DNA of 64,000 nucleotides from Sminthopsis crassicaudata (taxonomy: Eukaryota): contig NC_133619.1 in the NCBI RefSeq assembly GCF_048593235.1, forward strand, positions 651,846,558 through 651,910,557, written 5' to 3'. The stretch's first letter is position 1; every line of letters starts with the position of its first letter. A program made the position numbers and the translations under genes. Below, in pieces: positions 1 to 64,000 of this stretch. The notes under the pieces were generated by a model, which was not told where the DNA came from, did no database searches, and saw nothing but the letters and a program-made list of their open reading frames with translations.

Positions 1-11859: not shown

Positions 11860-12382
11860 CGGGCCGCTGATTGGCCTGGGCGGGACCAATGGGCGGGACA
11901 AGTGCCTGACTCGGGGCTGACTGGCAGGGGGCGTATCTTGGACGGAGTCCCGGCTGTCCGGAGGCTTGGAGCACTACCGCCTCCTACTGTCCGGTCGAAC
12001 CCAACGGGTAGTCTCGTTTTCTGGATCGCTCCCACTCCGCCGCCTTGGGCGGCTTCACGCCAATCAGAGAGGCTAAGGGAACGAAACGCGAGGGAGGACA
12101 TGCGCAGTACCGCGGACTCGCCAATGAGCGCATCAGCGCGGCGGGGCGGAGCAACGGAGAGATGGATAGCTCTGTCTGCGCGGGGTCCGCTGGGAAAGGG
12201 GCGAGAGGGCGGGGGCTCATCTTACGTATAACCAATGACGACGCGAAATATCAAGATGGGCGGGTGAGTCGTTCAATAAGCGTGCACGAGAGGTGGTACC
12301 CGCGGCGAGCAGGGGGCGGTGCGCCCGCTAAAAGGCGGCCCCGGGGGAGCCGCGGGCGGGGGGCGAGTTGGGGGGAAAGAAG

Positions 12383-12390
<8 letters not shown>
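11860..12390 (+). promoter_or_regulatory. PRMT1 promoter: CCAAT-box cluster, GC boxes, YY1 site over the start codon
   Basis: ATTGG/CCAAT at about 11870, 11887, 12060, 12121 and 12232; AAGATGGCGGC at 12380-12390. Confidence 0.7.
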
Positions 12391-16274
<3,884 letters not shown>

Positions 16275-16540
16275 GCCGGCCCGCGGGCTGTTCCCGGGGC
16301 CCCTGCCCCAGCCGGCCTCACCACTCCCTGGGCTAGGCCGCCCGCCTCGGCCAGCCCAGCCCACCCCAGGGAGCCGGCGGGGGCCAGCTTGATGGTTTGA
16401 GGGCCCCCTAGCCCCTTCCCCTGTCCTCTGTCCTCCACCCCCCAGGCCCTGCTCCCTCCCGTGGGTGAGTGAGGGGCCCAAGGGCGACATCGTGACTGTG
16501 TTTTTCATAACTTATGTTTTTATATGGTTGCATTCATGAT

Positions 16541-16546
16541 AATAAA
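16541..16546 (+). terminator. PRMT1 polyadenylation signal AATAAA
   Basis: AATAAA about 270 nt after the stop codon, within a U-rich tract. Confidence 0.75.
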
Positions 16547-17020
16547 TCGTCAGCTGGGACGTGGGGAGCAAACCTTGGGCTGGGCCAGGGTGGGACGTGG
16601 GGAGGGCTGGGCTCGGGCCTCTTCCTCACAACGCAGAGAACCTTCTTCCCCTTGGGTCATCTGATTGTGCCCCATTTGGGGACCCGCCTGGCCTGGGGCA
16701 GTGCCTCCGGAAGGCCCTCCTCTCCCTCCCTTGCAAGAAGTGGCCCCCCGGAAGCCAGCCCCTCTCCTTCAATGATTGTTCCCCAAGTGTCCTGCGCCAC
16801 AGTTTTCTGGGGCCAGCAGGTGCTGGGGATGCTTGCCCTCTGCCTTCCCCGCAAAGGAGCTGATCCACACTCCCCTTCCCCGATGGTCCAGGGCTTTGTC
16901 TACACAAAGGTCCCCATCTACCCTGCACAGGCGGCATCTTTGGCCAGCTCCAGCTGAGCTTCAGTTGCCTCAGTTGTGTCTGGCAGACACTTCATAGGTG
17001 GGGGAACTGAGGTGATCACC

Positions 17021-17350
17021 ATGAAGCCCCTTGTTTGCACTTTGCCAGTGGCTCTGCCCCTGTGCCCCCAGGCTGCCTCCAGGAACACCAGTGGGGGAAT
17101 CCGGAACGGGAACCCCCTCTTCTAGGCTCTAGAGAGAAGGCCGCTTAGCTTCCAGCCCTAAACAGGGTGCAGTCCCGCGTGCTGCATGCTTTGCAGGCCC
17201 TGGGAGCTTAGGGTGCAGACCTGGGGGCTCCTCCCCCAGCTCCAGGAGAGCCCCTGTCCCTGCTGGAACGGAGAGAACGACCGCCTCCCCAATGCCTCAG
17301 TCCCTCTGGCAAGGACAATGCACCTAGTTAGGGGCCGGGGGAGGAGACTC
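17021..17350 (+). pseudogene. ADM5: Possible decayed adrenomedullin-5 remnant
   Basis: Syntenic position between PRMT1 and CPT1C. Kozak CACCATG opens a short hydrophobic ORF. Further on, frameshifted remnants C..LG-C(Q)T..LPQL and SGKDNAPS*G(R)GRR resemble CSLGTCQTHRLPEI...SGK...PYSYGRRRR of ADM5 as recalled. Similarity is weak. Confidence 0.3.
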
Positions 17351-17369
17351 CCCCCAACTGGGAGGGGCA

Positions 17370-17790
17370 GAATGTGCACATGCGCACGGGGTCTGCCGGG
17401 CTAGATAAACACCACCACCCCCGTGCGTGACGTAAAGTGGGGGAAGGGGACATCCTGGCGCAGGCGCAGACGACCGGGGGGGGGGGGGGAAGCTTAAGAT
17501 TCCATCAATAGGAGGGGGGGCTCTTCGCATGTTGATCTCCAAACGCAGTGAGTAAGGAGATAGCTCCTGGAAAGAGTAACCCGGGGCTAGAAGAAAGGAC
17601 CCCTGGGGTCCACCGGGAAGGGGATTGGAGGAGGGGCCCAGGTGGGCTGTGGCTGAGGGTCGATATCCGGGGATGTGGGATTGTAGGCCCGGTAAGGGAG
17701 CGAGCAGTCGGTACCCGGGTCTCCATTCCTCGGCTGCCTGCCCTCTCTTGCTCTTAAGCATCCCAGGCTGTGGAGCATGCGCAGTGGATA
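17370..17790 (+). promoter_or_regulatory. Probable CPT1C promoter and 5' non-coding exon region
   Basis: NRF1-like GCGCAGGCGCA (17458-17468) and GCATGCGCA (17775-17783); TGACGT half-CRE at about 17428; donor-like GTAAGG sites at about 17553 and 17692. An acceptor lies 6 nt before the CPT1C ATG, so an upstream non-coding exon is implied. Confidence 0.5.
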
Positions 17791-18157
17791 AGCCTGGACT
17801 CTGCGGGGACCCTTCTCCAGCCCCTTCCTAACTCCGCCCCTTGCTTCCCTGAAGCTATTAAAATACCCCGGCGGGGGCGGGGGGGGGGGGAGGAATGGTG
17901 TCCTGGGCCGCTTCTTTCATCCCGGAGCGGGTGCGAGGAAGGAAGCATGAGCACTTGGGATTCGGGGGCAGCCTCCTTCTGTGCGACCCCGAACTGCATC
18001 TCCCAGCAGGCCCTACGGCGGCCTCCTGTGGGCAGCCCATTTCACGGTGCCCAAGGTCTCATGGGAGTTGTAGTCAGTGTCTGGGGGCTGAGCTGCTCCT
18101 GGGTCGGAGGGGCTTGGGGACCAACTTCTGCTCCCCCTCCCTGGGTCCCAGGGCGCC

Positions 18158-21100
18158 ATGGCCGAGGCCCGCCAGGCAGCGACCTTCCGCCTAGAGCTGG
18201 GCCAGGGGACCCCCGGGCCAAGGTGGTGGAACGGAGCCTTGAAGGAGGTCGGCAGCGCGGGACTGCGCTCCTGGAGGCGGAGCCTGGCCCAGTGCAGGGT
18301 AAGGGGGAGGCTTTCAGCTCTCCTGTCTGCCCCCCGCCCCCTCCCCCATCCTCTGCTCACCCTCGCTCCTGGGCACTGCCAGGGTCGTGCTGCCCATGCC
18401 AGCCCCTCCGTCCCCTTCGGGGACCCTCCCCTGCAGCGGCTCCGCTGTCCAAGGTGCTGGAAGCCCAGCCCCCAGGGCCCATGGGGTTGGCTCTGGCGAG
18501 CCCCAGGAGCGTGTAGCTTGCGCTGCCCCCGGTCCCCGGGCGGGCGGCGGCCAGCGCGCGGCTTCTATCCCGGCAGGATGACGTCCTCCGCGGAGCCCGG
18601 CCGGCCGGCGCGGCCAGCGGCCTCTTCCTCTTCGCCGCCATCCAGGGCGCCCGCTTCGTGCAGCTGGACCCCTCCCTGGGGCTGGTGGACTGGATCAAGG
18701 CCAACCTTCCAGACTGGTGAGGCTCGGGGCAGCCCCTGCGGGCCCTCCGCCCGGCCCTGTTTGGGCTCCCCCCTGGCCCCGGGCGGGGAGGGGCGGGGCC
18801 GGGTGGGGGCGGGGCGGGGCGCTGCTCAGACTCCGGCCCGGGGGGCTGAGCCCCAGCCTGGTCCGCCTCCCCTCTCCCCAGGGGTGCGCGCCGGCTCCCC
18901 GCCTTCCAAGGGGCGCTGGCGGCCGCCGTCTTCGCCGGGGGCCTGTGGACGGCCCTGCTGCTGACCCTGCATGTGGTTCTGCGGCTCCTGCTGCGCTACC
19001 AGGGCTGGCTGAGCGAGCCTCGGGGGACGCTGTCCTTGCCCACGCGCTCCTGGCTGGTATGAGGAGCCTGGGGCCGCCTCCGCCGGCCCCACCCGCTCTC
19101 TGTGTCTCAGTGTCTCTGCTTTGTCTTGGGGACTGGGGGCCCTGAAGGAAGGGGGAGAGGGTCTGGGTCAGGGCCGGTGCTTCCTGCCTCCCCCAGGCCC
19201 TGGTCAGGATCTTCTCCGGCCGCCGCCCGACGCTCTACACCTACCAGCGCTCCCTGCCCTGCCTACCCCTGCCCTCTACCGCGGGCACCATAGCCAAGGT
19301 GGGCATGGCGCCGGCGAGGGCGTCCCCGATACCCAGAGCCGGGGCCTGTGGGAATCCACCTACGGGGAGGGGGGGGCGGGAAGTCAGGGGGGACGTGGGG
19401 ACTGGGGAGTCGGGGGGACGTGGGGACCGGGAGTCGGGGGAACGTGGGGACCGGGAGTCGGGGGGACGTGGGGACCGGGGAGTCAGCAGCCAGCATGATG
19501 AGCCAGGAAATCAGGGGCCCGCGTAATTAGGGTCTTGGAGTCTCGGAGGGGGCGGCCAGGGCCGGAGCTCTGTCGTGTCCCCCCCAGTACTTGGAGTCCG
19601 TGCGCCCGCTGCTGCCGGAAGAGGATTTCCAGGCCCTGAGCGGCCAGGCTCGCACCTTCCTCCACACAGAGGCGCCCCGGCTGCAGGCGCTTCTGGGCCT
19701 CAAGGCCTGGTGGGCGACCAATTACGTGAGTGCCGTCTCTGCTCCTTGGGGTGCCCTGCTGGGGGGGGCGCGGCCCGTTCTGATGCAGCACTTCCCCACA
19801 GGTGAGTGATTGGTGGGAAGAATACATCTACCTGCGCTCCCGAAGCTCCCTGCTGGGCAGCAGCAACTACTACATCCTGGTGAGCCCCTCCCCCTGGCGG
19901 CCAGGGCTCCCGTGGCTGAAGTTATGCCAGCTGGGAGGGGGCGCCGGCCGTGAGGGGATGCCTGGGAGCGGGGAGGCCAGGTGGGCGGGAGAGCAGGTGC
20001 CGCAGCCTCCGCCTGCCCGCAGGACTTTCTCTCGGCGGCCCCCACTCCTCTGCAGGCGGCCCGGGCTGGCAACGCTGTGTACGCCATGATGAGGTTCCGG
20101 GAGCGGCTTCGGCGTGGGGAGATGGAGCCCGTAAGAGGCTGGGAGGGGCCGGGGGGCGGGGGGGCCCGGTGGGCCCCGACCTGGGGTCATTCCCGCCTCC
20201 CTCGGTCCAGGCAACCCTGCTGGGGCTGCGCCCGCTGTGCTCGGCCCAATACCGGCGCATGTTCAACACCAGCCGGATCCCTGGGGTCTCCAGAGGTGAG
20301 AGATCCTGCGACCGGGACCCCTGCCCTGCGCCCGGGGGGGCTACAGACAAGAGACGATCCCCTGGCGCAGACTGTGGGTTTTCAGGGAAGGAGACCCGGG
20401 TTCCAATGCTGCCTCCCAGGCAGCCAGCGAGCATTTATGAGGCCCCTGCTGGGTACCGGGTCTTGGGCAGGAAGGGGTGCCAGCTTTCTGTAATGTCAGT
20501 GATGAGAAATGCCAGGGCTGGTAGCCTGATGGCGTTTGCGGCCCAGGCAGAGGCGCGGCCCAGGTGCCAATTCTGCGGGTTCGTGCCCTTTGGCGCCGCC
20601 TTCCCCAATGTTGACCTCTGACCTCGGGCACCCACGGCCTCCTTCCCAGACTGGCTGTGTCACGTGAGGGACAGCCACAGCTGCCATGTGGCCGTCCTGC
20701 ACCGGGGCCGCTTCTTCCGCCTGGGGACCCACGGGGGGCCAGGGGGCCACCTGCTGAACCCCCGTGTTCTGGAGCAGAAGTTTCAGCACATCCTGGATGA
20801 CCCAGCCCCAGCCCGGCCCTCTGAGGAGCACCTGGCGGCCCTGACGGCCGCTCCCAGGTAGGTTGGGCTTCCCGGCGGGCTGGGAGCCGTGGGGGTCAGG
20901 GGGTCTGGCCACACTCTGACCCGGCCCCTCCCCAACAGGGCCCTGTGGGCTCAGGCTCGGGCCTCCCTGCGGGCAGGGGCCGCCCTGGACGTGGTGGAAG
21001 GGGCCGCCTTCTTCGTGTGCCTGGAGGACACCCCGGGGCCCTCGGATGCGGCCCCTGAGGTGCTGCTGGACGAGCTGGCACAGTCCTTGCTGGTGGGGAC

Positions 21101-23570
21101 TGGCCACAGCAGGTGAGCCCCGGGCCCAGGCCCTCCCCTCACCTCCCGCCCAGGCAGGGCTCCCCTTTCCCCAAGGCCTCTGGTCTTCCACTTCTCCCAG
21201 ACCCCCAGCACAGACCTCCCTGCCAGGCCTCTCCTGCCCCCCACAGGTGGTTGGACAAGTCTCTGAACCTCGTGGTCTTCGCGGGCGGCCGCATGGGACT
21301 GAACGTGGAGCACGCCTGGGCTGACGCCCCCATCCCTTCGCACATGTGGGAGGCACGGCCGCCGAGCCCCAGACACCCAGGCCCTTTGGGTGGCCGCACC
21401 CCATCTCCAAGGGGCTTCTTAGAATGCGCAGGCTTTGGGGGGTTGGGGGGCCAGGGTGGGCCGGCCCCGGGCGGGGTCTTGACCGGCTTCTCTCTCCTGC
21501 TCCCCAGGCCGTCCTGGCTGCCGAGTGCTTCGAACTGGGCTACTCCGCCGACGGGCATTGCAGAGGGACCCCTGACCCCGAGGTGGGCCCCCCTGAGCGG
21601 CTGCACTGGGCGGTGCCTGAGGAGGTGAGAGCCCCCCCGGCCCCCACCCCGGGCGCCTGTGTGCCCGGCCTCTGCCTCCTCACGGTGCTCTCTTCCCGGG
21701 CAGGTGGCCACTTCCATCTCCCTGGCTCTGCGGGAGGCCCAGGCCTTGGCTCGAGACACCGAGTGCCACGTCCTTCCCTTCGCCCACTTTGGGAGAGGAT
21801 TCACCCGACGCTGCCGAGCCCCGGGGAGCAGCTTCGTGCAGCTGGCGCTGCAGCTGGCCCGCTTTCGGGTCAGTGCCCGGGCCGGGGGCCGCTGGGAGGG
21901 ATACCCGAGCTGGGCCAGGATTGGGGGGGGGGGTGAGCCAGCCAGGGAGGGGGCAGCTTAGCCCGGGACCAGGTGGTCCATCTGAGGAGGGGCCTGTGGG
22001 CCAGGCGTCCGTGCCCAGACTAACCCTCCCCCCCCTCCCTGTCCCGGGCCCACCAGGACCAGGGTGGCTTCTGCCTGACCTACGAGGCCTGCGTGACCAG
22101 GGCGTTTCTCGAGGGCCGCACGGAGACCGTCCGGTCATGCACCGAGGAATCCTGCGCCTTCGTCAGGGCCATGCAGGACCCGAGGCTGACGGTAGGCCCC
22201 CCCCACCTCCTCCCCGCTGTCCCCCAGAGCCTGGGGAGATGATAACCTCTGCTTGACCTCCCCCAGAATGCCCAGCGTCTGGCGCTCTTCCGAGCGGCCG
22301 CGGACAAGCACCGGGCTCTGTGTCGGGCAGCCCTGAGCGGCGAGGGCATCGATCGCCACCTCTTCTGCCTCTATCTCGTCTCTCGGTTCCTCCCACTCCC
22401 GTCCCCATTCTTGACCCAGGTCAGCGGACCCTTGCGGCGGGAGGAAGGGGGTGCCTCAGGGGAATGGGCCAAGCTTTGGGGTCCCCCGGCCCACACCCTC
22501 CTCCCCAACCCCACTTTCCAGGTTCGTGCCGAGCAGTGGAAACTCTCTACCAGCCAGATCCCCACACAGCAGCCACAGCTGTTCGATCCGGCCAATCATC
22601 CCGATTTTGTGTGCTGCGGCGGCGGCTTTGGGCCTGTGAGTGGGCCGGGGAGAGGGAGGAAGCCCCTGGATGCTGGGGGGGGGCAGGGACAGCCCCTGGA
22701 TGGGGGGGCTGCAGCGGACTGGGAACAAGTCCCCGACACTAAGGAGGGGCCTCTGGGGGGGGCCAGGGCGGGGCAGGGGGTGAGGATCGCGGCCCTGGGG
22801 ACTCTTCTCCTCCACTGGCTGCAGGCAGATGACGATGGCTATGGGGTGTCCTACATCTTCATGGGGGAGAACATGGTCACCTTCCACATTTCCTGCAAGG
22901 TCTCCAGCCCCGACACGGTTAGAGCTCTTGTCTTCCCAGGTGTCCAGGCCCCCCCTCCCCTCCCACCTCCCTGGTGTCCAGGCCCCCCCTTCCCCTTCCC
23001 TGGTGTCCAGGCCCCCCTCCCTCCTCTCCCCCTTTCCCCAGCATCCAGGCCCCCCATCCCCCATTGCCCCTCTGGAGAGGTCAGAGAAGGCTGGATTTGG
23101 AGCTCGTAGGACCTTGGGGGAGCATCTGTTTGGCTCATTTGAAGTCACACAAATAGGAAAGGGCAGCGTCAGGATTTGAATTTGTTACCACTGTGATGTT
23201 CCATGCCACCAATCCTGAGCCCAGGTTTTACCCTCTGCCTAGGACCCCACCCTCCCATCCCCCATTCCCCGGTGTCCAGGCCCCGTCCTTGCCCTCTCAG
23301 ACCCCTGAGGTCCCCTCTCGGGGTCCCCTTGGATTTCGGGCCCCTCGATCCTTTCTCAGTCGCCTCCCACCTTTGCAGGACGCCCGGCGCTTCGGGCAGC
23401 ACATTCAAGACGCCATGCTGGATGTGGCCTCGCTGTTTGGCCTGGGCGTGGGGCCCAGCACGGGGGCCCGGCCGGGCGGGACGGCCCGGGAGGACAAGAA
23501 CTCTGCTGAGGGCTCCCGGGGGCCTGGCTCCCGGCAGGAACCCCCTGCTCCCGGCGACCCAGAGCCCTGA
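18158..23570 (+). CDS. CPT1C: Carnitine palmitoyltransferase 1C (807 aa)
   Basis: Exons 18158-18298, 18577-18716, 18882-19056, 19197-19298, 19588-19725, 19802-19879, 20023-20130, 20211-20295, 20650-20857, 20939-21112, 21247-21352, 21508-21624, 21704-21868, 22057-22191, 22267-22419, 22522-22635, 22825-22917, 23379-23570 sum to 2424 nt with no internal stop (one GC-AG intron). Motifs [18 protein letters not shown] (catalytic His472), [21 protein letters not shown]. Synteny with PRMT1 and TSKS identifies it as the 1C paralogue. Confidence 0.93.
19387..19483. repeat. G-rich 24-bp minisatellite, about 4 copies, CPT1C intron 4
   Basis: Unit GGGGGGACGTGGGGACCGGGAGTC; AGTC ends fall at 19411, 19435, 19459 and 19483. 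Confidence 0.9.
22935..23060. repeat. Degenerate ~30-bp C-rich tandem repeat, CPT1C last intron
   Basis: Core GGTGTCCAGGCCCCC occurs three times plus a diverged fourth copy; a further copy lies at about 23270. Confidence 0.75.
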
Positions 23571-24369
23571 GGGAGCCGCCACCCCTGGGGGGTCCTGGCA
23601 GCCTCCCAGAGACCGAGGGGTCGAGGCGGCACCCCGGCACCTCGGAGCCTCGCTCGCAATCCGGGCCCAGGCTCGTCGGCCCGGCTCAGGTCCGGCTTCG
23701 TCACCTTGGCCGATCTTGGCCGTCCCCCTCCTGTGTCCTCGTCCCCCCATGAAGTCCGGTTTTTCTGGCTGGCTTGGGCCATCCCCACCCTGACGCTGTT
23801 CCACGGGCTGAGGTCGCCCCATTCTCGGGGGCCACGGGCTGCAGCTCAGACCTTGTCTCAGCGGCTGTCACCCCATGCCCCTTCCATGGGCCAAGGTCTA
23901 TGCAGTCTGAGCCCCGTCCACAAATTCGGCTTCAGCCTTGGCCTCGCCCTCCCCCCGCCTCCACACCATCCCTGGCTCTGGGCTGCGCCAGGCCGCGCCA
24001 GGCCGTCCCAGACACCCCTTGCCCCGCGTCCGCCCCAGGCTTATTCTAGCTCGGTGGGGCCCCCACTCGTGGGCCGGCCGGCCTGAGCCCCGGCTGCGGC
24101 AGGACCTCCGATGACCTGGGGCCCTCCGGGATTCAGGAAGCCATAATGAAGCGCCTGCTGCGTGCCCGCCGCGTGCTTGGAGCTGGGAAGGTGGAGGCCG
24201 CTCCTGCGGATGAGGAAACCCGCAGCGCGGGGAGCCTTCCCAGTCCGAACTTGGCTGGGCGCCGAGGGAGCCCCCGAGTGGGGGCAGGGGCGCGGGGATG
24301 GCCCAGCGGCCCGACCTCCGGGAGGCCTCCGCTCGAGCTGTCTGTGGGAGCCGGCGGGAAGGGCGGCCT

Positions 24370-24460
24370 CAGTCTCCTTACCTGTAAAATGGGAATAACA
24401 CTAACGCTACCTCCCAGGCTTGTTGGGAGATCTTTGTAATGTGCTTTGCTAACCTTAAAG
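24370..24460 (+). mobile_element. MIR/CORE-SINE fragment
   Basis: CCTCAGTCTCCTTACCTGTAAAATGGGAATAA...ACCTCCCAGGCTTGTTG matches the MIR core. Confidence 0.7.
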
Positions 24461-24522
24461 AGCCGAATAAATAGATTCTAGCTATTGGTGAGGACGAGGA
24501 CGAATAACGAGCTGGCGCGCAG

Positions 24523-24555
<33 letters not shown>

Positions 24556-24588
24556 GGGAGGAGGGAAGCTGCGGAGGACTGTAAAGGG

Positions 24589-24729
24589 NNNNNNNNNNNN
24601 NNNNNNNNNNNNNNNNNNNNNNNNNNNNNNNNNNNNNNNNNNNNNNNNNNNNNNNNNNNNNNNNNNNNNNNNNNNNNNNNNNNNNNNNNNNNNNNNNNNN
24701 NNNNNNNNNNNNNNNNNNNNNNNNNNNNN
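24589..24729. other. Assembly gap (141 N), preceded by a 30-nt G run at 24524-24553
   Basis: Directly visible in the sequence. Confidence 0.99.
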
Positions 24730-24805
24730 ACTTGCTGGCCTTCCTTGCTGATAAAAAGTGCCTGCTCCAGCCCGAAGCCGAGAGCCGGTCAAAGTCTTGT
24801 CTCTA

Positions 24806-24932
24806 GGGGCCGCTAGGGGGCGCAGTGGGCGGAGCCCCAGCCCTGAAGTCCTCAGGATCCGAGTTCCAACCCGACTTCCCTGCTGTGTGACCCTGGGCAG
24901 GTCACTTAACCCCCTCCGCCTCAGGGAAAAAA
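24806..24932 (+). mobile_element. WSINE1-like SINE, GC-shifted copy carrying a CTCF-consensus motif
   Basis: Colinear with the SINE copies at 38565 and 40950 (GGGGC.GCTAGG.GGCGCAGTGG...CTGTGTGACCCTGGGCA.GTCACTTAACCCC...A tail). Confidence 0.8.
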
Positions 24933-25051
24933 ATCCCCCACCCCCGACTAGCGGCGGGACTGGGGCAGCCCAAGTGCCAGAAAAGAGAGAGCAGCCCTTG
25001 CTCCAGCTGCAGGACGGGGGACGTGCTCCCCCCGCCGCCCGCTGCGCTCCC

Positions 25052-25069
25052 CAGCGCCCCCTGCTGGCC
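25052..25069 (-). promoter_or_regulatory. CTCF-consensus site in an orphan CpG island
   Basis: Minus strand reads GGCCAGCAGGGGGCGCTG, a close match to the CTCF core consensus (CCACCAGGGGGCGC). Confidence 0.6.
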
Positions 25070-26215
25070 CGGGGCCTGCTGCCTGCAAAGGCTCGCCCAG
25101 CACCTTTTCCTTTTCAGAAGTAAGTTTGGGTGGACGGCTTTGGGTTTCCGCCAGGAAATTTCCGCCTGGCTCTTCCCCCCCCACACCCCCGGTCCTCCTC
25201 TGTAATGGAAAAAAGGGAAAATCAGCGAGAGCGGCGACAAACGCGCGCCCCCTGGCCCTCCGCAGAGGAGTGAAGGACGGGGACGTGGGCCCCCCGCAGA
25301 GCTCTTCAGCTCAGGGAAGGGCTCTGCCAGGGCCTGAAATAACAACAGGTGGTCCAAATTCTCCCCCCTTGTGGCCCGCGCTCCCCCACAGACCCCGCGG
25401 GGAAGTCCCCGGCTCACACAGCCGCGCTCCGGGGGGGCCCCCACGGGCCGTTCTCGGGTCCCAGCCGGGCGCGCGCGCTAACCCCCCGATCAATACGGGG
25501 GATGGCTTGGCAGAGCCCCCTTCCCCTCCCCCCTCCCAGGCCCAGGCGCCTCTTAGGCTAAAGACTGGAAGTAGCCCGTCGGCTCCTCCGCAGCACGTGC
25601 CGGCACCCGCCCAGCGCGGGCAGAAAAAGAGGCAAAATCCCGCCGCCGCTTCCGCGCGTGAGCGGGGGCAGCCGCGACAAGTGGGACGGGGTGGCACCCA
25701 CAATAATCCTGAGGGGGGCGCTTCCTGCTGCAGGAGGTGGGATTTTAGCCGGGACTTCTGGGAAGTTGGGGAGGTCAGGGCCAGAGCAGAGGGAGAAAAG
25801 CACCGAGAACAGCTGGAGGGATGGGGAGGGGGATCCCTGATGAGGGGGCTCCACAGGAGGGAGGCCCTCCGAAGTAGCGCCTGAGGAACTGGGGGACGCT
25901 GTCCCCCCCCATCACTGGGAGGGGGAGGGGAGAGGGGGAGGCGGACATCGCGAGTTCGAGGCGACTCCTGGATGCGGACTTTGGGGTGTGTGGAAGGCAG
26001 AGGCGGTAGATGGGAGGTCAGATTAGGGCGGAGAAGAGATTTGAGAATCACCGGCATAAAGAAAATAAGTCAGTCCATGGAGGGATGAGGTCACCAGGCG
26101 AAGCAGGCTGGAGAAGAGAAGAGGGCCCAGGACCGAGCCCAGAACCTTCCCAGGTTCACTCACAAAAGCTGATTTGGGCGTTGTGTGTACCCTGCATCAT
26201 CACCGCGGAGGCAGT

Positions 26216-26520
26216 TGTCAGATAGCGGAAGTTCCGGGGGTCCTCCCTCCCGCCTTGGTCTCAGCAGGATTGTCACCGCCAGGATGGACCCGAATAGTCC
26301 AAAGTCTTTATTGGCTCCTCCCCGGTCTGTGCGCTCTGACTGAGTCCCAGGTCTCTCAGCCCTTAAATACCCTATTACCATGACGTCATTACATCATTCC
26401 GAGTATATGCCACTAGAGCGATTACATCATTATATCGAACTAGATATGCGAGCGAGAGAACTATTATCTCATCAGTTCCACTGAGTTAACGCCTTGTTTC
26501 AGGTATACGTCTCCTGTTTC
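26216..26520 (-). mobile_element. LTR fragment (3' end intact, 5' end cut off by an L1)
   Basis: Minus strand has TATTTAA, AATAAA and CTGCTGAGACCAAGG and ends ...CTGACA. Resembles marsupial ERV LTRs as recalled. Confidence 0.55.
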
Positions 26521-27125
26521 TTTCTTTTTTTTTTTAATTATAGCTTTTTATTTACAAGACATATGCATGGGTAATTTTTCAGCATTGACCATGGCAGGCG
26601 GACCAATACATGTTAAATATGTTAAAGTATAAATTAAATACAATATAGGTGTACATGTCCAAACAGTTATTTTGCTGTACAAAAGAATCGGACGTTGAAA
26701 CAGTGTAACATCAACCTGTGAAGGGAATCAGAAATGCAGGCGGACAAAATTAGAGGGATTGGGAATTCCATGGAGAGGTTCACACTCATCTCCCAGAGTT
26801 CTTTGCTGGGTGCGGCTGGCTCAGTTCATTCCTGCTCTATTGGAGCTGATTTGGTTCATCTCATTGTTGGAGAGGGCCCCGCCCATCAGAATTGATTATT
26901 GTATAATCTTGTTGCCATGTATAATCTGCGCATTTCCTCAGCATCAGTTCCTGTAAGTCTCTCCAAGCCTCTCTGTCTTCCTCCTGCTGGTCATTTCTTA
27001 CAGAGCAATAATATTCCATAACCTTCATGCACCATAATTTACCCAACCATTCTCCAATTGATTGGGACATCCATTCATCTTCCAGCTTCTAACAAAAAGA
27101 GCTGCCACAAACATTTTGGCACTTC
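26521..27125 (-). mobile_element. L1 3' end
   Basis: ORF2 C-terminus WLGKLW..MEYYCSVRND..EAWRDL plus 3' UTR and A tail (T run at 26521-26535). Confidence 0.9.
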
Positions 27126-27954
27126 TAAAGTAAAATTTATTTAATTCAAATGAAATGACTTTAGTTGAGTTTTCCTTTCTTTTGTTTGATGAAAATGACA
27201 TATTTGAATGAATATTCAATAAAAATGGATCTCAATATTTTTCTAAGTGCACATTTAAAGGAAATGTATCATATATTTCCCACCCATACCCATGAAAATA
27301 AATGCCTGCCCATCCAAATCACTTGAAATAACTTAGAAATGAAAATCAAGACAACTTTGAGGGTTTTTTTTTCGTCCAATAACTCGGCAAATTCACAAGA
27401 TCAGTCTGAGATGAGGATTTTAGAATAGAATGGACATATTATTGCATTTTTGGTGGATCTGTAAATTTGTTTAATGTTTCTAGAAATTAACTTAAAATTA
27501 AGTTAAGAAAATGGTTAACATGTCTAGATACTTTGACTCAGAGATTCCCTTTCTAGGCAAAAAACCCAACAAGGTCAAGAATCAAAAGAAAGGCACTGTG
27601 TATAATAAACAGTTTAACAGCATTATTTTTTGGTAGCAAAGAGATGGAAATATATCAGATGCTCATGGGTTGGGGAATGGCAGAAACAAGTTGTGAATCC
27701 AGAGTTTAATGTGGATGAACAGAGCTCACTAACCAATATAGATTTTTAAAAGAAAAGTATAGCAGATGAAAATGAAAGGAAAGGGTGTGTGTGAGTGGGG
27801 GGGGGGGGTTAATTGAGTCCATCAATCAATCATCCCCATACTAGTTAAAATAATCAATAAACTATTCTAGTTCTTGACAGATTTATCAGGGAGAATGTTT
27901 CTCTTCAAGCAATTAATCAAAGATATTTAACTAATATACATACTGTCATTTTTC

Positions 27955-28740
27955 TGTGTGTCCTCTTTAAAAGAACAAGCAAAGATGACAGAAATAAATA
28001 ACAATGAATGTTGGAAGGAATGTGGGAAAACTGGGACACTAATGCATTGTTGGTGGAGTTGTGAGCAGATCCAGCCATTTTGGAGAGCCATTTGGAACTA
28101 TGCTCAAAAAGTGATCAAACTGTGCATCCCCTTTGACCCAGCAGTGTTTCTACTGAGATTATATCCTACTTAATCCTATTAATTCCTATCCTATTAATTC
28201 CTACTGGGATTATATCCCAAAGAGATGCTATAGGAGGGCAAGGGACCTGTGTGTGCAAGAATGTTTGTGGCAGCCCTCTTTGTGGTGGCAAGAAACTGGA
28301 AACTGAGGGGATGCCCATCAATTGGAGAATAGCTGAATAATTATGGTATAGGAATGCTATAGAATATTACTGTTCTATAAGAAACAATTAACAGGATGAT
28401 TTCAGAGAAGCCTGGAGAGACTTATAGGAACTGATGCTGAGTGAAGTGAGCAGAACCAGGAGATCATCGTACATGACAACAACAAGACTATACAATGAGC
28501 AATTGTGATGGACGCGGCTCTCGTCAACAATGAGATGAACCAAATCAGTCCCAATAGAGCAGTAATGAACTGAACCAGCTACACCCAGAGAGAGGACTGT
28601 GGGAACTGAGTGTGGACCACAACATTTCACTCTTCTGTATTTTCACTCTTTTTGTTGTAGTTTGCTTGCATTTTGTTTTTCTCATTTTTGTTTCATTTTT
28701 GATCTGATTTTTCTTGTGCGGCAAGAGAAAAAAAAAAAGT
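27955..28740 (+). mobile_element. L1 3' fragment
   Basis: [17 protein letters not shown] (ORF2 Cys-rich region), 3' UTR and A tail. Confidence 0.88.
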
Positions 28741-28869
28741 AACAAAAGTGCTTGCTTTCCCATTTTTGTGCTGTTTTCCTTGCCAAGGAGAATGACTTTC
28801 CCTCCAAAGATGTCAGCTCCTAAATATCCAGCAGGGACGACTAAAGGGATTCTAAGAAGGTGCTGAGCT

Positions 28870-29045
28870 CCCCTTGATGAATTCCAGCCCCCTTGGCCCT
28901 GATGCGCTTTTTCCTTGAGTCCTGAGACAAATGGCCACTGTCAGGGAATATTTGGGAGGTCATTGACAACCAGAGGAGAGCCCAAAGTTGGAGAGGAATG
29001 AATGTCCCAATTTTTAAAAAAGGGGAGAGTCTGCAAACCGCACGT
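28870..29045 (+). mobile_element. Ancient CR1/L3 LINE fragment
   Basis: CCACTGTCAG...GGAGAGG...AATGTCCCAATTTTTAAAAAAGGGGAGAGTCTGCAAAC resembles the CR1 region PLS..W..G....WR..NVPIFKKG. Confidence 0.6.
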
Positions 29046-29240
29046 GGAATGAGAGCCCGATCTCTGCTTTTGATGTGCATGGAGTGAACTAGAAATCACC
29101 ATCAAGGCCTCTGGGTAGACTGAGGGTTACTAACCCGTCAGAGCGGCACCACTGGGCCAGTGTCCAGCTGTGGCTGGTCAGAGCATGATGAGCCCGGAAC
29201 AGAGTACCACCGGTCATGTACAAACAGTCTCTCTAAAGTC

Positions 29241-29430
29241 CAGTGGTCCCCAAACTTTTAAAATAGGGGCCAGGTCACTGTCCCTCAGACTGTGGGAGGG
29301 CCGGACTATAGTAAAAACAAAAGCTCGCACTCTGTCTCTGCCCCTCAGCCCATTTGCCCTAACCCGGCGGACCGCATAAACGCCCTCAGCGGGCCGCATC
29401 TGGCCCACAGGCATAGTTTGAGAACCTCTG
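29241..29430 (+). mobile_element. OC1 (OposCharlie1)-like hAT MITE, 190 bp
   Basis: TIRs CAGTGGTCCCCAAACT ... AGTTTGAGAACCTCTG; internal GGGGCCAGGTCACTGTCCCTCAGACTGTGGGAGGGCCGGACTATAG and GGGCCGCATCTGGCCC are typical of OC1. No clean 8-bp TSD is visible. Confidence 0.75.
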
Positions 29431-29779
29431 CAAACCTTTGGGTGGACTCTCTAACTGGGTACATCTCACTTTTTTTTTTTAAGCTATGGCAGGCAATTCT
29501 GCTTCGCTCATAGAGCACAGCACTTTCTGAGCCGTGTCCGGACTGTGCTGGACAGTTCAGGGACTCTTGTGTCTCACAGTTGTTCTTGCGACAGACCTTA
29601 TTGCTTCTTCTGACCTGCATGCAGGCACTTGCTTTTCGAGAGCTCCTAAAGAGCCAAAATTGACCTTTCAGGGCAAATGCTCATTTGGCATTCAGACAAC
29701 CCGGCCAGCCCATCGGCTGCATCCTCTGCAGCAGAGTCTGAAGGCTTGGCAACTTAGTTTGAGAAAGAACCTCATGGAC

Positions 29780-30290
29780 TCATAGGAACTGATGCTGAGG
29801 GAAGTGAGCAGAACCAGGAGATCGTTGACCACGGCAAGACTATACGATGATCAATTCTGATGGACGTGGCTCTTCTCAACAACAGTTCCAGTGGTCTTGT
29901 GATGGAGAGATCCGTCTGCACCCAGAGGGAGGACTGTGGAGACCGAGTGTGGACCACAACAGAGCATTCTCACTCCTTTTGTTGTCGTTTGCTCACATTT
30001 AATTTTCTTTCTCATTTTTTCCTTTTTGATCTGATTCTTCTTGTGAATCAAGATAATTATATAAATACATACTCCTATATTGGATTTACATATATTTTGC
30101 CATATTTAACATATATTGGATTACTTACCATCTAGGAGAGGGGGTGGAGGGAAGGGGGCAATTAGAACATAAAGTTTTGCAAAAGTCTGTGATGAAAAAT
30201 TATCAATGCATATGTTTTGAAAATAAAAGACTTCAATATAAAAAAAATCCACGTGCCAAGAAAATTAAAATTTAAAAAAAGAGAGAGAGA
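29780..30290 (+). mobile_element. L1 3' end inserted in the RTE
   Basis: [36 protein letters not shown]1 terminal motif followed by A-rich tail. Confidence 0.85.
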
Positions 30291-31019
30291 AAGGACCTCA
30301 TCGTATCTTATCCTGATTCAGAATCTTCCCAAGACTGTTGGAATGGAAGCCATTCAGTTTCCTGACATGGCGCTGGTAGACTGTCCAACTTTCACAGAAA
30401 TACCATGAGGGCAGCACAATGGCTCTGGCCTTCAGTTTGGTTGTCAGTCTAATACCTCTTCTTTCTCCCACTTCCCTTCGGAGCTTCTGAGCTACCTCTG
30501 GCAATGCGTGTGTCAGTCTCATGATCAACGTGGACATCCCTGGACAGTACACTGCCAAAGTAAGGGAACTTATTCACAGTATTCAAAGTTTCTCCATTTA
30601 CTGTAACTAGTTTCCATTTATGTATGATGTGTTGGCCAGTGAGAAAACGGCTTTCTTGATCTTAATGGTCAGGCCAAAATTAGCACATATTCTGAGCATT
30701 TATTCAGCATACTCTGCTGCATTTCAGCCTCAAAGGCTGCAGAATGCACAATCATCTGCAAACAAAAAGTCACATCCCAACTCTCCCTCCAGCTTAGTCT
30801 TTGGCTGATAATCTTTCCAAGTTAGATAACTGACTACCAGTGAGTGCAACAGCTGACATTAGTGCCATTTTTAACCTTGTTGAATGTGTCCAACAATGTC
30901 ACGGAAAACATGCTAAGAAGCATAAAAATAAGCCCCCAGCTCCACTTCACTCCATCGGTGACAGGAAAAGTGTTAGAACTTTGTCCATTGTTCGTAACTC
31001 AGGCTAGCATGCTGTCATG

Positions 31020-32016
31020 AAACCTTAAAAAAAGAAATATTAAATAATCATTGTTTTTATTTTTATTATTTTTAATTTTTATTTTCCTAAGTTACACACA
31101 AAAACAGGTTTTTTCCTGGTTATTCATATATATATATATATTTACACAATTCCTTATGAATTGTGTTGGGAGAGAAAAATCAGAACAAAAAGGAAAAATG
31201 TAAGAGAAAAAGAATAAAAAACAGAAGAAAAAGAAAAAAAAGTGAATATAGCATGTGTTGATTTACATTTAGTCTCCATAATTCTTTGGATGAAGATGGC
31301 ATTTTCCATCCAAAATTTATTGGGATTTCCTTGGATCATAGAAACACTAAGAAGAACCAAATCTTTTACAGTTGATCATCACACAATCTTGCTGTTACTA
31401 TGTACAATATATTCCTAGTTCGGCTGGTTTTGCTCTGCATCAGTTTATGAATCTTTCCAGGCCTTTCTAAAATCAGCTTGTTCATCATTTTTTATAAAAT
31501 ATTATATATCACATAATTCTGGTTATATAATTAATACTATAATATGTAATAATTATCATATAATACACACAATATATTATTATTATATAATATTAAATTA
31601 CTTCCATATACCCTAACTTATTCAGCCATTCCTTAATTGATGGGCATCTACTCATTTTTCAATTCCTTGACACCACAAAAAAGAGCTGCTACAAAAGGCC
31701 TTGGACAGACTTACATGAACTGATGCTGAGTGAAATGAGCAGGACCAGATCATCATATACTTCAACAATGATACTATATGCTGATCAGTTCTGATGGACG
31801 TGGCCCTCTCCAACAATGAGATGAACCAAATCAGTTCCATTAATTCAATAATGAGGAGAACCGGCTACATCCAGCAAAAGGACTCTGGGACAGGAGTGTG
31901 AGCCACTATATCGCATTTCCAACCCCTCTGTTTTTATCCACTTGCATTATTGATTTCCTTCTCAGGTTATTTTTAGCTTATTTCTAAGTCCAATATTTTT
32001 TTTTTGTGCAACAAAA

Positions 32017-32058
<42 letters not shown>

Positions 32059-32695
32059 GGTTAACATATACTTTAACATATTTAACATGTATTGGTCTAC
32101 CTAACATCTGGGGGAGGGGGTGGGAGGAAGGAGGGGAAAAGTTGGAACAGAAGGTTTTGCGAGGGTCAATACTGAAAAATTATCCATGCATATATCTTAT
32201 AAATAAAAAGCTAAAATAATAATAATAAAAGAGCTGCTATAAACATTTTTGGCCATTCCATGGGATACAGACCCAGTAATGGCACTGCTGGATCAAAGGT
32301 ATGCACAGTTTTCTAGTCTTTTGGGCTTAGTTCTAAAATTGCTCTTGAAAATGATTGGATCACTCACAACTCCACCAACAATGCATTAGTGTCCCAGTTT
32401 CTCCACATCCCCTCCAACGTTTGTAATTATCTTTTTCTGTCGTCTTAGCCAACCTCAGGGTTGTGAGGTGGTACATTAGAGTTGTTTTCATTTGCAATTT
32501 TTAAATCAATAGTGATAGAGAACGTTTTTTCATATGACTATAGAAAGCTTTCATTTCTTTGAAAATTGTGTTCGTATCCTTTATCAATTGGGATTTCTTA
32601 TAATATAAATAAATTTCAATTCTTATAAATTTGTCATAGTTCTTTATATATTTTAGAAATAAGGACTTTATCAAAAAATACTGGCTGTGACATAC
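31020..32695 (-). mobile_element. Older L1 3' portion, itself interrupted by a younger L1
   Basis: L1 3' UTR and ORF2 end on the minus strand on both sides of 31692-32226. Confidence 0.8.
31692..32226 (+). mobile_element. L1 3' end with 13-bp TSD
   Basis: TSD AAAAGAGCTGCTA at 31679-31691 and 32227-32239; contains (TA)n at about 32021-32054. Confidence 0.85.
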
Positions 32696-33064
32696 AGGCA
32701 CCCACATTTTGCATAACTTTTCACAAACTCTCATAACTGACAGAATGACAAACCTCATGTACAGACTTCTATTCTGCTCCTGGCATTTCTCCTGGAGTTG
32801 TTGAGCAGCAAACACCATGTCAGCTATTCCTCAGCCCTTTCTGAAGCCACACTGGCTCTAGAGTCCGTAGAAGTAGACCTTCTTCCAGATGAAGGAAAGA
32901 ATCTTGCCGACAATAAATAAGATCAAGAACCACCCCCCTTCCTCCTGTAACTGTCACAGGACAATCTATTTCCTTTGCCTTTATGGAGATGAACAATGAA
33001 GACATCCTTGAATTCCTGGGGTATAACCTCCTCTTATACATAACTTGGAAGATTTCAACTAGTT

Positions 33065-33597
33065 TTTTTTTTTCATGTAACCTTTATTTTATTTTACACT
33101 TTTTCAAGTAACAAGAATTTAGTTTTCTTTTTTTTTTAATTTTAGCTTTTATTTTTCAAAATATATACATGGATAATTTTCAACATTCACCCCTACAAAA
33201 CCTGTGCTCTAATTTTTTTCCCTCCTTTTTCCCCACCATTTCCCTCAGTCGGCAAGTGATCCAATATATGTTAACCATGTGCATGCAATTCCTTTATACA
33301 TATTTCCACAAAGATCATGCTGCACGTGAAAAATCAGATCGAAAAAGGAAAAAAAAATGAGAAAGAAAACAAAATGCAAGGAAAAACAACTAAAAGAGTT
33401 ATTGTGATCCACTCAGTTCCCACAGCCTCTTTCTAGGTGCAGATGGCTCTCTCCATCACAAGTCTAACAGAACTACTCTGAATCATCTTATGGTTGGAAA
33501 GAACCACATCCATTAGAATTGATCATCGAATAATCTTGCTGTTGCCATGTACAATAATCTCCTGGTTGTACTCCTTTCACTCAGCATCAGCTAGCTT
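33065..33597 (-). mobile_element. L1 3' end inserted in the RTE
   Basis: L1 3' UTR motifs (TGATGCTGAGTGAA on -) and T runs at 33064-33074 and 33130-33138. Confidence 0.8.
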
Positions 33598-34010
33598 TTA
33601 TATAAACAAAAGATCCCTTTGCCCGGTAAATCTCTGCCAGAATAGGATTAGCATAAGGTTCTTTGCCACACCAGAGGAATCTAATGGCATTCACAACCTC
33701 TTTTTCAATTGGAAGTTTGGCAAGAGAGTGATTGACATCAACCTGAGGTAAACAGTTGGTGGGTTCAGTATTGATTATTCTTCCATAGAAGAGTTCAATC
33801 CATTTCTCTAAGATCATGTCCTTATCATAATCAATGTGGCTCCATCAGCATCGAAGAGTTGAGATGCATCATACACCATTGGCTCATAAATAGTTTTCAT
33901 GGGATCAAAAAAGTACTTGGAGTATTACTATCATTATAAAACTGAATGTCATCTGACTTCTTACTGATCCAAGAATCCTGTATCTCTCTTAAGCTTCACT
34001 GGTACTTTAC

Positions 34011-34140
34011 TTTTTTTTTTTCCTTTTTGCTGAGGCAACTGGGATTAAATGACTTGCACAGGTCACACAGCTAGGAAGTGTTAAGTGTCTGAGATTAAAT
34101 TTGAACTCGGGTCCTCCACTGTGCCATCTAGCTACCCCTT
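34011..34140 (-). mobile_element. WSINE1-like SINE
   Basis: tRNA-like head, CORE and A tail; TSD ACTTTACTTTT at 34004-34014 and 34143-34153. Confidence 0.9.
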
Positions 34141-34289
34141 GCACTTTACTTTTGATGAAGTTAAATATTGCCTTCTTAGGGATGGATGAATTACCCAGCT
34201 GGTGCACCCTGTGTACCATTTTTTAAGTTAGCAGCTTCTGAATTTCCCTATCATTTTCAACAGCTTTGATGTTTGCATATGTTCTGACC

Positions 34290-35484
34290 TGTAAGGGTCC
34301 TAGAAAGGTCAGGCAATCGAAACTGAGATGTAAGTGGACCAATGGTCTTTAGCATCCCTGGATGTGCTTAAGAGTTGAGTACTTAGGGACTTCCTTCATA
34401 GGTGGGACCTCCACCCATGGCAGGAGCCCAGATCTCGCTCTGAAGTCTCCATCAGGTTCAGGATGTAACCTTCATATCCTAAAAGACCATTCCTCACACA
34501 ATTGAGGAGATAGAAGCCCAAGCTGAAGAGCTTCTACTGTCTCCACATGTCCATTTACTTTTCTCAGATCAATAAATATTCTCCATTCCCCAAACTTAAA
34601 TTTAGGGGAATCCCAAGGACTTCGAGAAGCTTGTAAATATCCTTGGTTAAGTCTTTTCTGTCCTGTGCCTAATGAAATTTGAATTTTTTTCATTTCTTAA
34701 GAAGTCACTTCCCCACTGATTAATGGGGGACCTTTCCACTGTAAAATAAATGTTTTACTGTTTTAAATTTAAATTTCCATTTCCAAGAGGTAGCACTAAT
34801 TTTAACTACCATAGATCCTTTTATACCTGACACATAGGTATTTGCTGTGATTTTTAACCAATTAAGTCCAGCTGGCACATCTAATAGCTATATTACTTAC
34901 ATCTGTGTCTACCAACCTTTTCAATGGTCTGCCACTCATACAGTTAATGAAAAAAGAACACTCAGCTATATCCCTGAATTCTTTTGCCTAAAATCAAAGT
35001 TCGAGTTACTGAATTGTACTTCAGGAGTGTGAATCAATACATCTGATGTTACTTCTCCTCCTGGGTTATAGATCACACACTGTCTATCTATTCTAGTGAT
35101 TAAGACAGCAGTTTTCCAAACCACTCTAAAAATAAACACTCTTTTATAAGTAATTAAGGCAATTGAGCCCACCTTTGGAAGTGAAAAATCCACCAGGTAA
35201 GCCAAGGGGAATTACAACTCTACAAAGACTATCCTAGCAGTTTTATAAGTATAAAACTCCACTCTCTCTAACCGCAAGGTCTGCTGGGAAACTAACTGAG
35301 CTGTATTTTTAAAAATTTTCTGAATATTATAGCAATGACTGTCCTCAGGACGCCACAAGTTTTGGGCTCGGTCCATAAAGCCTACTTCCTTAGCTGTTAC
35401 TATTTGAATTTGAATCAGCCATTCAGGAGCCCAATCAATTTTTCCTGAATTAATCATTCTTAAGACCTAACCCTAACCCTTACA
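34290..35484. mobile_element. 1195-bp LTR-type element (TG...CA, 6-bp TSD) containing class II ERV gag/pro/pol remnants on the minus strand
   Basis: TSD CTGACC at 34284-34289 and 35485-35490; termini TGTAAGGGT(N7)AGGTC inverted at both ends; protease remnant GRPLKRLVDTD...VPINQWGSDFL; RT remnant SRSPWDSP..GEWRIFIDLRKVN...ALQLGL. Confidence 0.8.
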
Positions 35485-35790
35485 CTGACCCAGATGAGTA
35501 AAGGTAGTGCTGGGCCTCAAATCTGAAAGCTGCCCACTCTTTTTCTGCTCCACTGTGGCCAACTGTATGTTTGCTTAGCTTTTTGTCCAAGGTAGCAACA
35601 AAGTGTATGTCTATGCAGAAGCACTTTGATCTGTTGATGTTAAGTTTTCTAGTGGTCATTATGCCTTCCAGTCTTCATTTTTGCTGAATCTGAACTTCAG
35701 CTTAGAGAAGATAAGTCTATGGTCAGTCCAGCACTCTGCACCTCACATTGCCTTGCTCATTCTCATATCCTGTCTGTCTCTTCTTCTTAC

Positions 35791-38210
35791 AATCATATAG
35801 TCCATGCAGAAAAAGCATTTGACAAAATCCAACATCCATTCCTACTAAAAACTCTTGAGAGTATAGGAATAAATGGACTATTACTTAGAATAATCAGGAG
35901 CATATATTTAAGACCTTCAGTAAGCATAATATGCAATAGAAATAAACTGCAACCTTTCCCAGTAAGATCAGGAGTGAAACAAGGTTGCCCACTATCACCA
36001 TTACTATTCAATATAGTACTAGAAACGCTAGCCTCGGCAATAAGAGCCGAGAAAGAGATTCAAGGAATTAGAGTAGGAAATGAGGAAATCAAACTATCAC
36101 TTTTTGCAGATGACATGATGGTATACTTAGAGAACCCCAAAGACTCTGCTAAAAAGCTACTAGAAATAATTCAAAATTTCAGCAAAGTGGCAGGATACAA
36201 AATAAATCCACATAAATCCTCGGCATTTTTATATATCACTAACAAAATGCAACAGCAAGAGATACAAAGAGAAATTCCATTCCAAACAAATGTTGAGAGT
36301 ATGAAGTATTTGGGAATCCATCTACCAAAGAAAAGTCAGGAATTATATGAGAAAAATTACAAAACACTTGCCACAAAAATAAAATCAGATTTAAATAATT
36401 GGAAAGACATTCAGTGCTCTTGGATAGGCCGAGCGAATATAATAAAGATGACAATACTCCCCAAACTAATATATTTATTTAGTGCTATACCAATCAGACT
36501 CCCAAGAAACTATTTCAATGACCTAGAAAAAATAACAACAAAATTCATATGGAAGAATAAAAGGTCGAGAATTGCAAGGGATCTAATGAAAAAAAAAGTC
36601 AGAGGAAGGTGGTCTAAGTGTACCTGATCTAAAGCTATATTATATAGCAGCAGTCACCAAAACCATTTGGTATTGGCTACGAAATAGACCGGTAGATCAG
36701 TGGAACAGATTAGATACAAAGGACAAAAAAGGATACATCTATAGCAATCTAATCTTTGACAAACCCAAAGATACCAACATTAGGGATAAAAATTCATTAT
36801 TTGGAAAAAACTGTTGGGAAAACTGGAAATTAATATGGCAGAAATTAGATATGGATCCACACTTAACACCATATACCAAGATAAGATCAAAATGGGTCCA
36901 TGATTTAGGCATAAAGAGGGAGATAATAAATAGATTAGAGGAACAGAGGATAGTCTACCTCTCAGACCTGTGGAGGAGGAAGGAATTTATGACCAGAGGA
37001 GAACTAGAGATCATTATTGATCACAAAATAGAAGATTTTGATTACATCAAACTAAAAAGTTTCTGTACAAATAATACTAATGCAAACAAGATTAGAAGGG
37101 AAGTAACAAATTGGGAAAATATTTTTAAAAACAAAGGTTCTGACAAAGGTCTCATTTCCAAAATATATAGAGAACTGACCCTAATTTATAAGAAACTGAA
37201 CCATTCTCCAATTGATAAATGGTCAAAGGATATGAACAGACAATTCTCAGATGAAGAAATTGAAACTATATCCACTCACATGAAAGAGTGTTCCAAATCA
37301 CTACTGATCAGAGAAATGCAAATTAAGACCACTCTGAGATACCACTACACACCTGTCAGATTGGCTAAGATGACAGGAACAAATAATGACAAATGTTGGA
37401 GGGGATGTGGGGAAATTGGGACACTAATACATTGCTGGTGGAGTTGTGAAAGAATCCAGCCATTCTAGAGAGCAATCTGGAACTATGCCCCATAAGTCAT
37501 CAAACTGTGCATACCCTTTGACCCAGCAGCGCTACTACTGGGATTATATCCCAAAGAAATACTAAAGAGCGGAAAGAGACATATATGTGCCAAAATGTTT
37601 GTGGCAGCTCTTTTTGTTGTAGCTAGAAACTGGAGGATGAATGGATGTCCATCAGTTGGAGAATGGTTGGGTAAATTGTGGTATATGAAGGTTATGGAAT
37701 ATTATTGCTCTGTAAGAAATGACCAGCAGGAGGAATACAGAGAGGCCTGGAGAGACTTACATCAAGTGATGCTGAGTGAAATGAGCAGAACCAGAAGATC
37801 ACTGTACACTTCAACAACAATACTGTATGAGGATGTATTCTGATGGAAGTGGAAATCTTCAACATAAAGAAAAACCAACTCACTTCCAGTTGATCAATGA
37901 TGGACAGAAATAACTATACCCAGAGAAGAAACACTGGGAAGCGAATGTAAATTGTTAGCACTAATATCTGTCTGCCCAGGTTGCATGTACCTTCGGATTC
38001 TAATGCTTATTGTGCAACAAGAAAATGATATTCACACACATGTATTGTATGTAGACTATATTGTAACACATGTAAAATGTATGGGATTGCCTGTCATTGG
38101 GGGGAGGGAATAGAGGGGGGGATAATTTGGAAAAAAGAATACTAGGGATAATATTATAAAAAATATATATATAATAAAAATTATTAATTAAAAAAAATCA
38201 TATAGTCCAT
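35791..38210 (+). mobile_element. 5'-truncated L1 (about 2.4 kb) with 15-bp TSD
   Basis: TSD AATCATATAGTCCAT at 35791-35805 and 38196-38210. ORF2 RT (AEKAFDKIQHPFL...GVKQGCPLSPLLF...FADDM) and C-terminus, with a frameshift at the A run near 36590. Confidence 0.95.
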
Positions 38211-38564
38211 TAAATGCCAGTGTGGCAAGAAGTTTTGTTGCATGTGTTGATGAGGAAAAGGTCATGAGCTGCATGAATCTTCAATAGTATGACCATTGTT
38301 GCTGTTGCTGCTTCCAACACCATTCCTCCCAAGGACTTCTGGCCATGTCTGGTACCTACTCTAGAACTAAAGTCACCTGAATTATAAGTTTGTTCTTTTT
38401 GGACACATGAGACATGATAAGGATCTGCTGGTGTGAATAAAATTGTTATTTGACTTCATCAGGGTTCGTCGTGATGGAAGATGGTGATATGGCATTTTCT
38501 TGCAAGGGAGACTTTGCATTGTCATGAGCTTGTTATTCACTCCTTTTAAACTTGTGAACTTGTG

Positions 38565-38723
38565 GGGGCAGCTAGGGGGCGCAGTGGATAGAGCACCAGC
38601 TTTGAATTCAGAAGGACCCCGAGTTCAAATCTGATCTCAGACACTTTATACTTCCTAGCTGTGTGACCCTGGGCAAGTCACTTAACCCCAGCCTCAAATA
38701 AAATAAAATAAAATAAAATAAAT
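38565..38723 (+). mobile_element. WSINE1-like SINE with (TAAAA)n tail
   Basis: TSD TTGTGAACTTGT at 38552-38563 and 38724-38735. Confidence 0.92.
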
Positions 38724-39339
38724 TTGTGAACTTGTTTACTAGATTTGTTGTAATTCAAAACCTACACCAGCTTCACAGCACTCCCCTTCACTGCAGCTAT
38801 TCCAGAAAACTGTGTACCCAGCTCCTACTTCAGTAAGCTAGTCTTCATCTGCCAGCCTTGTTTCCCTAGGGATGCAACATCCGTTGACTTCTTTCACGAG
38901 AGCAATTCGTTTTCCAGTTCTATTAGATTTTGTCTTATCCATAAGTGTCCGCACATTCCATTGTGCTGATGCTAAGTAGAGCCACCTTTGTGGAAATTTT
39001 TATACTTTTTTTGCGTGTTTCAATCTCTGGATAGGATGATCTCTGCCTGCCATGGTAAATAGACCAGGGCTGGGTAAGCAGGCAATTTTAGGGTACCTTT
39101 TCTAGTCCTTTCCTCAACCAGGAGGCAAAGAGTGCCATCCTCAAAGGCTGCTCAGATACCCAGGGGGTGTCCTCCAGCTTCTTCCAGTGACGAGATGGAC
39201 CTATGGTCTGGGACACCGTGTGCAGTGTTATGACTACAGCTCCCAGTGTATCTGCATATGATGCTTCATCACTCACCTATCCCTACAAGGCTTTGAGATA
39301 GGTAGGTAGAAGTGGTAAAATGGTATGGGTGATGATTTT

Positions 39340-40510
39340 TTTTAATTGTGGTAAATTTATTTATTTTTAATACACGTTGCTTTATGAATCATATTGGTAG
39401 AGAAAAATCAGAGCAAAAGAGAAAAACCATGGGAGAGATAATTAAAAAAAAAAAACAGAAAAAAAGAAGTGAACATAGAAAGTTTTGATTTACATTCAGG
39501 CCCCTTAGATTTTTTTCTGGGTCCAGATAGTATTTTCTGTCCAAAGTCTATTGGGATCACTTGGGATCACAGAACCACTGAGAAGAACCAAGCCTTTCAT
39601 AGCTGATCATTGCACATTCTTGCGGTTATTGTGTACAACGTATTCCTGGTTGTGCTTGTTTCGCTCAGCATCGGTTCATGTAAATCTTTCCAGGCCTTTC
39701 CAAAATCAGCTCGTTCATCATTTTTTATAGAACAATAATATTCCATTACTTCCATTCCATATTCAGCCAACCAATGGGCATCCACTCAGTTTTTAATTCT
39801 TTGTTACACAACAAGAGCTGCCACAAACATTTTTGCACATGTGGGTCCTTTTTCTTCCTTTAAGATCTCTTTGGGATACAGCCCCAGTAGAGAGTCAAAG
39901 AGTATACACAGTTTAACAGTCCTTTGGGCATAGCTCCAAATTGCTCTCCAGAATGGTTGGATCATTTCACAACTCCACCAATAATGCATCAGTGTCCCAA
40001 TTTTCCCACATCCCCTCCAACATTTATCATTATCTTTTCCTGTCATCTTAGCCAGTCTGAGAGATGTGAAGTGGAACCTCAGAGTTGTTTTAATTTGAAT
40101 TTCTTTAATCAATAGTGATTTAGAGCATTTTTTTTCATGAAATGGCTTTAATTTCATCATCTGAAAATTGTTCACATCCTTTGACGATTTACCAATTGGG
40201 GAATGAGAGTCTCTGGGTTTATCAAACAGTAGATTACTATAGTCATTGACTACTACTCTATTTTTTTAGCCTGTATCAAATGGTTTGGATGACTTCTACT
40301 TTATAATATAATTTTTAAGTCTGGTGCTCCACCTTCCTTTGCATTTTTTCCATTAATTTTCTTGATGTTCTTGACCTTTTGTCCTTCCAGATGAATTTTG
40401 TTATTATTTTTTCTTTCTTTATAAAGTATTTTTTAGTAGTCTGGTTGGTATGGCAGTGAATAAGTAGACTAATTTAGGTAGAATTGCCATTTTTATTATA
40501 TCAACTCCTG
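39340..40510 (-). mobile_element. L1 3' fragments
   Basis: KCSKSLLIKEIQIKTTLRFH...KCWRGCGKIGTLMHYWW. Confidence 0.85.
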
Positions 40511-40949
40511 GCTTACACCTTAAAAAAATAAAAGAAAGGAAAATGGTCTATCTGTACAAAAATATTTGTAGCAGCTCTTTTCATGGTATCCCCAATGGCT
40601 AACTAAGATATAATTATATGCATTCAAGGGAATATAATTGTGCCATAAGAAGAATAATTTTAGAAGAATTTGGGAACATCTTTATGAACTGATGCAGAGC
40701 AAAGTGAGCAGAACAAGAACAATTATGCAGTGATAACAATATTAGCTAGAAAAGCAACTCAGCAAGACTTCAGAACCCTGACCAATCCAGAAGATTAATA
40801 CATCATGGCTTACCTGCTGCCAGGGAGGTGATGTGTTTGAGATGCAGAGATATAACATTTTGCCATGGGCTATTTGAGTTTATTTTGTCAGGCTGTGAGT
40901 CAAGCAGTGAGTGATTTGTTTAGGGGTATTTTTTAAATTGCTAATTGTA

Positions 40950-41095
40950 GGGGCAGCTAGGTGGCCCAATGGATAGAGCACCAACCCTGAAGTCAGGAGG
41001 ACCTGAGTTCAAATGTGACCTCAGACACTTAACACTTCCTAGCTGTGTGACCTTGGGCAAGTCACTTAACCCCAAATGCCTCAGCAAAAATAAAT
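40950..41095 (+). mobile_element. WSINE1-like SINE
   Basis: GGGGCAGCTAGGTGGC...GAGTTCAAAT...CTGTGTGACCTTGGGCAAGTCACTTAACCCC and A tail. Confidence 0.92.
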
Positions 41096-42144
41096 AAATT
41101 ATTTAATGTGGAGGAGTGAGATTAACAAGAGAAAATGCTCATTATTTGAATAAAGAATGAAACAAAGACAAATATAGCTCAGAAAGCAATATGATTGGAA
41201 TGACCTCTGTTATCAAGCAGAACAATGGAAAAATCCAGTCTCCATTTATATTGTTGATGGCAGCCAGAACCTGTGGCTTTAAACAGAGTTTAACCATGGG
41301 AAAACTGGCACGTGATCCTGGGCCATGCTGATATCATATCACACTGGGTCTGTTTCTTTATAATCCCTGGCTGGTGCAGGGGTCCATAAGGTTTCTTTCT
41401 CCTGCTGCTGCCCAGGATGACTGCCCTCTTGTAAATAAACTCCCTCATTAACCTAATAAATAGCAATACAACCTATTGCTAACCAAGTCAGCCTGGCTCT
41501 CTCTTTTTCTCTCTGGGTTATACCCCCTCACGGTTGGCACATTAGGGCAGCATGGATCTGCCCCCTACAGATAACAAGAACACCCCATTCACATCTTCGA
41601 TGCCGTGTCCCACTGGCAGTCTCCTGACTCTAGATCCTCCTCTCCCGACATTACACTATTTCCCAGGACTTTTTCAACCCTGTACCAGCCTCTGTTTGCA
41701 TCTCCTCAGCCCAGTTTCATCCCTGTGGTTGGATAACTGGCTTCTAAGTATTGTGTCTGATGCTTTTATAGCACTATACCTGGAGAGATTTGGGTTTTTG
41801 GCCAAAACTCTGGTAGAGGCAATGATGGCCTTCTCACCAGAACTGGAGATGACACGAGCTGGGCAGATGGGAAACACGTGGAGCGGAGCGGGATCTGAAA
41901 GTTCGGGCCAGGACACTGGGCTGAGCTTCATAAAATGAGATTCAGTCCCAGTGAATTCCCAGTCTGACACTGAGCGACTCCAAACCAGGGCAGCCAAGTG
42001 GCATAGAGGGCAGAGTCTGGGGCCAAGAAAACTCATCTTTTTTGTTTTTTTCTTTGCCTCAGTTTGTGTTCTGCAAAATCCTGGCACAATATCCTTCTCC
42101 AGCTCATTTTACAGATGAGGAAACTGAGGCACACTGGGTTAAAT

Positions 42145-44200
42145 TATCCTGAATGAGAAAAAGAACATACCATAAATTGCCAGACTTTCAGGACTTTGCT
42201 GCAAAAAGACCTGAACTTAAAAGAAAATTTGACATAGATAAAAATGGTTTTTAAATTTTTAAATATAATAAAACTTTATTTTTGAAAAATGTAAAAACCA
42301 TTCTATACACATGGGCCTTATGAAACAAAACATTTTAATGAAAGAAAGGAAACAAAAAAATAAAATTGATTTAAAAAAAATTGACATAAAAGATCCAGGA
42401 AAACTATAAGGTAAACAGTAAAAACTAATTACAAGGGACTTAAGGATAAACTGTTTATATTTTGTATGTGGAAATGTAAACTGTATACTCTAAGATTGTC
42501 TTTATTAGTTGGGTAGTTTGAAAGTAAAGGTTGGGGTAGAGAGTAGACCTGATCCTAAAAAGCAAAACCGTGTAGGAAAAAGTAAAAAGAGTCATTATTT
42601 TATACAAAGGCAGTGTGAGGAGAAGAACTGACACCGAGGAATTAGATGGGGGAGGAGGGCTGGCAGTTCCGGAATCCTACTCCCATCAAGAATGGGTTAA
42701 AGAGGGAACAACAAGTATATCTTTTTTTTTTTTTTTTTTTTTTTTACATTTTTTTTATTATAGCTTTTCATTTACAAGACATATGCATGTGTAATTTTAC
42801 AGCATTGACAATTGCAAAACCTTCTATTCCATCTTTTCCCCTCCTTCCCCCCATCCCCTCCCCCTGATGGCAGGCTGACCAACACATGTTAAATATGTCA
42901 AAGTATAAGTTAAATACAATATATGGATACATGTCCAAACAGTTATTTTGCTGTACAAAAAGAATCGGACTGTGAAATAGTGTACAATTAGCCTGTGAAG
43001 GAAATAAAAAATGCCGGTGGATAAAAATAGAAGGACTGGGAATTCTAAGTATTGGTTCCTAGTCATCTCCCAGAGTTCTTTCGCTGGGTGTAGCTGGTTC
43101 AGTTCATTATTGCTCTATTGGAACGGATTTGGTTCATCTCATGGTGGAGATGTCCACGTCCATCAGAATACATCCTCCTACAGTATTGTTGTTGAAGTAT
43201 ACAATGATCTCCTGGTCCTGCTCATTTCACTCAGCATCAGTTGATGTAAGTCTCTCCAGGCCTCTCTGTATTCCTCCTGCTGGTCATTTCTTACAGAGCA
43301 AAAATATTCCATAACCTTCATATATCATAATTTACCCAACCATTCTCCAATTGATGGACATCCATTCATCTTCTAGTTTCTAGCCACTACAAAAAGAGCT
43401 GCCACAAACATTTTGGCACATACAGGTCCCTTTCCCCTCCTCAGTATTCCTTTGGGATATAAGCCCAGGAGTAGCACTGCTGGATCAAAGGGTATGCACA
43501 GTTTGATAACTTTTTGAGCATAGTTCCAAATTGCTCTCCAGAATGGCTGGATGTACTCACAATTCCACCAACAATGTATCAGTGTCCCTGTTTTCCCACA
43601 ACCCCTCCAACATTTTGCATTATCTTTCCCTGTCATTCTAGCCAATCTGACAGGAGTGTAGTGGTATCTCAGAGATGTCTTAATTTGCATTTCTCTGATT
43701 AATAATGATTTGGAGCATCTTTTCATATGGCTAGAAATAGTTTCAATTTCTTCATCTGAAAATTGTCTGTTCATATCCTTTGGCCATTTATCAATTGGAG
43801 AATGGCTTGATTTCTTATAAATTAGAGTCAATTCTCTATATATTTTGGAAATGAGGCCTTTATCAAATCTTTGACTGTAAAAATACAACAATCTAATACA
43901 ATATCTAAAAAGCTCTAAAAGTCTTCTAGATTCAGGAAAAAATGAGGAGGCTAAGGGCATAGAGAGGGGGAGGATAAGGAAGAGATTTTTAAGGGAAATT
44001 TCACATCAGGATTAAATCGAGAGCAACATGTACATCTACAGGGGGATAAATATTTTCTGAATGCAAAAAGAAATAAGAGTGTGTGTGAGGAAATAGAGTA
44101 AGGGAGGTATGGAAGGCTATCTAGATTAATGGGAATGGGATAAAGAGGCAACAGCATATATAGCTGGAAAGCCAATTAAATCTAAATTCAGATAGAAACA
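42145..44200. mobile_element. L1 fragment (+) interrupted by an L1 3' end (-, about 42720-43875)
   Basis: The minus-strand ORF reads DKGLISKIYRELT...[16 protein letters not shown]. The flanking + strand sequence resembles the L1 ORF1/inter-ORF region. Confidence 0.7.
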
Positions 44201-44722
44201 AGAGAACAAGGGGAAAGGGAGGGAGGAAAAGATAAGGAAGGGATTGCTGGGATGGGGCCAGGTCAAGGAATAGAAGGGCAAGGGGAGAGAAGAGAGAGAT
44301 GGAGAGAGTCACAGAGAGACAGAGAGAAAAATAGAGGGAGACACAGAGAGAGAAAGAGAGACAGGGACAGAGAGAGAGAGAAAGAGGGAGAGGGAGATTG
44401 ACAAGAGAGACAGAGACAGAATGAAGGGAGTGAAGAAAAGAGTGGGCAAGGGAGGGAGAGAGAAGAAGAGGGAGACAGACAAAAACAGAGGGAAATGAAC
44501 TCTGCGGAGAGCTGTTTAGTCCTGTGACATTTGTGATGCTGCCAGAATTTGGACCTCGATCTGGGTGGAGATAGGGGTTCTGGTTGAGATTTGGAGGCGT
44601 GTGCTTACCAAGGAGAGTTCCAGAATGCTTTGGGTGGTCAACTAGTACAGAGCAGGGGATCACAGTGGTGAGCTGCCAGGCCATGTATTATTGTATAATA
44701 ATACATGTATGTGCCCCCCCCC

Positions 44723-44723
<1 letters not shown>

Positions 44724-44778
<55 letters not shown>
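44724..44778. repeat. (CA)n microsatellite; GA-rich low-complexity tract upstream at about 44280-44490
   Basis: Directly visible in the sequence. Confidence 0.95.
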
Positions 44779-44783
<5 letters not shown>

Positions 44784-46019
44784 TTCTTGTCAGGTTATAA
44801 CCCACCAAAAATGGTCATGAATGGGAAAAGGACATCCCAGATTTGATAATGAGCCCTCCAGAGCAGAGGTGAAAGATTTGATTATTTAATAATTTCGGCC
44901 CATACTCCTCTGGTTTTAAGATTCCCTTCCCTTTGCTATTATGAAGGACCTGACATTCTGTGGTCCGCTCAGTCCCCCTGTACTTCTGGCTCCCTCTCCT
45001 GATCACCATTTCACGCTCACATTCTTCATATCCATTCATCCTTCTGGTGGGTGTCTCTATCTCATTCCCCCCCACCCTTCCATGACGTGAACCCCGTTCT
45101 TTGTTTCTTTGCCCCTTCCAGACTGACCCGTGTCCTCCCCTTGGAAGTGGCTCTGTATATATTTTGTTTTGTCTAGGAGAATACAGGTCTTGTGGGCTTT
45201 ATGTTGAGTTGACAAGCGAGGTCATACAAGTGATGTCTTTTTTCACTCCCTTGTGTGAGGGGTACTTCCACTTCCCTAATATAACTGAGCTTTCTCTTCT
45301 CTGGAGGGGTGCTTTCCCTCTCAACCCCATTTCGGGAAAACAGGGGGAAGAAAGGAGATCAAAGGTCCTCCAACCCATGCCAGCCAATATTTTATAGCTT
45401 CCTTTAAACAAAAACTCTCATTTGCCCAGAAATAAATTGCTCTAAGAGAAAGAGAACCATCAGGGACAGCATGAGACTCAATGCCTTGGGAAGTTGTAGG
45501 AAAGGATCAATGATTCTCTCAAACTTGAACTCCTAGCCAAAGAATTTCTCTTCAAAATATATAGTGTGGTTATAAACTTCATTTTCTTGGACTTATGATA
45601 AAAATTGCTGCTCATTTCCAGAGAAAGAACTAATGGAGTTTTAATGCAGATTGAAGCAGCCTTCTTTTTTTTTTTTTTTAAACTTTATTATTCTTGGTTT
45701 GTTTTGTTTTGTTTTTTGGTCTGCAGTTTCTTTTGCAACATGGCTAATAAGGAAATGTTTTGCATGATTGCACATTTATAATCTATATCAGTTTGCTTGC
45801 TTTCTTAAAAATGAGAGAGAGAATTTTCTATTCCAAAAAAATTTGTAATGAATGTTACAAATTTATGTTTATGTATAATTGGAAAATTAAAATTAAATGT
45901 AAAAAAATTTCTCTCTCCTTACAACTCTTCTCTGTTGTTTCTCTTTGCTGCATTTGTGCAAGGATGCAAATAATGGACAATGTACTTTAACTTAAATTTA
46001 TCTTAAAACTAACTTTATC

Positions 46020-47810
46020 ATTTTTAATAATAGCTTTTTATTTTCAAAATACATGCAATAACAGTTTTCAATATTCACCCTTGCAAAATCTTGTGTTGCA
46101 ATTTTTTCTCCCTCCTTCCCCCTACTAGCTCCTTTAGGCAGCAAGTAATCCAATATATGCTAAACATGTGCAGTTCTATACATATTTTTACAATTATCTT
46201 GCTGCTCAAGAAAAATCTGTTCAAAAAGAGAAAAAATGAGAAATAAAAAAGCAAGCAAACAACAACAAAAAAGGTGAAAATGCTATGTTGTGATCCATGT
46301 TCAGTCCCCACAGTCTTCTTTTTGGGTGCAGAAGATTCTCTTCATCACAAGGTCATTGGAACTGGTTGGTCCGAATCATCTCATTGTTAAAAAGAGCCTC
46401 TTCCATCAGAATTGATCATCACATAATCTTGTTGTTGCTGTGTACTATGATCTCCTGGTTCTGCTCACTGCATTCAGCATCAGTTTATATAAGTCTCTGC
46501 AGGCCTTTCTGAACTCATCCTGCTGGTCATTTCTTACAGAATAATAATATTCTGTAACATTCATATATCACAATTTATTCAGTCATTCTCCACCTGATGG
46601 GCATCCACTCAGTTTCCAGTTTTTAGCCACTACAAAGAGGGCTGATAGAAATATTTTCCCTCTTTTAAGATCTCTTTGAGATATGAGCCTAGTAGTAGCA
46701 CTGCTGGATCAAAGGGTATGCACAGTTTGATAACTTTTTGAGGATAGTTCCAAATCACTCTCCAGAATGGCTAGATGTAGTCACAACTCCACCAACAATG
46801 CATCAGTGTCCCAGTTTTCCCACATCCCCTCCAACATTCGTCATTATCTTTTCCTGTCATCTTCATCAATCTGACAGGTGTGTAGTGGTATCTCAGAGTT
46901 GTCTTAATTTGCATTTCCCTGATCAATAATGATTTAGAACTCCTTTTCATATGACTAGAAATGGTTTCAGTTTCTTCATCTGAAAATTGTCTGTTCACAT
47001 CCTTAGACCATTTATCAATAGGAGAATGGCTTGTGTTCTTATAAATTTGAGTCAGTTCTGTGTATGTTTCAGAATTGAGGCCTTTATCAGAAATTTTGGG
47101 TGTAAATTCCCTCCCCAGTTTTCTGTTTTCCTTCTAATCTTGTCTGCATTGATTTTGTTTGTACAAAAGTTTAAATTTAACATAATCAAAATTATCCCTT
47201 TTGAATTTCATAATGTTTTCTAGTTCTTTGGCCATAAATCCTTTCTTCTCCATAGATATGAGAGGTAGACACTATCCCTTCTTCCCCTAATTTGCTTATC
47301 ATATCATCCTTTATGTCTAAATCATGAACTCATTTGACTTTAGAAGGTAGTGTTAGTTGGTCAGGGCCTTGTTTTTGCCATATTATTTTATACATTTCCT
47401 ATCAATTTTTTGTCAAAAAATGACTTCTTTTCCCAGAATCTGGAATCTTTGGGTTGATCAAACACCAGATTACTATTGTCATTGATTGACTATTTTGTCC
47501 TGTGAACCTAACTTATTCCACTGATGATAGCCAGTACCAAATGGTTTAATGACTGTTCCTATAGTTTTAGGTCTGGCATACCTGGGCATTTTTTCATTAA
47601 TTCCCTTGAATTTCTTGAACTTTTGTTCCTCCAGATGAATTGTATTTTTTTTTCTGGCTTTGTAAAGTTCGATTGGTATGGCACTAAATAAGTAGATTAG
47701 TTTAGGGAGAATTGTCATTTTTATTATATTAGCTCAGCCTACCCACGAACACTTGATATTCTTCCAGTTGTTTAGATTTAACCTTATTTGTGTGGAAAGT
47801 GTTAAACCTA
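46020..47810 (-). mobile_element. L1 3' portion (internally deleted)
   Basis: MTILPKLIYLFSAIP and MNRQFSDEETETISSHMKR ORF2 remnants plus 3' UTR. Confidence 0.85.
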
Positions 47811-48184
47811 ACTTTAAAGGGATATGAAGAGGCAAGTAGAGAAAGATTCAAGAAACAGGGTTAAAGTTCCGGAACATATCCCTAATGTCTTGGGGTTGAT
47901 GGAATCTGAAGGAAGACATCACTGGCTCTGGTCTCAGCAGTTCATGACTATTGGTCTCCCTCCAGCTCCCCAAGGCTCTTTCCTCTTTCCTTCCTCCCTT
48001 AATAAACATTTATTAAGTTCCTACTGTGTGTCAGGTATTATGCTAAGCTCTGCTCAGTTCTTGTCATGCAACAGCTTTGGTGGTTGTTGTGTCCCTTCTT
48101 GTGATGAAACTCTCAGTCCTGGACTGACCCCTACCCTGGGCAAAGAGGTTGGTGTGAGTCCCTCTCACTAATCCCCAGGTAATA

Positions 48185-48525
48185 TATCTTGAGATGGAGA
48201 TGAGGTTTGCACCCAGAGAGAGGACTGTGGGAACTGAATGTGGATCACAACATTTTCACTCTTTTTTTTTTCTTTACTTGAATTTGATTTTTTCTCATTT
48301 TTTCCAGTTTGATTTGATTTTTCTTGTGCAGCAAGATAATTGTATAAATATGTATAAGAAGAATTGCCCACATTTAATATATATTGGATTACTTGCCATC
48401 TAGGGGAGGGGGTGGGAGAAAAGTGGAGGAAATTTGGAACACAAAATTTTGCAAGGCTCAGTGTTGAAACATTTATCCATGCATATGTTTTGAAAATAAA
48501 GAACTTTAATTAAAAAAAAAAAATT
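48185..48525 (+). mobile_element. L1 3' UTR end
   Basis: ACCCAGAGAGAGGACTGTGGGAACTGA...CATGCATATGTTTTG..AATAAA and A tail. Confidence 0.8.
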
Positions 48526-48540
48526 GAATCTCAGCTCCCT

Positions 48541-49456
48541 AAAGACCGGGGATAAAATCACTATTGATCAGAGAAATGCAAATTAAGACAACTCTGAGGT
48601 ATCATTACACACCTGTCAGATTGGCTAAAATGACAGGAACAAATAACGATGAATGTTGGAGGGGCTGTGGGAAAACTGGGACACTGATGCATTGTTGGTG
48701 GAGTTGTGAAAGAATCCAACCATTCTGGAGAGCAATCTGGAATTATGCCCAAAAAGTTATCAAAATGTGCATACCCTTTGACCCAGCCATACTACTACTG
48801 GGCTTATACCCCAAGGAACTACTAGAGAAGGGAAAGGGTCCTGTATGTGCCAAAATGTTTGTGGCAGCCCTTTTCATAGTGGCTAGAAGCTGGAAGATGA
48901 ATGGATGTCCATCAATTGGAGAATGGTTGGGTAAACTATGGTATATGAATGTTATGGAATATTACTGTTCTATAAGAAATGACCAACAGGAGAAATACAG
49001 AGAGGCTTGGAGAGACTTACATCAACTGATGCTGAGTGAAACGAGCAGAACCAGAAGATCATTATACACTTCAACAATGATACTGTACGAGGATGTATGC
49101 TGATGGAAGTGGATTTCTTCAACATAGAGAAGAGCTAATCCAATTCCAATTGATTAATGATGGACAGAACCAGCTACATCCAGAAAAGGACTGGGAAATG
49201 AATGTAAACTGTTATTTTTACCTTCTGAATCCAATTCTTCCTGTGCAACAAAAAAATTCGGTTCTACACACATATATTGTATCTAAATTATACTGTAATA
49301 TATTTAACATATATAAGACTGCTTGCCATCAGGGGGAGGGGGTTGGGGGAGGAAGGGAAAAAATCTGAATAGAAGTAAGTGCAAGGGATAATGTTGTAAA
49401 AAATTACCCATGCATATGTACAGTCAAAAAATGTTATAATTATAAAATAAAATAAA

Positions 49457-49502
<46 letters not shown>

Positions 49503-49512
49503 CCGGGGATAA
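48541..49512 (+). mobile_element. Young 5'-truncated L1 with 15-bp TSD and a 39-nt pure A tail
   Basis: TSD AAAGACCGGGGATAA at 48541-48555 and 49498-49512; open ORF2 C-terminus (48564-49103); A run at 49462-49500. Confidence 0.95.
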
Positions 49513-51084
49513 TTCATTTGCCTGTTTGCCTCCAGGGACTACAACTGCAGATAAAATGCTTATTGAAGGTTCTCCATCAGAGTCTCAGATATAGAATGAA
49601 CCAGTTGCTCATTGGTTAATTATTTTTTAATTTATTTTATTTGGAAAAAAAAAAACAGACTAAGAAAAAAAGAAAAACAGAAAAGAAATACAAAACCAAA
49701 TAAAACCCTGGTTAATTATGACAGAGTGAAACTGCTTTGCTAGAAGTAGCAGGAGGCAAGGCAATGAGCCTGGCAGGAGTAGCTGCTATGTGACTGTCTG
49801 CACTAATGGTACCCTCGGCTCTGCCACTGCAGACACTAATTGATGTATTTTGTTATTATCCTTCTACCTCACTTTGTACCTGGGCATTGGGTGTGAGCTG
49901 CCCGGACTGTACTTTTTTAGGACGGTATGAGAAGAGCTGTAGCTTTGCTCCAGGAGAACCTCTCCAGCGCCAGCTCCCTCCTCCGGCTTTATCCAAGAAG
50001 AACTCAAGGGCACTTTCCAGGCTAGGGGCATGAAGGGAATTGAGAGACATTTTCTCACCTGGAAGGAGAGGGGGCTACTGAAGTGGAAGGGAAGGCATGG
50101 GTACCTCCAGGTGCACAAAGGAGCTAGAACTGTTTCCTGCAGGGAAAAGGCTGCCTGGAAGCTTTCATTGAATAGACAGCCCCCCAAAATGTCCTTATCG
50201 GGCAAAATCATCAGGAGACAGTTGTTCAGCAGATAACCAGCAGATGGCAGCATAGTAGAGCTCTACAATGTTACTAGTTCAAAAGGGAGACTGGTGGGCA
50301 ACAGCTGGGGCAAAAGACAGAGACCGGGTGGGATGCAAGTCCCGGGTACCCCAGTGACCTCTGTTTCCTGCAAGAGTCCGTTGCCCAAAGGAGATGTGCT
50401 GACCCTCGGAAGGGTACACATATTGTAGGGGAGAGTTCCCTTATTTGCTTTGCCACTCAGCTGGATTCCCTTTTGCTTTCAGCTCGCCTCCTAGTTTTGT
50501 CTTGTTGTTAGAGACTTGGTACCAAGGAGGGCTTGGGAAGAAAGGCTTTAAATACCCGCAAAGTGCCTTGAATTTAATTCAGCTTTCAAGGGCTTGTGGT
50601 TCAATGGTGTCCAGGCTAGCTTGTGCATCATGACATCACAGAGTTCCCCAGTGTCATATGGGCCAATCCTTAACTCTAAAGTGGTGATCCAGCCTTAGCC
50701 TGAAGACCTCCAAGAAGGGACACCCTATGACCTCTCAAGGCAGCCCCCTCCATCAATGGGTGATTAGTGGATGGTTTTTTTCCCTAACTCAATGCTTAAT
50801 TTGAAACCGCTCTTTGATGAGCCAGAGCCCCCTTTGTGATTCTAGCCCATATTTGCCTTGGGGTATTGAATCTAACTTGCAGGAGGATTTTTCCTACCAC
50901 CTGCGGCTTTCCACCTGCTGGGAATTTTCTTCCTAGCCTAGCTTTATCCATTACACCTGCTCCCTGAAGTCGCTCATGGGTTACATATTTCAGGCTTCCC
51001 ACACTCATCCTGCAATAATCATTAATCATTTTTAATTCTTCAGAGACTGGTTCATTTCATATTTCACTGCCATACGATGATGTG

Positions 51085-51875
51085 GGCAGAAAGCTATTAA
51101 ACTCTCTTCAATTTGGAACTCTGCTCAAAAAGTTATCAGACTGTGCATACCCTTTGATCCAGCAGCGTTACTACTGGGCTTATATCCAAGAGATATTAAA
51201 GGGAAAGGGACCTGTATGTGCCAAAATGTTTGTGGCAGCCCTTTCTGTAGTGGCCAGAAACTGGAAAGTGAGTGGATGCCCATCCACTGGAGAATGGCTG
51301 AATAAATTGTGGTCTATGAATGTTATGGAATATTATTGTTCTATAAGAAATGACCAGCAGGATGACTTCAGAAAGGCCTGGAGAGATTTACAGGAACTGA
51401 TGCTGAGTGAAATGAGCAGAACCAGGAGATTATACATGGCAACAAGACTATACAATGATCAATTCTGATGGACGTGGCCATTTTCACCAATGAGATGAAC
51501 CAAATCAGTTCCAATAGAGCAGTAATGAACTGAACCAGCCATACCCAGCGCAAGAACTCTGGGAGATGACTGTGAATCACTATATAGAATTCCCAATCCC
51601 TCTATTTTTGTCCACCTGCATTTTTTATTTCCTTCACAGGCTACACTATTTCAAAGCCAGATTCTTTTTGTACAGCAAAATAACTGTTTGGACATATATA
51701 CCTATATTGTATTTAAATTGTACTTTAACGTATGTAACATGTATTGGTCAACCTGCCATGTGGGGGAAGGGGTAGGAAGGAGGGAAAAAGTAGGAACAAA
51801 AGGTTTTGCAATTGTCAGTGCTGAAAAATTACCCATGCATTTATCTTGTAAATAAAAAGCTATATATATAAAGAA
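51085..51875 (+). mobile_element. L1 3' end
   Basis: [15 protein letters not shown]...WLNKLW...MLSEMSRTRR, 3' UTR and AATAAAAAG. Confidence 0.88.
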
Positions 51876-52949
51876 AAAACTTTCTTGATACCAATGGAAG
51901 TTAGGGATGATGAAGAGAAACTTTCTAAAGGCATTCCTCCCTGCTTTCCACCTCCTGTTCTATACTGGACCCCACGTTTTCCCTCCAACCATCTATCCTG
52001 GACAGACATAACGTTGGACAAATTCACGGGAACAGCTGAAGCTGTATCCTTCAGGAAATAGCCCTAGGTGATGGAAATGAAGGTTAGCCTTCTCTCTAGT
52101 GTGTCGGTACACTTGCATCATAGTTGTCCAAGTAAAAAGTATTTTGTTACTTAATGGTGGTGGATTGAGGTGGATCCTAATTCCAGCCTCTACAAATTAG
52201 CCCCAGGAACCCAGAAGAGGCTTGAAGGAAGAAAATACTGCGGGCCAACTTCCCGTCCATCTCTGACATCGTCCACCCATCTAGAGTCCTCGCCTCAGCC
52301 ATGAACACAGCCGACCGCGTTTTGTCCAGACTATCCCGTCGGACAAGATTTCATCCCAACTTCACCATCATCTCAATGTTTCTCCAAAGTCAAATACAAG
52401 CACCCCAGTCCTCAACTTCATTCCACATAATTCAAGCCCAATTTCTGGGTTCTGCCTCAGTCTGTTCTCATCTTTGGGGTCCACCCAGAGTGTCCATTCT
52501 TGGTGAGAGCGGAAGACCAGCAGGACCTCTGGAACTTGTTAACCCCACCCTCAGTTTCCCTATTTGTAAAGTGACGGGATTGAACAAAACCTTTCTACCA
52601 TGTTTGTCTTGGGTAAGAATCTAACTTGCCAGATTGTTCCTGACACATTGTGGGCCATAGGACACTGTGGCTATCGGCCTGTCTTCCCTCTCGTGTCTTT
52701 TCTTCCTACCCTACATTTATTTCCTTATCTTTCACTCATTCCCTGAAGTCCCTCCTCAGCCCGTCCACAGAACAGACTTCGGCCCCAGTCCCACCCTTGG
52801 TCACAGCCCGGGCTCATCTGAAGCTCCCCTGGGCCCCAACCTTTTGATCATGGCTGCCCCCCAGGTCCCTGGGGGCTCTTCCTGAGGTCTTGGAGCAATG
52901 CATTCCTACTGTTGTAGAGAGGAGACGGAGGCAGAGTTGGGGTTGAGGT

Positions 52950-52955
52950 TTTATT
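52950..52955 (-). terminator. TSKS AATAAA overlapping the TAA stop codon
   Basis: Minus strand reads GAG CAA TAA AA, i.e. CAATAAA. Confidence 0.7.
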
Positions 52956-55900
52956 GCTCAGGCGCAGGCCCCCCACGTTTTGGAGGGGCTCCTCCACTGC
53001 TCCCTCCCCCTAGGCTCGTGGCTGATCCCTCTAGAGGGAGGCTGCTGAGCTGGTCATGGAGGGAACACATCTTCAGATGCAGGTAGTCCAAAGCAGCCAC
53101 TTTCTCCCTGCGAGAGGAAGGAGAAGAGGAACATGAGGTGGAGGAGGAGGAGGAGGAGGAGGAGGAGGAGGAGGAGGAGGAGGAGGAGGAGGAGGAGGAG
53201 GAGGAGGAGGAGGAGGAGGAGGAGGGAGAGTTAGAGTGCTTAGATACTGGGCCTGGGAGCATTAGAGATCCATCACAGGCTCTGAGGTTGGGGTCAGAAG
53301 GAGCTCATGAGGGTCAGGGTTTAGAGGGAGCTCATGAGGGTCAGGGGTCACAGGGCCTTCTCCTTTTAGGGACCACACTAGGATGTGACCTGCTGGTCAT
53401 GACATCAGCAGCAATCAGTCATGGCCATGCAGTCAGGAGGCCCCCGGGGTCCCCAGCGGGACCAGGAGATGGGTGAGCACAGTCATAACAGGGCAAGGGT
53501 TTCAGGACACGTTGGGGTCGGGTGGGATTGTGGGGTGGGGTCAGGGGTCAGGACCCTCACTCAGGCTTCATCTTGTCTGTCAGCAGGAGGTTCTTAGCCC
53601 TGAGGGCCTCATCTTGAGCCAGCCTCAGAGTGGAGCTCAGAGCCTCGGCCCGCACGTGCTTTGCCAGTGCCTGGCGCTCTAATTCCTGCAGTGACAGGGT
53701 GGAGGCGGGTCTTCCTGCTGCCCCCTCCCACGCCCCCTGGGCCCTCCCCCTCCCACGCCCCCTGGGCCCTCCAGCACTTTCAGGCTCCCGTGCGCGGGCA
53801 TACCAGGATCTTCTTGTGAAGGCGCTGGCAGCTGGGGCACGCCGGTGCCAGGCCACGCTGCTTCACTTCGTCCACCAGGGGCGTCAGGGCCCGCTCCAGG
53901 AGCTGCTGCAGGGACTCGGACGACAGCTGCTGCCCCTGGCTGGGGGCGGTGGGCTCAGACTCCGGCCCCCTCCATACCCCCCCAGGGGCTTCCCCTTCCC
54001 CCCCTCCCCATCCCCCACGCCTCTCTGGCTGGGACCCCCAGCAGCCCCTGCGGCTTTACCTGCCGCAGCGAGTGCAGGAGCCCGGCCGGTCCAAGGTCAT
54101 GGAGAGCTCGGAGCCGCGACGGGCGCTGCCCAGCTGTCGACCTAACTCCTCCAGCACGGGCTTCACGGGCCCCAGGCCCTCCAGCTCCCCGCGCAGGGAA
54201 GCCACGGACACCGCCGAGCGCTCCACCCTGGGGGCAGGGAAGGTGGGGAAGGCTCAGCGGCCGCATCCCCCCTGGGAGCCCAGTTAGGGCCACTGGGCTG
54301 GGAGCCGGCTCGGAACCCGCCGGGCCCTGCCCTTTCGGCCTTCTACAGCCCTTCCAGCTCCCGAATGGCCCCACCCTCTCGTAAGCTACAGGGTTGGGGC
54401 TCGACCCCTGTGGTCCGAGTGGACCCCGATCAGCCCTCCCGGCCTACTGGCGGAGGATGAGGACTGGGGGCTCCGGAGGATGAGGATGGGGGGGCTCCGG
54501 AGGATGAGGACTGGGGGCTCCGGAGGATGAGGACTGGGGGCTCCGGAGGAGGAAGAGCGGGGGGCTTCGGAGGATGAGGATGGGGGGGCTCCGGAGGATG
54601 AGGACTGGGGGCTCCGGAGGATGAGGATGGGGGCTCCGGAGGAGGACTGGGGGCTCCGGAGGATGAGGATGGGGGCTCCGGAGGAGGACTGGGGGCTCCG
54701 GAGGATGAGGATGGGGGCTCCGGATGAGGACTGGGGGCTCCGGAGGATGAGGACTGGGGGTCTCCGGAGGATGAGGACTGGGGGCTCCGGAGGAGGAAGA
54801 GCGGAGGCTCCGGAGGAGGAAGAGCGGGGCACCCGGGGAGGGGCCTCACATGGTGCAGAGCTCGTCCGCCCGGCCCCGCAGCTCCTGGAGGCCCCGCGCA
54901 GTCTGGGCCTGCTCCCGCTGGGCCCGCTCCCACTGGCCCAGGAAGCCGTCCAGCCGCCCCCCGAGACCTCCAAGCAAGCGAAGTGCCTCTTGCACGGCGC
55001 CCTCCTCCTGATACCAGCGCGCCGTCAGCGAGGACACCTCTCTCCTGCACGGGGAACAGTGCCGGCGCTCGGGGTCTGCCTGCTCCGGGAGCAGGACCCC
55101 AAAGCCTCCCGAATTGCCCCCCTCCCCATGCTGACCCCTCCGCTCCCCGCAGCCGGACAGGCCGCTCCTGTCCGGTCCTCTCCACTTCACTACCTGGAAT
55201 CACCTCCAGCTTTCCAGGTTGGCCCCGCCCCCTCGTGAAAGGGCGTGTCCCCTCTGGCTCCACCCCTCACACTTAACCACTTCCCAGAGTAGCCCCTTCC
55301 AAAGCGGTTCTAGGAATGTTTTCCCAGTTGGCCCCGCCCCCGTCGGAGAAGGCGTGCTCCACCATAACTCCTCCCCTCACATCTAACTACCTCCCAGAGC
55401 AATCGCTCCCAAAGGGTTCTAGGAATAAGAGCTCCCAGTTGGCCCCGCCCCTCGGAGAAGGCGTGTCCCAGGATAGCTCCTCCCCCACCAGGTGGCCCCG
55501 CCCACTCCGTTTGAGGAGGCGTGCCCCGGTATAGCCCCCCCACTTCCCAGAGCAATCCCTTCCCAGTGCTCCCTGGGTGGTCCCACCTTCTACATCCTAA
55601 AATGACTGGAAATCCTAGTCTCAGCTCCAAGACTGCCCCCCCCCCCACGAAGTCTCGGTTACCTACGGCGCCCCGCGTCCCTCCCCGGGGCCTGGCGGGC
55701 CTGGGGTCACCTGAGCTCCTCCAGGCCGGCGGTGACCTTCTGAAGCTCCAGCTCTCCGCTGTCTCCCGTGCGGCCCTGGCCCTGGGCCTCGCTCTGGGCC
55801 TCGGACCCGTCCCCGGCGGTGGCTGTGACTCGGGGTCCGGGGGGCTCCGGGGGGCTGCCCATCAGGAGCATGGCCGTGGGCCCGGAGACGAGCACGGCCC

Positions 55901-58900
55901 CAGGCTCCAGCTCCGGTTCTGGGTGCAGCTGGGGCTCGGGCTGGAGCTGGGCCTCGGGGTCAGCCTGGGCCAGGATGTCTTCGGGGCACGAAGTGGGGCA
56001 GGAGGAGACCATGGAGTGGCGGGACAGTCCGGTCTCCATCTGCTGCTCCAGCTCCAGCTGCTCAGCCTCCTGCCTTCGGGGGGGCTCATCCTGCAGCTGC
56101 TGCTGGAGGAACCGGAGTTTCTCCTGGGGAGGTGAGAGGGGAGCCCTGCTGGGAGCCTGGCCCCATCCCTCTCGCTGCCCCTGGGAGATGGGCGGTAGCC
56201 GTGGGCTTAGGGCCCGCTCAATGGGAGGAGCTTCTGCCGCTCTGACTTCCCGCCCCCCAGCGTGGAGGCTCTGGACTCTCCGGCCGGGCCCAGCGCCCGC
56301 CCCGGGACCCAGGTGTCCCTCACCTCCAGCAGGGCCGAGTTCTGCTTCAGGACGTTTGTCTTTATCTCAGCGTCTTCCACTGAGCGGGTCACCTTCCGGC
56401 AATTCTCCTGGGACCGGACAGCTGGGGCTGGGGGTGGGGGCTGGGGAGGAAGCCCTCCCCCGGGGCGCAGGGGCTCCCCTGGGGCCCAGCCCCCAGCCCG
56501 GCTCTGACGCCGGGACCACACCCACGGGCCGCCCCTGGACCCGCCTGCAGCTCGGCTACGGCTCCGGCCCGCCCCCCCCAGGAGGCCCCGCCCCCTCCCA
56601 GCCCCCGCCCCGCCGCCCCGCCCCAGGAGCCCCGCTCACCTTCAGCTGGCTGCAGTAGCCCTCCAGCTCCTCGGCCTCCTGCCTCCTCCGCTCCAGGTTC
56701 TCGCTCAGCACGGAGCACTCGCTCTGTGGGGAGGAGAAGCCCAGAGCGGGACAAGAGTTGGGGGCCGGCAGGAGCGGGGGGGCTTGGGGGCGAGCCACGC
56801 CCTGGGATTTTCTGGGGTCACGCGCGTGAGATGGGCTCCGGGCAAAGGTCCCCCACCCCCACCCCCACCCCCGGGATTCACCCGAGGGGGGCCTGGGGAG
56901 ATCTGGGAAGGGGAGGGGGCTGCTCCAGGCGCCGGCTGCTGGGACCTGAAGCGACTGCACGTGCTGATTGACCCGAGTGGTTTTCTCCTTGAGGCTGGTG
57001 ATGGAGTCCTTGGCCCGCAGCAAGCCGCTGTTCACCCCGTTCTGTAGGAAATGGAGGGTTGGGGGACGGCGCCCCGATTTAGCTGCTCGCGCTCCCCAGC
57101 CCCGGAGCCGGCCAGAGGCCTCTCAGTGCCAGTGGTGGGGAAGGGGAGCCGTCTTTTCCGAGATTCGTGGTGCGGGAGGCTCGCTGGCCCAGGGCTCCCT
57201 GTCAGCCTAATACGGGACTGAGCCAGCCGGGGCTCCCACTCGGGACCGCGCCCGAAGGCAGGGCGTGGGCTCGCAGGACGTGCAGCTAGAGCGGCCACCC
57301 TGGGTCTCCCAGAACCCCTCACTGAGCCGCAGAGCAGGGAGCCCCAGATGCAGGCTCTCCCGGGATCAGGCCTGGGGGGCTTTGGGCCCTCTCTTTGCCA
57401 AGTTGGGCTGTGTGGGCCCCCCGATCTCGAGCCCATCCCCTGTGTCCGGGATCCTCTCGATGACCTCTGAACCTCTCCTCCAAGTCCCCTTCCCCGAAGG
57501 CCCAGGGCATGGCCTGCTGTCTTCTATGACCTTTGACAGCTGCTGGCTCCGCAGACAGCCATCCTAGGCCGGGAGTCAGGGAGACCTGCAGGCGGGGCTG
57601 GGACCCTGAGCAGATCACGGCGTTTTTGCCTACCTCAGTTTCTTCAACTGTAAAATGGAGCCAACCACAGCACCTACTTCCCAGGTTGTACTGAAGGTTG
57701 AATGAGGTGCTATTTGTAAAACCCTTGCTATAAAATTCTCCCTTCCCTTTTTCTGCCAGTCCCCTGCGCTCCGCACACAGTGGGTGCTTAATTAGTGTTT
57801 GGTGATTGATTAGTTGGTGGCGCTCAGGGGAATGGGAGCTTGAAATTGGGCACTTAGGGCCCCGAGTTCCAGGAGCCTAACCCCCAGAAGGCAAAGGCCC
57901 CTTTCTCCCTCACATCCGGTCCTTTGGTCTCTGCCTTCGGAGCCTCCCTCAGTCTCCGTGTCTAGACAATGGGGGTGGGGGCGGGGTTAGCTTCCATTTT
58001 GCCCCTCTGATTCTGGACCAGGAAGTGAGGCCGGGTGGAAGCCCGGGGCCTCCTCAAAAGTGGGTTTGAAACCCCTTTGCAGAGGCTTGAGCCGCAAGGC
58101 CCCGTCTACAGCCTAGAAACGGCCCCCGGGCGGCCCACCTTCCCCAGCCCCCCCTCCCTGGCAGGAACCCGGCCTAGGATCCCCACTTGTTTTGGAGACC
58201 CCAAAGACGAGTCCTGGGCCCTACAAGAGTCTCGGTGGGTCACGGTCGCTCAAGCCTGGCCCGGAGTCTTGGGGTAAACAAGAACCGGGCCTCGAAAAGC
58301 AGTCTGGGAAGGAGGCCGAGCCGAGGCCAGAGCCAGCCTTACCAGCAGGTCGGCGATGTCGGGGTCGTCGGGGGCCCAGGTGGGAGCCGAGGATGGCAGG
58401 CTCAGGGCCGGGGGTGATGGCGTTCCAGAGGCAGGTAGAGCTGGCAGCTCTTCGGCGGTGGATTCAATCCTGGAAGAGTCAGGAGGCTCCACGGCCGCCA
58501 GGTTGAGGAGGGAGACATTGGTACAGGCTGAGGAGCGCTTCAGGTTCAGGCACCACTGCATGGGCTCGTGGGACATCCGGGGCTCCACCCTGGAGGAGGT
58601 AGCTGCTCGGTTCCCCGGCCGCCCCTCCCCTTCTCCCCAGCCCCAGGACTCCCCCAGACAAGCCAGTTTTCCCGGCGCCCTTGGGGGCCTGAGCTCTCCC
58701 TCTCCCTCCCCCCCCCAGCCTCCCAGCAAGCTTCGGGGCTCCAACCTGGAGTCACAAGCAACTGCCCCAGGGACTTCCCGGCTCCCCCCTCTCCCCCTGG
58801 CCGGCAAGCCCTGGGCCCCCACCCACCCATGGAAAGACACAGCCTTCTTTTTCTTTGTGATCCCCTTTCCTGGGCCAGATCCAGCCCCAGGGACCTCAGG

Positions 58901-58996
58901 CCCCAATGGAGTCCGGTTCTCAGCCCCTGCCGGGGGGTCTCCGGCTTCATGGATCTCCTTGGATTGCCAGATCGTCTTAACCACCACACTCGCCAT
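52951..58996 (-). CDS. TSKS: Testis-specific serine kinase substrate (624 aa)
   Basis: Exons 58996-58827, 58589-58343, 57041-56946, 56723-56640, 56407-56324, 56123-55711, 55044-54850, 54227-54060, 53939-53804, 53685-53561, 53107-52951 sum to 1875 nt; all GT-AG. Starts MASVVVKTIWQSKEIHEAGD, contains KKKKAVSFHG and WCLNLKRSSACTNVSLLNL, ends PAPEQ. Confidence 0.96.
53141..53224. repeat. Pure (GAG)28 / (CTC)28 trinucleotide repeat in TSKS intron 10
   Basis: Directly visible; about 33 nt upstream of the last-exon acceptor. Confidence 0.95.
54452..54830. repeat. G-rich ~23-bp minisatellite (about 15 variant units), TSKS intron 7
   Basis: Unit GGAGGATGAGGACTGGGGGCTCC with variant copies. Confidence 0.93.
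55219..55560. repeat. Degenerate ~110-bp tandem repeat rich in GC-box motifs, TSKS intron 6
   Basis: TTGGCCCCGCCCC recurs at 55219, 55328 and 55439, each followed by GGCGTG; CTTCCCAGAG/CCTCCCAGAG and GGTTCTAGGAAT recur between them. Confidence 0.75.
57630..57730 (+). mobile_element. MIR fragment in TSKS intron 2
   Basis: CCTCAGTTTCTTCAACTGTAAAATGG...CACCTACTTCCCAGGTTGT. Confidence 0.75.
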
Positions 58997-61900
58997 GATG
59001 TGAGTGGTGGGGGCGGGGCCCGGCCCAGGTGCCGGGGAGGGGGGTGGGGGGTCCACCGAGACCCACCACCCACTCTGACCCCTGACCCCAGCCTCCGCCA
59101 GCCTGCCTCACAAAGGACCCAACCACCTAGAGATACCTCCCTGGGGGTGGGAGGACTCTAGAATCTATGAATCCAGCCCCTCCTCCTGTCCTAGAACTAC
59201 AGTGGACTCTCCCAGGGCTCAGACCAGAACCTCTGGAGGAATGGAACTGGAGTCCTTCACCCCCACCTCCGCCCCCCAGAATGGGGGTTCCCCAGTGACA
59301 TTTCCTGCACAGCCCAATGAGCCATCTCATGAGATCTAGGAGGGAAGACATCCACCTCCGTCTACAATTCATAAAGAACTTCATGGCCAGTTCCTGAAAC
59401 TCCCATGGAGCAGCCTGCTGAGCCCTGGGGAGGGGAAAATTTATTCGCATTCACAGGGTAAGTAGCTTTAAGAAGCTGGAACTGAGAACAAGCTCTACAG
59501 GGAGCATGAAACCCTAATTTCAGGATCCCCAGGATCAGGGAAGGGGAAGGCTTTGCCCAATGCCTCTCTCCCTGGAACTTGGAATGGCCTTTTCTGGCTT
59601 TGTTCCTAGAACCCTCAGAGGGGAACTTCACTGGTTCCGCTGGTGTCGGGTAAGTATCCCAACACGGAGTCCAAAGGGCCGTCACACGAAGGCCTCCCTG
59701 GACAGAGAGAAGCCAGGTCCCCCTGGCACGCAGAAGGGCCTTCCAGGCCTCCACTCTCGGACACAGTCATGGCCTGCTTTAGTAATTCCTGACTGGGGAA
59801 ACCGAGTGGAGATTTATCCCAAGAAACCAGAGCGGAGGAGCTTGTGGACTTCAGGCTGTGGGGGGGATATTAAATGATAGAATTCAATTCAATAAACATC
59901 ATTTAAATGCCTGCTGTATTCATGATTCAATGCTCGGGACAGGGATGAGTAAAGAGCAAACCACCACTTTCAGTCCGCTAAGGAGTACATCCTGCTCCAG
60001 GAGAAATGTAAACTGGGGCTGGGGTCGCTCCCATTTTGGGCAAGAATGCTTTCTGACTGAATCTGGACGGAGGGCCAGGGCCCGGACACCTCTATAAACT
60101 GATCAAAGCCGAGGCTCTCAGGAATGCAAGGAAAGGATTTCTAAGGCCTGGATTTGAGAGGTTGAAGCCAGCCTGGCCCAATGGATCCGGGGCATCTCAG
60201 TGAGAGTCACTGGCTCTCCCACGGCTTGGAAGGGAGGGCCCCGCGTGGGAAATCCCGGCCAAGGAGCCTCGGACTCGTCCTTCAGTCTCCGCTCCCAACA
60301 TCTGTCTCAGTACAGAAAATATTACATAATTGTTCCTGCATTATCCAGATGTTTCCTGGGAATTTTGCCTCAAACACAGAGGCCAGGAGATAACTAGGGC
60401 CAGATATGCGGCGTCCATCTCCCAAGGTGTTAGGAAGGCTCTGGGCTTAGAGGGACTATGACTGAACTTAGAACTTTTCATCCATGTTCATCTATAAACA
60501 TGAATTCCTTAAAGACCCAGAGGACTAAACCCAGTGGATTTTAAGGGCTCCCAGATTCACTTCCTTCCCCCTCTGCCCACTTCAAACGAAGTATAATAAC
60601 ACCTTGTTAGGGAAATAAATCCATATTGGGTAATGACAAGGGCAATGGAGAGAGGGAGAAAGAAGACTTTCACTTGTGGGAATCAGGAAAGGTTCCAAGT
60701 TATACCTGAGTGAACCCAAGGAGATAAGGAATCCTAAAAGTGGGGATGAAAAGCCCGTCGGTCCCAGGCCCAGGGGAGACCTAGAATGGGATGGACACAC
60801 GAGATGGATTCCAAGGAAGTCAGTTTGACGAGTGGGGCCCTTGGGGGCTGACGGCAGGTCGCCATGTTAATTATTCATCGGAGGACGGCAATATCTACCT
60901 GAGCCATCAACCCTCTGGCGTTATCAGTTTCTCTCTGGCACATGCCAGGCTAACCTCAGGGCTAAGAGGCTTGAGTTTCCCTTTTGGGAAGCTAAGGGCA
61001 CACTCCCTTCAAATTTTTAGACGTCATCCCCCACTCTAAGCCTGGGACCCACAGGCTAAATGGTTTGGCTTAGCACCCATTGGCCCCCTTTGGAATTAAT
61101 TTAGGGGATGAAATAGATTTCATCGGAAATATTGAAATATAAAAATTGCTAACATGCATATTAGCTACTGAGCCACTCCCCTATCGGGGGTCTCTCTTGA
61201 ATCCACGTATTCAGAAACTTGGCAGGCAGGGATCACGTAGTTTATTGTTTCCCCTCCCAAATAATAGTATTTTTTTCAAGTATACAACATTCACCTCTAT
61301 GAAATTCTGAAATTCTAAATTCTAAATGTTTTCCTCCCTCCTTCCCAAGACAGCAAGCAATCTGATATAGATGATACACTACAATCATATTAAACATTTC
61401 TTTCTTTCTTTGCATTTGCCCATCCATTCTTCCTCCATCATCCCTCTTAGGGAGCCCATGGGATTCACAACAGCCGGCGGTTGTCTGTTTGAGAGCGGGG
61501 GCTTTTTAGTGGATGGCAAACTCAGAGCCAGTCAGCGGTGTGCTGTGCCAGCCAACCAAGCTCAGAGAGGCTGAAGGGGCGAATCGGGGCCTGGGCATCT
61601 GGTTATTAGTCATAATAAAGACAGGACCTGGGGAGAAGGCACTGAGGTAGGGTCTTGCCTTGGCAGGGCTACAAAGGCCTTTTGTTTGTGGTTCTTTTCA
61701 TCTGCGTATGGGACCAAATTGGGGACTGCGATAAAAACCCGAGAGCACACAGCTGTGACAGAATTTGATTCTCCACAAAAAAGGTGGTCCCATCGGGGGC
61801 TAAGTGGGAGCACAGCACAGGATGGAATGAAAAATAGATTCAATCCCTACGTGTTTTGTAGTTCAAAAGCGCATGGATCTTGGAAGGTTAATCTTTTTGG

Positions 61901-62235
61901 AGAGAAAATCACTCATAACTAAGACTCTAGGAAGCAAGAGAAAGTCACATGCAGCTGAGAACAGATTTCTCATTTCTTTTTGAATAAAAGCCCAGGACTT
62001 GTGTGCGGTAATCTCATGAGAAGACGTCAGTGACTTTGAAGAGTCAAAAGCATCATTTGTGCCTTTATTCGGGTGCCGTGGCCATATTTATGACCCTAAT
62101 TGTTTACGCCTTGGCCACATGCATTCCCCATGTATACACCCTTGCCAGTGCATTGCAAGGGATGTCCATTCTCCCTACAATGTATTTGTGGGAATGCGTG
62201 TCCGTAATGAATGGGGAAATGTTTACCACTACTAT

Positions 62236-62380
62236 TTTTTTTTTTTTTTTTGCTGAGGCAACTGGGGTTAAGTGACTTGCTCAGAGTCACACATCCATGA
62301 AGGATTAAGTGTCTGAGGCCGAATTTGAACTCACATCCTCCTGACTTCAGGCCTGATGCTCTAGTCACCTGGCTGCCCCC
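62236..62380 (-). mobile_element. WSINE1-like SINE
   Basis: T run followed by GCTGAGGCAACTGGGGTTAAGTGACTTGC...ATTTGAACTC...GCTGCCCC. Confidence 0.88.
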
Positions 62381-64000
62381 TACTTTTCTTTCTATATGAT
62401 TTCATTAAATGTTTTTGCTTTGAACTAATTGTGTCCTTTACCCGATTAGTAAAAGTAAACATATTTATGGGGGCTCATCAGTTATGTTTTTGAGCATATT
62501 TAGACCTACAAGTTATATTAAATTACAGTAGTTTTCTGGGGCTCTCATGAGTCAAAGGGGGTGCCCTTAGTTGCTCTGTGGATATAAGGAGCTGGACTCT
62601 TCCATGCTGCCCCTTAGATGTTAATGTTCTTCCCCAAAAATATTACTTTGCAGATGTTATTATCTGCCTACACGATAGAATTAAGCTCTTAATGACTCAG
62701 ATTATTTCTTTTTGTCTTCCTATCCCCAGGACTTAGCACAATGCTTGAGTGTAATTCAAGCTGAGTAAATACTTATTAAATTGTATTGAATTTGTCAGAA
62801 CAAACTCAGAGCATTGTAGTCAGTTCGTTCACTTGACAAATATTTATTTCTTTTTTAATTTTTTTATTTCTTGTTATTTTTTTTCAAAGATGTATTGATT
62901 GTCTGTGATATGGAAAGAGCTGTGGACACCATTCAGATCTGGATACCGTGTTTTAGGGAGGACATCGAGACGCCATGACGCTAGCGAGAGAGCTGGGATG
63001 TTTAGGCAGGAGAACGGAGGGCCTTGAGGGCCCACAGGGGCTGTTTCCAGAATTTGGAGGACTTGTGAAATAGGAAAATGGCCTGTTTGTCTGATCCCAG
63101 AAGCCAGTCCTAGAAGCCATAGGTATGCGCGGTAAAGGGCTCGCTTGCAGTTTCCTCACTATGGGAGATTCCTCTGGAGGGAGCCGCTTCCCCATCCCTG
63201 GAGCTCTTAGTGAACAGGAGATGGCCACGGCCGCCTGGCTTCCAGGTTTGCAATCCTGTGCTGTGATCATCAGGCTGAATAAAAGCAAGAAGGAGGAGCT
63301 GGACATGGCATTGGCCCCCAATGCTTGTGGGTCCATGAAAAGCTTTCCTTTAGTTTATAGAAATATAGCAGGCCATTGGATAACAGTCCAGTGAGAGGAT
63401 GTGTTACCAGCTGGTGATCTATCTGAGCCATCAATAAACATTGCTTAAACACCTACTGCATACCAGGCACTATGTGAAGTGCTGGCGATTCATAACGGGT
63501 AAAAGATGGTTCCTGCCCTCAAGAAGCGTCCCATCAGATGGGTGATCAGCCCAACCTGATTGCTGCACAATATTAGAGCACCATTCTTGGGGTGGCTAGG
63601 ATTCCGATTCTGGGAGTTCTCCTGGTAAGGTCTTCTTCTTTCACCTTCAGGACAAGCATTTGGGAGGAATTCTCTACTTCTTCTCCAAGAAATGAACTGT
63701 TAAGGAAATCTTCCCGCCTGACTCCATAATTAAGGTTCACCCAGGACGTAACCCCCAAGGTTAGAAAGATCAATTTTCAGGACTGCTAGTCTCTGATTTG
63801 GGCTTAGAAAGCAACGAGGCCATCTTGGAGTCACTTCCATCCTCAGTACTAATAAAGGACAGGATTAATATCGCCTGTGACCTATTATTTTTAATTATTG
63901 CACAGAAGAGTCCTTCTTGGGCTGATCTTAGCAAGAGGAGCAGAATACTGTTTCAGAACTGATAGTTAAAGAAAGACCAATAAGCAACCTTTGAGGAAAA

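What the first reader, a model, noticed from the sequence alone, without database searches (positions are those of the whole stretch)
22093..22095. CPT1C has Val at the malonyl-CoA-sensing methionine (CPT1A M593 / human CPT1C M589)
Seen: [22 protein letters not shown] (GTG, Val592) versus LTYEASMTRLF (CPT1A) and LTYESAMTRLF (CPT1C). Known: this Met separates malonyl-CoA-sensitive carnitine acyltransferases from insensitive ones; mutating it abolishes inhibition in CPT1A and malonyl-CoA sensing in CPT1C. The gene is otherwise intact (807 aa, all exons in phase). Inference: a natural CPT1C that may not sense malonyl-CoA, useful for separating its sensor role from its scaffold role (AMPA-receptor trafficking, hypothalamic energy sensing).
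Basis: partly seen in the sequence, partly recalled or inferred. Interest (0 to 1): 0.7.

Follow-up and report, generated by a model that had tools for sequence, protein, structure and literature searches.

The report
Marsupial CPT1C carries Val at sensor methionine
The brain protein CPT1C of this marsupial (fat-tailed dunnart) really has valine where other vertebrates have the methionine needed for malonyl-CoA sensing. The change is shared by nearly all marsupials rather than being one animal's oddity, and whether it alters sensing has not been tested.

Summary
GTG (Val) sits at 22093-22095 in a 135-nt exon of an intact, spliced and expressed 18-exon CPT1C gene of 807 aa, making it Val592. 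The gene lies between PRMT1 and TSKS. Contigs from one other DNA sample and two RNA samples show the same codon.

The window is Sminthopsis crassicaudata; the gene model equals RefSeq XP_074164335.1.

Antechinus, Trichosurus, Petaurus, Phascolarctos, Vombatus, Dromiciops and Gracilinanus also have Val. Monodelphis has Leu. Sarcophilus has gone back to Met. Platypus CPT1C, reptile CPT1C, CPT1A/B and 123 of 127 placental CPT1C clusters have Met; Kogia has Val and Dasypus has Thr.

Met->Val therefore arose once on the marsupial stem. That stem is long (0.58 against 0.23 for placentals) and strongly GC-biased (GC3 0.845). The same burst remodelled the N-terminal regulatory domain: Pfam CPT_N scores 16-32 bits against 64-84 elsewhere, and His5 became Arg.

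The catalytic His and most other signature residues are kept, and crown marsupials evolve at normal rates, so the protein is functional.

Whether Val weakens malonyl-CoA sensing is untested. Only Ser, Ala and Glu replacements are known to abolish it. Interest is moderate.

The parts
22093..22095 (+). Codon 592, GTG = Val, at the position of rat CPT1A Met593 and mouse CPT1C Met589
   Evidence: Sequence; frame and number; aligned with COT Met and CrAT Ser; unchanged in contigs of X9, X11 and X14
22092..22093 (+). CpG formed by the last base of Cys591 (TGC) and the first base of Val592 (GTG). GTG>ATG would therefore be a CpG transition.
   Evidence: Sarcophilus has Met here while its near relatives Antechinus and Sminthopsis have Val
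22057..22191 (+). Coding exon 14 (135 nt, 45 codons, residues 580-624). It holds the strand LTYEACV and the GRTET motif.
   Evidence: Splice joints in RNA contigs; translation; strand 586-592 in the AF2 model
18158..23570 (+). CPT1C coding region, 18 exons, 807 aa. Exons: 18158-18298, 18577-18716, 18882-19056, 19197-19298, 19588-19725, 19802-19879, 20023-20130, 20211-20295, 20650-20857, 20939-21112, 21247-21352, 21508-21624, 21704-21868, 22057-22191, 22267-22419, 22522-22635, 22825-22917, 23379-23570.
   Evidence: tblastn with Prolemur CPT1C; 15 listed RNA joints; boundaries and phases; identity to P0396; Pfam Carn_acyltransf 530.7 bits
18158..18298 (+). Exon 1, residues 1-47: the N-terminal regulatory domain, strongly diverged ([39 protein letters not shown]...)
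   Evidence: Pfam CPT_N 21.9 bits, below the cut-off of 27, against 64-84 bits in placental, platypus and turtle CPT1C; alignment, His5->Arg in all marsupials
21353..21507 (+). Intron 11, with a GC..AG boundary
   Evidence: Sequence. The RNA joint 21350->21506 has 4 letters of slack, which allows the cut 21352/21508.
21247..21352 (+). Exon 11 with the catalytic His ([10 protein letters not shown]; His472, Asp476). The CPT1A Asn464 equivalent is replaced by Gly463.
   Evidence: E471, H472 and D476 are invariant in 47 sequences
14620..16080 (+). PRMT1 exons upstream (methyltransferase fold and PRMT_C subdomain)
   Evidence: Pfam on stop-free stretches: PRMT_C 52.6 bits, PrmA/Methyltransf_25 about 21 bits
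55710..59107 (-). TSKS exons downstream on the opposite strand
   Evidence: Pfam TSKS 23.9 and 15.6 bits, both below the cut-off of 27

Best explanation
Val592 is a genuine, transcribed state of dunnart (Sminthopsis crassicaudata) CPT1C and the ancestral state of all living marsupials. Met changed to Val (ATG>GTG) once on the marsupial stem lineage. This happened during a burst of fast, GC-biased divergence of CPT1C that also remodelled the N-terminal regulatory domain. After that burst the protein settled back under ordinary purifying selection. It keeps the catalytic His/Asp, the YE..GRTET substrate strand and most residues of the malonyl-CoA-sensitive signature, so it is a working CPT1C.

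At this one position marsupials now accept Val, Leu or Met, so the strict need for Met seen everywhere else has been lost.

Inferred, not shown: Val592 ends the beta-strand that carries the carnitine-contact residues. A shorter, branched hydrophobic side chain there most likely lowers or retunes malonyl-CoA affinity rather than switching it off as Ser does.
For: Real and expressed:
- Codon read directly.
- Same codon in a second DNA sample and in spliced RNA contigs from two studies.
- Model identical to RefSeq P0396.

Clade-wide:
- Val in 8 marsupial species of four orders, Leu in Monodelphis, Met in Sarcophilus.
- Met in platypus, reptile CPT1C and CPT1A/B, and in 146 of 150 family representatives.
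- The tree needs at least 5 changes of state in all; the distribution of states places a single one of them on the marsupial stem.

Burst, then constraint:
- Marsupial stem 0.58 against placental stem 0.23.
- Crown paths are similar: Sminthopsis to Monodelphis about 0.26, Mus to Trichechus about 0.27.
- Polymorphism is lower in coding sequence (6 sites in 2424 nt, 4 of them silent) than in non-coding sequence (22 in about 3.5 kb).

GC bias:
- GC3 0.845 and introns 0.706 GC.
- GARP residues 33-40% against 25-28% in placentals, and 11-14 Met against 14-19 in placentals and platypus.
- ATG>GTG is a weak-to-strong change.

Conserved core: His472, Asp476, Glu589, Arg600, Glu602, Cys607 and Thr314 are kept.

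Regulatory domain: CPT_N scores 16-32 bits in marsupials against 64-84 elsewhere.

Structure: strand 586-592, with mean pLDDT 90 for residues 581-590 and 75 for 591-600.
Against: - No binding or inhibition data exist for Val at this position.
- From my memory of the Morillas 2003 abstract (the paper is not held), Ala also nearly abolished sensitivity in CPT1A. Ala is a small hydrophobic residue, so a shorter side chain alone may be enough to lose it.
- His5->Arg and the remodelled N-terminal switch could remove sensing regardless of residue 592.
- The GC-bias argument rests on composition only.
- The tree used the 'quick' method, and several marsupial rows have skewed composition.
Confidence: 0.55

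Rival explanations
1. Marsupial CPT1C no longer senses malonyl-CoA at all. Loss of the Met, His5->Arg and the rebuilt N-terminal domain together uncoupled the protein from the metabolite on the marsupial stem. It survives for its scaffold and thioesterase roles.
For: - M589S in mouse CPT1C and M593S in CPT1A are used as malonyl-CoA-insensitive forms (PMC6323189, PMC6927751, PMC9328656).
- The site changes twice within crown marsupials, whose branch lengths sum to only about 0.8 changes per site. It changes only twice among 127 placental CPT1C clusters and not at all in the CPT1A/B sampled.
- CPT_N falls below the Pfam cut-off in all marsupials tested except Dromiciops.
- The N-terminal state sets malonyl-CoA affinity in CPT1A (PMC10076611).
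- The Asn464 equivalent is Gly or Ser in six of the ten marsupial species.
Against: - The site stays hydrophobic (V/L/M) in all ten marsupials and never takes the Ser of the insensitive enzymes.
- Thr314 and Cys608 equivalents are kept in nearly all marsupials, and Glu3 is kept in all that have an N-terminus. The Ala478 equivalent is Ala in dasyurids and didelphids but Thr or Val in the others, and Cys in placentals.
- Sarcophilus went back to Met.
- There is no experimental datum.
Confidence: 0.27
2. The replacement is functionally silent. Val, Leu and Met are interchangeable here, marsupial CPT1C senses malonyl-CoA like the mouse protein, and the change is a by-product of GC-biased substitution.
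For: - The exchange is conservative, with toggling among V, L and M.
- Kogia breviceps CPT1C, otherwise like its Tursiops orthologue, also has Val.
- The gene shows strong GC drive.
- The reversal at a CpG needs no selection.
Against: - Met is kept in the CPT1A/B, platypus and reptile sequences sampled and in 146 of 150 family representatives. That argues the side chain matters where sensing is known.
- From memory, Ala at this position abolishes sensitivity.
Confidence: 0.15
3. The Val is an assembly error, a rare allele, or belongs to a decaying gene or another CPT1 paralogue.
For: The closest first hit, P0001, had Met. It is a 425-aa mis-modelled UniParc entry whose matched exons are identical in identity pattern and local sequence to Sarcophilus.
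Against: - The same codon is in three further samples from three studies.
- Val is shared by seven other marsupial species.
- The 807-aa frame is intact, with canonical splice sites used in RNA.
- The protein sits inside the CPT1C clade with support 99-100.
- PRMT1 and TSKS flank the gene.
Confidence: 0.02

Closest known systems
Mouse CPT1C M589S (engineered malonyl-CoA-blind CPT1C)
   Same: Same gene family member and same position. Loss of the Met is the defining feature of the mutant, which fails to rescue axon growth, lysosome transport and ABHD6 inhibition (PMC6927751, PMC9328656, PMC6323189).
   Different: The mutant has Ser, the residue of the insensitive enzymes. The dunnart has Val in a protein only about 52% identical to Mus caroli CPT1C, with a rebuilt N-terminal domain. 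No assay exists for Val.
Rat CPT1A Met593 mutants (Morillas et al. 2003, J Biol Chem 278:9058, cited in PMC6323189)
   Same: Homologous position in the same motif, LTYEAS-M-TRLF. It belongs to a five-residue signature of malonyl-CoA-sensitive acyltransferases.
   Different: The tested replacements were Ser and, from my memory of the abstract, Ala and Glu, not Val or Leu. CPT1A is a mitochondrial enzyme with high activity. Of the signature, dunnart CPT1C keeps Thr314, Ala478 and Cys608 and has changed Asn464 (to Gly) and Met593 (to Val).
Sarcophilus harrisii CPT1C (XP_031817588.1, P0363)
   Same: About 94% identical to the window protein over the exons. Same N-terminal domain and same flanking residues, LTYEAC[12 protein letters not shown].
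   Different: It has Met at the site, a reversal within Dasyuridae after the split from Antechinus. This gives a natural near-isogenic Val/Met pair.
Kogia breviceps CPT1C (XP_066874710.1, P0405) and Dasypus novemcinctus CPT1C (P0247)
   Same: Natural CPT1C proteins without the Met: Val in Kogia and Thr in Dasypus.
   Different: These are single placental lineages in an otherwise typical placental CPT1C with a normal N-terminal domain. They were not checked in reads here.
Carnitine octanoyltransferase (PDB 1XL7) and carnitine acetyltransferase (PDB 1NM8, 1NDB)
   Same: Same fold family (Pfam PF00755) and the same strand. COT, reported to be malonyl-CoA sensitive, has Met; CrAT, reported insensitive, has Ser (residues; sensitivity from my memory of Morillas 2003).
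   Different: They are soluble enzymes without the N-terminal regulatory domain and membrane helices. The window protein has neither Met nor Ser.

Membership tests
Choline/carnitine O-acyltransferase family (Pfam PF00755) | Full-length Carn_acyltransf domain above the curated cut-off | tested here: met
   530.7 bits, residues 175-754, profile 1-573 of 574
Choline/carnitine O-acyltransferase family (Pfam PF00755) | Catalytic His in the EHxxxD motif | tested here: met
   NVEHAWAD; E471, H472 and D476 are invariant in a 47-sequence alignment
CPT1C orthologue group | Placement inside the CPT1C clade, apart from CPT1A and CPT1B | tested here: met
   Marsupial clade 100*, sister to placental CPT1C 99*, platypus CPT1C outside 100*, reptile CPT1C outside 96*. 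Identical to RefSeq CPT1C isoform X2 of Sminthopsis crassicaudata.
CPT1C orthologue group | Conserved neighbourhood PRMT1 - CPT1C - TSKS (the human 19q13.33 order, from my own knowledge) | tested here: met
   PRMT_C 52.6 bits upstream on +; TSKS 23.9 bits (sub-threshold) downstream on -. Scan notes place IRF3 before and AP2A1 after.
CPT1C orthologue group | N-terminal regulatory domain (Pfam CPT_N, PF16484) | tested here: not met
   21.9 bits against a cut-off of 27. Other marsupials score 16.4-32.4; placental, platypus and turtle CPT1C score 64-84. The domain is recognisable by position and by the MAEA...GLRSW ends, but strongly diverged.
CPT1C orthologue group | C-terminal tail beyond the end of the acyltransferase domain | tested here: met
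   Residues 755-807 lie beyond the Pfam domain. Residues 769-807 are low-confidence and unstructured in the model.
CPT1C orthologue group | Brain or neuron-restricted expression | not testable with these tools
   Spliced RNA contigs show that the gene is expressed, but the tissues of the coded runs are not given.
Malonyl-CoA-sensitive carnitine acyltransferases (five-residue signature of Morillas 2003, recalled from memory) | Met at the CPT1A-593 position | tested here: not met
   Val592
Malonyl-CoA-sensitive carnitine acyltransferases (five-residue signature of Morillas 2003, recalled from memory) | Thr314, Ala478 and Cys608 equivalents | tested here: met
   T314, A477 and C607 in the window protein
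Malonyl-CoA-sensitive carnitine acyltransferases (five-residue signature of Morillas 2003, recalled from memory) | Asn464 equivalent | tested here: not met
   Gly463 in the three dasyurids, Ser in Trichosurus, Phascolarctos and Vombatus, Asn elsewhere
Malonyl-CoA-sensitive carnitine acyltransferases (five-residue signature of Morillas 2003, recalled from memory) | Measured binding of, or inhibition by, malonyl-CoA | not testable with these tools
   Needs protein expression and a binding or inhibition assay.

The most novel reading that the evidence does not exclude
All marsupials carry a CPT1C that was uncoupled from malonyl-CoA on their stem lineage, through loss of the sensor Met, His5->Arg and a rebuilt N-terminal switch. 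If so, the nutrient-sensing role of CPT1C in neurons is absent or rewired in a whole mammalian infraclass, and the Sarcophilus reversal to Met is a natural partial revertant.
Probability: 0.27. Interest if true: 0.7.

Novelty: new variant of a known kind. Interest (0 to 1): 0.45.

Why it matters
CPT1C is studied as a neuronal malonyl-CoA sensor that controls AMPA-receptor trafficking, lysosome transport, ABHD6 activity and hypothalamic energy balance. The field separates its sensor role from its scaffold role with a single engineered mutant, M589S.

This work shows that a whole infraclass of mammals lacks that Met and has a remodelled regulatory N-terminus, while keeping the rest of the protein under constraint. 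That offers natural test material:
- a clade-wide variant;
- a Leu variant (Monodelphis);
- a near-isogenic Val/Met pair (Antechinus or Sminthopsis against Sarcophilus);
- two independent placental cases (Kogia, Dasypus).

The dunnart is being developed as a laboratory marsupial with a chromosome-scale genome, iPSCs and gene editing (abstract of PMC12527288, seen), so the test is practical.

If Val proves silent, the result still has value. It would narrow what the Met does and caution against reading 'not Met' as 'not sensing'. The sequences are already public as predicted proteins, and the functional effect is unknown, so this is a lead rather than a discovery.

Tried and rejected
- Species-specific oddity: rejected. 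My first reading gave 60% to a lineage-specific change, and the best first hit P0001 (95% identical) had Met, which suggested a very recent change. Searches showed that P0001 matches Sarcophilus, the one marsupial exception.
- Monotreme origin: I considered it because of the 70% GC. It was rejected by identity to Sminthopsis RefSeq proteins.
- Assembly error or rare allele: rejected by contigs from other samples.
- The look-up of encoding contigs for P0001 found nothing, so no orthologous DNA was available and no dN/dS or weak-to-strong codon test could be run.
- Morillas 2003 is not held. Searches for M593 and 'O site' papers found nothing useful. What I say about M593A/E, the five-residue signature and the two malonyl-CoA sites comes from memory.
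Two further searches were needed to reach marsupials.
- The search of earlier findings by words found nothing on CPT1C.
- No CPT1 catalytic-domain structure turned up in the PDB sequence search, and the tools give no coordinates. The distance from residue 592 to the ligand sites could therefore not be measured. Only the strand assignment is used.
- The joined step was left out. Exon 14 was searched by reference, and full-length work used the public protein P0396. Scripts held the exons as coordinates only.
Full report
**1. What is in the sequence**

Bases 22093-22095 read GTG. They are codon 13 of a 135-nt exon, 22057-22191 on the + strand, with an AG acceptor, a GT donor and phase 0 at both ends. 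The exon translates to [45 protein letters not shown].

A tblastn with a lemur CPT1C (P0025) found every exon of a CPT1 gene between 18158 and 23570. RNA contigs then fixed the boundaries. The model has 18 coding exons, 2424 nt and 807 aa, and the Val is residue 592. All introns are GT..AG except intron 11, which is GC..AG.

Exon 14 was searched by reference. Once the public protein P0396 (XP_074164335.1) proved identical to all 18 exon peptides at the right offsets, it stood in for the full length.

**2. Is the codon real?**

One read-laying run over 18000-23900 gave these results:
- X9, a DNA run from another sample and study, has a contig over 21924-23900. It differs from the window at eight places, one of them 53 bases upstream of the codon, but nowhere in exon 14.
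- X11 and X14, from two further studies, have spliced contigs that hold the whole exon between the joints 21868/22057 and 22191/22267, with no difference.
- X2 does not cover the place.

So the Val codon is present in at least three samples besides the assembly, and it is in mature RNA. These are contigs, which can hide rare alleles.

Across the 5.9 kb, 28 variable positions were seen. Six lie in the 2424 coding bases and four of those are silent. Twenty-two lie in about 3.5 kb of non-coding sequence. That is what purifying selection would give.

**3. Which gene and which animal**

- Pfam gives Carn_acyltransf at 530.7 bits over residues 175-754.
- A maximum-likelihood tree of 41 CPT1 proteins places the window protein in a marsupial CPT1C clade (support 100). 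That clade is sister to placental CPT1C (99), with platypus CPT1C (100) and reptile CPT1C (96) outside, and CPT1A and CPT1B elsewhere.
- PRMT1 exons lie upstream on the same strand (PRMT_C, 52.6 bits). TSKS exons lie downstream on the other strand (23.9 bits, sub-threshold). From my own knowledge this is the human 19q13.33 order. Scan notes add IRF3 before and AP2A1 after.
- The exon peptides are 100% identical to the RefSeq CPT1C isoforms of Sminthopsis crassicaudata, the fat-tailed dunnart.

**4. The turn in the story**

A search of 1.84 billion representatives with exon 14 found Met at the site in 146 of the 150 best hits and Val in none. The best hit, P0001, was 95% identical and had Met, which made the Val look like a very recent change.

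P0001 is a mis-modelled 425-aa UniParc entry. Its matched exons are the same as those of Sarcophilus harrisii. Searches seeded with P0001 and then with Petaurus CPT1C brought in the marsupials. The states at the site are:

| Group | State |
|---|---|
| Sminthopsis, Antechinus, Trichosurus, Petaurus, Phascolarctos, Vombatus, Dromiciops, Gracilinanus | Val |
| Monodelphis | Leu |
| Sarcophilus | Met |
| Platypus CPT1C, five reptile CPT1Cs, all sampled CPT1A and CPT1B | Met |
| Placental CPT1C, 127 clusters | 123 Met; 3 Val (all Kogia breviceps isoforms); 1 Thr (Dasypus novemcinctus) |

On the tree the fewest changes are five:
- Met->Val on the marsupial stem;
- Val->Leu in Monodelphis;
- Val->Met in Sarcophilus, after its split from Antechinus;
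- Met->Val in Kogia;
- Met->Thr in Dasypus.

The Val is thus old and clade-wide, spanning both American and Australian marsupials.

**5. The setting of the change**

Branch lengths:
- The marsupial stem is 0.58 changes per site, against 0.23 for the placental stem.
- Within the crowns the rates are alike. Sminthopsis to Monodelphis is about 0.26, and Mus to Trichechus is about 0.27.
- This pattern indicates a burst of change followed by normal constraint.

Composition:
- The gene is very GC-rich: GC3 0.845, introns 0.706, and small introns of 75-461 nt.
- Marsupial CPT1C proteins are shifted towards Gly, Ala, Arg and Pro (33-40%, against 25-28% in placentals and 30% in platypus). They are shifted away from Phe, Tyr, Met, Ile, Asn and Lys (11-13% against 17-20%).
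- They hold 11-14 Met, against 14-19 in the placental and platypus CPT1Cs sampled.
- ATG>GTG is a weak-to-strong change, the kind that such a drive favours. GC-biased gene conversion is the usual cause. This is my inference and was not tested at codon level.

CpG context: the G of GTG follows the C of the Cys591 codon (TGC|GTG), so the site is a CpG. The Sarcophilus reversal GTG>ATG is the commonest type of mammalian mutation.

**6. The same burst hit the regulatory domain**

The N-terminal 47 residues score 16-32 bits on Pfam CPT_N in six marsupials. The dunnart scores 21.9, below the cut-off of 27. Placental, platypus and turtle CPT1C score 64-84.

The alignment shows His5->Arg in every marsupial and a replaced stretch at residues 11-35. 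In CPT1A this domain (residues 1-47) switches between two states that set malonyl-CoA affinity (PMC10076611).

Of the five signature residues of malonyl-CoA-sensitive acyltransferases (Morillas 2003, recalled from memory; the paper is not held):
- the dunnart keeps Thr314, Ala478 and Cys608;
- it has changed Asn464 to Gly and Met593 to Val.

The catalytic His472 and Asp476, Glu589, Arg600 and Glu602 are kept.

**7. Where the residue sits**

An AlphaFold2 model built on a 47-sequence alignment (pLDDT 81.9, pTM 0.83) puts residues 586-592 (LTYEACV) in a beta-strand, with Val592 as its last residue.

From memory of the carnitine acetyltransferase structures, the Tyr and the residue two places after it on this strand contact the carnitine carboxylate. 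Residue 592, two places further, would then face the same side. This is an inference from strand geometry. The tools give no coordinates, so it was not measured.

**8. What it means for sensing**

Shown in papers:
- M589S makes mouse CPT1C behave as malonyl-CoA-blind in axon growth, lysosome transport and ABHD6 control (PMC6927751, PMC9328656).
- That mutant was designed from CPT1A M593S (PMC6323189).

Not shown anywhere I could find: the effect of Val or Leu at this position.

For a real loss or weakening:
- Met is nearly invariant wherever sensing is established.
- Marsupials change the site twice in a small tree.
- The N-terminal switch is rebuilt.
- From memory, even Ala abolishes sensitivity in CPT1A.

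For little effect:
- The site stays hydrophobic in all ten marsupials and never takes the Ser of insensitive enzymes.
- Three of the five signature residues are kept in the dunnart.
- Sarcophilus regained Met.
- Kogia carries Val in an otherwise typical placental CPT1C.
- A GC drive explains the origin without selection.

My odds are:

| Reading | Odds |
|---|---|
| Retuned or weakened but present sensing in a functional CPT1C | about 0.55 |
| Complete uncoupling | about 0.27 |
| Fully silent | about 0.15 |
| Artefact | about 0.02 |

**9. Novelty**

The proteins are public as automatic predictions. No paper in the library pairs CPT1C with 'marsupial', and a broader search pairing CPT1C with opossum, Monodelphis, Tasmanian devil, dunnart or metatherian listed none among its top hits. 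The one evolutionary study of Cpt1 genes found here includes Monodelphis but does not discuss the site (PMC4589379).

I rate this a new variant of a known kind and of moderate interest. It is a clean natural experiment for a small field, with the key measurement still to be made.

Noticed in passing
window 18158-18298 (residues 1-47): The N-terminal regulatory domain of marsupial CPT1C is so diverged that Pfam CPT_N falls below its cut-off (16-32 bits against 64-84 in other vertebrates). His5 is Arg in every marsupial. This may matter more for malonyl-CoA sensing than residue 592.
   Followed up: partly
window 18158-23570: The gene has extreme GC content (GC3 0.845, introns 0.706 GC, introns of 75-461 nt). 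The amino-acid make-up is shifted to match (GARP 37%, FYMINK 13%) in all marsupial CPT1Cs but not in platypus or placentals. This suggests GC-biased gene conversion on the marsupial stem.
   Followed up: partly
window 22057-22191; proteins P0368 and P0393: RefSeq isoforms X3 and X5 of dunnart CPT1C skip exon 14 exactly (in frame, 45 aa). That removes the whole LTYEACV...GRTET strand. The two RNA contigs laid here include the exon, and two further joints were not shown by the tool.
   Followed up: no
window 21353-21507: Intron 11 has a GC..AG boundary, and RNA contigs of two runs use it.
   Followed up: yes
proteins P0405 (Kogia breviceps) and P0247 (Dasypus novemcinctus): Two placental CPT1Cs also lack the Met (Val in Kogia, Thr in Dasypus), while their relatives Tursiops and Tamandua keep it. 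These were not verified in reads.
   Followed up: partly
window 18734, 21192, 23527: Differences between individuals: a 9-bp deletion in intron 2 (X9), an 18-bp insertion in intron 10 (X9 and X2), and G>A at 23527 giving Gly794Asp in the unstructured tail in three of four runs. For the last, the assembly may carry the rarer allele.
   Followed up: partly
window 24589-24729: Run of 141 N just downstream of CPT1C. It was left as it is.
   Followed up: no
window about 26000-52000: An AT-rich block (GC 0.37-0.41) lies between the GC-rich CPT1C and TSKS regions. It has long open frames on the + strand at 35653-36624 and 36590-37465. An earlier scan note calls a nearby element retroviral. I did not examine it.
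   Followed up: no
protein P0394 (isoform X1, 823 aa): RefSeq isoform X1 carries 16 extra residues between the exon 16 and exon 17 peptides. This points to an alternative splice site in intron 16 (22636-22824).
   Followed up: no
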